Assembly: GCA_030390025.1 (NCBI GenBank) | Contig: CM059431.1 | Location: forward strand, 101,682,001 to 101,746,000 | Direction: 5' to 3' | From: Squalus acanthias | Taxonomy: Eukaryota | Length of the DNA stretch: 64,000 bases | Part shown: piece after piece, positions 1 through 64,000 of the stretch | Numbering within the stretch: position 1 is the first letter of the stretch | Layout: every line of letters starts with the position of its first letter | The notes under the pieces: generated by a model | What the model was told of the DNA's origin: nothing | The model's input: the letters and a program-made list of their open reading frames with translations, nothing else | Database searches by the model: none | Program-made: the position numbers and the translations under genes

Positions 1-320
1 TGTTTGATGATCGCTCCTGTGAAGCGCCGCGGGACGTTTTACTACATTAAAGGCGCTATATAAATAGAAGTGGTTGTTGGAGAGCCATCACATTCCAACA
101 GAAATGTGCTCAGATTCTGCGTCCAACAAGCTTGATCGTGTCATCAAAAATGTACATTTATTTTCCTTTAAGTTTTCTCCCTTCACTTGCTCTCTTGCCA
201 GCTTTGATTCCTTGCTGGAGCCATAATTACAGAGGCACTGGTTCCGTCCAGTGTCTGCTTCAAAGAGCCGTTATTTATCCGTGAGGCTTGACAGTAAGTG
301 TTCGGCAATTTGTCAGTGAG

Positions 321-919
321 GACAACAACAACAATAACAACTTGCATTTATATAATGCCTTTAAAACATCCCAAGGTGCTTCACAGGAGTGATTATCGAA
401 CAAAACTTGACACCGAGCCACATAAGGAGAGACTAAAAGCTTGGACAAAGAGGTAGGTTTTAAGAAGAGTCTTAAAGGATCAGGGGAGGTTTCGGGAGGG
501 AATTCCAGAGCTTGGGGCCTATACAGCTGAAGGCACGGCCGCCGATGGTGGAGCGAAGGAAATCGAATACGTGCAAGAGACCAGAATTGGAGGAGCGCAG
601 AGATCTCGGGGCCGGGGGGGTGGGGGTGGCGATGGCGGCGGTTTTCGGGCTGGAGGAGGTTACAGAGTGCCAAACCGGGAGCCGATGTAGGTCAGCGAGC
701 ACAGGGGGTGATGGCTGAACGGGACTTGGTGCGAGATAGGATACGGGCAGCAGAGTTTTGGATGAGCTCAAGTTTACAGAGAGTGTAAGATGGGAGGCCG
801 GCCAGTTGTGCGTTGGAGTAGTTGAGTCTAGAGGTAACAAATGCATGGATGGGGGTTTCAGCAGCGGATGAGCTGAGGCAGGTGTGGAGACGGGCGATGT
901 TACGGAGGTGGAAATACAA
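321..919 (-). mobile_element. L2-clade LINE 3' fragment
   Basis: Peptide YFHLRNIARL...IHAFVTSRLNYSN..LAGLP...LELIQNSAARIL, typical of L2/CR1-fish RT C-termini; tail ggcattatataaatgcaag(ttg)n. Similar fragments lie near 1-80, 9710-9965, 13558-13870, 14470-15065, 27470-27685, 35955-36615, 37630-37970, 39100-39415, 44465-44830 and 49135-49520. Confidence 0.8.
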
Positions 920-2602
920 CTGAGACTGATCCCGAACTTCCCTTACACTGCCCGTCCCCCGTCCCCCCCCACATGTACTTTCTCAAACTGGGTCACAGGA
1001 TAGCCGTCAGCATTGGGAACGCTGGCAGATATTTGTCCCCTTTTTAACCCAGAAACAATGAGTAGAATTGCAGTGCCCTGGCCCAGATCGGCTCACTCGA
1101 CACAGAACATAAGAAATAGGAGCAGGAGTCGGCCATTCGGCCCCTCGAGCCTGCTCCGCCATTCAATAAGATCATGGCTGATCTTCTACCTCATCTCCAG
1201 TTTCCTGCACTATCCCCATATCCCTTGATTCCCCATGAGTCCAAAAATCTATCGATCTCAGTCTTGAATATACTCAACGGCTCAGCCTCCACAGCCCTCT
1301 GGGGCAGAGAATTCCGTAGATTCACCACCCTCTGAGTGAAGGAATTCCTCCTCACCTCATCTTAAATGACCGACCCCTTATCCTGAGACTGTGACCCCTG
1401 GTTCTAGACTCTCCAGCCAGGGGAAAACAACCTCTCAGCATCTACCCTGTCATGCCCTTTAAGAATTTTATACATTTCAATGAGATCACCTAAACAGAGT
1501 TAAAGAAAGAAATACTTGCATTTCTATAGCGCCTTTCACAACCACCGGACATCCTAAAGCGCTTTACGGCCAATGAAGTATTTTTGAAGTGTAGTCACTG
1601 TTGTAATGTAGGAAACGCGGCAGGCAATTTGCGCACAGCAAGCTCCCACAAACAGCAATGTGATAATGACCGGATAATCTGTTTTTGTTATGTTGGTTGA
1701 GGGATAAATATTGGCCCAGGACACCGGGGAGAACTCACCTGCTCTTCTTCGAAATAGTGGCCGTGGGAGCTTTTACATCCGCCCGAGAGGGCAGACGGGG
1801 CCTCGGTTTAACGTCTCATGCGAAAGACGAATTGAACCTGGAGTTTACCTGCTCTGGGTAGCTCAACTGCACGTTGGCTAGACTCGATCTGCTGACCAAC
1901 TTGCAAAGCGACAATAATATTTAAAAAAGTGACTGCTTCACCTGAATACGGTGACTCATACAATTTTATGCTGCATAAGTTAGTAGTTACATACCATTAT
2001 CAAGGAGATCGGGGATCTCTTGATGATGTTGGGGGCGTGGAAGTCACGCAAACGTATTCCCTACCTCCTGCCCCCCTCCCCCACCACCCCTGCAGGCCCA
2101 GGAAGATCGGGCTAATTGTGCCTCTGCTGATTCTGTGGCCAAGGTCAATTAACGCAGCTCAGACCAAGGACTGAATTCAGGGCCTTTCTCTCCTTTACAT
2201 CTGGAGGTCTTCTATGCCCTCTTGTATCACACGTCCGTGTTGGGTTTGTCAGGATGGCTAACTTAGAAAGTTACTTTTCCTGTAACAGAAGTTAATTTCT
2301 TTTTACACTTTTGAAAATAAGAGCAGATGTCAAAGATCAAAATCAGCTCATTTAAGAGGCCGAGTTAATAAAGAACATAAGAACATAAGAAATAGGAGCA
2401 GGAGTAGGCCAATCGGCCCCTCGAGCCTGCTCCGCCATTCAATAAGATCATGGCTGATCTGATCCTAACCGCCAATCTACTATCACAGAACCATCTCCTG
2501 CATCTAACAGAATTGCACACACGAAATAGGAGCAGAATCAGGCTACACGGTCCCTGGGCCCGCTCCACTATCCACAGGGCCATGACCGATCCGAACCTAG
2601 AC

Positions 2603-5554
2603 TCATGTCCAAATTCCTGCCCGCTCCCCGTAACCCTTAATGCCCTTTACTTCTAGGAAACTGTCTATTTCTGTTTTAAATTTATTTAATGATGTAGCTT
2701 CTACAGCTTTTTGTGGCAGCATATTCCATGGACCTACCACCCTCTGAGTGAAGTAGTTCCTCCTCATCTCAGTTTTGAAAGAGCAGCCCCTTATTCTAAG
2801 ACTATGTCCCCTAGTTCTAGTCTCACCCGTCATCGGAAACATCCTCCCCGCATCCACCCGATCCAACCCCTTCACAATCTTATATGTTTCAATAAGATCG
2901 CCTCTCATTCTTCTGAACTCCAATGAGTAGAGTCCCAATCTACCCAACCTCTCCTCATATGACCACCCCCTCATCCCCGGGATTAACCGAGTGAACCTTT
3001 TTTGCACTGCCTCGAGAGCAAGGATGTCTTTCCTTAAGTAAGGACACCAAAACTGTATGCAGTATTCCAGGTGCGGTCTCACCAATACCTTGTACAACTG
3101 AAGCAATACCTCCCTATTTTTATATTCTATCCCCCTAGCAATGAAAGCCAACATTCCATTTGCCTTCTTAATCACTTGCTGCACCTGCATACTAACCTTT
3201 TGAGTTTCGTGCACCAGGACCCCCAGATCCCTTTGCACTTCAGTACTCTCCAGTTTCTTGCCATTAAGATAATAAATTGCTCTAGGATTTTTCCTGCCAA
3301 AGTGCATCACCTCACACTTTCCAGTGTTGTATTCCATCTGCCAAATCTCTGCCCACTTACTTAGCCTGTCTATGTCCCCTTGCAGGTTTTTTATGTCCTC
3401 CTCACTCACTACTTTCCCTCCCATCTTTGTATCATCTGCAAATTTTGATATGTTACACTTGGTCCCTTCCTCCAAATCGTTAATATAGATTGTGAAGAGT
3501 TGGGGACCCAGCACTGACCCCTGTGGAACACCACTAGTTACTGATTGCCAGTCTGAGAATGAACCATTTATCCCAACTCTTTGCTTTCTGTTAGATAGCC
3601 AATCCTCTATCCATGCCAGAATATTACCCCCAATCCCGTGATTTTTTACCTTAAGCAATAATCTTTTGTGTGGCACCTTGTCAAATGCCTTTTGGAAGTC
3701 TAAATACACTACGTCCACTGGTTCCCCTTTATCCACTCTATATGTTACTTCCTCAAAGAACTCCAGCAAATTTGTCAAACATGACTTCCCCTTCGTAAAA
3801 CCATGCTGACTTTGTCCTATTAAATTATGATTATCCAAATGTCCTGTTACTGTTTCCTTAATAATGGACTCCAAAATTTTACCTACCACAGATGTTAGGC
3901 TAACCGGTCTATAGTTACCAGCCTTCTGTCTACTGCCCTTTTTAAATAAGGGTGTTACATTAGCAGTTTTCCAGTCTGCCGGGACCTTAGCGGAATCCAG
4001 GGAGTTTTGAAAAATTATTACCAATGCATCTACAATCCCTACCGCCACTTCCTTCAAGACTCTAGGATGTAAGCCATCAGGTCCAGGTGATTTATCCGCC
4101 TTGAGTCCCATTATTTTACCGAGTACCACTTCCTTAGTGATTTTGATCGTGTTTAGCTCCTCTCCCCCTATAGCCCCCTGTTTGTCCAGTGTTGGGATAT
4201 TCTTAGTGTCCTCTACTGTAAAGACTGATACAAAATATTCATTCAGTGTTTTTGCCATCTCCATATTTCCCACCATTAATTTCCCGGTCTCATCCTCTAA
4301 GGGACCAACATTTACTTTAGCCACCCTTTTTCTTTTTATATAACTATAAAAACTCCTACTATCTGTTTTTATATTTTTTGCTAATTTACTTTCATAATCT
4401 ATCTTCCCTTTCTTAATCAATCTTTTTGTTATTTTTTGCTGCCTTTTAAAGTTTTCCCAATCCTCTGTCCTCCCACTAGATTTCGCTACCTTATATGCCC
4501 TTGTTTTTAGTCGAATACTATCCTTAATTTCTTTACTTAGCCACGGATGACTGTCCTTTCTTTTACACCCTTTTCTTTTCAGTGGAATATATTTTTTTTG
4601 GAAGTTGTAAAATAACTCCTTGAATGTACACCACTGATCATGTGTCGTCTTACCCTTTAATCTATTTTCCCAATCCACTCTACTCAATTCCGCTCGCATA
4701 CCTTCATAGTCTCCTTTATTCAAGCTTAGCACGCTTGTTTGAGATCCAACCTTCTCACCCTCTAATTGAATATGGAATTCAACCATGTTATGGTCACTCA
4801 TTCCAAGGGGATCCTTTACTAGGACATTTTTAATTAATCCTGTCTCGTTACACAGGACCAGATCTAAGGTTGCTTGCCCCCTGGTCGGTTCAGTTACATA
4901 CTGCTCAAGAAACCCATCCCTAATACACTCAATGAACTCATCCTCAAGGCAGCCCTGCCCCATTTGATTTGTCCAATTAATATGATAGTTAAAATCCCCC
5001 ATAATTATAGATGTTCCCTTATTACATGCCTCAACTATTTCCTGATTGATACTCCGTCCAACAGAGTTGCAACTGTTCGGAGGCCTATAGACTACGCCCA
5101 CTAGTGTTTTTTTCCCCTTATTATTCCTTATCTCCACCCAAACTGTTTCATTATCATGATTTTTTGACCCAATATCATTACTCTGTATTACAGTGATTCC
5201 TTCCTTTATTAACACAGCCACCCCACCTCCCCTTCCTTCCTGCCTGTCCTTCCTGATCGTTAAATAACCTGGTATGTTTAATTCCCAGGCATTGTCACCC
5301 TGCAGCCATGTTTCTGTAATGGCCACAATATCATAACCATATGTAGTTATTTGTGCCATTAACTCGTCTATTTTGTTACGAATGCTACGTGCATTCAGAT
5401 AGAGAACTTTCAAATATGCTTTGTGGCACTTAGTTCCTGCTTTTTCACTTTTTACCACTTTACCTTTTACTCCACACACTCTGTCCCTTCCTGCCACGCT
5501 CTGATTTGTGATTCCCCTACTGCTACCTATGTCTATGACCCTCTCTGTTGTCAT
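2603..5554 (-). CDS. CR1 ORF2: APE endonuclease plus reverse transcriptase (983 aa, uninterrupted)
   Basis: Endonuclease motifs YLNARS, ITETWL, VYRPP, MGDFN, LDLV and SDH; RT motifs YLDFQKAFDKV, GVPQGSVLGP and FADD. Confidence 0.95.
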   Translation of the reverse strand: MTTERVIDIGSSRGITNQSVAGRDRVCGVKGKVVKSEKAGTKCHKAYLKVLYLNARSIRNKIDELMAQITTYGYDIVAITETWLQGDNAWELNIPGYLTIRKDRQEGRGGGVAVLIKEGITVIQSNDIGSKNHDNETVWVEIRNNKGKKTLVGVVYRPPNSCNSVGRSINQEIVEACNKGTSIIMGDFNYHINWTNQMGQGCLEDEFIECIRDGFLEQYVTEPTRGQATLDLVLCNETGLIKNVLVKDPLGMSDHNMVEFHIQLEGEKVGSQTSVLSLNKGDYEGMRAELSRVDWENRLKGKTTHDQWCTFKELFYNFQKKYIPLKRKGCKRKDSHPWLSKEIKDSIRLKTRAYKVAKSSGRTEDWENFKRQQKITKRLIKKGKIDYESKLAKNIKTDSRSFYSYIKRKRVAKVNVGPLEDETGKLMVGNMEMAKTLNEYFVSVFTVEDTKNIPTLDKQGAIGGEELNTIKITKEVVLGKIMGLKADKSPGPDGLHPRVLKEVAVGIVDALVIIFQNSLDSAKVPADWKTANVTPLFKKGSRQKAGNYRPVSLTSVVGKILESIIKETVTGHLDNHNLIGQSQHGFTKGKSCLTNLLEFFEEVTYRVDKGEPVDVVYLDFQKAFDKVPHKRLLLKVKNHGIGGNILAWIEDWLSNRKQRVGINGSFSDWQSVTSGVPQGSVLGPQLFTIYINDLEEGTKCNISKFADDTKMGGKVVSEEDIKNLQGDIDRLSKWAEIWQMEYNTGKCEVMHFGRKNPRAIYYLNGKKLESTEVQRDLGVLVHETQKVSMQVQQVIKKANGMLAFIARGIEYKNREVLLQLYKVLVRPHLEYCIQFWCPYLRKDILALEAVQKRFTRLIPGMRGWSYEERLGRLGLYSLEFRRMRGDLIETYKIVKGLDRVDAGRMFPMTGETRTRGHSLRIRGCSFKTEMRRNYFTQRVVGPWNMLPQKAVEATSLNKFKTEIDSFLEVKGIKGYGERAGIWT

Positions 5555-5592
5555 TTTTATTTTTTGCTCTCTTGAAACCTCCCCCCCACTAA

Positions 5593-6141
5593 TTAGTTTA
5601 AAGCCCTCTCCACAGCCCTAGTTATTCGATTCGCCAGGACACTAGTCCCAGCACTGGCCAAGTGAAGTCCGTCCCAACGGAACAGCTCTCTCCTGCCCCA
5701 GTACTGGTGCCAGTGTCCCAAGAAGCAAAACCCATTTTTCCCACACCAGTCTTTGAGCCACGCATTCAACTCCCTGATTTTATTTACCCTAGCCAAATTT
5801 GCTCGTGGCTCAGGTAGTAATCCAGAGATTATTACCCTCGAGGTTCTGCTTTTTAATTTGGCCCCTAGCTGCTCAAACTCCCTCAGCAGAACCTCTTTCC
5901 TTGTCCTATCTATGTCATTGGTACCAACATGGACCACGACAACTGGATCCTCCCCCTCCCACTCCAAGTTTCTCTCCAGCCCAGAGGAGATGTCCTTAAC
6001 CCTGGCACCGGGCAGGCAACACAGCCTTCGGGACTCTCGCTCTTGGCTGCAAAGAACCCTATCTATCCCCCTAATGATACTATCCCCTACCACTACAACA
6101 TTTCTTTTTACTCCCCCCACTTGAATGGCCCCCCTTACCAC
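5593..6141 (-). CDS. CR1 ORF1 C-terminal SGNH/GDSL esterase domain (5'-truncated)
   Basis: VVVGDSI, CLPGA, HVGTND and DGLHL motifs; ends ERALN-stop. Confidence 0.9.
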   Translation of the reverse strand: MVRGAIQVGGVKRNVVVVGDSIIRGIDRVLCSQERESRRLCCLPGARVKDISSGLERNLEWEGEDPVVVVHVGTNDIDRTRKEVLLREFEQLGAKLKSRTSRVIISGLLPEPRANLARVNKIRELNAWLKDWCGKNGFCFLGHWHQYWGRRELFRWDGLHLASAGTSVLANRITRAVERALN

Positions 6142-7219
6142 GGTGCTGTGGCCAGGTTGCTCATCCTCCCTAAAGAAAATGGAACTTGATTGTATATTCC
6201 AGGCTGAGAACGATAGATTTTTGAACTCTAGGGGAATCGAGGGATATGGAGATCGGGGGGGGGGGGGGGGGGGGGGGGGGGAAAGTGGAGTTGAGGTCGA
6301 TGATCAGCCATGATCTTATTGAATGGCGGAGCAGGCTCGAGGGGCCGTACGGCCGACTCCTGCTCCTAATTCTTATGTTCTTATGACTGAAGTATCAAAA
6401 ATAAAAGCATTCCATGTGTCAGAATCATTCTGTACTGAAGTTCGGAAATTTATAGGAAATAATGATATGCTAATCACAGGCAAGAAAGCAACCAAACGTG
6501 TTACAATGCCTTTCAAGCTCTACTGCGGCCAAAAAAATTCTTCACATTCGTTCATCAGACAGAAAAAGCTCTCAAGTGGTTCTCCTTTTATCTATCTCCC
6601 CTTGCGATTAGTAATTTGAGGTGCAGCAGAGTGTTATTTGTGATGCCAGATACCTATGGAGCAAAACTAAACCGAGCACTGCTTAAAAATTGGATGTGAA
6701 AAAGTTCAAACAGTCACTGTACAGAACAAAAGCAATGAAACTCTCAGTCTCTGTCTCTGATTGAGAGTGGCGGCTGGGACCTCGACTTTGAAGAAGCTTT
6801 GGGTGGGGGGAAGCAGTAACACAATATGCTGCTTTAAGTAGGTTTGAGATATTTGACAACAGGTGCAGAAGGTGTTATACAATCCTGGTTGGGTCAAAGA
6901 ACAACAAACCTGCAACGTTCAGGCACTAATAAATCCGATAGGGAATTCGGGAGAAACTTCTTTACCCAGAGAGTGGTGAGAATGTGGAACTCGCTACCAC
7001 AGGGAGTGGTTGAAGCGAATAGTATGGATGCATTTAAGGGGAAGCTGGATAAACACATGAGGGAAAAGGGAATAGAAGGTTATGCTGATAGAGTGAGATG
7101 ATGTCGTGGTGGGAGGAGGCTCGAGTGGAGCATAAACACCGGCATAGACATGTTGGGCGGAATGGCCTGTTTCTGTGCTGTACATTCTATGCAAAAGGCA
7201 GTTGCACATTTTATGATGA

Positions 7220-7822
7220 CCATTCCACCATCTACAAGGCGAGTGTCTCACCTTCTGACTCCCCAAAGCCTTTCCACCATCTACAAGGCACAAGTAAGGA
7301 GTGTGATGGAATACTCTCCACTTGCCTGGGTGAGTGCAGCTCCAACAACACTCAAAAAGCTCGACACCATCCAGGACAAAGCAGCCCGCTTGATTGGCAC
7401 CCCATCCACCACCTTAAACATTCACTCCCTCCACCACCGACGTACCGTGGCTGCAGTGTGTACCATCTACAAGATGCACTGCAGCAACTCGCCAAGGCTT
7501 CTTCGGCAGCACCTCCCAAACCCACGACCTCTTCCACCGAGAAGGACAAGGGCAGCAGGCTCATGGGAACACCACCACCTGCAAGTTACCCTCCCAGTCC
7601 ACACACCATCCTGACTTGGAAATATATCGGCCGTTCCTTCATCGTCGCTGGGTCAAAATCCTGGAACTCCCTCTCTAACAGCACTGTGGGAGTACCTTCA
7701 CCACACGGACTGCAGCGGTTCAAGAAGGCGGCTCACCACCATCTTCTCAAGGGCAACTAGGGATGGACAATAAATGCTGGCCTTGCCAGCGATGCCCACA
7801 TCCCAAGAATGTATAAAAAAAA
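7220..7822 (+). mobile_element. Non-LTR retrotransposon 3' fragment of a different family (CR1/Jockey-superclade-like RT C-terminus)
   Basis: TIYKAQVRSVMEYSPLAW...LDTIQDKAARLI...SLHHRRTVAA; tail ggatggacaataaatgctggcc. A second copy is on the - strand at about 55545-56335. Confidence 0.7.
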
Positions 7823-9084
7823 GTAGCATGATCATGCTTTTCTTAACATGGTGATGTCTTGCTGTGTCTTTTCTTGTAGTTCCGTGGTGAATAACAATTT
7901 CTCATGCTCGGTTTGTGAATTGCTTGCTGTCTCTCTGAAGGAGATCATTGTTATATTTTCCAATCTAATGTCTTATCTTAAACAATTGGCAAGTCTGTTT
8001 CTGATAATAGATGTTTGCTAGCTTTCCAACAATTAGCGAAGCAGTATCTTATCCGAAGGCAGAGTATAATTGTTAGATTTCACTAGCTGGAGTTGCAGTC
8101 CCTGGCTGGTTTGTGAACAAGGCCCAAATGAACAGAGATTTTTCAAGCAAGTTTCATTTTTGTAAAGGTCTTATCCTGGCACGGTTAGGTGGGCAGTGTT
8201 TATACACGTACTGCAGTTATGTGGAGAGACTGGAGAAGCTGGGATTGTTCTCTGTAGAGCAGAGAAGGTTCAGGGGAGATTTTTTGGAGGTGTTCAAAAT
8301 TATTAAAGGTTTTAATAAGAATAAATAAGGAGAAACTGTTTCCAGTGGCAGGAGGGTCGGTAACCAGAGGACACAGAATTAAGGTGATTGGCAAAAGAAC
8401 CAGAGGGGAGATAAGGAGAATTATTTTTACGCAGCGAGTTGTTGTGATCTGGAATGCGCTGCCTGAAAGGGCGGTGGAAGCAGATTCAATAGTAACTTTC
8501 AAAAGGGGGGGAATTGGATAAATACTTGAAAGGGAAAAATTTGCAGGGCTATCGGGAAAGAGCAGGGGGGAGTGGGACTAATTGGAGAGCTCGTTCAAAG
8601 AGCCGGTACAGGCACGATGGGCCAAATGGCCTCCTCCTGTACTGTGTGATGTAACGTGATCAGAGTGGAGTATGGTCACTTTGTGAATAGAAATATTGAT
8701 TGCGTACAAGACGTGACATAAATAAAATAAATTATTTTAATATTTTCTTTTCAGCACATATTGGATTAAGTCATTTAGTCATCCAGGGGGGGAAAAAAAG
8801 GGATCCTGATCTTTTTAGGAGACCTTTGGGTAAAACCATGTGGTTTTCCTCTTCTCCTCCCAAGTTTGCATCTTCAATTTTTTTTGCTTTCTTGTTCCCA
8901 TCCCCATATTTATCACCCGTACTGCTCCAGCCCGAAGGAGATAAATTGTTCATGCAAATAATCTTCAAAATGGCACAGAAATGTTCTGTTAAATTAAGGA
9001 GTATTTTAAGCTGTTGGTGTTTCCTCGCCTTGGCTCCAGGGCTTCAGTTTTACTTTCCATTCAGAAGCCCTTCTGTATCTGATA

Positions 9085-9685
9085 GATAGAAAGACTTACA
9101 TTTCTACAGCGCCTTTCACGACCACCGGACGTCCCAAAGCGCTTTACAGCCAATGAAGTACTTTGTTTTTGAAGTGTAGTCACTGTTGCAATGCAGGAAA
9201 TGTGGCAGCCAATTTGCGCACAGCAAGCTCCCACAAATAGCAATGTGATAATCTAGATGACCCGATAATCTGTTTTTGTGATGTTGATTGAGGGATAAAT
9301 ATTGGCCAGGACACCGGGGAGAACTCCCCTGCTCTTCTTAGAAATAAGTGCCATAGGATCTCTGAGAGGGCAGACGGGGCCTTGGTTTAATGTCTCAGCC
9401 GAAAGATGGCACTTCCGACAGTGCTGCACTCCCTCAGTACTGCCCCCCGACAGTGCAGCACTCCCTCAGTACTGCCCCTCCGACAGTGCAGCACTCCCTC
9501 AGTACTGCCCCTCCGACAGTGCAGCACTCCCTCAGTACTGCCCCTCCGACAGTGCTGCACTCCCTCAGTAATGCACTGGAGTAAAAGCCTGGCTTTTTGC
9601 GCTCAAGTCCCTGGAGTGGGATTTGAACCCACAACCTTCTGACTCAGAGGTGAGAGTGCGACCCACTGAACCACAGGCTGTCACA
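9085..9685 (-). mobile_element. tRNA-headed Deu-domain SINE (SacSINE1/AmnSINE-like) with about 5 units of the 33-bp repeat
   Basis: Same body as the 11665 copy; L2-type tail. Confidence 0.75.
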
Positions 9686-10171
9686 AACATTGGTGCCTCT
9701 ATTGGTTTCAACAATAGCAACTTGCATTTATATAGCGCCTTTAACGTAGTAAAACGTCCCAAGGCGCCGCACAGGAGCGATTATCAGACAAAATTTGACC
9801 TTGAGCCGACAAGGAGATATTAGGACAGGTGACTTGGGTCACAGAGGTAGGTTTTGAGGAGCTCCATAAAGGAGGAGAGTGAGGCGGAGAGGTTTATGGA
9901 AGGGAATTCCCGAGCTTGGGGGCCTTGGCAGCTGAAGGCACGGCCGCCAATAGTGGAGCGACTAAAAAGGTTGTCACGTTTCATTGCTACAGGGGTGGTT
10001 GAGATTAAATCACTGAGAGGTTCTAGTTTGAACGAAGGGTTCTCTTTCCACATTCTAGGAATAAGAAGGTTGACTTAGATTAGACAGCACCACTGGGAGC
10101 TATCTTTGGACGAAAACCAAACTTGGGCAAAGCTTAAAACACCCAAGAAAGTTCCCTCTTTCCTTTTCTAG

Positions 10172-10890
10172 ATTGATGGTGTTCAGAGGGACCTGGGTGT
10201 CCTTGTACAAGAATCACTGAAAGTTAACATGCAGGTACAGCAAGCAATTAGGAAAGCAAATGGTATGTTGGCATTTATTACAAGAGGATTTGAGTACAAG
10301 AGTAAAGACGTCTTACTGCAATTACATAGGGCCCTGGTGAGACCACACTTGGAGTACTGTGTACAGTTTTGGTCTCCTTACCTAAGGAAGGATATACTTG
10401 CCATAGAGGAAGTGCAACGAAGGTTCACCAGACTGGTTCCTGGGATGGGGGAATTGTCCTATGAGGAGAGATTGAGTAGACTAGGCCCATATTCTCTAGA
10501 GTTTAGAAGAATGAGCTGTGATCTCATTGAAACATACAAAATTCTTACAGGGCTTGACAGGGAGGATGTTTTCCCCTGGCTGGGGAGTCTAGAACCAGGG
10601 GTCACAGTCTCAGAATAAGGGGTCGGCCATTTAGGACTGAGATGAGGAGAAATTTCTTCACTCAGAGGGTGGTGAATCTTTGGAATTCTCTACCCCAGAG
10701 GGCTGTGGAGGCTCAGTCGTTGAGTATATTCAAGACAGAGATCTATAGATTTTTGAATATTAAGGGAATCAAGGGATATGGGGGTAGTGCAGGAAAGTGG
10801 AGTTGAGGTAGAAGATCAGCCATGATCTTATTGAATGGCGGAGCAGGCTCGAGGGGCCGAATGGCCGACTCCTGCTCCTAATTCTTATGT
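10172..10890 (+). mobile_element. CR1 3' fragment (representative of many short truncated copies)
   Basis: QVQQAIRKANGMLAFI...RPHLEYCVQFWSP plus CR1 3' UTR. Similar fragments lie at about 1105-1490, 6191-6385, 6925-7190, 8210-8650, 17415-18296, 19070-19594, 19628-20275, 20700-21050, 22705-23040, 27688-28340, 29706-30192, 37068-37440, 41488-41985, 44872-45446, 47943-48225, 50265-50742, 51421-52003, 54310-54875 and 59938-60190. Confidence 0.85.
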
Positions 10891-11664
10891 TGAGGCTATA
10901 ATTCTGTGCCCATCAGTGCCAGTCAGGTCCAGTGTTTGGAAATTAATACTAGAGGCAAAAGGAAGGAAGGGAGGGGAAGAGAGTCAGCGTCTGAATACAG
11001 GATCTTGTCGATTACATATTGAAGTACGTTCTGTAAGAACTGTTAATCTGCCAATGTTGAACAGTGCTTCATGATTCAATATTTAGGTTGTTTGGACTTA
11101 ATAGAGTGGATTATCAGCGATGTGGTTAAACATTGTTTGTGACAAAATAGGACTATTATTAAAGATTTTACAAACATCATTGGCCCTAGCATATGAGGCA
11201 ACTGTACCCAATGTAGAAAGTAATATTCAGATTGCTGGACTTAAATTGCAAACATCAATCAGTGCAACTCGAGTACTGAGTCTTGCATCCAGGCATGTTG
11301 CCAAAGTGGGACATGTTTTCTGCATTACTGCACAATATGCAGACTTCTGTAGCAGAGTTATCGTCATTAAGTGTGTTGTTCTTTGGAAATGCGCTAAGAG
11401 GAATCTGCACTCGGATCAAAGATAACAGGCTTCCCATTCGGGTGGTCCTTCATTATTTGTGCAACCACTTTGAACAAATAGCAATTTCCTCCATCAGGTG
11501 ACTTTCCTCACTTCCTCCTCTGCTTGATGCATCGAGCATATTTGTTGGAAGCCAGTCAGCGCACAAATATTTCCTAACTTGAATCCTGCAGCTACAGAGA
11601 GATCTTGGATTTTGGTTTTACGCAATACTTGAATGCATCTCACAGGCATTTAATTAAAAGGGTT

Positions 11665-13115
11665 AGCCAGTGGCTCAGTGGGCAGCACCCTCGCCTCTGA
11701 GTCAGAAGGTTGTGGGTTCAAGTCCCAACTCCAGACACTTGAGCACAAAATCTAGGCTGACACTCCCAGTGCAGTACTGAGGGAGCGCCGCACTGTTGGA
11801 GGGGCAGTACTGAGGGAGTGCTGCACTGTCAGAGGGGCAGTACTGAGGGAGTGCTGCACTGTCGGAGGGGCAGTACTGAGGGAGTGCTGCACTGTCAGAG
11901 GGGCAGTACTGAGGGAGCGCTGCACTGTCGGAGGGGCAGTACTGAGGGAGCGCAGCACTGTCGGAGGGGCAGTACTGAGGGAGTGCTGCACTGTCAGAGG
12001 GGCAGTACTGAGGGAGCGCTGCACTGTCAGAGGGGCAGTACTGAGGGAGTGCCGCACTGTCGGAGGGGCAGTACTGAGGGAGCGCCACACTGTCGGAGGG
12101 GCAGTACTGAGGGAGTGCCGCACTGTCAGAGGGGCAGTACTGAGGGAGTGCCGCACTGTCGGAGGGGCAGTACTGAGGGAGTGCCGCACTGTCGGAGGGG
12201 CAGTACTGAGGGAGCGCCGCACTGTCGGAGGGTCAGTACTGAGGGAGCGCCGCACTGTCGGAGGGGAAGTACTGAGGGAGCGCTGCACTGTCGGAGGGTC
12301 AGTACTGAGGGAGTGCCGCACTGTCGGAGGGGCAGTACTGAGGGAGCGCCGCACTGTCAGAGGGGCAGTACTGAGGGAGCGCAGCACTGTCAGAGGGGCA
12401 GTACTGAGGGAGCGCCGCACTGTCAGAGGGGCAGTACTGAGGGAGCGCAGCACTGTCGGAGGGGCAGTACTGAGGGAGCGCCGCACTGTCAGAGGGGCAG
12501 TACTGAGGGAGCGCCGCACTGTAGGAGGGGCAGTACTGAGGGAGCGCCGCACTGTCGGAGGGGCAGTACTGAGGGAGCGCCGCACTGTCGGAGGGGCAGT
12601 ACTGAGGGAGCGCCGCACTGTCAGAGGGGCAGTACTGAGGGAGCGCCGCACTGTCGGAGGGGCAGTACTGAGGGAGAGCCTGCACTGTCAGGAGGGGCAG
12701 TACTGAGGGAGCGCCGCACTGTCGGAGGGGCAGTGCTGAGGGAGCGCCGCACTGTCGGAGGGGCAGTACTGAGGGAGCGCCGCACTGTCGGAAGGGCCGT
12801 CTTTCGGATGAGATATTAAACCCAGGCCCCGTCTACTCTCTCAGGTGAACGTAAAAGATCCCACGGCACTATTTCGAAGAAGAGCAGGGGAGTTCTCCCC
12901 AGTGTCCTGGCCAATATTTATCCCTCAACCCACGTAAAAAAAACCAGATTATCTGGTCATTATTTGTGGGAGCTTGCTGTGCGCAAATTGGCTGCCGCGT
13001 TTCCTACATTACAACAGTGACTCCAATTCAAAAGTACTTCATTGGCTGTAAAGTGCTTTGGGACGTCCGATGGTCGTGAAAGGTGCTGTAGAAATGCAAG
13101 TCTGTCTTTTTTTGT
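11665..13115 (+). mobile_element. Full-length tRNA-headed Deu-domain SINE with expanded internal minisatellite
   Basis: Pol III A box TGGCTCAGTGG at 11671-11681 and B box GGTTCAAGTCC at 11715-11725. Deu-like core (ctttcggatgagatattaaacccaggccc...aaagatcccacggcactatttcgaagaagagcagggg); 3' tail shared with the L2 fragments. Other copies or halves at about 1502-1829, 15095-15470, 25001-25735, 43345-43795, 53005-53420 and 63752-64000. Confidence 0.8.
11772..12792 (+). repeat. 33-bp minisatellite, about 31 units (cagtactgagggagcgccgcactgtcggagggg)
   Basis: Directly visible tandem array; 11-aa periodicity in the ORF track. Confidence 0.95.
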
Positions 13116-14081
13116 TTTTAAAAGTCAATATGGATTGTCTTAAATCTGTGTAACATTTTAATCAACCACATGCACTTTTGAAAGTTTAATCTAGGTTTTA
13201 GATCAACTTTGAACACAACACAGCTATTGTATAATGTACTTCAGCCCAGGTTACAACGTGAATCAAATACTAATTTTTACACAGTTCTCGGAGCGCTGAA
13301 GAGGAGTGCTAAGTTCTTCACAAATTTAGCTTTCAAAGCTTCTGGCTCAGTGTACGTTGTGGTGGGACAAATTACAGCGTAGCAAAATATAAAAAAAATC
13401 ATTTTTTTAGGCGCACTATTTCTAGCAATAGATCTGATGTAAGTTGTGCATTCTGTTACTGTGTAGAGTATGAATTGAGAATCAAACCGTAGCTCTTGGA
13501 ATTCTTTAACCCACAACTTGTATATTTATTAAAGGTTCGGTACATAGATGCATTTAACAACAACAACTTGTGTTTATATAGTAAAACGTCCCAAGGCGCT
13601 GCACAGGAGTATTTTAAGACAACAAATTTGACACCGTTCCACATAAGGATAAATTAGGGCAGGTGACCAAAAGGTTGCTCAAAGAGGTTGGTTTTAAGGA
13701 GCATCTTAAAGGAGGAGAGAGAGGTAGCGAGGTGGAGAGGTTTAGGCAGGGAATTCCAGAGCTTAGGGCCGAGGCAACAGAAGGCACGGCCACCAAAGGT
13801 TGAGCGATTATAATCAGGGATCCTCAAGAGGGCAGAATTAGAGGAGCGCAGATATCTCGGGGGGGATTGTGGAAGGGGGTTCTTTAAGGGGAAGCTTGAT
13901 AAACATGAGGGAGAAAGGAATAGAAGGTTATGTTGACAGGGTGAGATGAAGAGGGGTGGGAGGAGGCTCGTGTGGAGCATAAACACCGGCACGGACCAGT
14001 TGGGACCGAATGGCCTGTTTCTGTGCTGTACATTCTATGTAACATTCAAAGCTCAGTATTACCTTGGTTTTTTTTTTCCAG

Positions 14082-14164
14082 TGTATCAGGACCTACAACT
14101 CTGATTGGCATCTCGTTCACTACAAATATGAAGACTACTCGGGAGACTTCAGGCAGCTGCCAAA
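14082..14164 (+). CDS. DOCK9: DOCK9 coding exon (first in window), [27 protein letters not shown](N)
   Basis: ttccag acceptor and gtgagt donor; 83 nt, phase 0 to 2. Peptide matches the DOCK9 N-terminal region as I recall it ([28 protein letters not shown]). Confidence 0.93.
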
Positions 14165-15577
14165 GTGAGTGAATTATTTTCTCACTGATACTTCGTCTAC
14201 TTTTTGAAGTAAAACTGTTTCAGGTTAAAAATAGAGTCTCGCCTTCACAGCTGCATTTAAATGTCATGAATTACAAAGAGTTTAACATTTTGAATCCTAT
14301 CTAATTTCATGGATTAGTAGTTTTTCAAACAGCGAAAGAACTGACTCAAAGGAATTACTGTAGTGCACTGAATTAATGTCAGTCGAACTAATGCCATTAA
14401 TTCACAAAGTTTCTCTGAATAATAGTTGTCCATATGCGACTATTTAGAGGTTTTCTTGCCTCATCCCCCATCCCACCTCAGTCTGACTCCGCCCCTGCCT
14501 CAGCTCATCCGCTGCTGAAACCCTCGTCCATGCCTTTGTTACCTCCGGACTCGACTATTCCAGCGCTCTCCTGGCCGGCCTCCCATCTTCCACCCTCCGT
14601 AAACTGGAGCTCATCCAAAACAGGTCCCGTTCACCCATCACCCCTGTGCTCGCTGACCTACATTGGCTCCCGGTCCAGAAACGGCCTTGATTTTAAAATT
14701 CTCATCCTTGTTTTCAAATCTCTCCATGGCCTCGCCCCCTCCCTATCTCTGTAACCTCCTCCAGCTCTATAACCCTCCGGGATCTCTGCGCTCCTCCAAT
14801 TCTGGCCTCTTCCGTATCCCTGATTTTCATCACTCCACCATTGGCGGCCGTGCCTTCAGCTGTCTAGGCCCCAAGCTCTGGAATTCCCTCCCTAAACCTC
14901 TCCGCCTCTCTACCTCTCTCTCCTCCTTTAAGATGCTCAAGCTTTTGGTCACCTGCCCTAATATGTGGTTCAGTGTCGCATTTTGTTTGATTACGCTCCT
15001 GTCAATCGCCTCGGGACGTTTTACAAAGTTAGGCGCTATATAAATGCAAGTTGTTGTTATTAACATCAAGTTGTTGCTCTCGAAAGCTTTCACTGGCTGA
15101 CACTCCCAGTGCAGTGCTGAGGGAGTGCTGCACTGTCGGAGGCGCCGTCTTTCGGATGAGACGTTAAACCGAGGCCCCGTCTGCTCTCTCAGGTGGATGT
15201 AAAAGATCGCACGGGCACTATTTCGAAGAAGAGCAGGGGAGTTCTCCCCAGTGTCCTGGCCAATATCTATCCCTCAATCAACATCACTAAATCAGATTTA
15301 TCTGGTCATTATCACATTGCTGTTTGTGGGAGCTTGCTGTGCGCAAATTGGGCTGCCATGTTTCCTGCATTACACCAGTGACTACACTTCAAAAAGTACT
15401 TCATTGGCTGTAAAGCACTTTGGGACGTCCGGTGGACGTGAAAGGCGCTATAGAAATGCAAGTCTTCTTTTACAAATTGCTGCCTTATTTTTGTTAAGCC
15501 CAGGTCTGGATTTTTGAAGAAAACGATTGTTTTATATTTGCCAGATTACGGTGTGTTTGTTTATTTTTTCCTGACAG

Positions 15578-15647
15578 CAAAACACCCAGACCAGAAAAGC
15601 TTCCAGTCCACATTTTTGAAGTTGATGAAGATGTTGACAAAGATGAG
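15578..15647 (+). CDS. DOCK9: DOCK9 exon, KTPRPEKLPVHIFEVDEDVDKDE
   Basis: ctgacag/gtagtt; 70 nt, phase 2 to 0; completes an AAC codon with the previous exon. Confidence 0.93.
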
Positions 15648-16131
15648 GTAGTTATCACGCATTCTCCTGCTTCGCTTGTGCACCAGTTACATGGGGAGAT
15701 CTGAACGGAATTACAGGGGCTGTTTTGCCCCGTTTCCCACCTCCAGCCTTGAAGTTCATCTTGATCCCAATGAACGACTGTGCACCCGAACCATTTAAGT
15801 ACTTGCTTCATATGCGCACAAGCACGTTGGACAGAAAAGGTAAATAGCAGGTTCGCTCACTCAAATCCAGTGGGCCAAATCTTGCTGGAGTGAGGCATCT
15901 CGCGGTGTGCCCCGTTAGCGAGGCTTTTTCCCCCTCGCCCTTCAGCTTTGTATCTCGCTGGGAGTGCGAGCTGATAACGGGGCGGCGAGGGCAAGGGGGC
16001 ATCTGGGACCTCGGTGAACGACAGGACCAACAAACCCATGGGATTAAAGGATTGAGAAAGAACGACGGAGAAGGAAATAGGGTGAATGAGAGTCAAATCA
16101 GGTACAGAGAGGGAAATAAAGAGAGGGAAAG

Positions 16132-16710
16132 TAACAACAACAGAAAACGCTGGAAACACTCAGCAGGCCAGGCGACATCCGTGGAGAGAGAAACAGAGTT
16201 AACGTTTCAGGTCGAAACCCTTCGTCAGAACTGAGAAAAAAGCAGGAAATGAAACAGATAAAAAAGCAAGGGGGAGGCTGGGGGGAGGAATAACTATGGT
16301 AAGTAGAGACATTAAGAGATGCTCAAGGCGAGACGAGATGGTAATGGGACAGGTTAAGAAACAAAGGGTGGCTAGAAGTGTGAAGTGTGAAATGCCGGCA
16401 GAATGAGAGACAGCTGCCGTAGGGGGAGAGAGAGAAAAAAAGGGAAAAAGGCACAAACCAAAAGGGTGGATAAAATGTATATATATATATATGTGGTAGG
16501 GGCCGAGGTTATGATCTGAAATTGTTGAACTCTATGTTGAGTCCAGAAGGCTGTAAAGTGCCTAATCGGAAGATGAGGTGCTGTTCCTCGAGCTTCCGCT
16601 GAGCTTCATTGGAACAATGCAAGAGGCCGAGGACGGTGAGATCAGAGTGGACGTGGAGGGGAGAATTAAAATGACAGGCGACCGGAAGCTCGGGGTCACC
16701 CTTACGGACT
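16132..16710 (-). mobile_element. Penelope-like element 3' fragment: GIY-YIG C-terminus, 3' UTR and hammerhead motif
   Basis: Minus-strand translation 16712-16509 gives SVRKGDPELPVACHFNSPLHVHSDLTVLGLLHCSNEAQRKLEEQHLIFRLGTLQPSGLNIEFNNFRS-stop. 11-bp TSD gagagggaaag at 16121-16131 and 16711-16721. Confidence 0.85.
16197..16232 (-). ncRNA. Minimal type I hammerhead ribozyme motif (Penelope-associated); further copies at 39011-39047 and 50142-50176, both on the - strand
   Basis: Minus strand reads AGUU-CUGACGA-A-GGGU-UUCG-ACCU-GAA-ACGU-U-AACU: conserved core, stem I AGUU/AACU, stem II, and palindromic ACGU stem III. Confidence 0.65.
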
Positions 16711-18296
16711 GAGAGGGAAAGAAAGATTGGATTAAGAGAGAGAGAAAAAAAGAGACAGAAAGGAAAAGTAAAAATTTAAAATTTGACTTTTTAAATTTCT
16801 GAGGACAATTTAGCACCTCCAAAGGAATGAGACTCCACGGTTTAAATTATTCCCACCCTGGGCCAGAGAGATTGATTGGCATTGCATTAATAATTATCAC
16901 ATCGTTAAATAGACACTTGGGCTCTTAAACTCGCTGCAGAATGTCAAGTCTGGTAATTAACGGGCAATTGAAGCGCAAATCCAGCAAGTTCTTAAAAATA
17001 ACGAGGAGGCTCTGAAGTCAGTGGGCTGGATCCTGCTGGAACAATAACTGGAGTCTTAACCATGCACCCCGTTATTCATGTGCAAATCGACCAGCAAGTT
17101 CTGAAGCTTCGCAATTCACGGCGTATCTCTTCATCCCCTGAACTTGCTGGGCCCATTTGTGCGTCGTTAACACACCGTTACTGTTCCAGCAAGATTCAGC
17201 CCGTGCACTTCAGATCTGATTTTGAAGACTGCAGAGTATCGTAATTTACCCGGATTGCACAGTTTTAGGTTTGAAAAGCCGTTGATTTCGAATCATTGTG
17301 CGTTTCAAGCTGTAATGTGAATACAGCTTTAACTGAAAAACAATTGGATAAACAGTTCTTGCATTTACGACTGAAGGAACTGCTAGCATCCAATAGATAT
17401 TGATTGAAATGTTTCATAAGAACATCAGAATTAGGAGCAGGAGTCGGCTATTCAGCCCTTCGAGCCTGCTCCGCCATTCAATAAGATCATTGCTGATCTT
17501 CGACCTCAATTCCACTTTCCCGCCCGATCCCCATATCCCTTGATTCCCCTACAGTCCAAAAATCTATCGATCTCAGTCTTGAATATGCTCAACGATTCAG
17601 CATTCACAGCCCTCTGGATTCACAACCCTCTGAGTGAAGAAATTCCTCCTCATCTCAGTCTTAAATGGGCAACCCCTTATTCTGAGACTGTGACCCCTGG
17701 TTTTAGACATTCCAGCCCAGGGGAAACAACCTCTCAGCATCTACCCTGTCAATCACCCTCAGAATCTTATATGTTTCAACGAGATCAGCTCTCATTCTTC
17801 TAAACTCCAGAGACTATACGTCCATTTTACTCAATCTCTCCTCGTAGGAAAGCCCTCTCATCAATTTAGTGAACCTTTGTTGCACTGCCTCTAAGGCATG
17901 TATGTCCTTCCTCAGATAAGGAGGCCAAAACTGTACATAAGTATATCCTTCCTTAGGTACGGAGACCAAAATAGTACACAGTAGTCCAGGTGTGGACTCA
18001 CCAAAGCCCTATATAATTGCAGTAAGACTTCCTTACTCTTGTATTTCAGTCCCCTTGCAATAAAGGCCAACATACCATTTGCTTTCCAAATTGCTTGCTG
18101 TGCCTGCATGTTAACTTTCAGTGATTCGTGTACAAGGACACCCAAATCCCTCTGAACATCAACATTTAAAAGTTTCTCACCATTTTTTCTATTCTTCCTA
18201 CCAAAGTGAATAACCTCACATTTCCCCACGTTATAATCCATCTGCCACCTTCTTCCCCACTCACTTAACTTGTCTATATCCCTTTGCAGACTCTTT

Positions 18297-18903
18297 GGGC
18301 TGGATTTTGAATGACCCATGGAGTCGGGTTTGGAGGCGTGTGGGGGGTTAAATTTGCGGGGTCGGGGTTTCCGACCCCATCCCGACTCCATCCCGCCTCC
18401 ATGCAATTTTGACATAATCAGTCGCGGGGTTCCCGACTCCGTCCCGCCTTCAAGAGGCGGGAGAGGCCATTAAAGCCCTTAACAAGCTCTAAATTGGCTC
18501 TGTAATGCCATTTTGAAACGCTGTAGCTAGTTTAACCCTCTTCTGACGTGAAGCACGCCTGGTGTGAAACACTCCAGTGAAACCTGGCGGGAGCACAAGT
18601 GGATAGCTGACTATCAGCTGCAGGTCCACTATTACAACGGAGATGTGATGAAGGTAGTAGTAGTAGTATTAGGTCTGAACGTCGCCTCTGATGCTGCTGC
18701 ATTGAATGTCTTCAGAGACTATGATGACATCATCAGAGGCGACTTTGAAAACACTAATTAGTTCATGGGTTCCCACATGCTCCAACTCAATTGCCCAATT
18801 AAGTGAAAATTGCATCAGGCATCCACATTAATCTGGAGTCGGGGGGGAAACACGAAATGCGGATTACACGACCCCAACCCGACCCCAAGACAAAATCCAG
18901 CCC
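18297..18903. mobile_element. PIF/Harbinger-like MITE inserted in a CR1 fragment
   Basis: Perfect 13-bp TIR gggctggattttg...caaaatccagccc; 3-bp TSD ttt; the host CR1 is continuous across it (gcagactc-ttt-gtgtcctcctcac). Confidence 0.85.
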
Positions 18904-21219
18904 TTTGTGTCCTCCTCACAGCTTACGTTCCCGCCTCGCTTTGTATCCCATAATAGTTTTGAAATTATTGGATGTGCTACTTGGACTCTAAATGAACTTC
19001 TACAGTTGTAAAGATCTTCTGATCCTTCGTTATGCACTAATGTTTCCATAATTTAAAATAGTGTGATTACTGGAGTACAGTCCTGGGCACTGCACCTTAT
19101 ATCCTTGGAAGGAGGGCAGCGCAGATTCACCAGAATGCTTTCAGGGCTCCACGGGTTAGATTATGAGGAGAGATGACACAAACTAGGCTTGTGTACCCTG
19201 GAGTATAGAAGGTTAAGGGTTGATTTGATTGAGGTTTATTAGGATTTGAAAGGAATCAATAGGACAGATGGAGAGAAACTTTTTCCACTGGTTGGGGAGG
19301 CTACGTCAAGGGGACATAACCTTAAACTCAGAGCCAGGCCGTTCAGGAGAGAAGTTCGGAAACACTTGTTCACGCAAAGGGTGGTAGAAATGTGGAGCGC
19401 ACTCTGTCACAAAAAAGCAGTAGCTGCCAGCTCAATTAATAATTTTAAATTGGAGATGGATAGATTTTTGCTGGACAAAGGTGTAAAAGGATGTGGGGCC
19501 AAGGCGGGTGGATGGAGTTAGGATACAGATCGGCCATGATCTAATTGAACGGCGGAACAGGCTCAAGGGGCTGAGTGGCCTCTTCCTGTTCCTATTTACT
19601 GGAAGTCTTTGAAGATAGAGATCACAAAATAAGAACATCAGAAATAGGAGCAGGAGTCGGCCATTAGGCCCCTCGAGCCTGCTCCAACATTCAATAAGAT
19701 CATGGATGATCTTCTACCACATCTCCACTTTCCTGCACTATCTCCATATCCCTTGATTCCCTTAATATTCAAAAATCTATCGATCTCTGTCTTGAATATA
19801 CTCAACGACTGAACCTCCACAGTCCTCTGGGGTAGAGAATTCCAAAAATTCACCACCCTCTGAGTGAAGAAATTTCTCCTCATCTCAGTTCTAAATGGCC
19901 GACCCCTTATTCTGAGACTGTGACCCCTGGTTCTAGACTCTCCAGCCAGGGGAAACATCCTCCCTGCATCTACCCTGTCAAGCCCTGTAAGAATCTTGTA
20001 TGTTTCAATGAGATCACACCTCATTCTTCTAAACTCTGGAGAATATAGGCCTAGTCTACTTAATCTCTCCTCATAGGACAATCCTCCCATCCCAGGAACC
20101 AGTCTGGTGAACCTTCGTTGGACTCCCTCTATGGCAAGTATATCCTTCCTTAGGTAAGGAGACCAAAACTGTACACAATTCTCCAGGTGTGGTCTCACCA
20201 GGGCCCTGTATAATTGCAGTAAGACATCTTTACTCTTATATTCAAATCCTCTTGTAATAAAGGCCATTACCAACAAGGACATTGATCCATTTTTCCTCTT
20301 TTTGAGGAACTGTGAATAAGAACAGATAACTCTTGTCTTTGTAAAACTTTCTTATCCAAGCCTGTGTTGTGTTCAGGAAAAGGCTCCCAACCCAAACTCC
20401 GGTGAGTGCTCCCAAGATAACAGAGTGTGGTAATGTGGCTTCCAGCAATCCAGTTCAACGCATCCTAAAGTTCACTCTGTGTTTATACTTTATATGTTGT
20501 ACTATATCAACTGAGATTCCTGTGGTTCTCTTGTTTTGAAATACTTAATCTTTGCGGTCTCCCTCCTCTGTATTTTTGTGTGATGGAAGATGTCCAGCAG
20601 TCTGGCCGGGGTCTTGTACATGCCCATCTGCAAATAATAAGGATGAGGTTGGAGGCTTTAATGTGCTAAAATTGTTAACTTGTGGTAACTCCTGATGGCA
20701 AAAAGTTATGAAGGGTTGTGATAGAGTAAATAAGGAGACAACTGTTCCCACTGGTGGGAGGGGTGGTAACCAGAGGACACAGATTTAAGTCAATTGGCAA
20801 AAGAACCAGAGGGGAAATTTTTTTAACGCAGCGAGTTGTTGTGACCTGGAATGCGCTGCCTGAAAGGGCGGTGGAAGCAGATTCAATACTAACTTTCAAA
20901 AGGGAATTGGATAAATACTTGAAAAGGAGAAATTTGCAGGGCTATGGGGAAAGAGCAGGGGGGAGCGGGACGAATTGGGGAGCTCTTTCAAAGAGCCGGC
21001 ACAGGCACGATGGGCCGAATGGCCTCCTCCCTATGCTGTACGATTCGATGATTCAGTTGTTTGAGAGAAAGTAATATATGGCTGTCAAATTTCATTTAAT
21101 ACAGTAGCTCTCCCATCATGGCACATAATCAGTGACGGGAACTCCTGCAGGGAACAGGGCAGAACGTTGGCCCAGCTCTGTGCTTGCCAGAGGCTACAGT
21201 TTTGTTGTATGTACATCTT

Positions 21220-21837
21220 GGCCCAAAATTTGCGATTGGAGGCTTTCTACGCATTTACCTGGTGGTCCGGGAGGTACGGAGACTCGCGATCCTGGGCCTC
21301 TCCGGGTCCGCGCGGGTAGCGGCCCACGTATCCCAGGGTGCAAGCGGTTCTCAAGCGCCCCTGGAATAACGTGGGCCGGCCCAACCAATAAAAGAAAGGA
21401 ATCCCCATTCATACTTACGGGAGTTTCGTAAGTACGGAATCCCCATAAGTATGAATGGGGATCACTTAAAAAAAAATACACCAACACATGCAATTAAAAA
21501 AAAATACATATTTAAAATGCCATTAAATTAAATATTTTAAACAAAAATGTAATTTATTGAATTTTTTTTAAATATGTTTTAATGGGGCTAAAAATAAACT
21601 TATCTTATTGGACAGGGTTTTTAATGTCTAAATGAGTGATAAAATTTTATTTTTCTATTTTTTTAAAACTCTTATGCTGGTAAAAGCAGGCGTAAGAATT
21701 TCACAGGCATTCAGCGGGCGGAAGTTGAGCAAATAGCGCCACTCTCTGCCTGCAGACGCCCTTCGCGTGCCTGAACCCGGAACTTGCGCGGCCCCTACGG
21801 GCTCGTACGCACCCGTGGGGTCGCCAAATACGGCCCC
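21220..21837. mobile_element. Probable Harbinger-like MITE (CpG-rich ends, AT-rich middle)
   Basis: Imperfect TIR ggcccaaaatttgcga / tcgccaaatacggcccc; internal inverted repeat at 21401-21462. Confidence 0.5.
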
Positions 21838-23469
21838 TTGTCTCTTTTATCTTTAGTCGGAGACCACGGACATCAACTGAACATAATTGTGATTCGAATT
21901 TTTAGTGGCCAGAATGGTTGGAATCTACAGCGCTTCAATATCCCTGCCGTTCCGATGTCATTTAACTCTCTTCAGTCAATCGAATTTGAAGTAATGTGTA
22001 TTCCGGTGCAGGTTTATGATTATATAAAGGTCAGGCTAATCAGCGCTGTAAAGGGGGGAAAAAAACCAACAAACTGCTGACGTCCAAGTATTTAGACTCC
22101 ACCCCAATATAAAATAAATAGCGTTAGTGGTTGGATAATCTCCTGTCTGTTTGGCTTTGGACAAAATGATTTGCAGCACATCTCAATTTTGAGTCGATCT
22201 GGCGATTTGCCTTTGCAAATATTGCATACAATCACCTTTTTATGGACTAGGCTAAAACCATGTTGGGCGAAGAATTGTTTAGCAAAACATGAAAGTTGAG
22301 GAATATTAATTTTGTCCTTTAAACTATAAAGTTGAACCTTAAAAAGCAGGACTTTGATGATGTGCCAATCCTTCGTTGGCACAGTTTGTAGGATTAGTCT
22401 CAAAGTAGAAATTGCAAAACCCTTGTAAATGTAATTGAAATCTTCAGTGCTTTGCGACCAGATTGTTTTTCTCAATTAAAAAAAATTGCAACAGTTCAAA
22501 TGATCTGATTTTATGCAGAGATTGTTTCTGGATCTAGGCTGTGATGGATGCTTGGCCACATTTCCCTGGTTGGCACGATTCAAGCGTGGTACCCCTACAC
22601 TCTTTTCTGCTCCCTTCCTGCCTGGGTTCAATAAGCAAACGCAACATGTCTTGTGTTACTGATCCGTATAGAACACCAAGTTTCCAGGTCCAATCTCGGT
22701 TCAAAGAGAGAAACTATTTACTCTGGTGGGGGGGGTGGGGGAGTCCAGAACAAGGGGGCACAATCTTAAAATTAGAGCCAGGTCATTCAGGGGTGATGTC
22801 AGGAAGCACTTCTTCACACAAAGGGTGGTGGAAATCTGGAACTCTCCCCACAAAAGGCTGTTGAGGCTGGGAGTCAATTGAAAATTTCCAAACTGAGAGT
22901 GATAGATTTTTGTTCGGCAAAGGGTATTAAGGGTTATGGAACCAAGGTGGGTAGATGGAGTTAAGATACAGATCAGCCATGATCTGATTGAATGGTGGAA
23001 CAGGTTTGAGAGGCTGAATGGCCTCCTCCTGTTCCTATGTTTTTAAATATCAGCCTAAATGGCAGTGAGGCTGTTGCAGTCAGTCTCTACTTTGGCGGGG
23101 GCAGGGGGCGGTGAGTAGAAAATAAATTGCTCATAATTACTGTCCTGATTTTGTGGACAGAATCAGGTTCAGGTGTGATGATCTCCATGGATCAATAACT
23201 CGTTGACTCTCGCTTTAGCCTCGCACGTCAAGTATACCACTTGAGTGAGGTTCTGGAGGGCCACTGTTGCTTTCTAAAAACCGTCCTCCAATGTTAGGTT
23301 CGACTTCAGAAAATACCCCTAATAATTAGGATGCACTGATTTGTAGAGATACATGTTAGAATGTGTTGTGCACTTGGTAAAAAAAAATTATTTGAGGAGT
23401 TTCACCACCTGCAGAGCAAATCTTAGTTTCATGAATTGGTAAGGTTGAAGATCCTTCTTTTTAATATAG

Positions 23470-23565
23470 GATACGGCTTCTCTCGGATCACAGAAAGGAG
23501 GGATCACGAAACAAGGATGGCTGCACAAGGGCAACATGAACAGTGCCATCAGTGTAACCATGAGG
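23470..23565 (+). CDS. DOCK9: DOCK9 exon, start of PH domain, [32 protein letters not shown]
   Basis: aatatag/gtaaga; 96 nt, phase 0. Confidence 0.95.
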
Positions 23566-23732
23566 GTAAGAGTTCTATTGCAGTTGTTTTTTTTAGTTTT
23601 ACATTGTACATTAAAATGGACCTTTAAACTAGTTCCAAATATTTTTCACTCTAACAAGTAACTTTAAATTAATCAATGGTGCTCAGTAGTTTAAAAAAAA
23701 AATTAGGATTGCACATATCCTGGAACTCCACA

Positions 23733-24140
23733 GGTGCAGTAGCATAGTGGTTATGTTACTGGTCTAGTAATCCAGAGGCCTGGACTGATGATCTGGAGAC
23801 GTGAGTTCGAATCCCACCACGGCAGCTGGGGAATTTAAATTCAGTTAATGAAATAAATCTGGAATAAATAAGTAAAAAGGTATTATCAGTGATGGTGACC
23901 ATGAAACTACTGGATTGTCGTAAAAACCCATCTGGTTCATTGATGTCCTCTAGGGAAGGAAATCTGCCGCCTTTACCCGGTCTGGCCTGTATGTGACTCC
24001 AGACCCACAGCAATGTGGTTGACTCTTAACTGCCCTCTGAAATGGCCCAGCGAGACACTCAGTTGTACCAAAGGACAATTCGGGATGGGCAATAAATGCT
24101 GGCATTGCTAGTGATGTCCACATCCCATGAATATTTAAAA
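23733..24140 (+). mobile_element. Second tRNA-derived SINE family; tail shared with the 7220-7822 LINE
   Basis: A-box-like tagcatagtgg, B-box-like gagttcgaatcc, tail ggatgggcaataaatgctggc. Another copy lies at about 40047-40860. Confidence 0.7.
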
Positions 24141-25330
24141 AAAAATTCTGCTAAAAACAGATGATCTGGACATCATCACATTGCTGTTTGTGGGAGCTTG
24201 CTGTGCGCAAATTGGCTGCCATGTTTCCTACATTACAACAGTGGACTACACTTCAGAAAGTACTTCATTGGCTGTAAAGGCTTTTGGGACGTCCTGAGAT
24301 TGTGAAATGCGCTGTAGAAATGCAAGTCTTTTATGTTTCACCACTCGCTGCGTCAGTGGGAGAAACATGTTAACCGGCCAATCCAATCTGTTCCATGGAC
24401 ATCCTGTGAAATGGGCTTCGGCTAAATTAAGACAGGCGGGAGCAGTGAGATATGACCGGAGGGGGCGAGCTGCGAGGGTGGTGCATTTGGGAGTCGGGCT
24501 GGAGTTAGGACTGGGACTGTAGGAAGCCGGGAGCGATAACTGACCGAATAAGCTCAGGCAGAGAAGGACTGCCCATCTACCTTGGAGCTGGGAGCTGCGA
24601 AAGACGCGAGCTCAGACTAATCAACCTGGATAAGATCAAAGGTGGTCAGCGTAGATTGGTATCGCTTAGATATGATGGGCAGGCACGATGGATGAAAGCA
24701 TGTCAGCAAAGTGTTGGAGGAAGTCCTTGTGTCACTTGCAGGAAGTGTGCAAGACTTCTCGACTTGTGTATAGTGAGCACTTCCAAGTTGCTGTAACACT
24801 CTACTTCATCAAGACTTGGCTTTCATGCCGCCCTGTCAGATTTAAACTCGTCTTCCCGTGAGACCTCCCAGCTTCTCAGAGTTTTTGAATACCTCTGTTA
24901 GAGCTCTTAACCTTTTCTGGTCCAGTGAGATCGACTGGACTTTGCTCATATTGACAGCCTCGTGTCCTAAGCATCAATTTTTTATTTGACCTCTAAATGT
25001 AAAAAGAAAAGAAAGAAAGACTTGCATTTATAAAGTAGCTGCATTAAGGTTTAGAAGTTAAAGTTATTATAGAAACTGAAGTAAATACTGAAACATGGAA
25101 AAGTCTTCAACTGAGAAACATTAAATCCATCAACTGAGTGTTAAAAAAGAGAGACTTGCATTTCTATAGCGCCTTTAATAACCACTGGTCGTCCCAAAGC
25201 GCTTTACAGCCAATGAAGTACTTTTGGAGTGTAGTCACTGTTGTAATGTAGGAAACGTGGCAACCAGTTTGCGCACAGCAAGCTCCCACAAACAGCCATG
25301 TGACGATAACCAGATCTGTTTTTTTAGTGA

Positions 25331-25467
25331 GAAGTCGCACAACACCAGGTTATAGTCCAACAGCTTTATTTGAAATCACTTTCAAATAAAGCTGTTGGAC
25401 TATAACCTGGTGTTGTGCGACTTCTCACATTTGTCCACCCCAGTCCAACACCGGCATCTCCACATCA
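25331..25467. mobile_element. Penelope-like terminal fragment with inverted duplication, inserted in a Deu-SINE
   Basis: Sequence aataaagctgttggactataacctggtgttgtg...ccccagtccaacaccggcatctcc resembles chondrichthyan Penelope ends as I recall them; flanking duplication tg(t)7-8agtga at 25317-25330 and 25468-25482. Confidence 0.6.
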
Positions 25468-25832
25468 TGTTTTTTTTAGTGATGTTGGTTGAGGGATAAA
25501 TATTGGCCCAGGACAACGGGGAGAATTCCCCTGCTCTTCGAAATAGTGCCATGGGATCTTTTATGTCCATCTGAAAAGGCATCTGGTTTAACGTCTCATC
25601 CGAAGGACGGCACCTCCGACAGTGCGGCACTCCCTCAGTACTGCACTGGGAGTGTCAGCCTAGATTTTTGTGCTCAAGTCTCTGGAGTGGGACTTGAACC
25701 CACGACCTTCTGACTCAGAGGCAAGGGTGCTAACACCTAATGAAATGATTATCCGGCAGCAAATGCTACAGGGCACTGACCATGAACAAAACTTTTGTGC
25801 TTCACACTCTGGAACTGATTTTGTCTCCTCAG

Positions 25833-25967
25833 TCATTCAAGAGACGCTTTTTCCACCTGACGCAGCTTGGAGATGGCTCGTACATTCTTAATTTCTACAA
25901 AGATGAAAAAATCTCCAAGGAACCAAAGGGTTCGATCTTTCTAGACTCGTGCATGGGAGTGGTGCAG
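25833..25967 (+). CDS. DOCK9: DOCK9 exon, PH domain, [45 protein letters not shown]
   Basis: ctcctcag/gtacgg; 135 nt. Near-identical to DOCK9 and distinct from DOCK10/DOCK11 in this segment. Confidence 0.96.
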
Positions 25968-26629
25968 GTACGGTGACGAGTGTTTTAACTGATGGTTTAC
26001 TGCATGTTTAAAAAAAAAAATCTGATCCGTGATGTGTCTCCTTCTCCATTGAGACATTGGCCCAGAATTTGCGGTCAGCGGCGAAGTGACGGCGCTCGCC
26101 GCTGACCTCGAAGGAAGCTGCCCGCGGAGATCTCGCGATCTCTGTGGCGAGAACCTTGACGTGCAATTGATTGTAGCGCTGTCGATAGGGGATTCCTAGC
26201 GCGCTGCAGCAGTGATGTCATCAAGCTATCGAAGCAGCCAATCACATTGAAGAATTCTCACGGACAGCAAACCAGGAAATGAAAAGCACTGATTGTCTGC
26301 ACTTTTAAAAATGTTACAGAGAGCAAAATAAAGATTGGGACAAACACATGGGGTTATGGTAGAAGCTGAAATACCATGAACAAAAACTTAAAAACATTTT
26401 TTTTGTATTTTTCTAAAAATCTAATCACTTTTATCATAATGGAGAAATTTGACATTCCACAAATATAAAATTAGTTTTTCAGGGCATGAACGTTTGTTTA
26501 GCAGTCAATACGCTGTTAAAACCCCAGTTACACCTAATCCAACAAGGCTTAACATTTAATGGGGTGTTTCACGGTGGTATTACCGCGGACAAGCCCAAAT
26601 TTTTGTCAGTTCCACTGATTTCGCTGATT

Positions 26630-26882
26630 TTCTCTCTCTCTCTCTTTCTCTCTCTCTGTCTCTCTCCCTCTCCCTCTCTCTCTCCCCCTCTCTCTCTCTC
26701 TCTCTCTTTCTCTCCCTCTCTCTCTCCCCCTCTCTCTCCCCCTCTCTTACTCTCTCTCTCTCTCCCCCTCTCTTACTCTCTCTCCCCTCTTCAACTCTCT
26801 CTCTCTCTCTCTCTCTCTCCCCCCCCCTCTCTCTGTCTTTCTCCCCCCCTCTCTCTCTCTCTCTCTCCCCCTGCTCTTCTCT
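26630..26882. repeat. Degenerate (CT)n polypyrimidine microsatellite
   Basis: Directly visible. Confidence 0.95.
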
Positions 26883-28434
26883 GAGATTAAATTCGCTAGT
26901 TTACAGCAGTTTCTCAGTTGATTAATACAGTTTTCAGAACTGCTATTGCGAACGTAGCCAGCAGGAAGAAGCCATTGTGGTCAAGACCACGGTGCATTGA
27001 GCTGGTCCCTGGTCCGCCCAGAATGCAGGAAGCAGAGATCTGCACTCTACAGATAGCGATGAAGCCTGCAAACCATCATTCTTCCTAGAAAGTGAACACA
27101 TCGAGGTACTCCCGTTGTGGCAGGAGGTGGACTTAACAAACACAGTACCTCACAGGATTATTGAAATCCCAGTCTATTCTTTAACATCCCTAAAAAGATG
27201 TAATGAGAACAGCTGGTATTTTACATTGGTCTGACTAAGGAGTTGGGTTTATATGGTTGAATAGGTTGCCCAGACTCGTGTGTATGTTAGAAGGTCCTAA
27301 GCTGAGATCTATGATTTCTCATGGAATAATGGGGTAAGTCTTTTCTGATTGCAAGTTTCCGAGCAATCTGGACCTCACCGGCCAGGAACTCCGCAGTTGT
27401 CTTGTGCAGAGTGGTCTTATTGAGCTGCGCTGAGTCTTTTCTGTAGCCACTGACTCCACCCCACTCCCTGGCCCGATTTTAATCGCTCCATCATTGGCGG
27501 CCATGCCTTCAGCTGCCTGGGCCCTAAGCTCTGGAATTCCCTCCCTAAACCTCTCCGCCTCTCTCTCCTTTTAAGGCGTTCTTCAAAACCTACCTCTTTG
27601 TCCAAGCTTTTGGTCGCCTGTCCCACTATCTCCTCAGGTGGCTCAGTGTGCATTTTGTTCGATAACGCTCCTGTGAAGGGTCTTTGGACATAAGAAAAGG
27701 AGCAGGGAGTCGGCCATTCGGCCCCTCGAGCCTGCTCCGCCATTCAATAAGATCATGGCTGATCTTCTACCTCATCTGCACTTTCCTGCACTATCCCAAT
27801 ATCCCTTGATTCCCTTAATATTCAAAAATCTGTTGATCTCTGTCTTGAATATACTCATCGACCGAGCCTCCACAGCCCTCTGGGGTAGAGAATTCCAAAG
27901 ATTCACCACCCTCTGAGTGAAGACATTTCCCCTCATCTCAGTCCTAAATGGCCGACTCCTTATTCTGAGACTGTGACCCCAGGTTCTAGACTCCCCAGCC
28001 AGGGGAAACATCCTCCCTGCATCTACCCTGTCAAGCCCTGTAAGAATTTTGTATGTTTCAATGAGATCACCTCTCATTCTTCTAAACTCTAGAGAATACA
28101 GGCCTAGTCTACTCAATCTGTCCTCATAGGACAATCCCCCCATCCCAGGAGCCAGTCTGGTGAACCTTCGTTGCACTCCCTCTATGGCAAGTATATCCTT
28201 CCTTAGGTAAGGAGACCAAAACTGTACACAATACTCCAGGTGTGGTCTCACCAGGGCCCTGAATAATTGCAGTAAGACGTCTTTACTCTTATACTCAAAT
28301 CCTCTTGTAAATACCATTTGCTTTCCTATTTGCTTGCTGGATGTTTTACTACATTAAAGGCGCTGTATAAATACAAGTTATTTCTTAATGCTTTTAAATA
28401 AAAGAAGTGAACAAATAAGCTTCCTGTTTTGCAG

Positions 28435-28609
28435 AACAGTAAAATACGACGGTTTGCCTTTGAACTCAAGATGCAAGACAAGAGTAGTTACCTATTGGCT
28501 GCCGATAGCGACCAAGAAATGGAAGAGTGGATTGGACCCCTGAATAAAATTCTTCAAAGTACTTTTGAAGCTGCCATGCAGGAGAAGAGAAATGGCGAGT
28601 CTCTGGAGA
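28435..28609 (+). CDS. DOCK9: DOCK9 exon, PH domain end, NSKIRRFAFELKMQDKSSYLLAADSDQEMEEW...EKRNGESLE
   Basis: ttttgcag/gtgagt; 175 nt, phase 0 to 1. Confidence 0.95.
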
Positions 28610-30908
28610 GTGAGTTTGAATCAGGTCCTGCTACCTCGCTGTTTGTGCCATTGCTTCCCCAAGTGACAGACGGGATAAAACTGGGGTCTGGTTTGTAACA
28701 GCGCAGAGCACTTACCGGTGAAATTGTATCAGTTTTGTCACGTGTAGAGATCACCGTGCAATGACTTGACTTAATCCGCACCGTGGCTCTTAAATGCACT
28801 GTGGTGTTTGGTTGAAAGAAACAAAACGAGAGAAATTGTGCTGCCGAGATACCGGGAACGTCACTCGTGAAACCGATTGACCCGGCTGGAGCGGTTTGAG
28901 GGGGGTGGGGTCGAGTATCCGCTCGTTATATCAGCGCAATCCGGGCGGGACCGGCCGAACCAGCGCAAACGTTCGGGGAATTTTAAACGTAGGTGAGTTA
29001 CGCTCAAATCCGCTCACGCTCGTGTTTTCCGCGATCTTTTACGCTGGTTCGAGATTCGATGTGCGCCGAATCAGGCCCCGCCCACAAAGCTGGCCCCCCC
29101 CCCCAGGTCGACAACGCGAGATTCCGCCGGTTCGGGAAGGCTCTTCAAATCGCGCTCACTGTCTGAGGCGCACGGGCACCAGTCGGCACATTTAAAAAGT
29201 TTTACTTATCAAAAATATTAAATTTACTAAGAAACTGACCAGTGTCCGTCCACCCATGAAACTATTAAATGGTTTGGTGCAGTTTTGCCATTTTTGGTGA
29301 TTTTAAACCAGGCGGAGGACTCAACACCCTGATTAAAAATGCTTATTTTTGGTGATAAACCCATTTTCAGCCGAATTAATCAAACTGCACCAGGTTACCG
29401 CTCTTAAACACATCCAGGAATACTTTTTAATGGAAAGAAATTAACAATTACAATTATTACACTGCCTGATTGCCCTGTGATTACGCAAATGAATTTTAGC
29501 GGAAACTTGCAGTGTAACCTCACCGCCGCAATTTCAAGCTAAGTTTCCCGATCACGCGAAACTTTCCCCTTGATCTTTACTCAAGGCTTAATGAATGTTG
29601 TTTTCACCGTCTTGAAAGTGGAGGGTGTAACTCAGTGTTTTAGTTCTCAGTAGTAGCATTCACCGTTCCGAAATAATAATTGGATTTCTGCCAATTTGTT
29701 GAATTCATAAGAACATAAGAAATAGGAGCAGGAGTCGGCCATTTGGCCCCTCGAGCCTGCTCCGCCATTCAATAAGATCATGGCTGATCTGATCTTGGCC
29801 TCAACTCCACTTCCCTGCCCGCTCCCCATAACCCTTGACTCCCTTATCGTTCAAAAATCTGTCTATCTCCACCTTAAATATATTCAATGACTCCGCCTCC
29901 ACAGCTCTCTGGGGAAGAGAATTCCAAAGATTCACAACCCTCTGAGAGAAGAAATTCCTCCTCATCTCCGTTTTAAATGGGCGACCCCTTATCCTGAAAC
30001 TATGCCCCCTAGTTCTAGATTCCCCCACGAGGGGAAACATCCTCTCAGCATCTACCCTGTCAAGCCCCCTCAGCATCTTATACGTTTCAATAAGATCACC
30101 TCTCATTCTTCTAAACTCCAATGAGTATCGGCACAACCTGCTCAACCTTTCCTCATAAGACAATCCCTTCATCTCTGGAATCAACCTAGTGACCTAGTGT
30201 TGTGTTGGAAAATTTAGAGTGTGTGTCTGAACATGAAATTGCCCGACACCAACTTCAGTCATTTGTGGTTCAAACTAACTGGGAGGTCAGAGCTCAGTGA
30301 ATTTATGTGAATTTACATCCTGGGTACCAGTTGCAAAAGAATATGGGAGCCGCCTCTCTCCCTTTCCTTTGTGGCTGGTTCCCGAAGTGCACAGGAGTCT
30401 TCTTTCTAGATGACTTGTAGAAAACTTGAGTCTTTTAAACAGGAACAGGATATACAATGTGTGTTTATGTACGTGTGCATGCAAATGCCGAGTACTTGTA
30501 AGTGCTGCAGTTTTTTTAAATGGAAAAAATCCCCATCATTTTAAAATTCATGTTTTTTTCCCAGCTGGTCCCTTGTACAGTAAGTACCAGGGATGGGGGA
30601 CTTCAGTTATGCGGAGAGACTGGAGAAGCTGGGATTGTTCTCCTTAGAGCAGAGAAGGTTAAGGAGGAGATTTGATAGAGGTGTTCCAAATTATGAGGGG
30701 TTTTGATAGAATAGATAGGGAGAAACTGTTCCCAGTGGCAGGAGGGTCGGTAACCAGAGGACACAGATTTCAGGTGATTGTCAAAAGAACCAGAGGGGAG
30801 ATGAGAAGAATTTTTTTTTTTTTTACGCAGCGAGTTGTTGTGATCTGGAATGCGCTGCCTGAGAGGGCGGTGGAAGCAGATTCAATAGTAACTTTCAAAA
30901 GGGAATTG

Positions 30909-33900
30909 CACGGAGTGCAGATCGGAACAGAGTGTTAAGCTGCGAGTTTGGTGAGTGAGGGAGTGAGGGGAGGGAGGTGTTCCTTTCTTTTTCCATCTTT
31001 GTCAGCTTCCAGGAGAGCAGGAACTAAAAAGCTGCACAAGAGGGGACAGAGAACCAGCGGTGAGTATTTCTACAGTATTTCTACATTCCAGTCATTAAAG
31101 TAAAAGTAAGGTCTCTAGTTTAGAGTAAGTAGTGTTTAAAGGGAAGTAAGGTCCCTAGTGTATTTAATATTCTTTAATTTAAAGGGAGTAACTTAAGGGT
31201 AGGACATGGCAGGGCAGCTCGGCAGCATGGACTGCTCCTCCTGTGCTATGTTGGAAGTCGGGGATACTTTAGGTGTCCAGGGTGAACACATGTGCAGGAA
31301 GTGTCTCCAGCTGCAGCTACTCGAAATCCGCGTTTCGGAGCTGGAGCGGCGGCTGGAGTCACTGTGGAGCATCCGCGAAGCTGAGATCTTCGTGGATAGC
31401 ACGTTTAACAAGGTGGTCACACCGCAGGTAAAGAGTGCACAGGCAGACAGGGAATGGGTGACCGCCAGACAGAGTAAAAGAACAAGGAAGGTAGTGCAGG
31501 AGTCCCCTGGGTCCATCTCTCTCTCTGACAGATTTTCCCTTTTTGGATACTGATGGGGGAGATGGTTTCTCAGGGGAATGCAGCAAGAGCCAAGTCCGTG
31601 GCACTAAGAGTGGCTCAATTGCACAGTAGGGGAAGAAAAAGAGTGGGAGAGCAATAGTGAAAGGGGATTCTATCGAAAGGCGAACAGATAGACGTTTCTG
31701 TGGCCACAGACGTGACTCCAGGATGGTATGTTGCCTCCCTGGTGCCAGGGTCAAGGATGTCACTGAACAGGCTGCAGGGCATTCTGAAGGGGGAGGGCGA
31801 ACAGTCAGAGGTCGTGGTTCACATTGGTACCAACGACATGGGTAGAAAGAGGGATGAGGTCCTGCAACAAGAATTTAGGGAGCTAGGTAGCAGATTAAAA
31901 AGCAGGACCTCAAAGGTTGTAATCTCTGGATTACTCCCGGTGCCACGTGCTAGTGAGTATAGGAATAGAAGGATAGAGCAGATGAATGCGTGGCTAAAGA
32001 GTTGGTGCAGGAGGGAGGGCTTTAGTTCCCTGGATCACTGGGTCTGCTTCTGGAGAAGGTGGGACCTGTACAAGTCGGACGGGTTGCACCTGAACTGGAA
32101 CGGGACCAACATCCTTGCGGGGAGGTTTGCTAGTACTGTTGGGGGGGGGTTTAAACTAACTTGGCAGGGGGATGGGATACGGAGTGGAGCTATAGTAGGG
32201 GGTGATGCACAGCCAAATATAGAGGAAAAAACAAGTCAGCCTGGAAGGCAGAGCAAATATGTAACGGCACAAGGGAGTATGGCAAGGCTGGATGGCATTT
32301 ATTTTAATGCAAGGAGTCTTGCGAGTAAGGCAGATGAATTGAAGGTGTTGATGAACACATGGGAGTATGATATTGTTGCTATCACAGAGACATGGTTGAG
32401 GGAGGGGCAGGACTGGCAGCTCAATATTCCGGGGTCTAGAATCTTCAGGCGAGACAGAGGGGGGTGTAAAAGAGGAAGGGGATGTCGCAATATTAATCAA
32501 GGAGTCAATTACTGCTGTAAGGAGGGATGATATCTTAGCAGGTTCCTCTAATAAGGCCATATGGGTAGAACTTAAAAACAAAAAGGGGGCAAGCACTTTG
32601 CTGGGAGTGTACTATAGGCCCCCAAACAGTCAGGGGGAGATAGAGGAATAGATATGTAGGCAAATCTCAGAGAAGTGTAGAAATAATAGGGTAATAATAG
32701 TAGGGGATTTCAACTTCCCCAATATTAACTGGGATAGTCAGTGTGTGAAAGGCTTAGAGGGTGCGGAATTCTTAAAGTGCATCCAGGAGAGCTTTTTGAG
32801 CCAGCATGTAGAAAGTCCTACAAGAGAGGGGGCGGTACTGGACCTAATTCTAGGGAATGTAGCCGGGCAAGTAGTAGAAGTGTTAGTAGGAGAGCATTTT
32901 GGTGACAGTGACTATAATTCAGTGAGATTTAAGGTAGTCATGGAAAAGGACAAAGATGGACCGGAAATAAAGGTTCTAAATTGGGGGAAGGCCGATTTTA
33001 ATATGATAAGGCAGGATCTGGCCAAAGTGTACTGGGATCAGCTACTTGTAGGAAAATCCACATCAGAGCAGTGGGAGTCTTTCAGAAAGGAAATAGAGAG
33101 AGTACAACGCCAACATGTTCCCGTAAAGGTCAAGGGTGGGACCAACAAGCCCAGGGAACCCTGGATGTCAAGGGATATACGAGAATGGATTAGGAAAAAA
33201 AGGGAGGCTTTTGGCAGATACAAAGGACTAAAAACAGTGGAAGCCCTAGAGGAGTATAGAAAGTGCAGGGGGTTACTTAACAAAAAGAAATTAGGAGAGC
33301 GAAGAGGGGGCATGAAAAAACACTGGCGGGCAAAATAAAGGAAAATCCCAAGGTGTTTTATAAGTATATTAAGGGCAAGAGGATAACCAGGGAAAGAGTA
33401 GGGCCCATTAGGGACCAAAGTGGCAATCTGTGTGTAGAGCCGGAAGATGTAGGCGAGGTTTTAAATGAATATTTTGCATCTGAGTTCACTATGGAGAAGG
33501 ACGATGTAGACACAGAAAGGTGTGTGGATGAGGGTAGTGCAGTTGATGTGGTCTACACGGACTTCAGTCAGGCTTTTGACAAAGTCCCGCATGGGAGACT
33601 GGTCAAGAAGGTAAGAGCCCATGGGATCCAGGGCAACTTGGCACATTGGATCCAAAATTGGCTTAGTTGCAGGAGGCAGAGGGTGATGGTCGAATGTTGT
33701 TTTTGTGACTGGAAGCCTGTGTCCAGTGGTGTACCAGCAGGGATCGGTGCTGGGTCCTTTGCTGTTTGTAGTGTACATTAATGATTTCGATATGAATGTA
33801 GGAGGTATGATCAGTAAGTTCGCAGATGACACGAAAATTGGTGGGGTGGTAAATAGCGAGGAGGGAAGCCTCAGGCTACAGGACGATATAGACGGGTTGG

Positions 33901-34742
33901 TTAGATGGGCAGAACAGTGGCAAATGGAATTTAACCCTGAAAAGTGTGAGGTGATGCATTTTGGGAGGACTAACAAGGCAAGGGAATACGCAATGAATGG
34001 TAGGACCCTAGGAAGGACAGAGGATCAGAGGGACCTTGGTGTGCATGTACATCGATCCCTGAAGGCAGCAGGACAGGTAGATAAGGTGGTTAAAAAGGCA
34101 GATGGGATACATGCCTTCATTAGCTGAGGCATAGAATATAAGAGCAGGGAGGTTATGATGGAGCTGTACAAAACGCTAGTTAGGCCACAGCTGGAATACT
34201 GTGTGCAATTCTGGTCGCCACACTATAAGAAGGATGTGATTGCATTGGAGAGGGTGCAGAGGAGATTCACCAGGATGTTACCTGGGCTGCAGCGCTTCAG
34301 CTATGAAGAGAGGCTGGACAGGCTGGGGTTGTTTTCCTTAGAGCAGAGAAGGCTGAGGGGGGACCTGATTGAGGTGTACAAAATTATGAGGGGCATAGAT
34401 AGGGTAGATAGAAAGGAACTTTTCCCCTTAGTAGAGGGGTCAATAACCAAGGGGCATAGTTTCAAGGTGAGGGGCAGGAGGTTTAGAGGGGATTTGAGGA
34501 AAAACTTTTTCACCTAGAGGGTGGTTGGAATCTGGAACTCACTGCCTGAAAAGGATGGTAGAGGCAGGAACCCTCACAACATTCAAGAAGCATTTAGATG
34601 AGCACTTGAAACGCCATAGCATACAAGGCTATGGACCAAGTGCTGGAAAATGGGATTAGAATAGACAGGGCTTGATGGCCGGCGCGGACACGATGGGCCG
34701 AAGGTCCTCTTTCTGTGCTGTATAACTATGACTATGACTATG
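30909..34742 (+). mobile_element. Near full-length decayed CR1 LINE (copy B) nested in an older CR1 3' fragment
   Basis: 5' UTR; ORF1 from 31206 with CxxC..CxxC zinc finger and leucine zipper, then esterase (GDS, HIGTND, DGLHL). ORF2 has frameshifts, stops and a ~0.44-kb RT deletion near 33516; (ctatga)n tail. The host fragment at 30580-30908 resumes at 34743. Confidence 0.9.
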
Positions 34743-36665
34743 AAAAATACTTGTAAATGAAAAATTTGCAGGGCTATGGGGAAAGAGCAGGGGGGAGTGG
34801 GACTAATTGGAGAGCTCGTTCAAAGAGCCGGCACAGGCACGATGGGCTGAGTGGCCTCCTCCTGTGCTGTATCATTCTTTGTGCAAAAGGTTAACGTGGT
34901 AAGAGAGAAAAAGGAAAATATTTACCAAAAATGAAGTTACTGGAGATCAAAACTCTAGAAATCATTCAAACATTTACAAAATGATGCAGAGTAATTCCTT
35001 CCTGGCCCTGCTTAAAAATTACACAAATATTGCACAAGCTTCTCGCTCGCTCGCCGAGACTGTTAGTTACAAAACCTACTTCTGCCATTGTGTATTAATA
35101 AATGAAAAAACAAACAGATGTTTTGCCACCTGTCACATTGGGAGTCTTATGATGGTTTTTGTGCAAACTGGATGGAAACCTGAGCATTGTTGAATGTCTT
35201 CAGTACACTGTCCTCTTAACTTTGTCAATGATTCATAAACTCCCTTCTCTGGGAGTCGTGCTTCCCACCCTTACCACAAGCTGGAAGTGGTTGAGTGATT
35301 TGCAATGTCTACCTTGACAAATACTGCGTCAACAGCTGCCCAGCTGTGTCGGTTCAGTTGTACAAAGTCTTGTGTCTTCCACCTTTTTAAAAGCACAAAT
35401 GGTGCACTTGCCAAAAAAGTGCTGAGCTCCGTTTGAGATTTGCTTCTAAACCATAAGATTTATCCGTTCTGGGGCCGCCTAACGCTATTGACCGCTTTAA
35501 ACAAGTTACTGATTTAAAACATCATAAATTTGTCTGTAAGGCATAAATTTAAAAAAAAGTAGTTGAATTACCATGAAATAAAACAGTGGTGAACTTTGGG
35601 TATAGCTTGAAGACTATTTGGTCTACTTTGCTTCCTGCTTCCTGTCTCCAATCTTTCAAGTTGGATTCAATGGAACTGATTTCACAAAACTGAAATCCCG
35701 TCCAAAATAAGTATGTTTAAAATGTTGGTTTTTTTAATTGCTCGGATGTCATTTAAAAAAATAAAACTCCGAACATATTGTTTACTGAACATAATGTTTG
35801 CTGAACAAAGCAGAGATTGTAATCTCGTGAGAATCATTGTTGCTTCGTTGCACAGTTTTAGACAGATTATTTAAAAACGTGAATGAATTACATCTGATTT
35901 ATATCTAGTTTAGGCTTACGAACAATCTGCTGGAACAAGAAGCAGGAAAATACTAGTCACCAAGACCGCCTATTTCCACCTCCATAACATCGCCCGTCCC
36001 TGCCCCTGCCTCAGCTCATCCGCTGCTGAAACCCTCATCCATGCCTTTGTTACCTCTAGACTTGACTGTTCCAATGCACTCCTGGCCGGCCTCCCACATT
36101 CCACCCTACGTAAACTTGAGCTCATCCAAAACTCGGCTTCCTGTGTCCTAACTCGCACCAAGTCCCGTTCACCCATCACCCCTGTGCTCGCTGACCTGCA
36201 TTGGCTCCTGGCTAAGCAGCGCCTCGATTTTAAAATTCTCATCCTTGTTTTCAAATCCCTCCGAGGCCTCGCCCCTCCCTAGCTCTGTAATCTCCTCCAG
36301 CCCCACAATCCCCTGAGATCTCTGCGCTCCTCTAATTCTGCCCTCTTGAGCATCCCTGATTATAATCGCTCAACCATTGGCGGCCGTGCCTTCTGTTGCC
36401 TAGGCCCTAAGCTCTGGAATTCCCTCCCTAAACCTCTCCGCCTCTCCAACTCTCTTTCCTCCCTTAAGATGCTCCTTAAAACCTTTATCTCTGTGACCAA
36501 GCACCTGCCCTAATACCTCTTCATGTGGCTCAGTGTCAAATTTTGTTTGATAATCGCTCCTGTGAAGCACCTTGGGACATTTTACAACGTTAAAGGCGCT
36601 ATATAAATACTTGTTGTCTCTTTGCTAAAGCTACGCTAATAACAGTTTTTCACATTTAGTTTCAG

Positions 36666-36739
36666 ACGATGAATTATCTGGGCAAGGAAAGTCGGAACAT
36701 GTAACCAGCTGGGAAAGTCTGCATTGTGAACTTACAAAG
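36666..36739 (+). CDS. DOCK9: DOCK9 exon, variable linker (N)DELSGQGKSEHVTSWESLHCELTK
   Basis: tttcag/gtgttg (weak donor); 74 nt, phase 1 to 0, which restores the frame; D..S....EL.K pattern of the DOCK-D linker. Confidence 0.8.
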
Positions 36740-39587
36740 GTGTTGTTGCCTTTTTCCCATTCTTCGGTTGTAAAAGCAATTATAAATATTTTGTGAGTGG
36801 TTAATTTTAATTGAAGCATCAGAACCGCACTTATTTTGCCACTGAAGAGGTGTCCTTGTATCTCATTTATTCCCTTTTCTAAGGTACTTTTTTTTAATAG
36901 AAAATAAATAATGGGGAATACTAGTTCACCGGAAAAAAAACATATACTGCCAAGTGACAGTGGAGTAGGTAACCCGTCGTATGTCGAGGAGGCTGATTTT
37001 TCATAAGGCATCACTAAAAGAGATGTTTTCTATGACTTATTTTGTCCAGCTAATATTTTTTTTTGAATCATAGAAATTTGCAGCACAGAAGGAGGCCATT
37101 CGGCCCTTTGTGTCTGTGCCGGCCGACAAAGAGCTATCCAGCCTAATCCCACTTTCCAGCTCTTGGTCCGTAGCCCTGTAGGTTACTGCACTTCAAGTGC
37201 ATATCCAAGTACTTTTTAAATGTGGTGAGGGTTTCTGCCTCTACCACCCTTTCAGGCAGTGAGTTCCAGACCCCCACCACCCTCTGGGTGAAAAAAGTTC
37301 TCTCAACTCCCCTCTAAACCTCCGACCAATTACTTTAAATCTCTGCCCCCCTGGTTGTTGACCTCTCTGCTAAGGGAACTAGGTCCTTCCTATCCACTCT
37401 ATCTAGACCCCCTCATAATTTTATACACCTCAATTAAATCTCCTACTTAATCTACTTTAAAAAAAATTATACAGTCTCACTTATTTAAAATTCCTATGGT
37501 GGCAGGTTAGAGATGTGAATTTGTACAGGCTAATGTCTCCTGAAGCCACAGTACAGTACTACATACTGGAAGCATTTTTTTTCTCATTAAGGGAAATATG
37601 TGTGACTGGTGTACACCATGAGACTGGTTCCCTCCCTATATCTCTGAAACCTCCTCCAGCCCTACAACCCTCCGAGATCTCTGCGCTCCTCCAATTCTGG
37701 CCTCTTGCGCGTCCCTGATTTTCATCGCTCCCCCAGTGGTGGCCGTGCCTTCAGCTACCTGGGCCCTAAGCTCTGGAATTCCCTCCCTAAACCTCTCCGC
37801 CTCTCCATCCCTCTCTCCTCCTTTAAGACGCTCCTTAAAACCTACCTCTTTCACCTGTCTTAATATCTCCTTATGTGGCTCAGTGTGAAATACAGTTTGA
37901 TAATCGCTCCTGTGAAGCACCTTGGGACGTTTTACTACATTAAATGCGCTATATAAATGCAAGTTGTTGATTTTGAAGAATAGTAATCTTTCACTGAGCG
38001 GTGGTAGGATGAGGAAACTTGCAGGAGTGAAGATGGACGTGAAGTGAGGGAGAGTGGCACTCAGCGATGCCTGAGGATAGGTGTGCTCTTTGAATTGATG
38101 CAAGCAAGCTGAGGCATGACGCAGCTGCGAGAGGCTGCCACTGAGAAAGTCGCTCAAAGACAGAAGTATCTTGTCACGAGTACTGGGGCACTTTGAGAGA
38201 CCGAGATTTTTTGCGCGCGCACAAGAACATTCAGGCAGTTTCCTCTCCTGTGGGAACTCGCAGGTACAGACCCAAAAGGCTGGGCCACCTGAGACCCCTT
38301 TACTCACGCACAATACAGTGAACACCACACCGGTCACGCGTGGTAGACGCAGGATGACTGGGTCCAGGTGTTTCTCACAACCCAGGTGGAGCTTTCATTA
38401 ACATTGCAGTTTGAGTGCATACTTTTGCTGTTTACCCATCCTTCCAAATTATGCGTAGAGTTCTGATTTCGAGTCCTTGATCAACCGACTGAGCAATCAG
38501 ACCTTAACACCTCACGTGGTCCGAAGGAATTTGCGCATTCTGCTGATCGCGATCCAGCCTACCCAACAGCTCCTTTAAACGATATAGAGCCATGTCTTCA
38601 GCAGCGCACTATATGATTATAATCCAGTTGTGATCTTCCATTGTACCAATGACAAAATAAGGTTCAGCATGGTATTGGATAACGGGAATTTTGGAACCTT
38701 AATGCACTTAAACCATCGAGACTACAGCTTGCGAAAGCAGAATTGTTTTGATGTTGTATTCATTTAATAACATCGAACCTTTCCTAAACTTGGAGGAGCA
38801 TATCCCTCAGTCCTGTTTCAGCTAATGCTTTAGATGTCGATCTTTAATGGATAGAACAGGCTGGACGCCAAAGCTAACTGCAGTAGTGGAAGAAAACTCA
38901 CTTCTACTCACAAATGTGGAAAACACACAACAGTTAATAAATGTAAAATAACCACAGAAAATGCTGGAAACACTCAGCAGGCCAGGCAGCATCCGTGGAG
39001 AGAGAAACAGAGTTAACGTTTCAGGTCTGTGACCCTTCGTCAGAACTGGAAAAAGTTAGAGATGTAACAGGTTTTAAGCAGGTGCAGAGGCAGGGAAAGC
39101 GCTTTTAATGTAGTAAAACATCCCAAGGCGCTTCACAGGAATGTAATCAGACAAAATTTGACACCGAGCCACATAAGGAGATATTAGGGCAGGTGACCAA
39201 AAGCTTGGTCAAAGAGAGAGGTTTTAAGGAGGAGAGAGAGTCGGAGAGGTTTAGGGAGGGAATTCCAGAGCTTAGGGCCCAGGCAGCTGAAGGCACGGCC
39301 AATGGTGGAGTGATGGAAATCGGAGATGTGCATGGGGCCAGAATCGGAGGAGCGCAGAGATCTCGGAGGGTTGTGGGGCTGGAGGAGGTTACAGAGATAG
39401 GGAGGAATTTGAAACATTAGCGCAGGTTTTACACCTGAAGTGACGACCGACCTTTCTCTTTCAGACGCTGACCGACCCTGTACAATTCTGGCATTTTCTG
39501 CTTTTATTTTAGATTCATGGTATTAAGTTTCTTTTTATTTCCTTCTTCCACAAGGACACACAACTTTATAGTCTGTTTCCTTTACAG

Positions 39588-39659
39588 AGCACGAGAGAAA
39601 TAGAAACTAAAAAGAACGAAGGCAGGTTGAAGCTTTTTGTTTTGGATGCAGATACACAG
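39588..39659 (+). CDS. DOCK9: DOCK9 exon, STREIETKKNEGRLKLFVLDADTQ
   Basis: tttacag/gtgagg; 72 nt, phase 0. Confidence 0.9.
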
Positions 39660-40319
39660 GTGAGGTTTGATTTTATTTGGTTGTTTTGTTAAAAAAATAA
39701 AGTTTTAAATAAGCGGGACCTGAAATTCCACCATTGTTTCGGGACTAAGGTGGTGTGGTTCCAGCCAAGGGGATAGGAATTTGAAGTCAGATACACCAGA
39801 GTTACACCTGTTCTAAAAAATATATGCTAAATTTGGGTGGAACGTGAGCTTTATAGCCCGCTGCTGCAGCGAGTCTCCTCCAATTATTCCCCCTGCCTCC
39901 CCTCACCCCCATCTCAAATCAGGATGCATTTGGGCCATAAGACCCCACCTCGTGGCACTTTGTCCGCTCCCCCCCGCCCCCTCTCCTCCTCAGTATATCT
40001 GCTGAGGCATTACAGGCAGGATTTACACAGCCTACCCTACCATAGGGGTACGGTGGTGTAGTGGTGATGTTACTGGACTAGCAATCCATGAGCCTTAGAC
40101 TAATTAAACCAGAGAACGTGAGTTCAACTCCCACCATGGCTCTTTGAGAATTTGAGTTTTTAAGATAAAAATCTGGAAATAAAAAGCTGGTTTCAGCAAA
40201 AGTGACCATGAAGCTGTCGGATTGTCGTAAAAACCCAACTGGAAACCTGCCTTCCTTACCCGGTCTTGGCCTATATGTAACTCCGGTCCCACACCAAGGT
40301 GGTTGACTCTTAACTGCCC

Positions 40320-40693
40320 ACTATCCAGATGGACAGAATGGTGGGACGCGCGCAACATTAAGAAGCAACACCTCATCGCTGACCCAACGGCAAAGATCCC
40401 TGTCTTCGACCTCCCTCGAAGACAGTGGACGGCGCTCAACCCAATCCGCACAGGGCACGGACGATGTGTCCGCCTGCTCCACGAGTGGAAGATGAGAGAC
40501 GACCCGATGTGCAACTGTGGCCCTGAGTCCCAGACCGTGGAACACATCACATCAACCTGCCCACTGAGATCTGTTGCGGGAGGCACCTCATTTCTCCACT
40601 CGGCATCTCAGGAGGCCGTCGAATGGATCGCCAAACTAGAGCCCCCCTCCCCCATTATAAGCTTTTCCTGACATTCGAAAGTTGTAGTTGTAG
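40320..40693 (+). mobile_element. Vingi/Ingi-like (I-group) LINE 3' fragment inserted in a SINE
   Basis: FDLPRRQWTALNPIRTGHGRC..LLHEW....PMCNCG..SQTVEHITSTCP (CCHC knuckle); gttgta tail; 9-bp TSD taactgccc/taattgccc at 40311-40319 and 40694-40702. Confidence 0.7.
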
Positions 40694-41318
40694 TAATTGC
40701 CCTCTGAAGAGGCCCAGCAATCCCCTCAGCTCTATCAAAATCACTACCAGTGGTTGAAGAAGGCAGCTCAGCACCAACTTCTCAGGGCAACTAGGGGGAT
40801 GGGCAATAAATGCTGGCCCTGCCGGCGATGCCCACATCCTGAGAATGAACGAATAAAAAAACCTCTCGTTATTTAAATTATCTGAATCCACAACGTAACT
40901 GGGCCGGCGTGACGACAAAGCAATCAGAGGTCCTGCCTCGCACGACTTCCCGTGCCGCAGTGGACCTGTTGTAATTTTGAGGCGGCCGAATTTAACTGAT
41001 TTAACACAGATTGTGTGAAAACACAGAGCTACAGTAAAATTGATTGAAACTGAAAAATACTGCAGTTCATTGAATGGTACAGCCCAGAAGGAGGCCATTC
41101 GGCCCATCGTGCCTGTGCTGGCTCTTTGAAAGAGCAATCCAATTAATCCCACTCACCCCTGCTCTTTCCCAGAGCCCTGCAAATTTCTCCCCTCCAAGTA
41201 TTTATCCAATTCCCCCTTTTGAAAGTTACTATTGAACCTGCTTCCACCACCATTTCAGGTAGCGCATTCCAGATCGTAACAGTTGTTTGAATAATTTATT
41301 TTTTTTGTTTAATTTAAG

Positions 41319-41459
41319 AAACTTGACTTCTCTAGTATTGAACCAGATGTGAAGCCATTTGAGGAGAAGTTTGGAAAACGGTTTCTGGTGAAGTGTAACG
41401 ATTTGTCATTCAACCTGCAAAGCTGTGTGGCTGAAAATGAAGAGGGGCCCACAACAAAT
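41319..41459 (+). CDS. DOCK9: DOCK9 exon, KLDFSSIEPDVKPFEEKFGKRFLVKCNDLSFNLQSCVAENEEGPTTN
   Basis: atttaag/gtaagt; 141 nt, phase 0. Confidence 0.95.
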
Positions 41460-42038
41460 GTAAGTTTAATGGTCTCCAGATTACAAAGAGGATATAGAGG
41501 CACTGGAGAAGGTGCTAAACAGAGTCACAAGGATTGATACCAGAACTGAGAGGGTACAACCATCAGCAAGGACTGAACAGGCTGGGGCTCTTTTCTCTGA
41601 GGGGCGACCTGATCGAGGTCTTTAAAATGATGAAGGGGTTCGATAGGGTAGATGTAGAGAAGATGTTTCCACTTGTGGGGGAATCTAAAACTAGGGGCCA
41701 TCAATATAAGATAGTCACTAATAAATCCAATCGGGAATTCAGGAGAAACTTCTTTACCCAGAGAGTGGTGAGAATGTGGAACTCGCTACCACAGGGAGTG
41801 GTTGAGGCGAATAGCGTCGATGCATTTAAGGGGAAGCCAGATAAGCACATGAGGGAGAAAGAAATCTAAGGATATGGTGATAGGGTGAGATGAAGAGGGG
41901 CAGGAGGAGGCTCGTGTGGAGCATAAACACCGGCACGGACCAGTTGGGCCGAATGACCTGTTTCTCTGCTGTGCATTCTGTGTAATATTGTAATACAGAT
42001 TATTCTCTTTCTTTTAAAAAAAAATATATATATTTTAG

Positions 42039-42245
42039 GTGGAGCCTTTCTTTGTCACTCTGGCACTATTTGACATCAAAAATAGTCGAAAGATCTCGGC
42101 TGACTTCCACGTGGATCTAAATCACCCGACTGTTCGACACATGATCTCCAGCTCGGCCTCCATCATGAACGGCGGCGAGAGTCTAACCACTTCTCAGAAG
42201 TACATCAACGGCATTCCGGAGGGCATGCTGCAGTATCCCAAACAG
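42039..42245 (+). CDS. DOCK9: DOCK9 exon, VEPFFVTLALFDIKNSRKISADFHVDLNH...MLQYPKQ
   Basis: ttttag/gtgggg; 207 nt, phase 0. Confidence 0.95.
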
Positions 42246-43795
42246 GTGGGGGGGAAGGAAGCTCGTTGCGATGAGATATTCCATCTCTGGCCTGAAACGA
42301 TGTCGAGGCTTAATTAGCTCTTTCCTTCAAAGTAAAGCTGTTTAATTGGTGTGCCCTGATCGAATTAATCAAAGTAGAAGTGAGCCATTGACTGGCAAGT
42401 TCTAGCACTGAGCGCAATCCAATTGAGGCAAAGGCAATAATCTTACCTCCAATATCAACACTTGCCTTCCACTACACTGGGACCCACAGTACAGGACATA
42501 GTATGTTGCATTTCTTTTCATGATAAGGGTTCCAGTCTTAGATATAAGAACACAAAAATTAGGAGCAGGAGTCGGCCATACGGCCCCTCGAGCCTGCTCC
42601 ACCATTCAATAAGATCATGGCCGATCATCGACCTCAACTCCACTTTCCCGCCCGATCTCCATATCCCTCGGTTCCCCTAGAGTCCAAAAATCAATCGATC
42701 TCAGCCTCGAATATTTTGCTGTCAGACTTTTATTTTTAGAATTTGAAGGGCAGCACTGCAAAATTTTGAAAACATCGCTGAAACCCGTATGCAGCGCTTG
42801 CTAATCCTCTGTGGAATACTTTGGATGACTCGATAACTTGCAGTCGGGTTTAAAAAAAAAGGTCTTGAGCCGATGCGCTTTGCAAAACTGAGAGTGATCG
42901 ATTTTTGTTGGGTTAAAGGTTATTGAGGGTTACGGAGCCAAGGCAGGTAGGTGGAGTTCAGATACAGATCAGCGATCCAATCGAACGGCAGAATAGGCTC
43001 AAGGGGCCTCCTGTACCTATGAAATGCTCATCTCTTACCACAGCTTTATTGAATAGACCAGTTGGGACAAATGGCCTGTTTCTGTGCTGTAAATTCTACA
43101 AGGTTTGGTTGATTTATATAAAACATCAATCAACAAATTAGAGGTGTAGAAATAGTACATTTTGTGCAAAAAGTTGTTTCGTTCAAATCTTTTTTTTTAA
43201 ATATATTAGTTCGAGCCAACATTGCTGTTCTGGCAGAATGTAATCATTAGCCTGTGAAAGATGTGTATTAGTGACTTTATGTGGTAAATCTGGTATCAGA
43301 AGAGATTATTTGAAGGAATGTTCACAGTTTGAATTTTGTTAGTGTCTCACCTCTGAGTCAGAAGGTTGTGGGTTCAAGTCCCGCTCCAGAGACTTGAGCA
43401 TAAAAATTCTAGGCTGACACTCCAGTGCAGTACTGAGGGAGCGCTGCACAGTCAGAGGTGCCGTCTTTCGGATGAGACGTTAAACCAAGGCCCCGTCTGC
43501 CCTCTCAGGTGGATGGAAAAGATCCCACGGCTCTATTTCGAAGGAGAATAGGGGAGTTCTCTCCGGTGTCCTGGGGCCAATATTTATCCCTCAACCAACA
43601 TCACTAAAACAGACTATCCGGTCATTATCACATTGCTGTTTGTGGGAGCTTGCTGTGCGCAAATTGGCTGCTGTGTTTCCCACATTACAACAGTGACTAC
43701 ACTCCAAAAAGTACTTCATTGGCTGTAAAGCGCTTTGGGACGTCCGGTGGTCGTGAAAGGCGCCATATAAATGCAAGTCTGTCTTTTCTTTTTAG

Positions 43796-43918
43796 GGGAT
43801 TTTCTCTGTCACGTGCCCTCATCAAGATATATTTCTCGTAGCTCGAGTGGAGAAGGTTCTGCAAGGAGGCATCACTCAGTGTGCTGAACCGTACATGAAA
43901 AGCTCAGATTCAGCCAAG
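43796..43918 (+). CDS. DOCK9: DOCK9 exon, [41 protein letters not shown]
   Basis: tttttag/gtatga; 123 nt, phase 0. Confidence 0.95.
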
Positions 43919-45575
43919 GTATGACGCTCAACAAATGACCAACTGCTTCCCACCTCTTCTTTGCTTCACATCCTTTGTTGTGATGTCAATAGATTGGTTA
44001 CTGACTATGTCACATTAGCAGGGTTGAGTATGAAGATTTGGGCATCCTGTGACACTTGGACTGCCTTAAAATAATGGTGAATATTGCGTCCTTTCCCTTC
44101 CTACACCCTGCCAACTCGCTCTCTCTTCACCATTTCCACCCTTTTCCTGATGGCAGTAGTTTGCACTTCCACTGCTGCCAGCAGTCATCTGGTTCCTCAG
44201 CTCGGTAACCATTCTTCATGCGCGAATCCCAGATGGGACGTCAGCCAATTCTGTGTCGCCTGATATCTACTACACACAATGGGTATCAGCAAGCATTGAG
44301 AGGTCCCATCGCACAGTGCCCCCGCCACCAAGCCCAGTGATAATGAGATCACAGTGACCCCACAATCAACTACTCAACACAGCCAAGGACTCGAACCTTT
44401 TCTGGCCCCGTGGCTGAGCACCGAAACCACAGGATGGATTTATCCATCGAGTCATCGGAGGAGCTGTGAAATTTCAAATTCTCGTCCTTGTTTTCGACTC
44501 CTTCCGCGGCCTCGCCCCTCCCTATCTCTGTAACCTCCTCCAGCCCCACAACCCTCCGAGATCTCTGCGCTCCTCCAATTCTGGCCTCTTGCGCGTCCCC
44601 CCGATTTCCATCACTCCACCATTGGCGGCCGTCTCGGCCTCGCTCTCTTTGAATTTCCCCGCAGACACCTCCACCTCTCTGCTTCTTTAAGGCGCTCCTT
44701 AAAACCTAACCTCACTTGTCCCGATATCTCCTCCTGTGTCTCGGTGGCAAATTTTGTCCGATAATCGCTCCTGTGAAGCGCCTTGAGAAGTTTTACAACG
44801 CGAGAGGTGCTGTATAAATGCAAGTTGTTAATGTATTGATCCGCTAACTTCAAACAGCTCTGCTGGCAACAAGAACATAAAAACATAAGAATCAGGAGCA
44901 GGAGTCGGTCCATTCGGCCCCTCGAGCCTGCTCCGCCATTCAATAAGATCATGGCTGATCTGATCTTGGCCTGAACTCCACTTCCCTGCCCGCTCCCCAT
45001 AACCCTTCACTCCCTTATCGTTCAAAACTCCGTCTATCTCCACCTTGAATATATTCAATGACTCAGCCTTCACAGCTCTCTGGGGAAGAGAATTCCAAAG
45101 ATTCACGACCCTCTGAGAGAAGAAATTCCTCCTCATTTCCGATTTAAATGGGTGACCCCTTATTCTGAAACTATGCCCCCTAGTTCTAGATTCCCCCACG
45201 AGGGGAAACATCCTCTCTGCATCTATCCTGTCAAAGCCCCCTCAGAATCTTATATGTTTCAATAGGATCCCCTCTCATTCTTCTAAACTCCAATGAGTAT
45301 AGGCCCAACCTGCTCAACCTTTCTTCATAAGACAACCCCTTCATCTCCGGAATCAACCTTGTGAACCTTCTCTGAACTGCCTCCGATGCAAGTATATCCC
45401 TCCTTAAATAAGGAGACCAAAACTGTACGCAGTACTCCAGGTGTGGAGGCTATACTATTTTAAGCGCAGATTGCATTAAAAGAAATTTCTATATGGTTAC
45501 TGGTATTAAATGGATTTTATTCTGCAAGTACCAAAGAGCCGATATGAGGAGTTGATCAATTGATGCCTATTGCAG

Positions 45576-45658
45576 GTTGCACAGAAAGTATTGAAAAACG
45601 CCAAGCAAACCTGTGCGAGACTTGGACAGTACAGAATGCCTTTTGCCTGGGCTGCAAG
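45576..45658 (+). CDS. DOCK9: DOCK9 exon, [27 protein letters not shown](R)
   Basis: ttgcag/gtaaga; 83 nt, phase 0 to 2. Confidence 0.95.
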
Positions 45659-45956
45659 GTAAGAGAGGACCAAACCATTGGACTAAAACGTTAAATAAAA
45701 AAGCTAGTAGAAAACCCTGCATTATACATTCGCTTATTAATTCTGTGGCTCGAGTGGAGTGTAACCGCCGGCATGGACTGGTTGGGCCGAATGGCCTGTT
45801 TCTGTGCCGTATATCCTTGTGTAATCCTATGTAAATAACATGGATGTTCGAAATATTGGATATGAAGCTGTAAGCTGCAACTCTATAAACCTAGAAAGAT
45901 CTCGAGTCCTAAGTCATCAGGCTGAAGTTTTGAACAACGTCTGAAGCTCCTGAATT

Positions 45957-47841
45957 CATAGAGTTATACAGCACAGAAAGAGGCCCTTCGGCCCATCGTG
46001 TCCACGCCGGCCATCAAGCCCTGTCTATTCTAATCCCATTTTCCAGCACTTGGTCCGTAGCCTTGTATGCTATGGCGTTTCAAGTGCTCATCTCAATGCT
46101 TCTTGAATGTTGTGAGGGTTCCTGACTCTACCACCCTTTCAGGCAGTGAGTTCCAGATTCCAACCACCCTCTGGGTGAAAAAGTTTTTCCTCAAATCCGC
46201 TCTTACCCTCCTGCCCCTTACCTTGAAACTATGCCCCCTGGTTATTGACCCCTCTACTAAGGGGAAAGGTTCCTTTCTATCTACCCTATCTATGCCCCTC
46301 ATAATTTTGTACACCTCAATCAGGTCCCCCCTCAGCCTTCTCTGCTCTAAGGAAAACAACCCCAGCCTGTCCAGTCTCTCTTCATAGCTGAAGCGCTGCA
46401 GCCCAGGTAACATCCTGGTGAATCTCCTCTGCACCCTCTCCAATGCAATCACATCCTTCTTATAGTGTGGCGACCAGGACTGCACACAGTATTCCAGCTG
46501 TGGCCTAACTAGCGTTTTGTACAGCTCCATCATAACCTCCCTGCTCTTATATTCTATGCCTCGGCTAATGAAGGCAAGTATCCCATCTGCCTTTTTAACC
46601 ACCTTATCTACCTGTCCTGCTGCCTTCAGGGATCGATGTACATGCACACCAAGGTCCCTCTGATCCTCTGTCCTTCCTAGGGTCCTACCATTCATTGTGT
46701 ATTCCCTTGCCTTGTTAGTCCTCCCAAAATGCATCACCTCACACTTTTCAGGGTTAAATTCCATTTGCTACTGTTCTGCCCATCTGACCAACCCGTCTAT
46801 ATCGTCCTGTAGCCTGAGGCTTCCCTCCTCGCTATTTACCACCCCACCAATTTTCGTGTCGTCTGCGAACTTACTGATCATACCTCCTACATTCATATCT
46901 AAATCATTAATGTACACTACAAATCATTAATGTACACTACAAACAGCAAAGGACCCAGCACCGATTCCTGCGGTACACCACTGGACACAGGCTTCCAGTC
47001 ACAAAAACAACCTTCGACCATCACCCTCTGCCTCCTGCAACTAAGCCAATTTTGGATCCAATGTGCCAAGTTGCCCTGGATCCCATGGGCTCTTACCTTC
47101 TTGACCAGTCTCCCATGCGGGACTTTGTCAAAAGCCTTACTGAAGTCCATGTAGACCACATCAACTGCACTACCCTCATCCACACACCTAGTCACCCCCT
47201 CGAAAAATTCAATCAAATTGGTCAGACATGATCTCCCCCTGACAAAGCCATGCTGACTATCCTTGATTAATCCATGCCTTGCCAAGTGGAGACTAATTCT
47301 GTCCCTCAGAATTTTTTCCAATAATTTCCCTACCACTGATGTTAGGCTCACTGGCCTGTAATTCCCTGGTTTATCCCTACTACCCTTCTTGAATAATGGT
47401 ACTACGTTAGCTGTTCTCCAGTCCTCTGGCACCTCCCCTGTGGCCAGAGAGGTTCTGAAAATTTGTGTCAGAGCCCCTGCAATCTCCTCCCTTGCCTCAC
47501 ACAGCAGCCTGGGATACATCTCGTCTGGGCCTGGGGATTTATCCACTTTTAAGCCCGCTAAAACCGCTAGTACCGCCTCCCTCTCAATACTAATTTGTTC
47601 AAGTATATCACAATCCCCCTGCCTGATTTCTGTGTCTACATCGTCCTTCTCCATAGTGAACACAGATGCAAAATATTCATTTAAAACCCCACCTACATCT
47701 TCTGGCTCTACACACAGATTGCCACTTTGGTCCCTAATGGGCCCTACTCTTTCCCTGGTTATCCTCTTGCCCTTAATATACTTATAAAACACCTTGGGAT
47801 TTTCCTTTATTTTGCCCGCCAGTGTTATTTCATGCCCCCCC
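45957..47841 (-). mobile_element. 5'-truncated CR1, same subfamily as copy B, inverted
   Basis: RT ORFs 46917-47792 and 46093-46764 are nearly identical to 33353-34517; frame broken by a 20-bp tandem duplication aaatcattaatgtacactac at 46901-46940. Confidence 0.9.
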
Positions 47842-48607
47842 TATGGGTGGATTATGAAAGTTTAAATCACCTCTTGCTGTTGACTCTATTGTAATAACTT
47901 ATACTGGACATTTTGAAATTAAAGTTTCAACTAATGTGCTGCTCATCAATATAAGATAGTCACTAATAAATCCAATAGGGAATTCAGGAGAAACTTCTTT
48001 ACCCAGAGAGTAGTGAGAATGTGGAACTTGCTACCACAGGGAGTGGTTGAGGCGAATAGCAGAGATACATTTAAGGGGAAGCTAGATAAACACATGAGGG
48101 AGAAAGGAATAGAAGGATATGCTGATGGGGTGAGATGAAGAGGGGTGGGAGGAGGCTCGTGTGGAGCATAAACACCGGCACGGACCAGTTGGGCCGAATG
48201 GCCTGTTTCTGGGCTGTAGATTCGATGAAATTCTCCTCCCCATTCCCTTCATAGCCCATTCTGAGTTCAGTAACGAAGCGAATTAAACTTAAGTACCTGC
48301 TACAAATTTGTGGAGGAATAATTTACGTTTGATCATAGGACTGTTGTACGCTTGTATATGTCGTGGAAACGTGGAACAGAATTGCTGTGGTTAACACTCA
48401 AAAGTAGGGATTTACTTGGAAAATGCGGCTTCATCCAAAAAAGAAATAGTATTGCTTATATTTCTGTCATTTATTTGGCCGTAACCTTTACAAGGTTTTG
48501 AGTATAGACGTTTTGTTTCTTTATTAACGAGTGTTTTATTTTGCCCAGTGTGTTTTTTCGGGTTGCTGTTTTGATCACAGTTTAAATCTCTGCTTTCCCT
48601 TCATCAG

Positions 48608-48730
48608 ACCCGTCTTCCGAGACACTCAAGGAACTCTTGACAAAAGTGCTCGGTTCTCTGCACTTTATAGACAAGATAGCAACAAGCTCTCCAACGAAGA
48701 CTTGTTAAAATTGTTGTTGGACTTCAGGAA
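48608..48730 (+). CDS. DOCK9: DOCK9 exon, [40 protein letters not shown](K)
   Basis: catcag/gtgagt; 123 nt, phase 2 to 2. Confidence 0.95.
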
Positions 48731-49042
48731 GTGAGTTTGCTTTTTTTTTATCTTGTACATTTCTTCAAGCTATAGTTGTAAATCTGGTGGGAAAGTTGAA
48801 GAGTTTCTGAAATCCTTTGGACACAAGTACACTGTGCTCACTTCGTACTTTAATATCATTGCAGAGTTTTTATACACAGTACAGTCAATTCTTTGTAATG
48901 CTTTGAAATATCACTTGCTGTTTTGTAGCTCTTGTGGTGTACATTGAAGTAATTATGATATCGGTTTCTCATCTGCCGCCTTGTATAGTCCACCTAAAGC
49001 TTCGTTAACCTTGTCTTTCAATATTGTTTTCTGGTTAATTAG

Positions 49043-49122
49043 ACAAGAAAAGATGTCTAAACTTCCAGTTATTTTGGGCAACCTGGATATCAACATCGAC
49101 AATGTGGCTTCAGATTTTATGA
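49043..49122 (+). CDS. DOCK9: DOCK9 exon, QEKMSKLPVILGNLDINIDNVASDFM
   Basis: aattag/gtaagt; 80 nt, phase 2 to 1. Confidence 0.93.
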
Positions 49123-49587
49123 GTAAGTTTACTTCAAAATTCTCATCCTTGTGTTCAAGTCCCATCACGGCCTCGGCCCCTCCCCATCTCTGTAACCTCC
49201 GACAACCCTCCCGGATCTCGGCGCTCCTCCAATTCCGGGCTCTTGTGCCTTGCCGAAGTTCCTTCGCCCCACCATCGGCGGTCGTGCCTTTAGCTGCCGG
49301 GGCCCTAAGCGTTGGAATTCGATCCCTAAACCCCTCTCCGCCTCTCTCTCCTCCTCTAAGACGCTCCTTAAAACCTACCTCTTTGACCAAGCTTTTGGTC
49401 GTCTGTCCTGATATCTGCTTATGTGGCTCGGTGTCAAAATTTGTTTTGATAATCGCTCCTCTGAAGCGCCTTGGGACGTTTTACCCTGTTGAAGGCGCTG
49501 TATAAATGCATGTTATTGTTATGACTAGGATTATTTGTTCATACATTTGTGAATCTAATGTGTGCTATATTTGTGTGTGTTTTGTAG

Positions 49588-49775
49588 CTTGTGTGAGCTC
49601 CTCGTATATCCCAGTGAAACGTTTTGAAAATGGTACCAAGGTCACAGTTACTCATGAAGTGGAGGAATTTTTTCCTTGTATAGCAAAACTTTCTCAGCCT
49701 TTCACCACCTATAACAATCATTTCTATGTTTACCCAAAACATCTGAAGTATGACAGTCAAAAATCATTTGCAAAA
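49588..49775 (+). CDS. DOCK9: DOCK9 exon, start of DHR-1/C2, CVSSSYIPVK...YNNHFYVYPKHLKYDSQKSFAK
   Basis: ttgtag/gtgagt; 188 nt, phase 1 to 0. Confidence 0.95.
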
Positions 49776-51712
49776 GTGAGTAAAGAACGTGATATTTTGC
49801 ATCTGTCGTGTTTTGAATGTTGAATAGTTAAGTTTGTTCTTAAGTCTCAATTGTTGTAATTTTAGTCTTTCGAGTTTTTGGTTTCATTATCAATTATGTC
49901 TCCGTTCTTACTGCAATTTTTGTCCCTTTCTTCCCCGGAACCTTGTTTGGGATGTTAGGTGCCCTCTGGTAACTCGACCACTTTTGGCCATCGTCAGGTT
50001 GCCTTCTGGGCACTCCGAGTGTTGACAGACTGTTGCCCACAGCTAGCATCCCAAACGAGCCCAATCCTGTCCTTTAAATAAAAACAGGAGATGCTGGAAA
50101 CACTCAGCAAGTCAGGCAGCATCTGTGGGAGAGAAACAGAGAGTTAACGTTTCAGGTCGATGACCTTTCGTCAGAATGGGTCCTTGCCTGATGTCCAAGT
50201 GTGTACCAGAGCAAGGATCCCCGGACAGTGCCCAGGAGTTAGGTACCTTGGCCAATTCTCCTGGTCAATACCTGGGATGGCAGGAATGACATATGAGGAG
50301 AGATTGGGTCGATTGGGCTTATACTCGCTGGAGTATAGAAGAATGAGAGGGGATCTCATCGAAACATATAAAATTCTGACAGGTCTGGACAAACTAGATG
50401 CAGGAAGAATGTTCCCGATGGTCGGAGAGTCCAGAATCAGGGTTCATAATCTAAGGATAAGGGGTAAGCCATTTAGGACAGAAATGAGGAAGAATTTCTT
50501 CACCCAGAGAGTGGTGAACCTGTGGAATTCTCTGCCACAGAAGGTAGTTGAGGCCAAGTCATTAAATATATTCAAGAATGAGTTAGATATATTTCTTAAA
50601 GCTAAAGGGATCAAGGGATATGGGGAGAAGGCAGGTACAGGGTACTGAGTTTGGATGATCAGCCATGATTTCATCGAATGGCGGAGCAGGCTCGAGGGGC
50701 CGAATGGCCTACTCCTGCTCCTATCTTCTATGTTTCTATGTTTCCCCTTTCTCCCCCTGCCCAATCCATCAAACCTGAGCCCAATTATAGCCACTCAGCT
50801 ACCGATCCAATCCAAGGTCAGCTAATGCAACCACAGGAAAGATCAAATCCGCGACCTGGCTGTTGTAATGAGCTAAACCATCGGGTTATCATCGACTTTG
50901 TTTCCAAAAGCTACAGATTGGGCTGGCAAAATGTAAGAGTGGTTCAAAAGCAAACATCGAGGGAGATGATTTGGGTCTGAGCGCTTTGCAGTTTTGAGAA
51001 TATTTTTTGGCACTATGTTTTGAATTGAGTTGATGACGAACAATCTCTATCATCAGGAAAAGATGGAGAAGGTGAAGGAGCTTGATGTGTGCAACACGCA
51101 CAGATGCTTCATCATGTTTATTGCCCCATATGGCACAGTCTAATTAAAATCTGTCTTGGCAGGTTTAGCATGTATGGTGTCTTGTGTTATTTCAGCATAA
51201 TCTCATTAAGAATATGCAGATTTTATTGAACTGAATTGAGAGCAGGAAAGGTTCTTGGTGATGAATGCAAGTTCTGTCTTTCCTTCGATGACATCAATCA
51301 CTCAGCACACGGCGGTCAGCTTCCATTTTTCTTTTGCAATTTGCTAGAGCAAGTCGTAAGAACATAAGAAATGGCGGATTCCTGTTCCTATTTACTGGAA
51401 GTCTTTTAAGATAGAGATCACAACATAAGAAATAGGAGCAGGAGTCGGCCGTTTGGCCCTTCGAGCCTGCTCCGCCATTCAATAAGATCATGGCTGATCT
51501 TCTACCTCATCTCCACTTTCCTGCCCGATCTCCATATCCCTTGATTCCCTTAGTATCCAAAAATCTATCAATCTCAGTCTTGAATATACTCAACGACTGA
51601 GCCTCCACAGCCCTTTGTGGTAGAGAATTCCAAAGATTCACCACCCTCTGAGTGAAGAAATTTCTCCTCATCTCAGTCCTAACTGGCCGACCCCTTATTC
51701 TGAGACTCTGAC

Positions 51713-51857
51713 CAATGTTCCCTCTGATTTTTTTTTTTGGTTGCGCGGCCCATTCGTGTTTCCGCGTGTGCGCGGTTTTTCCATGTGAAACACTGGTGAG
51801 CCGGCTGCGTGGGACCGCCAGACCGCTGCGCGGCCATGCAGCTTAACGGGAAGATTG
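51713..51857. mobile_element. 145-bp hAT-type MITE inserted in a CR1 fragment
   Basis: TIR caatgttccc...gggaagattg; 8-bp TSD actctgac/actgtgac at 51705-51712 and 51858-51865, matching the CR1 consensus gagactgtgacccc. Confidence 0.8.
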
Positions 51858-52018
51858 ACTGTGACCCCCTGGTTCTAGACTCCCCAGCCAGGGGAAACAT
51901 CCTCCCTGCATCTACCCTGTCAAGCCCTGTAAGAATTCTATGTTTCAATGAGATCACCTCTCATTCTTCTAAACTCGAGAGACTATAGGCCAAGTCTACT
52001 CAATATAGGAGAGATCAA

Positions 52019-52912
52019 GGGGTAAAAATTCAGTTGGTTGCGCCTCCCGTTAGCGCCTTAAGAGGGCGCTAATGGGGCGCAAAGCCGCTAACGCCCGGGC
52101 GCAGCGATGTTTGCGCCGCTCGGGAACTTAACTAGAGATTGTGCGGCGGCGCTAAACTTTACCGCTGCGATCACCTGCGCGCGCAGATTGTGACATCATT
52201 CCATGGTGCAACGCCCTTGTGGCGCCCCGGAGCGGAAATTGAGTGGCGCCCCCTGCCTTACCGCCTGGCGCATCCAACGACCAGAAGACTGGAACGCTAT
52301 CAATCGCTGTGGGGCTGGGGGGGGCGCTATTTAAAGGGGGCCTCTTCCTGTCTTTTATTGTTGGTGGCATTTTTGAACTACGCATTCTGAGAGAGAGAGG
52401 GAGAGACTTCTGGAGAGATTCATCGTTGTGTGAAGGAGTTTTGGGTACTGAGCAGCACTTTGCAGGTTCATTTTGATTTGCCATTCCTTGTATCGATTTA
52501 GCAGAGACTGTGGGAGCTACACTCTGAGCTCTTTGCCTGGTACTCTCCATTGTTCTTTCCAGCACATTTGATGTGCAAGTCTCTCCAGGCCGAGATTCAA
52601 GGCTGCAATGAACAGGATGTGGATGGAAAGCAAGATTAACCATCCCCTTTAAGAACTGGCCCGTGCCATTGTGTGTGTGTTCCATTGCTGACTGACATTA
52701 CATGAGCTTCGCCAGCGCTCTGAGTTAGCGCCTCACTCCTTGGCCTTTGCGCCTTAAGACAGGTGTGCAGCGCCTGATTTAGCGCTCCACTCACCTCCCG
52801 GAGCGGTAAAAGTGAAGTTTCCAGTCAGTGCCGATAATTAGCGCCAGGTGCTAATATTTGCGTCCAGACGATATTTGCGCCCCAAATGGGGCGCGACCTA
52901 ATTTTTCCCCCC
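52019..52912. mobile_element. Probable Harbinger-like non-autonomous element
   Basis: Ends ggggtaaaaatt / aatttttcccccc; many gcgcc/ggcgc subterminal motifs. Confidence 0.55.
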
Positions 52913-53434
52913 ATGTAATTCCGATCACTGTACTTTGACATACTTTTATGAAATTGTTTTTGCGGCCGCGGGTTCATTTATTAAAAGTGAGATTAATGTC
53001 ATAGAAGGAAAGACTTTGCATTTATATGGCACCTTTCACATCCTCCAGACGTCCCAAAGTGTCTCACAACCAATGAAGTATTTTTAAAATGTAGTCATTG
53101 TGATGCAGGCCAACAAGGCAGCCAATTTGCGCACAGTAAGGCCCCACCAACAGCAGGTGAGATAAATTACCAGTTAATCTCTTTCGGTGGTCTTTGAAGG
53201 AACATTGTTGTCCAGGAACACTCTGCTCTTCTTTTGAGGGAGTGCCGTGGGATCTTGTACAGCCGCCTGGACAGTCAGATGGAGCCTGGGTTTCAGGTCT
53301 CATCCGACGGCCGGTATTTACAGCAGTGCGGCGCTTCCTCAGTACTGCGCTGCAGTCTCGGCCGAGGTTCTGTCCTGGAGTGCTGGAGTGGGGTTTGAAC
53401 CCACGACCTGACTCGGGAAGCAGAGAATACTACC

Positions 53435-53663
53435 TGACATGAATCTTGTCATTCATGTGGAAATGACTTATGAAATAATACTGGGCGGCCTGCTGGTGGC
53501 GCTGTCCAGGGAGAGTATAAATACTCGGGCATGGGCCCAGCTTGCTCAGGACATTCCTTAACAGGAACTAGTGAAGGACACAACTAGACCTCCATGTTGG
53601 AAAACAGTTGATGCAAGCTTTGTTTAACGCTCAGACCAAGTGCCTGGTAGTTTTCTTACGTCA
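53435..53663 (+). mobile_element. Solo-LTR-like element, 229 bp
   Basis: TGAC...GTCA ends; 5-bp TSD ctacc at 53430-53434 and 53664-53668; TATAAATA at 53516-53523. Confidence 0.8.
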
Positions 53664-54082
53664 CTACCGTGCTTAGACAACCTGACTCCAAGTCAAGTGC
53701 CTTATTTGAGCATGATTGCTCATATACATGCGTTGCACCCACTTCATTCTTGATTTTGGCCTGTTCCGATTGTGGGGAGGTTGTGTTTTCACAGGGTAAA
53801 ATTGGGTAGCTGATTGTAGGTGTCAAATTTTGTCTGATCATCGCTCCTAGTAAGCTCCTTGGGACGTCTTACTACGTTAAAGGCGCTGTATAAAATGTAA
53901 GATGTTGTAATTTAGTCGACAGACGAGTAGGTTGGGACTCTGCTGGTGCAGTAAATTTCATCCACTGACCTTTAAATAGTGAGAGAGATTATGTTGGAAC
54001 AATCCCTGTGTCGAGGACAGTGTGGTAATCCAGTCGAGCTGATTAGTACCTATGTTGTCTGAGACATTTTATTTTTGTTTAG

Positions 54083-54148
54083 GCGAGGAATATTGCAGTC
54101 TGCATCGAGTTCAGGGATTGTGATGAGGAAGATTCTCAGCCTCTGAAG
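54083..54148 (+). CDS. DOCK9: DOCK9 exon, DHR-1, ARNIAVCIEFRDCDEEDSQPLK
   Basis: gtttag/gttagt; 66 nt, phase 0. Confidence 0.95.
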
Positions 54149-55011
54149 GTTAGTATGGATTTTGATATCGAGGATTTTCCTTTTGTATAAAACAAAATAG
54201 CATATTCCTTCCTTTGAACCTGAAAGAAACTATTCTTTGAAAATTATTAACAAACTGCAATGTAGTGACGCTCAGAATTTTGGTTCACTATGTTGCATTA
54301 CATATTACACCACAGAAACAGGCCATTCGGCCCAACTGGTCCGTGCCGGTGTTTATGCTCCACACGAGCCTCCTCCCACCCCTCTTCATCTCACCCCATC
54401 AGCATATCCTTCTATTCATTTCCCCCTCTTGTGTTTATTTAGCTTCCCCTTAAATGCATCTATGCTATTCGCCTCAACCACTCCCTGTGGTAGCGAGTTC
54501 CACATTCTCACCACTCTCTGGGTAAAGAAGTTTCTCCTGAATTCCCTATTGGATTTATTAGTGACTATCTTATATTGATGGCCCCTAGTTCTGGTCTCCC
54601 CCACAAGTGGAAACATCTTCTCTGCATCTACCCTGTCAAACCCCTTCGCAGTCTTAAAGACCTCTAGCAGGTCACCCCTCGGCCTTCTTCTCTAGAGTAA
54701 AGAGCCCCAGCCTGTTCAGTCTTTCCTGATAGTTGTAACCTCTCAGTTCTGGTATCATCCTTATGAATCTTTTTTGCACCTTCTCCAGTGCCTCTATATC
54801 CTTTATGTAATATGGAGACCAGAACTGTGCGCAGTGCTCCCAAGTGTGGTCCAACCAAGGTTCGACACAAGTTTGCTAATTTTGCCAATTTTCTGATGAC
54901 TGTGTTTGAAGGTGCAGATATATAGATGACTCAGATTATGGATTTTTTTCTGGTTAAGGTACATGTATGTACTAACTGTATTGGTGTGATGTCTTCTTTT
55001 TCTTTTCATAG

Positions 55012-55104
55012 TGTATCTATGGGCGACCCGGGGGTCCTGTGTTTGCGAAATCTGCTTTTGCAATGGTGTTGCACCACCACCAAAACCCAGAGTTCTACGA
55101 TGAG
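55012..55104 (+). CDS. DOCK9: DOCK9 exon, DHR-1, [31 protein letters not shown]
   Basis: ttcatag/gtaaag; 93 nt; perfect TACTAAC branch-point motif at 54970-54976. Confidence 0.96.
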
Positions 55105-55250
55105 GTAAAGCAGAGGCATTACATCACGGCGCATCGGGGATTTATGCTCCCAGTGCTGCTTTGTAATTAACTTGTCGGATTGGCGCCCAGAGGGTTGCGC
55201 TGGTTTTTGGCCCTGGATTTTAGTACAAGCCTGCTCTGTTTGCGTTTCAG

Positions 55251-55374
55251 GTTAAAGTGGAGCTGCCCACCCAGCTCCACGAGAAGCACCACTTGTTGTT
55301 CACCTTCTACCACGTCAGCTGTGATAACTCCAGCAAAGGCACCACCAAGAAGAAGGAAACCATTGAATCCCAAG
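55251..55374 (+). CDS. DOCK9: DOCK9 exon, DHR-1, [41 protein letters not shown]
   Basis: tttcag/gtttta; 124 nt, phase 0 to 1. Confidence 0.95.
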
Positions 55375-55765
55375 GTTTTAGTGACATTCGCTTTTTAAAC
55401 AAAAAAGATTGGTGCAACGACCTTATGTAAAAAGAAAGAAAGACAGACTTGCATTTCTATAGCGCCTTTCACCACCTCAGGATGTCCCAAAGCGCTTTAC
55501 AGCCAATGAAGAACTTTTTGAAGTGTAGTCACTGTTGTAATTTTTTTTTTTTATTCGCTTCTGGGATGTGGGCGTCGCTGGCAAGACCAGCATTTACTGC
55601 CCATTCCTAATTGCCCTTGAGAAGTTGGTGATGAGCCGCCTTCTTGAACCGCTGCAGTCCGTGTGGTGGAGGTGCTCCCACAGTGCTGTTAGGGAGGGAG
55701 TTCCAGGATTTTGACCCAGCGACGATGAAGGAACGGCCGATATATTTCCAAGTCAGGATGGTGTG

Positions 55766-55993
55766 TGACGTAAGAAAACTACTAGGCACTTGGTCTAAGC
55801 GTTAAACAAAGCTTTAATCAACTGTTTTACAACATGGAGGTCTAGTTGTGTCCTTCACTAGTTCCTGTTAAGAATGTCCCGCGCAAGCTGGGCCCGTGCC
55901 CGAGTATTTATACTCTCCCTGGACAGCACCACCCGCAGGCCGCCCAGTATTATTTCATAAGTCATTTCCACATGAATGACAAGATTCATGTCA
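55766..55993 (-). mobile_element. Second copy of the solo-LTR-like element, inverted
   Basis: Reverse complement of 53435-53663; own 5-bp TSD gtgtg at 55761-55765 and 55994-55998; interrupts a LINE fragment. Confidence 0.8.
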
Positions 55994-57037
55994 GTGTGTG
56001 AGACTTGGAGGGGAACTTGGAGGTGGTGGTGTTCCCATGCGCCTGCTGCCCTTGTCCTTCTAGGTGGAAGAGGTCACGGGTTTGGGAGGTGTTGTCGAAG
56101 AAGCCTTGGCGAGTTGCTGCAGTGCATCTTGTAGATGGTACACACTGCAGCCACGGTACGCCGGTGGTGGAGGGAGTGAATGTTTAAGGTGGTGGATGGG
56201 GTGCCAATCAAGCGGGCTGCTGTGTCCTGGATGGGTTCGAGCTTCTTGACTGTTGTTTGAGCTGCACTCATCCAGGCAAGTGGAGAATATTCCATCACAC
56301 TCCTGGCTTGTGCCTTGCAGATGGTGGAAAGGCTTTGATTACTTCCTAGCCTCTGCCGGTCTGGAAATTGCTCGTTACGGTTGCATCATGCTATTGCGCC
56401 CAAGCCATGCATTAGCCTTGTGTACATTATTTCCAGATTATTGGTGATTAAAGTCCAATCACAAATTTCCAATCTTTCCAAACTTGATTGAATTTTTTGA
56501 GGAGGTAACAAGGAGGGTAGATGAGGGTAGTGCGTTTGATGTAGTGCATATGGACTTTAGCAAGGCTTTTGATAAGGTTCCACATGGCAGACTGGTCACG
56601 AAGTTAAAAGCCCATGGGATCCAGGGCAAAGTGTCAAGTTGGATTACTTGTGTCTTGCAGATGGTGGAAATATAGGTAACGCGGCGGGCAATTTGCGCAC
56701 AGCAAGCTCACACAGACAGCAATGTGTTAAATGACCGGATCATCCTTTTTTTATATAATAAAAACAGAATATGCTGGAAACACTCAGCAGGTCAGGCCTG
56801 AACCACTAACTCTGTTTCTCTCTGCACCGATGCTGCCTGACCTTCTGAGTGTTACTTTGCTTCTTTCTTTTAAAAAAAAAAGTGATGTTGGTTGAGGGAT
56901 AAATATTGGCCCAGGACACCGGGGAGAACTCCCCTGCTCTTCTTCGAAATAGTGCCGTGGGTGTGTTAGGTCCACCTGAGCGAGCAGACAGGGGGTCTCG
57001 GGTTTAACCTCTCATCTGGAAAAACAACACACAGGCA

Positions 57038-58795
57038 GAGTGCAGCACTCCCTCAGCACTACCCCTCCGACAGTGCAGCACTCCCTCAGCACTGCCCCTC
57101 CGACAGTGCAGCACTCCCTCAGCACTACCCCTCCGACAGTGCGGCGCTCCCTCAGCACTACCCCTCCGACAGTGCAGCACTCCCTCAGTACTGACCCTCC
57201 GACAGTGCAGCACTCCCTCAGTACTGACCCTCCGACAGTGCAGCACTCCCTCAGCACTACCCCTCCGACAGTGCAGCACTCCCTCAGTACTGACCCTCCG
57301 ACAGTGCAGCACTCCCTCAGTACTGACCCTCCGACAGTGCAGCACTCCCTCAGCACTACCCCTCCGACAGTGCAGCGCTCCCTCAGTACTGACCCTCCGA
57401 CAGTGCAGCACTCCCTCAGTACTGACCCTCCGACAGTGCAGCACTCCCTCAGCACTACCCCTCCGACAGTGCAGCACTCCCTCAGCACTGCCCCACCGAC
57501 AGTGCGGCGCTCCCTCAGTACTGCCCCTCCGGCAGTGCGGCGCTCCCTCAGTACTACCCCTCCGACAGTGCAGCGCTCCCTCAGTACTGCCCTCCGACAG
57601 TGCGGCGCTCCCTCAGTACCGCCCCTCCGACAGTGCGGTGCTCCCTCAGTACCGCCCCTCCGACAGTGCAGCACTCCCTCAGTACCGCCCCTCCGACAGT
57701 GCGGCGCTCCCTCAGCACTGCCCCTCTGACAGTGCGGCGCTCCCTCAGTACTGCCCCACCGTCAGTAAGGCGCTCCCTCAGTACTACCCCTCTGACAGTG
57801 CGGCGCTCCCTCAGCACTGCCCCTCTGACAGTGCGGCGCTCCCTCAGTACTGTCCCTCCGACAGTGCGGCACTCCCTCAGTACTGCCCCTCTGACAGTAA
57901 GGCGCTCCCTCAGTACTGCCCCTCCGACAGTGCAGCGCTACCTCAGTACCGCCCCTCCGACAGTGCGGCGCTCCCTCAGTACTGTCCCTCCGACAGTGCG
58001 GCACTCCCTCAGTACTGCCCCTCCGACAGTAAGGCGCTCCCTCAGTACTGCCCCTCCGACAGTGCGGCGCTCCCTCAGTACTGCCCCTCCGACAGTGCGG
58101 CCCTCCGACAGTGCGGCGCCCCCTCAGTACAGCCCCTCCAACAGTGCGGCGCTCCCTCAGCACTGCCCCTCCGACAGTGCGGCGCTCCCTCAGCACTGCC
58201 CCTCTGACAGTGCAGCGCTCCCTCAGTACTGTCCCTCTGACAGTGCGGCGCTCCCTCAGTACTGCCCCTCCGACAGTGCGGCGCTCCCTCAGTACTGCCC
58301 CTCCGACAGTGCAGCGCTCCCTCAGTACAGCCCCTCCGACAGTGCAGCGCTCCCTCAGTACTGCCCCTCCGACAGTGCAGGCGCTCCCTCAGTACTGCCC
58401 CTCCGACAGTGCGGCGCTCCCTCAGTACTGCCCCTCCGACAGTGCAGCGCTCCCTCAGTACTGCCCCTCCGACAGTGCAGCGCTCCCTCCGTACTGCCCC
58501 TCCGACAGTGCGGCGCTCCCTCAGTACTGCCCCTCCGACAGTGCAGCGCTCCCTCAGTACAGCCCTCTGACAGTGCGGTGCTCCCTCAGTACTGCCCCTC
58601 CGACAGTGCAGCGCTCCCTCAGTACTGCCCCTCCGACAGTGCAGCTCTCCCTCAGCTACTGCCCCTCGACAGTGCAGCGCTCCCTCAGTACTGCCCCTCC
58701 GACAGTGCGGCGCTCCCTCAGTACTGCCCCTCTGACAGTGCGGCGCTCCCTCAGTACTGCCCCTCTGACAGTGCAGCACTCCCTCAGTACTGCCC
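57038..58795 (-). repeat. 33-bp SINE-derived minisatellite, about 53 units, between two outward-facing Deu-SINE 3' halves
   Basis: Directly visible; SINE 3' half on - at about 56675-57030 and on + at about 58803-59160. Confidence 0.93.
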
Positions 58796-59569
58796 GTCGG
58801 AGGGGCAGTACTGAGGGAGCGCTGCACTGTCGGAGGTGCTGTCTTTCGGATGAGACTTTAAACCGAGGCCCCGTCTGCTCTCTCAGGTGGACGTAAAAGA
58901 TCCCATGGCCACTATTTCGAAGAAGAGCAGAGGGAGTGCTCCCCGGTGTCCTGAGGCCAATATTTATCCTCAACCAATATCACTAAACGCAGATTATCTG
59001 GTCATTATCACATTGCTGTTTGTGGGAGCTTGCTGTGCGCAAATTGGCTGCCACGTTTCCTACATTACAACAGTGACTACACTTCAAAAGCACTTTATTG
59101 GCTGTAAAGCACTTTGGACGACCAGTGGTTATTAAAGGCGCTATATAAATGCAAATCTCTCTTTTTTAACACACAGTTGATGGATTTAATGTTTCTCTGT
59201 TGAAGACTTTTCCATGTTTCAGTATTTACTTCAGTTTCTATAATAACTTTAACTTCTAAACCTTAATGCAGCTACTTTATATGCAGGAGCCTATTTATTT
59301 AGAAAGGAATCGCGTTCACTGTCTTTATTTCCAGATGTGTCTTTTTTTTTAACCCCCCCCCCCCCCCTAAAACATTATCCACTCTCATTTTCAGTTTATA
59401 AAAAGGATTGCACTCCACTGGAAATGCGACTGAATTCAGCGCTGTGGGGGGCTTTCTGTTAAGACGTTTTGTCATCGATGTAAAGTTCGTGTCTGCAAAT
59501 GGTGACTTGCCAAAAGTTAATGTAATCTCTGAGCAAATCGTTTAAACCGCCTTGTTTCTGCCCCTGTAG

Positions 59570-59691
59570 TTGGCTATGCCTGGCTTCCATTGCTGAAAGA
59601 TGGTCGGGTTGTGACCAATGAGAATCAGATCTCCGTCTCGGCTAATCTCCCCTTCGGCTATCTCAGTTACCAGGAGCTAGGAATGGGGAAG
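59570..59691 (+). CDS. DOCK9: DOCK9 exon, DHR-1, (V)[40 protein letters not shown]
   Basis: ctgtag/gtaaga; 122 nt, phase 1 to 0. Confidence 0.95.
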
Positions 59692-60964
59692 GTAAGATCT
59701 TTGCTTCCCCCCCTTGGCCATTATTTGAATGATTAATGAGCTTGTACGATTTCGCAGTTGGCCTGTTCTACTGCATTCCTGCGTGTTTGCAGTAGCTCTC
59801 GCACCACCGTGCCAATTCATGGCCGTGCTTAATGTCATTTGCATCTGTTCATGTCTTCCTCTTTTAATACATTGTAGAAAATACCTTTTCCTTTTGTATT
59901 GCTCCCTAAGGGTTAACGGGAATGTAGTGCACTTTACAGGAATTCAGGGGGAACTTCTTTACTCAGAGAGTGATGAGAATGTGGAACTCGCTACCACAGG
60001 GAGTGGTTGAGACGAATAGTATAGGAGCATTTAAGGGGAAGCTAGATAAACACGTGAGGGGAGAAAGGAATAGAAGGTTATGCTGATAGGGTGAGATGAA
60101 GAGGAGCGGGAGGAGGCTCATGTGGAGCATAAACACCGGCACAGACCTATTGGGCCGAATGGCCTGTTTCTGTGCTGTACATTCTGTGTAACCACACAGT
60201 GTGGGACTGGAGTCACGTAGGCTAGACAGTTAGGCGAGGCAGGTGGACAGGTACCCTCCTCAGAGGATGAACGAAACAGTTGGGTGTTTACTGACAATCC
60301 AGCAGCTTTCATGGTCATTTATTCTGGTGCCAGATCCCAAATTGCCAGATTTATTGAAATTAATTTCACCACTTGCTTTTTGAACTCCGGACCTCTTGGT
60401 AGTGAGCCCAGAACCAGAACACCATCTGCACTCAAATTCCTCACTTTTAGTTTTGAACTTTTTAGTCTTCAGTCGATCACTGAGGAAATAACAAGTTGTC
60501 TGATTTTTCATTTTCACTCTACTGTGCAACAAAACACTAAAACAAACTGCGAGACAGAGGAAGAATGGTTTTGTCTAGGAGTGTGTGTCTGGAGTTGAGA
60601 GCCTGTGATTGTTTTGGTATTTGAAGATATTGTTGTGACTGTTGCTGAGCTACATGGTGCCCTAACACCTCAGACCATAAGAAATAGGAGCAGGAGTCGG
60701 CCATTCGCCCCTCGAGCCTGCTCCGCCATTCAATAAGATCATGACTCATCTTTGAACTAAACTCCACTTTCCGGCCTGATCCCAATATCCCTCAATTTCC
60801 CCCGAGTCCAAACATCTATCGATCTCAGTCTTGAATATACTCAGAAAGCACGTTGGCTTTGGGGCGTGATTGGGTGGTTCAATTGGCCGCTGCACAGCTG
60901 TGACAAGGTGCCAAGTGGAGGCTACACACCACCTCATGGGTGTGGGGGGAAATCACCAGGGTCG

Positions 60965-63420
60965 TCAGAATGGACCGTTGTCCAGTGCTTCCAAGTTGTG
61001 TGTCATCTGCAAATTTTGAAATTGTGCCCCGTACACCCACGTCCAAGTCATTAATATATATATATCAAGAAAAGCAGTGGTCCTAGAACCGACCCCCGGG
61101 GAACACCACTGTATACCTTCCTCCAGTCCGAAAAACAACCATTCACCACTACTCTGTTTCCTGTCACTTAGCCAATTTTGTATCCATGCTGCCATTGTCC
61201 CTTTTATTCCATGGGCTTCAACTTTGTCAAACGCCTTTTGGAAATCCATGTACACTACGTCAACCGCATTGCCCTCATCAACCCTCTCTGTTATCTCATC
61301 GTAAAACTCAATCGAGTTGGTTAAACACGATTTGCCTTTAACAAATCCGCGCTGGCTTTCCTTAATTAATCCACACTTGTCCAAGTGACTGTTAATTTTG
61401 TCCCTGATTATTGTTTCTAAAAGATTCTCCACTACCAAGGTTAAACTGACTGGCCTGTAGTTGCTGGGTTTATCTTTACACCCTTTTTTGAACAAGGGTG
61501 TAACATTTGCAATTTTCCAGTCTTTTGGCACCACCGCCGTTTCGAAGGAGGATTGGAAGATTATGGCCAGTACCTCCGCGATTTCTTCCTTCACTTCCCT
61601 CAGCGTCCTAGGATGCATCCCATCTGGTCTTGGTGACTTATCAACTTTAAGTACAGCCAGCCTTTCTAGTACCTCTATCAATTTTTATCCCATCCAGTAT
61701 CTCCACGACCTCCTCCTTCACTATGTCTATGGCAGCATCTTCTTCCTTGATGAAGACAGATGTAAAGTACTCATTTAGCACCTCAGCCATGCCCTCTGCC
61801 TCCATGCGTAGGTCTCCTTTTTGGTCCCTAATCGGCCCCACCCCTCCTCTTACTACCCGTTTACTATGCCTATAGAAGACTTTTGGATTACCTGTTATGT
61901 TAGCTGCCATTCTATTCTCATACCCTCTCTTTGCCCCTCTTATTTTCTTTTTCACTTCTCATCTGAACTTTCTATATTTAGCCTGATTATCAGATGTATT
62001 CTCGACCTGACATCTGTCATACGCCCTCTTTTTCTGCTTCTTCTTACTCTCTATCTCTTTCGTCATCCAGGGAGCTCTGACTTTAGTTGCCCTACCTTTC
62101 CCCCTGGTGGGAATGTACCTCGACTGTACTCAAACCATCTCCTCGATTACAGTTTTGCCTGCCAATCTTTGATTACAATTTACCCGGGCCAGATCCGTTC
62201 TCATCCCACTGAAATTGGCCTTCTTCCAATTAAGTATTTTTACTCTAGATTGCTCCCTGTCCTTTTCCATAGCTAATCTAAACCTTATGATACTATGATC
62301 ACTGTTCCCTAAATGTTCCCCTACTGACACTTGCTCCACTTGACCCACCTCATTCCCCAGAACCAGATCCAGCAATGCCTCCTTCCTCGTTGGGCCGGAA
62401 ACATACTGATTAAGAAAGTTCTTCTGAACATGCTTCAGAAATTCTTCCCCTTCTCTGCCCTTTACACTATTATGATCCTAGTCTATATTAGGATAGTTGA
62501 AGTCCCCCATTATTGCTACTCTATAGTTCTTGCACCTCTCTGTAATTTCTCTGCAAATTTGCTCCTCCATATCTTTCCCACTATTTGGTGGTCTATAGAA
62601 TACACCTGGTAGTGTAATGGCACCTCTATTATTTCTTAACTCTAGCCATATAGATTCTGTCCTTGACCCCTCCAGGACATCTTCTCTCTCCAGCACTGTA
62701 ACATTCTCCTTAATCAGTACTCCCACACCACCTCCCATCTTTCCTTCCCTATCTTTCCTGAACACCTTATAACCAGGAATATTTCATACCCAATCCTGCC
62801 CTTTTTTGAGCCAGGTCTCAGTTATTGTCACAACACCATATTCCCATGTGGCTATTTGTGCCTGCAGCTCACTTACCTTGTTTACTACGCTTCGTGCGTT
62901 CACATACGTACACTGTAAACCCATCTTAGACCATCCTGTATTCTCTCTTAGTCTGACCCCATCTAAGACCTTACTATTTCTTGCTTTTGTGCTATCTGTC
63001 TCTCCCAATCCTTTGAACACTCTATTTCTCCTTTCTCATGTTACATCCTGGTGCCCATCCCTCTGCCAAATTAGTTTAAACCCTCCCCAACCACAGTAGC
63101 AAACTTCCCCACGAGGATATTGGTTTCGGCCCTGTTGAGGTTCAACCTGTCCGGCCTGAACAGATCCCACCTCCCCCAGAACCGGTCCCAGGAATCTGAA
63201 GCCTTCCCTTCTGCACCATCTCTCCAGTCACACATTCATCTGCTCTATCCTCCTATTTCTATACTCGCTCATGCGTGACACCGGGAGTAATCCGGAGATT
63301 ACTACCTTTGAAGTCCTGCTTTTTAATCTCTTTCCTAGGTCCCTGAAATCTCTCTGCAGGAGCTCATCCCTCTTTCTACCCTGTGTCGTTGGCACCGATA
63401 TGGACCACGACCTCTGGCTG
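60965..63420 (-). mobile_element. Older decayed CR1 (copy C): esterase end, endonuclease and part of RT
   Basis: Fragments YVNARSVVNKV, YRPPNS, MGDFNYP, LGNSDH and YMDFQKAFDKV, with several frameshifts and deletions. Confidence 0.88.
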
Positions 63421-63464
63421 TTCTATAGTTTCATTACAATTAATAATGCCGTTTTACATTACAG

Positions 63465-63551
63465 CACTCGGGCCCTGAAATCAAGTGGGTCGATGGAGCC
63501 AAACATATATTCAAAGTCGCAACGCACCTCGTGTCTACAATCTACACTCAG
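63465..63551 (+). CDS. DOCK9: DOCK9 exon (last in window), HSGPEIKWVDGAKHIFKVATHLVSTIYTQ
   Basis: ttacag/gtcagt; 87 nt, phase 0. Confidence 0.95.
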
Positions 63552-64000
63552 GTCAGTTGATATCGTCCTTCTAATTCTTCGCATGTTTTGAAAGTTAGCC
63601 CATATTTGATTCAGATTGTCTTCGGGTTGTACTTGTTCCACGTAATCGAAGTTGGCACATGATGTTTGTATTCTGATTAATGAATTAATATTCTTTTAAT
63701 GCTGCTTTAAAACATATAATATTCCTTTTTTAAAAAGTAATGCATCCTATGAAAGACAGACTTGCATTTCTATAGCGCCTTTCACGACCACCTGACGTCC
63801 CAAATCGCTTTACAGCCAATGAAGTACTTTTGAAGTGTAGTCACTGTTGTAATGTGGGAAATGCGGCAGCCAATTTGCGCACAGCAAGCTCCCACAAACA
63901 GCAATGTGATAGTGACCAGATAATCTGTTTTTAGTGATGTTGGTTGAGGGATAAATATTGGCCAGGACACCGGGGAGAACTCCCCTGCTCTTCTTCGAAA

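Follow-up and report, generated by a model that had tools for sequence, protein, structure and literature searches.

A putative −1 frameshift signal at the ORF1–ORF2 junction of CR1-type LINEs in Squalus acanthias and related sequences

The stretch of Squalus acanthias DNA analyzed here (the window; 64,000 nucleotides of contig CM059431.1) carries, on its minus strand, a LINE copy with two adjoining reading frames (copy 1). The ORF1 frame (5593..6303) is 5'-truncated and lacks an ATG, and it encodes a GDSL/SGNH esterase domain (PF13472 match, 42.2 bits against a cutoff of 32.9). The encoded protein is 83% identical to a 315-residue ORF1-like protein of a stingray, and the likeness to full-length ORF1 proteins begins only ~ 45 residues into the frame. 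Its relatives are proteins of 311–330 amino acids that comprise an N-terminal Cys-rich motif and the esterase. The ORF2 frame (2603..5617, minus strand) lies in the −1 frame relative to ORF1, and spans 1004 codons from stop to stop with its first ATG at 5554–5552. From this ATG an intact protein of 983 amino acids is encoded (2603–5554), with endonuclease domains (PF03372 and PF14529) at residues 54–258 and a reverse transcriptase domain (PF00078) at residues 540–756. Copy 1 thus has the apurinic-type endonuclease followed by reverse transcriptase expected of a CR1-type LINE, together with the SGNH/GDSL esterase that is the type IV ORF1 of Metcalfe and Casane (PMC4120745, in the part available). 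Note that the label 'CR1' is used here on the basis of ORF1 type and of resemblance to ORF1 proteins from turtles and birds; for the families L028, L038, L039, and L044 considered below, a search returned only two relatives. Copy 1 is a dead, 5'-truncated copy in which the putative signal is still intact.

At the 3' end of the copy 1 ORF1 frame the sequence was found to read GAG AGG GCT TTA AAC TAA, as the first-pass annotation of this DNA had stated, with GCT TTA AAC TAA at 5604–5593. The heptamer T_TTA_AAC (5596..5602, minus strand) lies in the X_XXY_YYZ phase claimed for it, provides the last two sense codons of ORF1 (Leu-Asn), and directly adjoins the TAA stop (5593..5595, minus strand). 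The −1 frame is open across the heptamer and reads, again as proposed, TTT AAA CTA ATT AGT GGG GGG GAG and onward without a stop to the ATG of the 983-residue ORF2. A TAG at 5620–5618 precedes this frame, which is open from 5617, only five codons upstream of the heptamer, so that any shift joining the two frames would have to occur at the heptamer or no more than five codons before it. The ORF2 frame has its first ATG 38 nucleotides past the ORF1 stop, and no restart codon overlaps the stop or lies within a few nucleotides of it. The intervening stretch (5555..5592, minus strand) contains no stop in the −1 frame, and its translation would require a frameshift or a non-AUG start. A run of seven G residues (5581..5587, minus strand) begins 8 nucleotides after the heptamer and is either a candidate stimulator or a set of conserved Gly-rich linker codons.

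Exact matches to TTTAAACTAA occur three times in the window (5593–5602, minus strand; 32150–32159, plus strand; 63071–63080, minus strand), and these three sites are the three ORF1 3' ends found in the window by tblastn. With up to one mismatch allowed there are 14 matches against 6.0 expected, a number reached in 0 of 100 shuffled sequences. The first-pass annotation had argued from the two further copies that TTTAAAC-TAA and its phase are held in common, and that all three linkers keep the phase. The sequence is indeed present in both, while the phase is found only in copy 3. In copy 2, TTTAAAC followed by TAA (32150..32159, plus strand) is preceded by a run of nine G residues (32141..32149, plus strand) that sets ORF1 in frame with TTT AAA CTA and ORF2, and a single open frame (31661–32530) spans ORF1 into ORF2. 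Copy 2 is therefore a direct fusion that falls outside the claimed phase, which a run of eight G would restore. Copy 3 reads GGT TTA AAC TAA (63071..63080, minus strand) with ORF2 in the −1 frame; it is a decayed copy, in which a TGA (63036..63038, minus strand) occupies codon 15 of the −1 linker and ORF1 itself is broken by a frameshift and stops. The linkers do measure 67, 50, and 58 codons in copies 1, 2, and 3, with the endonuclease motif at codons 68, 51, and 59 and the first ATG at codons 17, 44, and 53, just as had been reported. The low similarity described between linkers applies to comparisons with copy 1 only, since copies 2 and 3 are alike over the first ~ 27 nucleotides, and the G-rich tract attributed to all three is present in copy 1 (7 G, at 8 nucleotides) and copy 2 (5 G, at 10 nucleotides), copy 3 having G3 runs only. 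The argument from phase within the window is thus weaker than originally put, given that copy 2 departs from this phase and that the copy 3 linker contains a stop.

The structure of copy 2 raises the idea that the frame is changed at the RNA or DNA level, by polymerase slippage in a G-run or by editing, rather than by the ribosome. In keeping with this, the gene model P0024 from a ray shows the same ...GG|FKL... fusion as copy 2, and both are in-frame fusions made through a G-run just before the heptamer. Related proteins end GG(G)LN. However, only one subfamily has a G-run ahead of the heptamer, there is no homopolymer at this place in copy 1, and no indel near 5560–5620 was listed in DNA contigs or presumed RNA contigs, which drop rare variants. 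A change of this kind is considered very improbable as the general explanation.

Sequences outside the window were more informative. Among 120 longer relatives listed for the esterase ORF1 protein, 92 have their end no more than 45 residues from the DGxH motif, and 78 of these 92 natural C termini are Leu-Asn; in 73 the distance from DGxH to the end is exactly 26 residues. The hosts include sharks, rays, chimaera, coelacanth, ray-finned fish, frogs, turtles, lizards, and birds. In an alignment of 14 ORF1 sequences the final two columns show no variation, in contrast to most of the 17 columns ahead of them. The residue preceding the terminal Leu-Asn is of 12 types, and in 75 of the 78 cases it can be encoded as NNT.

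The same junction was then considered as DNA in metagenome loci. Since 34 of the 55 loci end before the ORF1 C terminus, they are uninformative, and 19 reach the ORF1 end; the loci are not independent and represent about six lineages, grouped by eye. T_TTA_AAC is present in 15 of the 19 and mutated in two, and in the remaining two (families L038 and L039) T_TTT_TTA takes its place in phase. A stop codon (TAA, TAG, or TGA) follows T_TTA_AAC directly in 13 of the 15. For L002, L004, and L038, the overlap window contains no in-phase canonical heptamer besides that at the ORF1 end. More distant esterase-ORF1 LINEs depart from this arrangement, in that L058 has ORF2 in frame 0 behind a stop, and L056 has a 157-nucleotide ORF overlap with no canonical heptamer.

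A near-invariant Leu-Asn in the proteins could also mean that selection acts only on the C terminus of ORF1, the heptamer being a by-product or a chance occurrence. Such selection would permit six Leu and two Asn codons and any preceding base. In a control of 15 ORF1 ends available as DNA, and only 23–34% identical to copy 1 as ORF1s, the last Leu was TTA in 14/14 and the last Asn AAC in 12/12, and the third-last codon ended in T in 15/15 (GCT, GGT, TCT, TAT, AAT, TTT). The background frequencies were 15% for TTA among Leu codons, 32% for AAC among Asn codons, and 27% for T in the third position. Other conserved columns vary synonymously, with four to five codons at each Leu and, at one Asn column, AAT in 12 and AAC in three. 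The heptamer is thus kept over synonymous codons, a check that the first-pass annotation had asked for, and selection on the protein end alone has very little to recommend it.

Next, the position of ORF2 in these relatives was compared. The endonuclease domain lies in the −1 frame of the heptamer at all 16 junctions that extend to it, and the linker is free of stops in 13 of the 16. In four families (L028, L038, L039, and L044) no ATG precedes the endonuclease domain. In L028 the ORF2 frame has its first ATG at codon 198, within the endonuclease domain (78–285); the corresponding codon is 186 in L044 and 472 in L039, and the 173 codons of L038 contain none. The ORF2 frames of L028, L044, and L039 are open for 835, 782, and 819 codons, respectively.

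These data bear on the main alternative, that ORF2 is reached by termination–reinitiation or by AUG-independent initiation after the ORF1 stop, and that the heptamer is kept for some other reason at the RNA level. Five of nine bird-like loci have an ORF2-frame ATG 2 nucleotides after the ORF1 stop (codon 5), the L046 junction reads UAAUG, copy 1 has its own ATG 16 codons downstream, and the window copies lack a stable stimulatory hairpin. Reinitiation is also the idea favored for LINEs in the available parts of reviews, where the mechanism is called unclear (PMC3708506, PMC3894237, PMC5009743). However, reinitiation predicts no fixed frame relation, whereas the endonuclease is in the −1 frame of the heptamer in every case that could be read, and it leaves both the synonymously fixed slip site and the in-phase T_TTT_TTA replacement unexplained. 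In the four families with no ATG before the endonuclease, it would need a non-AUG restart. We regard this alternative as unlikely, though as the strongest of those considered.

Contigs from the same genome, aligned at ≥ 80%, were piled up 3–10-fold over 5590–5634. Among the variants listed, none falls within 5593–5607, and positions 5608 and 5611 do vary; contigs of other subfamilies show loose ends rich in G immediately beyond the stop. Among poly(A) hexamers UUUAAA is a rare variant, and downstream elements can be G-rich. As both features are conserved at the nucleotide level here, they could together serve as an internal polyadenylation signal of low strength, or as some other RNA element or protein-binding site, and so give rise to ORF1-only transcripts, with the resemblance to a slip site being coincidental. 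A signal of this type leaves several features unaccounted for, namely the invariant T ahead of TTA and the C that follows AAA, the constant phase, the location of ORF2 in the −1 frame, and the lack of ATGs, and T_TTT_TTA is not poly(A)-like. In addition, contigs cross the site with no pile-up of ends there among those listed, although contigs are a poor guide to RNA ends. This explanation appears improbable.

The region downstream of the slip site was analyzed by RNA folding. For copies 1–3, folds of 40–120 nucleotides gave no stable hairpin (z −0.7 to +1.7), and the same was true of 70-nucleotide folds of window copies (z +0.4 and +1.1), in agreement with the earlier remark that no clear hairpin is visible. 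A single 90-nucleotide window of copy 1 gave z −2.6, a signal absent at 60 or 120 nucleotides. Bird-like and turtle-like loci likewise lacked a stable hairpin downstream of the heptamer (z in the same range), and a hairpin proposed by RNAalifold in the bird-like loci starts ~ 28 nucleotides downstream and has no compensatory pairs. G-quadruplex prediction in the window copies returned a two-layer structure only, and in copy 2 only. A stable hairpin at the 5–9 nucleotides typical of −1 signals is thus absent from the window copies and present in the relatives L039, L044, and L028, in which hairpins start about 6–10 nucleotides after the slip site, past the stop. The L039 hairpin has 12 base pairs (z −4.5, matched by 0 of 200 shuffles), that of L044 has 8 base pairs (z −2.0), and that of L028 has an 8-bp stem. 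By comparison, a G-run of at least five residues within 33 nucleotides was found at 13 of the 20 junctions but in 3.4% of the 5383 windows used as background, and in 12 of the 13 it starts 8–11 nucleotides after the heptamer, the exception being L035 (17 nucleotides).

Taken together, these sequence comparisons suggest that −1 programmed frameshifting at the end of ORF1 probably produces an ORF1–ORF2 fusion in these CR1-type LINEs. The frameshift proposal of the first-pass annotation gains support that is strong, independent of the window, and computational in kind. It is strengthened because the heptamer is fixed synonymously and is replaced in phase in two families, because the endonuclease is invariably in the −1 frame, and because four families lack an ATG ahead of the endonuclease. 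From these features we infer the slippage itself, its efficiency, and its stimulator. Most ribosomes would read UUA as Leu and AAC as Asn and end translation at the adjoining stop, yielding the esterase-type ORF1 protein. A minority would slip one base back on U_UUA_AAC, the P-site pairing moving from UUA to UUU and that of the A-site from AAC to AAA, and would then read CUA as the next codon in the −1 frame and continue through the linker into the endonuclease–reverse transcriptase, giving an ORF1–ORF2 fusion in the style of gag-pol. Frameshifting would thereby set a low ratio of ORF2 to ORF1 and tie the ORF2 protein to its encoding RNA. In vertebrate lineages the candidate stimulator is the G-run 8–11 nucleotides downstream; in the more distant ones it is a C/G hairpin. 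The adjacent stop codon may assist by slowing A-site decoding.

Birds and reptiles have CR1 as their dominant LINE, many fishes commonly carry it as well, and the translation of ORF2 from a bicistronic LINE RNA is a long-standing open question. A canonical slip site at the exact end of ORF1 reduces this question to a simple reporter experiment. The predicted fusion protein bears on cis-preference and particle assembly, the heptamer rule lets annotators join the two ORFs, and the G-run may represent a new type of stimulator. More tentatively, and with clearly less confidence than for frameshifting itself, the slip site, adjoining stop, and G-run could form an ancient recoding cassette common to cartilaginous fish and birds, plausibly more than 400 million years old, and a general route of ORF2 expression, as an ORF1–ORF2 fusion, in esterase-ORF1 CR1-type LINEs. 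Sister clades would then use other canonical heptamers, T_TTT_TTA having been seen and G_GGA_AAC being suspected because ORF1 tails end Gln-Gly-Asn, and the G-run would act as a non-hairpin stimulator through a quadruplex, rRNA pairing, or a nascent Gly-rich peptide. If this wider reading is true, LINE ORF2 translation follows no single rule and the L1 model is an exception among vertebrate LINE clades.

A literature search found no prior claim of frameshifting for CR1, and to our knowledge an ORF1–ORF2 fusion protein has never been reported for any LINE. In the parts of the reviews available, PMC3708506 calls LINE ORF2 translation unclear and does not consider frameshifting for CR1, the word 'frameshift' occurs 0 times in PMC3894237, and PMC5009743, which cites a frameshift survey of LTR elements, names only HeT-A, TART, and L1 as non-LTR elements. 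The gag-pol arrangement of retroviruses and LTR retrotransposons is similar to that of CR1 in that the upstream ORF ends at or just after X_XXY_YYZ, the enzyme ORF is in the −1 frame with no start of its own, and a fusion protein at a low ratio is expected. The HIV-1 slip site U_UUU_UUA is of the heptamer type seen in L038 and L039, and in Rous sarcoma virus the gag stop directly follows the slip site. In contrast, CR1 is a non-LTR LINE known in this respect from its sequence, with an esterase-type ORF1 and no protease to cut the fusion, and its vertebrate copies show a G-run where a hairpin or pseudoknot would be expected. The ORF1a/1b signal of coronaviruses and arteriviruses has a pseudoknot 5–7 nucleotides downstream and a long overlap, whereas the 0-frame stop of CR1 adjoins the heptamer. 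Their slip site, U_UUA_AAC (PMC8499926), is identical to that of CR1 and acts in the same −1 direction. Mammalian L1 resembles CR1 in that its LINE RNA is bicistronic, with a short spacer between the ORFs, and in its low level of ORF2. We know of no slip site described for the L1 spacer. L1 ORF2 is proposed to be translated by unconventional, AUG-independent termination–reinitiation (PMC5009743, PMC3708506), and these accounts, in the parts available, name neither a slip site nor a frame rule, whereas CR1 conserves both heptamer and frame relation. SART1 couples stop and start at UAAUG and has an RNA structure downstream (Kojima et al. 2005, as described in the available parts of PMC3708506 and PMC3894237); it resembles CR1 in tying ORF2 to the ORF1 stop and in the importance of downstream structure, and UAAUG recurs in L046. 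However, the restart in SART1 takes place at an AUG, a codon missing from the stop in most CR1 junctions and, in four families, from the whole stretch upstream of the endonuclease. Finally, a −1 frameshift is said to be necessary for ORF2 of the Dictyostelium elements TRE5-A and TRE3-A (PMC5911963, in the part available). Although these belong to a different clade with another type of ORF1, they are, like CR1, non-LTR elements with ORF2 in the −1 frame for which frameshifting has been inferred.

The ORF1/ORF2 junction of the first CR1 LINE copy in the window (copy 1) reads GAG AGG GCT TTA AAC TAA TT AGT GGG GGG GAG ... ATG on the minus strand at ~ 5600. Pfam assigned a GDSL/SGNH esterase to ORF1, and an endonuclease and a reverse transcriptase to ORF2. 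The ORF1 frame (5593-6303, minus strand) has the C terminus ...RAVERALN, and its stop codon (5595-5593) lies directly behind the heptamer T_TTA_AAC (5602-5596, minus strand). The intact ORF2, of 983 amino acids, runs on the same strand from an ATG at 5554 to a stop at 2603 and is in the -1 frame relative to ORF1. The position of the ORF1 stop and the frame of ORF2 thus place the heptamer in the X_XXY_YYZ phase of ORF1, and the first-pass annotation of an in-phase slippery site with an adjoining ORF1 stop and a -1 ORF2 was upheld for this copy. The -1 frame is bounded by a TAG (5620-5618, minus strand) and is open from 5617, giving just five -1-frame codons upstream of the heptamer. Copy 1 is truncated at its 5' end: the ORF1 frame contains no ATG, and the Cys-rich and coiled-coil N-terminal part of the relatives of 311-330 amino acids is missing. 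Among the matches listed, the named protein closest to the copy 1 ORF1 came from a stingray (83% identity), with catshark and chimaera proteins next; the window is therefore probably of cartilaginous-fish origin.

Three ORF1 3' ends were located in the window by tblastn, and the exact sequence TTTAAACTAA was present at every one. The same 10-mer also occurs at L051:1774-1783, within the CR1 ORF2 3' region of a bird-like metagenome locus, and so is not unique to the junction. The codon counts originally made for copies 1, 2, and 3 were correct (linkers of 67, 50, and 58 codons; first ATG at codon 17, 44, and 53), but the statements about phase and open linkers, clean for copy 1, were only partly confirmed overall. 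Copy 2 (10-mer at 32150-32159, plus strand) is not in the same phase: nine G precede TTTAAAC, and ORF1 reads ...GGG TTT AAA CTA... directly into ORF2 as a single frame (31661-32530, plus strand). Related proteins end GG(G)LN, so the departure of copy 2 from its own family is most likely a single G. The same ...GG|FKL... fusion is present in a gene model from a ray (P0024). In copy 3 (10-mer at 63071-63080, minus strand) the phase is as claimed, but linker codon 15 is a TGA stop and ORF1 is broken. With copy 2 out of phase and copy 3 interrupted in this way, the window alone therefore offers a single clean example, the other two being decayed. CR1 3' fragments crowd the window: tblastn with ORF2 gave matches at over 30 sites across the two strands, chiefly to its last 100-300 residues, as expected for 5'-truncated LINE insertions.

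Variation over the copy 1 junction was studied using contigs from the probable source run and three other sequencing runs, placed on 5380-5820 at a threshold of at least 80% likeness; 3058 source-run contigs were placed. Contig depth showed a 3-10 fold peak over 5590-5634, which covers the last ORF1 codons, the heptamer, and the stop, indicating a block common to more subfamilies than the flanking sequence. None of the variants listed fell in 5593-5607, which is not proof of invariance, and positions 5608 and 5611 were each variable in more than 100 contigs. Just beyond the ORF1 stop, 54 contigs diverged, with loose ends that were G-rich in the element orientation. The variants listed for 5380-5820 included no indel close to the junction. 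Polymerase slippage is a less likely explanation of the junction. Run X21 placed seven raw reads on the stretch, too few for use, and runs X13 and X17 are merely guessed to be RNA, so that their junction contigs are no evidence of transcription. The summed contig depth of the source run falls from ~ 250 000 to ~ 400-700 over 5500-5529, in the ORF2 5' region, with both flanks deep; filters can produce such holes.

Conservation of the heptamer in the DNA of other elements was explored by scanning metagenome contigs with a 14-sequence ORF1 alignment (A2), used instead of a 50-sequence alignment (A1) that was too diverse for locus search. The scan gave 55 loci, of which 34 stop before the ORF1 C terminus and were left out; of the 21 loci examined, two break off barely ahead of that C terminus, and 19 remained. 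T_TTA_AAC was found in 15 of these, with a stop (TAA, TAG, or TGA) directly after it in 13 of the 15, and a mutated form was found in two loci. Two others, L038 (1182-1188) and L039 (1472-1478), which represent two families, have T_TTT_TTA instead, in phase and one codon ahead of the stop. Scans of viral contigs with ORF1, A2, and A3 (an alignment of a sister clade of ORF1s) found no relatives.

A codon control was then applied to 15 ORF1 ends with 23-34% protein identity to copy 1. The terminal Leu codon was TTA (14/14), the terminal Asn codon was AAC (12/12), and the third-last codon ended in T (15/15) across Ala, Gly, Ser, Tyr, Asn, and Phe; the background shares were 15% of Leu for TTA, 32% of Asn for AAC, and 27% for third-position T. 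All other conserved columns were synonymously variable, with conserved Leu written in 4-5 codons and one conserved Asn column as AAT in 12 cases and AAC in three. Fixed codons here, against variable codons elsewhere, argue for selection on the nucleotides and not just on Leu-Asn, and selection on the protein only is accordingly a less likely explanation.

At the protein level, a search with the esterase part for longer relatives yielded 120 proteins among the matches listed, and esterase ORF1 relatives came from sharks, rays, chimaera, coelacanth, ray-finned fishes, frogs, turtles, lizards, and birds. Among these matches listed, 92 of the 120 end at most 45 residues past the esterase motif DGxH, 78 of the 92 have a C-terminal Leu-Asn, and in 73 the distance from DGxH to the end is exactly 26 residues. 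The final two columns of the 14-sequence alignment are invariant, and most of the preceding 17 are variable. Twelve kinds of residue precede Leu-Asn, and an NNT codon is possible in 75 of the 78, the exceptions being three Glu. More distant representatives with natural ends (n = 86) finish in Leu-Asn (26), Gly-Asn (9, mostly Gln-Gly-Asn), or otherwise (51). In the sister clade (A3; P0158, P0159, P0161, P0163, P0172, P0177, P0189, and others) the end is invariably Gly-Asn, again mostly Gln-Gly-Asn, a tail that could be written CAG GGA AAC and so contain a candidate slip site G_GGA_AAC. The genome-contig scan with A3 found no Gln-Gly-Asn-type junction, its matches being bacterial hydrolases and a few LINE contigs of another type (L056, L058). 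These more distant esterase-ORF1 LINEs are arranged differently, and the signal is therefore not universal. L056, L058, L057, and L062 are contigs binned as bacterial metagenome-assembled genomes, with LINE ORF1-ORF2 pairs encoding endonuclease and reverse transcriptase, and probably represent eukaryotic sequence contaminating the bins.

In several database ORF1 tails (P0183, P0174, P0217, P0243, P0259), x-Phe-Leu stands a few residues short of the C terminus; that of P0259 reads His-Phe-Leu-Asn, then continues, and may combine both heptamers (T_TTT_TTA and T_TTA_AAC). Public gene models (P0024, P0027, P0065, P0073, P0083, P0085, P0089) contain the CR1 ORF1 esterase under host-gene names such as hydroxyacid oxidase 2, 40S ribosomal protein S24, steryl-sulfatase, and beta-parvin, and look like annotation artefacts of transposon insertions.

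Counted from the heptamer, the endonuclease domain is in the -1 frame at all 16 junctions that reach it, and 13 of the 16 linkers are stop-free (exceptions copy 3, L003, and L035). When the frames are taken from tblastn, ORF2 is -1 in nine of 12 cases, and the remaining three (L007, L009, L025) have broken ORF1 frames. The -1 frame opens merely 1-5 codons upstream of the heptamer in ten junctions, and where the overlap is longer (L002, L004, L038) the ORF1-end heptamer is the only in-phase canonical one. The main rival explanation is that ORF2 is made by termination-reinitiation, and this would suit the five of nine bird-like loci with an ATG 2 nt past the ORF1 stop, as well as the turtle-like locus L046 (2992-3006, TTTAAACTAATGG), where the ORF1 stop overlaps an ORF2-frame ATG (UAAUG) in the stop-start arrangement described for SART1. 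Note, however, that termination-reinitiation leaves both the fixed frame and the fixed heptamer unexplained. The ORF2 frames of L028, L044, and L039 are open for 835, 782, and 819 codons, with the first ATG at codons 198, 186, and 472, respectively; this lies inside or beyond the endonuclease domain (Pfam, from about residue 80) in L028 and L039, and well beyond the endonuclease motif near codon 50 in L044. L038 has no ATG within 173 codons of the ORF2 frame, and in the turtle-like loci L025 and L035 the first ATG is not before the endonuclease motif but inside it. Judged from these reading frames, an AUG start cannot yield a whole endonuclease from these ORF2s.

Folding of the downstream sequence revealed a 12-bp hairpin in L039 (z -4.5, 0/200 shuffles), an 8-bp GC hairpin in L044 (z -2.0), and an 8-bp stem in L028, all starting about 6-10 nt past the slip site. 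No comparable hairpin was found by folding in bird-like or turtle-like loci or in the window copies. For bird-like loci, a candidate conserved hairpin lying 28 nt farther on was rejected as weak (consensus energy -5.8 kcal/mol, zero compensatory pairs). The feature that bird-like loci, turtle-like loci, and window copies do have in common is a G-run. A run of at least five G within 33 nt was present in 13 of 20 junctions versus 3.4% of 5383 background windows, starting 8-11 nt after the heptamer in 12 of the 13 (17 nt in L035). It forms Gly-rich codons in the -1 frame and may act either as RNA or as peptide. Among the window copies, quadruplex folding predicted a structure in copy 2 alone, a two-layer form. 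UUUAAA and the G-rich tract could serve in a poly(A)-like role, but this is less likely.

No published link between CR1 and a slip site or ribosomal frameshifting was found; an earlier remark may exist in older work on the esterase ORF1 or on full-length CR1 elements of chicken and turtle. In the available text of a 2016 recoding review, the non-LTR elements mentioned are only HeT-A, TART, and mammalian L1 (PMC5009743). ORF2 translation is termed unclear in the accessible portions of two 2013 publications on the biogenesis of non-LTR proteins, a paper (PMC3708506) and a review (PMC3894237), those of the review not containing the word frameshift, and the available sections of a 2014 study of Jockey-superfamily ORF1 yielded no statement on the junction (PMC4120745). 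A -1 frameshift is stated, in the accessible part of the source, for Dictyostelium TRE5-A and TRE3-A (PMC5911963).

The best explanation of these data is that -1 programmed frameshifting probably gives an ORF1-ORF2 fusion, as the first-pass annotation proposed; the comparative evidence argues for it, as does the gag-pol-like pattern of the junction features. If true, a known kind of signal would operate in this class of host element, the CR1 LINEs, and would answer an open question. As in gag-pol, a canonical in-phase slip site closes the upstream ORF of CR1, and the enzyme ORF is in the -1 frame, without its own start in several lineages. The likeness extends to conservation of the slip site at synonymous sites, its replacement in phase by another canonical heptamer, and a G-run or structure spaced from the slip site as a stimulator would be.

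Follow-up and report, generated by a model that had tools for sequence, protein, structure and literature searches.

A conserved slippery heptamer at the ORF1/ORF2 junction of CR1 retrotransposons points to -1 programmed ribosomal frameshifting

Introduction

The junction between ORF1 and ORF2 of CR1 retrotransposons is probably a site of -1 programmed ribosomal frameshifting that would yield an ORF1-ORF2 fusion, a reading to which comparative sequence evidence leads us to give a probability of about 0.68. The junctions have an X_XXY_YYZ heptamer in the zero frame, an open -1 ORF without an upstream start, and conservation over synonymous positions, all of which are features of a frameshift cassette; a further such feature, a stable hairpin or pseudoknot 5-9 nt downstream, is absent.

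How ORF2 of LINEs is translated is called unclear in passages of PMC3708506, PMC3894237 and PMC5009743. Frameshifting at the CR1 or L2 ORF1/ORF2 junction finds no mention in the full-text literature searched, to which the original chicken and turtle CR1 and zebrafish ZfL2 papers do not belong. Here, we describe three CR1 junctions in a 64,000-nucleotide stretch of Squalus acanthias DNA (the window), and compare them with junctions from the same genome and from other organisms.

Results

CR1 junctions in the window

On the minus strand, the 3' end of ORF1 in copy 1 reads GAG AGG GCT TTA AAC TAA TTAGTGGGGGGGAGG...AAAATAAAAATG (Table 1). The stop-to-stop frames, 5593..6303 (-) and 2603..5617 (-), place ORF2 at -1 with an 8-codon overlap of ORF1, and the -1 frame opens only 5 codons 5' of the slip site. 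The initial annotation had placed the heptamer directly before the ORF1 stop with ORF2 at -1, and both the sequence and the frames confirm this; its count of 16 stop-free codons ahead of the ORF2 ATG is also correct.

Copy 1 has the traits of the CR1 group, an esterase ORF1 (Pfam Lipase_GDSL_2, E 1.7e-10) and an ORF2 with an apurinic-type endonuclease (Exo_endo_phos, E 1.7e-13) and a reverse transcriptase (RVT_1, E 8e-31). The sole solved structure matched by ORF1 is the ZfL2-1 ORF1 esterase (4c1b, 6e-30). Copy 1 is 99.76% identical to a full-length relative, and the full-length relatives encode an ORF1 of 318 aa with an N-terminal Cys/His motif and a coiled coil. Near its 3' end lies a short 8-nt repeat, and tandem repeats of this kind are what we take to be the CR1-type ending. 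A 3' octamer of CR1 is named in a passage of PMC2612034. CR1 membership rather than L2 is favoured for these elements by PMC13343379, according to which the chondrichthyan L2 covered by its survey is without ORF1.

The same motif had been proposed for all three copies of the window, and TTTAAAC-TAA is indeed found at each, with linkers of 67, 50 and 58 codons and first ATGs at codons 17, 44 and 53, as originally counted. In the window TTTAAACTAA is found 3 times where 0.25 would be expected, and just 2 of 100 shuffles gave as many as 3. The uniformity of the three did not hold: copy 2 has its ORF1 and ORF2 fused in frame, and the linker of copy 3 contains a stop. In copy 2 the esterase frame continues straight into ORF2, forming a single 289-aa frame at 31661-32530; 9 G precede the heptamer, and it is this extra G that sets ORF1 in frame with ORF2. 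The commoner form of the family to which it belongs (family 2) has 8 G, and there ORF1 ends ...GGGLN-stop with ORF2 at -1 and the site becomes G_GGT_TTA_AAC, two overlapping heptamers. Copy 3 is decayed, with a stop at linker codon 15 and a frame break in ORF1.

Table 1. Features of the three CR1 copies, in window coordinates
Feature	Position	Strand	Remark
Slippery heptamer T_TTA_AAC, ORF1 register (copy 1)	5596..5602	-	Last two sense codons (Leu-Asn) plus third base of GCT
ORF1 stop TAA, adjoining the heptamer (copy 1)	5593..5595	-	TAA or TAG in other lineages
G7 tract (copy 1)	5581..5587	-	Core GGGG 10 nt past heptamer in all aligned lineages
First in-frame ATG of ORF2 (copy 1)	5552..5554	-	Codon 17 counted from slip site
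ORF1 remnant, GDSL/SGNH esterase domain (copy 1)	5593..6171	-	5'-truncated at about 6171
ORF2 frame, stop to stop, 1004 codons: linker, apurinic-type endonuclease, reverse transcriptase (copy 1)	2603..5617	-	
Short 8-nt repeat, TTATGTTC-like (copy 1)	2371..2389	-	Near element 3' end
Copy 2 junction, G9 run then TTTAAAC TAA	32141..32159	+	Esterase frame in phase with ORF2
Copy 3 junction, GGT TTA AAC TAA	63071..63080	-	Decayed copy

Conservation of the heptamer

The pattern NNT TTA AAC TAR is present in every ORF1-bearing CR1 lineage sampled, about 11 in the S. acanthias genome and 14 loci elsewhere. Junction loci in the same genome were gathered with protein queries. The young family to which copy 1 belongs has the junction in 30/30 loci; for family 2 the search pattern found 26 of 30 loci, all 26 carrying it. 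Among further junctions 18 of 20 carry it (the two misses being single-base variants in decayed copies), as do 8 of an additional 9, the exception reading TTTAAAT. The ORF1 tails of the roughly 11 lineages vary (RALN, RTLN, GGLN, EDLN, EHLN and so on). Metagenome loci of other organisms that show the ORF1 3' end, which include elements with an amniote-type ...YTNARSMGNKQEELE... endonuclease, have TTTAAAC in 14/14 cases, followed by TAG (11), TGA (1), TAA (1) or TGC (1).

An ungapped alignment of 15 lineages shows T TTA AAC TA to be 100% invariant, the flanking positions being 33-87% conserved. Elsewhere in the ORF1s, TTA accounts for 24/175 Leu codons and AAC for 21/53 Asn codons, and T is found at 21.9% of third positions. 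Codon usage alone would give NNT-TTA-AAC at about 0.012 per lineage, although the lineages share ancestry and the conservation counts are not independent. The heptamer is kept over synonymous Leu and Asn codons in all sampled lineages of this genome and of other organisms, which passes a check put forward in the initial annotation.

ORF1 proteins bear the same imprint. A 50%-identity protein library has 150 representatives, 108 of them C-terminally complete; 62/108 end in LN and 79/108 in N. Residues that have no NNU codon occupy the position before the terminal Leu in 1/62 proteins, as opposed to 15/62 one position earlier (Fisher p 2e-4). The S. acanthias genome contains only the LN class of ORF1. 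A search for DNA of the class ending in QGN or SKN returned only bacterial hydrolases and one unrelated invertebrate-type LINE from the genome_contigs scan, and no match from the viral_contigs scan.

Reading phase, linker and ORF2 start

All intact copies sampled have ORF2 at -1, whatever the length of the linker (39 to 74 codons). From the slip site to the endonuclease motif, 15 copies chosen as intact have no stop in 851 -1-frame codons, and 64 and 113 stops in the other two frames; decayed copies (L065, L074, L076, L077, L084, L090 and window copy 3) were dropped from this count. In the same 15 copies the -1 frame opens 1-37 codons 5' of the site, and that stretch contains no AUG. Constancy of phase and openness of the linker had both been put forward as checks on the frameshift proposal, and both are borne out. 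Substitutions in the linker show no codon periodicity (49:56:56 by codon position, p 0.74); the selection that is visible therefore concerns the openness of the linker and not its peptide. A search for ORF1-ORF2 fusion proteins in the protein collection gave 3 weak matches, none across the junction.

The first AUG of ORF2 lies at codon 5, 17, 19, 20, 22, 23, 26 or 44, or is absent before the endonuclease domain. It is absent from four members of one family (L134, L135, L137 and L139), from L136 and L141, from L078 and L080, and, in other organisms, from L081, L083 and L087; an AUG of its own is thus dispensable for ORF2, as a frameshift would allow. A start codon close to the upstream stop was found only in L082 and L086, where an in-frame AUG lies 2 nt past the stop; elsewhere it is 17-44 codons on or absent. 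The AUG of L082 and L086 is a counterpoint to frameshifting, and would also suit termination-reinitiation. CR1-group lineages without ORF1 are another, and their existence indicates that ORF2 is expressible by other routes in related elements.

A fixed G tract without RNA structure

GGGG lies exactly 10 nt past the heptamer in 15/15 aligned lineages. The residues encoded around it differ (Q, K, E, R or G before it), which places the constraint on the RNA. The conserved tract is 3' of the stop, not 5'. A G-rich tract downstream of the site had been described in the initial annotation, and is present, but it starts 8-10 nt past the heptamer (5-7 nt past the stop) rather than 6-9. We regard it as a candidate linear stimulator of frameshifting.

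Folding of 13 lineages in 57- and 97-nt windows revealed no downstream hairpin or pseudoknot, with z-scores of -1.6 to +1.9 relative to shuffled sequences, which agrees with the lack of a clear hairpin noted earlier in the window. The downstream region is purine-rich, and the G tract is without a conserved pairing partner. No consistent G-quadruplex was found among the lineages, only one of which gained energy with a quadruplex. Going by heptamers tested alone, the frameshift efficiency at these junctions may be just a few percent.

Discussion

Proposed mode of ORF2 expression

The comparative tests favour the Gag-Pol-like fusion through frameshifting that was first suggested from the window. 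What the sequences establish is the motif with its register, the conservation of its silent sites, the constant -1 phase, the open linker and the dispensability of the AUG; that ribosomes slip here, how efficiently they do so, and whether the neighbouring stop or the G tract takes part are inferences. The bicistronic CR1 RNA would carry at the end of ORF1 a cassette of NNU UUA AAC, UAA or UAG, 7 variable nucleotides and GGGG. Most ribosomes would decode Leu-Asn and terminate, giving the esterase-type ORF1 protein. A minority would slip one base back on U_UUA_AAC, tRNA-Leu re-pairing with UUU in place of UUA and tRNA-Asn with AAA in place of AAC; these ribosomes would read UUU AAA CUA (Phe-Lys-Leu) and then the poorly conserved linker, the endonuclease and the reverse transcriptase. 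An ORF1-ORF2 fusion would thereby be made in a low and fixed proportion, like retroviral Gag-Pol.

More tentatively, X_XXA_AAC followed by a stop could be the ancestral mode of ORF2 expression of all LINEs with an esterase ORF1 (CR1, L2 and relatives), and the invariant GGGG a new, structure-free stimulator. The stimulator would work at the mouth of the mRNA channel by way of rRNA or of a protein bound to it, perhaps the ORF1 protein that the element encodes. On this view CR1 may use U_UUA_AAC, and lineages whose ORF1 ends in QGN or SKN may use G_GGA_AAC or A_AAA_AAC.

Alternative explanations

ORF2 might instead be translated by termination-reinitiation or AUG-independent restart, the conserved sequence around the stop serving as a restart signal; we judge this unlikely, though it is the alternative to be taken most seriously. 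ORF2 translation is open for most non-LTR elements according to passages of PMC3708506, PMC3894237 and PMC5009743, which also cite UAAUG coupling in SART1 and an AUG-independent mode in L1. Lineages L082 and L086 have the start codon near the stop that reinitiation would use, and the invariant stop beside the motif, with the fixed G tract behind it, could hold a terminating ribosome in place. Yet ORF2 is invariably at -1 and the linkers of the 15 intact copies are free of stops, neither of which restart calls for, and the first AUG is 5 to 44 codons away or missing. Restart would have to accept as coincidence that the conserved letters spell the best-known eukaryotic slippery heptamer in the correct register, and would have to do so again for the T that always fills the silent third position of the codon before it.

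Conservation for another cause, such as a required Leu-Asn C-terminus or an RNA or DNA signal, with ORF2 started at its own AUG through internal entry, seems improbable to us. The Leu-Asn end of more than half of the complete ORF1 proteins makes a peptide constraint on those two residues possible, and the linker of many lineages does contain an AUG. However, a peptide constraint accounts neither for a fixed TTA, a minority Leu codon elsewhere, nor for the fixed preceding T, the fixed position of the stop, and the near-absence at -3 of residues lacking an NNU codon; the -1 phase, open linker and AUG-less families are likewise left unexplained. Least probable of all, and very much so, is a fusion at the nucleic-acid level, in which slippage of a polymerase or reverse transcriptase on G runs joins the frames with no ribosomal shift. 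In its favour, the G run of family 2 directly before the heptamer is 7 to 15 long (among 26 loci, G8 in 7, G9 in 6, G7 in 4, longer in 6 and interrupted in 3); G9 copies hold single open frames of 680-866 aa, and a copy from another family one of 1163 aa. In the young family, however, the heptamer is not preceded by a G run (GAG AGG GCT TTA AAC), and the G7 run follows the stop, where a change of length cannot join the frames. Contigs from four runs that are possibly RNA point weakly the same way in showing no indel across the junction, the RNA label being a guess and contigs being apt to hide rare variants; their unaltered junctions are evidence neither of expression nor against slippage.

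Significance

A conserved textbook slippery site at the CR1 junction makes the question of how ORF2 is translated testable by a simple reporter. The predicted fusion would tie ORF2 physically to ORF1, and conserved -1 signals, very few of which are known from vertebrate genomes, would gain a large and ancient class. A G tract at a fixed distance, without RNA structure, could represent a stimulator of a new type. In annotation, the first AUG should not be taken as the start of CR1 ORF2. Were the ancestral mode outlined above to be true, a Gag-Pol-like fusion would underlie the replication of the dominant retrotransposon group of non-mammalian vertebrates.

Comparison with known systems

U_UUA_AAC is the slippery heptamer of coronaviruses, and Rous sarcoma virus has A_AAU_UUA with the gag stop directly after the site. 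CR1 shares the heptamer with the former and the placement of the stop with the latter. More generally, the CR1 junction resembles gag-pol of retroviruses and LTR elements in having an X_XXY_YYZ heptamer near the end of the upstream ORF and the polymerase ORF at -1; a passage of PMC5009743 gives pol at -1 for 28/51 animal LTR elements, many with classical shift sites. Unlike these, CR1 is a non-LTR LINE with an esterase-type ORF1 instead of Gag, and in place of a downstream hairpin or pseudoknot it has the invariant GGGG.

Among non-LTR elements, TRE5-A and TRE3-A of Dictyostelium, APE-type LINEs, also have two ORFs, but differ from CR1 in clade, host and ORF1, and are likened here by description rather than by comparison of sequences. 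SART1 of Bombyx, with the overlapping stop and start of its UAAUG, and human L1 likewise produce ORF2 at a low ratio from a bicistronic LINE RNA, according to parts of PMC3708506 and PMC5009743. They do so by translation restart, which gives a free ORF2 protein, whereas CR1 has 5-44 codons from the stop to the first AUG, or no AUG, and conserves both phase and an open linker.

Stimulators that are linear or depend on a protein include the C-rich motif of arteriviruses and the 2A-bound element of cardioviruses. According to a passage of PMC5009743, linear mRNA at a greater distance from the site can serve as a stimulator and can act with trans-acting factors. The CR1 motif differs from the arterivirus and cardiovirus elements in being a G tract 10 nt away, and is a candidate stimulator only. 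G_GGA_AAC is presumably the heptamer of PEG10, and the second class of ORF1, which ends in Gln-Gly-Asn, would fit it, judging from the protein tails alone. PEG10 and PNMA/Ma3 are vertebrate retroelement-derived genes that use classical heptamers, as part of PMC5009743 describes; unlike CR1, they are single-copy genes of the host that derive from LTR elements and have pseudoknots.

CR1 junctions in the window

The copy 1 element (window 2371-6171, minus strand) has an esterase ORF1 followed by an apurinic-type endonuclease and a reverse transcriptase, which on domain content is the layout of a CR1-group LINE. At the end of ORF1 the minus strand reads GAG AGG GCT TTA AAC TAA (TTAGTGGGGGGGAGGTTTCAAGAGAGCAAAAAATAAAAATG), and the stop-to-stop frames place ORF2 one base back from ORF1, with an overlap of eight codons. 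Sequence and frames thus agree with the initial annotation, which had described a slippery heptamer in register with an adjoining stop, and ORF2 in the -1 frame. The window has three TTTAAACTAA sites where 0.25 would be expected, a count matched in 2 of 100 shuffles. Copy 1 is 5′-truncated at about 6171, is missing about the first 126 codons of ORF1, and is 99.76% identical to a full-length relative despite this truncation.

Features of the copy 1 ORF1/ORF2 junction
Feature	Position	Strand	Pfam match
ORF1 frame, stop to stop	5593..6303	-	Lipase_GDSL_2 1.7e-10
ORF2 frame, stop to stop	2603..5617	-	Exo_endo_phos 1.7e-13, RVT_1 8e-31
Heptamer T_TTA_AAC	5602-5596	-	
ORF1 stop	5595-5593	-	
G7 run	5587-5581	-	
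First ORF2-frame ATG	5554-5552	-	

Recomputation for copies 1, 2 and 3 returned the linker lengths (67, 50 and 58 codons, from the slip site to the endonuclease motif) and first-ATG codons (17, 44 and 53) originally reported, and two other descriptions are revised here. Copy 2, presented as two separate ORFs in -1 phase, has nine G before the heptamer and its esterase frame continues directly into ORF2; copy 3, credited with a linker that keeps the phase, is a decayed copy with a stop in the linker. Elsewhere in the window, at 11700-12830 and 56980-58900, there are long stop-free frames (up to 462 aa) that overlap on both strands and in several frames, which suggests low-complexity or repeat DNA and not genes.

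CR1 families in the Squalus acanthias genome

The genome is 3.7 Gb in size and the copy 1 element is extremely abundant within it. With the last 121 residues of ORF1 as query, 150 of 150 scored places, among about 70,000 first-look candidates, were 100% identical, and because at least 150 copies are identical over these residues the family of copy 1 – here the young family – is very young. The same junction is present in 30 of 30 fetched loci of this family, and its full-length ORF1 (318 aa) combines the esterase with a Cys/His motif at the N-terminus and a coiled-coil-like stretch. One member, L005, has a 107-nt internal duplication (1856-2070) that repeats the ORF1 end and the junction, giving two TTTAAACTAA sites.

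The family of copy 2 (family 2) has an ORF1 tail of GGGLN, with a G run of variable length preceding the heptamer. Counted in 26 of 30 loci (L031-L060), those found by the junction pattern, the run is G8 in seven, G9 in six, G7 in four, longer in six and interrupted in three. This run is hypervariable (7 to 15 G); G8 gives separate ORFs at -1, and G9 gives an in-frame fusion with open frames of 680-866 aa. A single ORF1-ORF2 frame reaches 1163 aa in one copy of another family. The G run following the stop is also variable, from G7 to G16 in loci L006, L071, L076 and L077.

Further junctions from this genome were obtained as short stretches around ORF1 ends, using hits chosen to differ in ORF length and identity. 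In 18 of 20, TTTAAAC runs directly into TAA or TAG, the other two being single-base variants in decayed copies, and nine additional junctions have TTTAAAC (eight) or TTTAAAT (one). Together the own-genome junctions represent about eleven lineages, with ORF1 tails of RALN, RTLN, GGLN, EDLN, EHLN and so on, and linkers that are largely unalignable.

ORF1 tails and junctions in other organisms

Relatives of ORF1 in the protein collection are from sharks, rays, a chimaera, a mormyrid, a bichir and other assemblies, and nearly all, at 34-78% identity, have an x-Leu-Asn C-terminus. Tails were tallied by a profile search of a 50%-identity library, with 150 representatives realigned to the profile; among the 108 that are C-terminally complete, 79 end in Asn, including LN (62), GN (10) and KN (3). 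The residue before Leu is one with an NNU codon in 61 of the 62 LN tails; the position preceding that one holds Lys, Glu, Gln or Met in 15 of 62 (Fisher p 2e-4). Such a bias is predicted by a required U before UUA and not by a peptide constraint.

A metagenome scan with the ORF1 alignment yielded 52 loci, of which 27 were examined, and then seven. TTTAAAC is present in all 14 in which the ORF1 3′ end is visible, and the next triplet is TAG in eleven and TGA, TAA or TGC in one each. In six of the 14 (L081, L082, L083, L086, L087 and L096) the -1 frame runs stop-free into the endonuclease domain, which in three of the six is of the ...YTNARSMGNKQEELE... type that we take to be typical of amniote CR1. 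The slip-site junction is conserved from elements of cartilaginous fish to CR1 of presumed amniote type.

A second class of esterase ORF1 has QGN or SGN tails (proteins P0112, P0114, P0129-P0131, P0145, P0150, P0178, P0180 and P0182), or SKN or AKN tails (P0139, P0187 and P0201); taken by themselves, these protein tails would be compatible with slippage on G_GGA_AAC and A_AAA_AAC, respectively. Scans of this genome and of genomic and viral contigs recovered no sequence encoding such tails. Several public gene models (P0014, P0085, P0108, P0039, P0043 and P0055) contain CR1 ORF1, either annotated with the name of a host gene or joined to host-gene sequence – among them a record called "40S ribosomal protein S24 isoform X2" and one of 980 aa with the ORF1 esterase at its C-terminus – and are probably annotation chimeras. 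Locus L148, on a contig labelled as a Sedimenticola MAG, is a eukaryotic-type LINE with an esterase ORF1 and then an endonuclease in another frame, and has no slippery heptamer at its ORF1 stop; its location in a bacterial bin is probably host contamination of the bin.

Constraint on the RNA around the proposed slip site

Junctions of fifteen lineages (nine from this genome, six from elsewhere) were aligned without gaps and anchored on the heptamer. The nine letters T TTA AAC TA are invariant in all fifteen, such that the heptamer is kept over synonymous Leu-Asn codons, which was one of the tests put forward when the frameshift was first proposed; the 35 preceding positions are 33-87% conserved, with third codon positions mostly at 40-60%. 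Outside this junction the same ORF1s use TTA for 24 of 175 Leu codons and AAC for 21 of 53 Asn codons, with T at 21.9% of third positions, and NNT-TTA-AAC is therefore expected in only about 1.2% of lineages merely keeping x-Leu-Asn.

Also common to 15 of 15 lineages is a GGGG ten bases beyond the heptamer, occupying +16 to +19 counted from the Leu codon. Across 19 junctions the G run is 4-16 nt in length, and its first base lies 8-10 nt past the heptamer. A G always precedes the invariant GGG codon, in a codon for Gln, Lys, Glu, Arg or Gly depending on the lineage, and this fixed G, too, suggests RNA-level constraint. Sequence here is rich in purines, and the G tract lacks a conserved partner. 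In 57- and 97-nt windows of thirteen lineages no stable RNA structure was seen downstream of the site (folding z -1.6 to +1.9), consistent with the initial failure to see a clear downstream hairpin, and allowing for G-quadruplexes altered the folding energy in one lineage only.

The linker and the start of ORF2

The frameshift proposal entailed a stop-free -1 frame and linker indels that preserve phase, and both are observed. The 851 linker codons of fifteen copies selected for intact junctions contain no stops in the -1 frame and 64 and 113 in the other two; the copies left out (L065, L074, L076, L077, L084, L090 and window copy 3) are interrupted in the linker by stops or frame breaks, and mostly elsewhere too. 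Linkers are 39, 44, 47, 52, 54, 68, 69, 71 or 74 codons long, and ORF2 is always at -1. The -1 frame extends only 1-37 open codons upstream of the slip site, without an AUG, and an upstream start for ORF2 is therefore impossible.

The position of the first AUG varies (codon 5, 17, 19, 20, 22, 23, 26 or 44), and some copies have none before the endonuclease domain. The latter applies to a family of four copies (L134, L135, L137 and L139), whose open members lack Met throughout a translated stretch of at least 130 codons that reaches far into the endonuclease domain, and also to L136 and L141, to L078 and L080, and to L081, L083 and L087 from other organisms. Substitutions between related linkers are even across codon positions (49:56:56, p 0.74), which counts against a functional linker peptide; apparently all that is required of the linker is an open frame.

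Discussion

The simplest account of these junctions is -1 programmed ribosomal frameshifting on U_UUA_AAC, to which we assign a probability of about 0.68 on the comparative evidence. Ribosomes would slip by -1 on the heptamer at the end of ORF1, yielding ORF1 protein for the most part and a minor fraction of ORF1-ORF2 fusion. This would explain the invariant in-register heptamer, the fixed silent U before it, the constant -1 phase despite linker indels, the frame that is open from exactly the slip site, and the dispensable AUG. Frameshifting leaves two parts of the signal unexplained, the stop that invariably adjoins the site and the GGGG that invariably lies ten bases further on. In classical tests of heptamers alone, those without a strong stimulator give low frameshift efficiency, and low efficiency would suit a LINE, whose requirement for ORF2 protein is much lower than that for ORF1 protein.

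The main rival is that ORF2 is made by restart after termination, as described for SART1 and, independently of AUG, for L1 (PMC5009743, PMC3708506 and PMC3894237). Such a restart fits the two lineages in which an AUG lies two bases beyond the stop; we nonetheless regard it as unlikely, given that it accounts for neither the -1 phase, nor the open frame, nor the formation of a slippery heptamer by the conserved letters. It is distinctly improbable that a constraint unrelated to ORF2 translation keeps the heptamer, and very improbable indeed that fusion arises by nucleic-acid slippage on G runs. In contigs from four public runs, guessed to be RNA, the junction is intact, without insertion or deletion of a base, a result that is no proof of expression and is compatible with rare slippage.

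Frameshifting at -1 is standard in retroviruses and many LTR retrotransposons (PMC5009743), and according to a review (PMC5911963) the Dictyostelium LINEs TRE5-A and TRE3-A need it for ORF2. The former, a large recoding review, discusses only HeT-A, TART and L1 among such elements. Full-text searches found no mention of frameshifting at the CR1-group ORF1/ORF2 junction, nor is the term applied to this junction in papers on non-LTR protein biogenesis, a 2026 CR1-group survey, the ZfL2-1 esterase structure, an ORF1 survey of 448 elements or a general review; early chicken, turtle, fugu and zebrafish papers lie outside this coverage, and prior notice is possible. The CR1 slip site itself is canonical and like known -1 sites, whereas its host differs in being a non-LTR element, with no RNA structure and with a G tract at a fixed distance.
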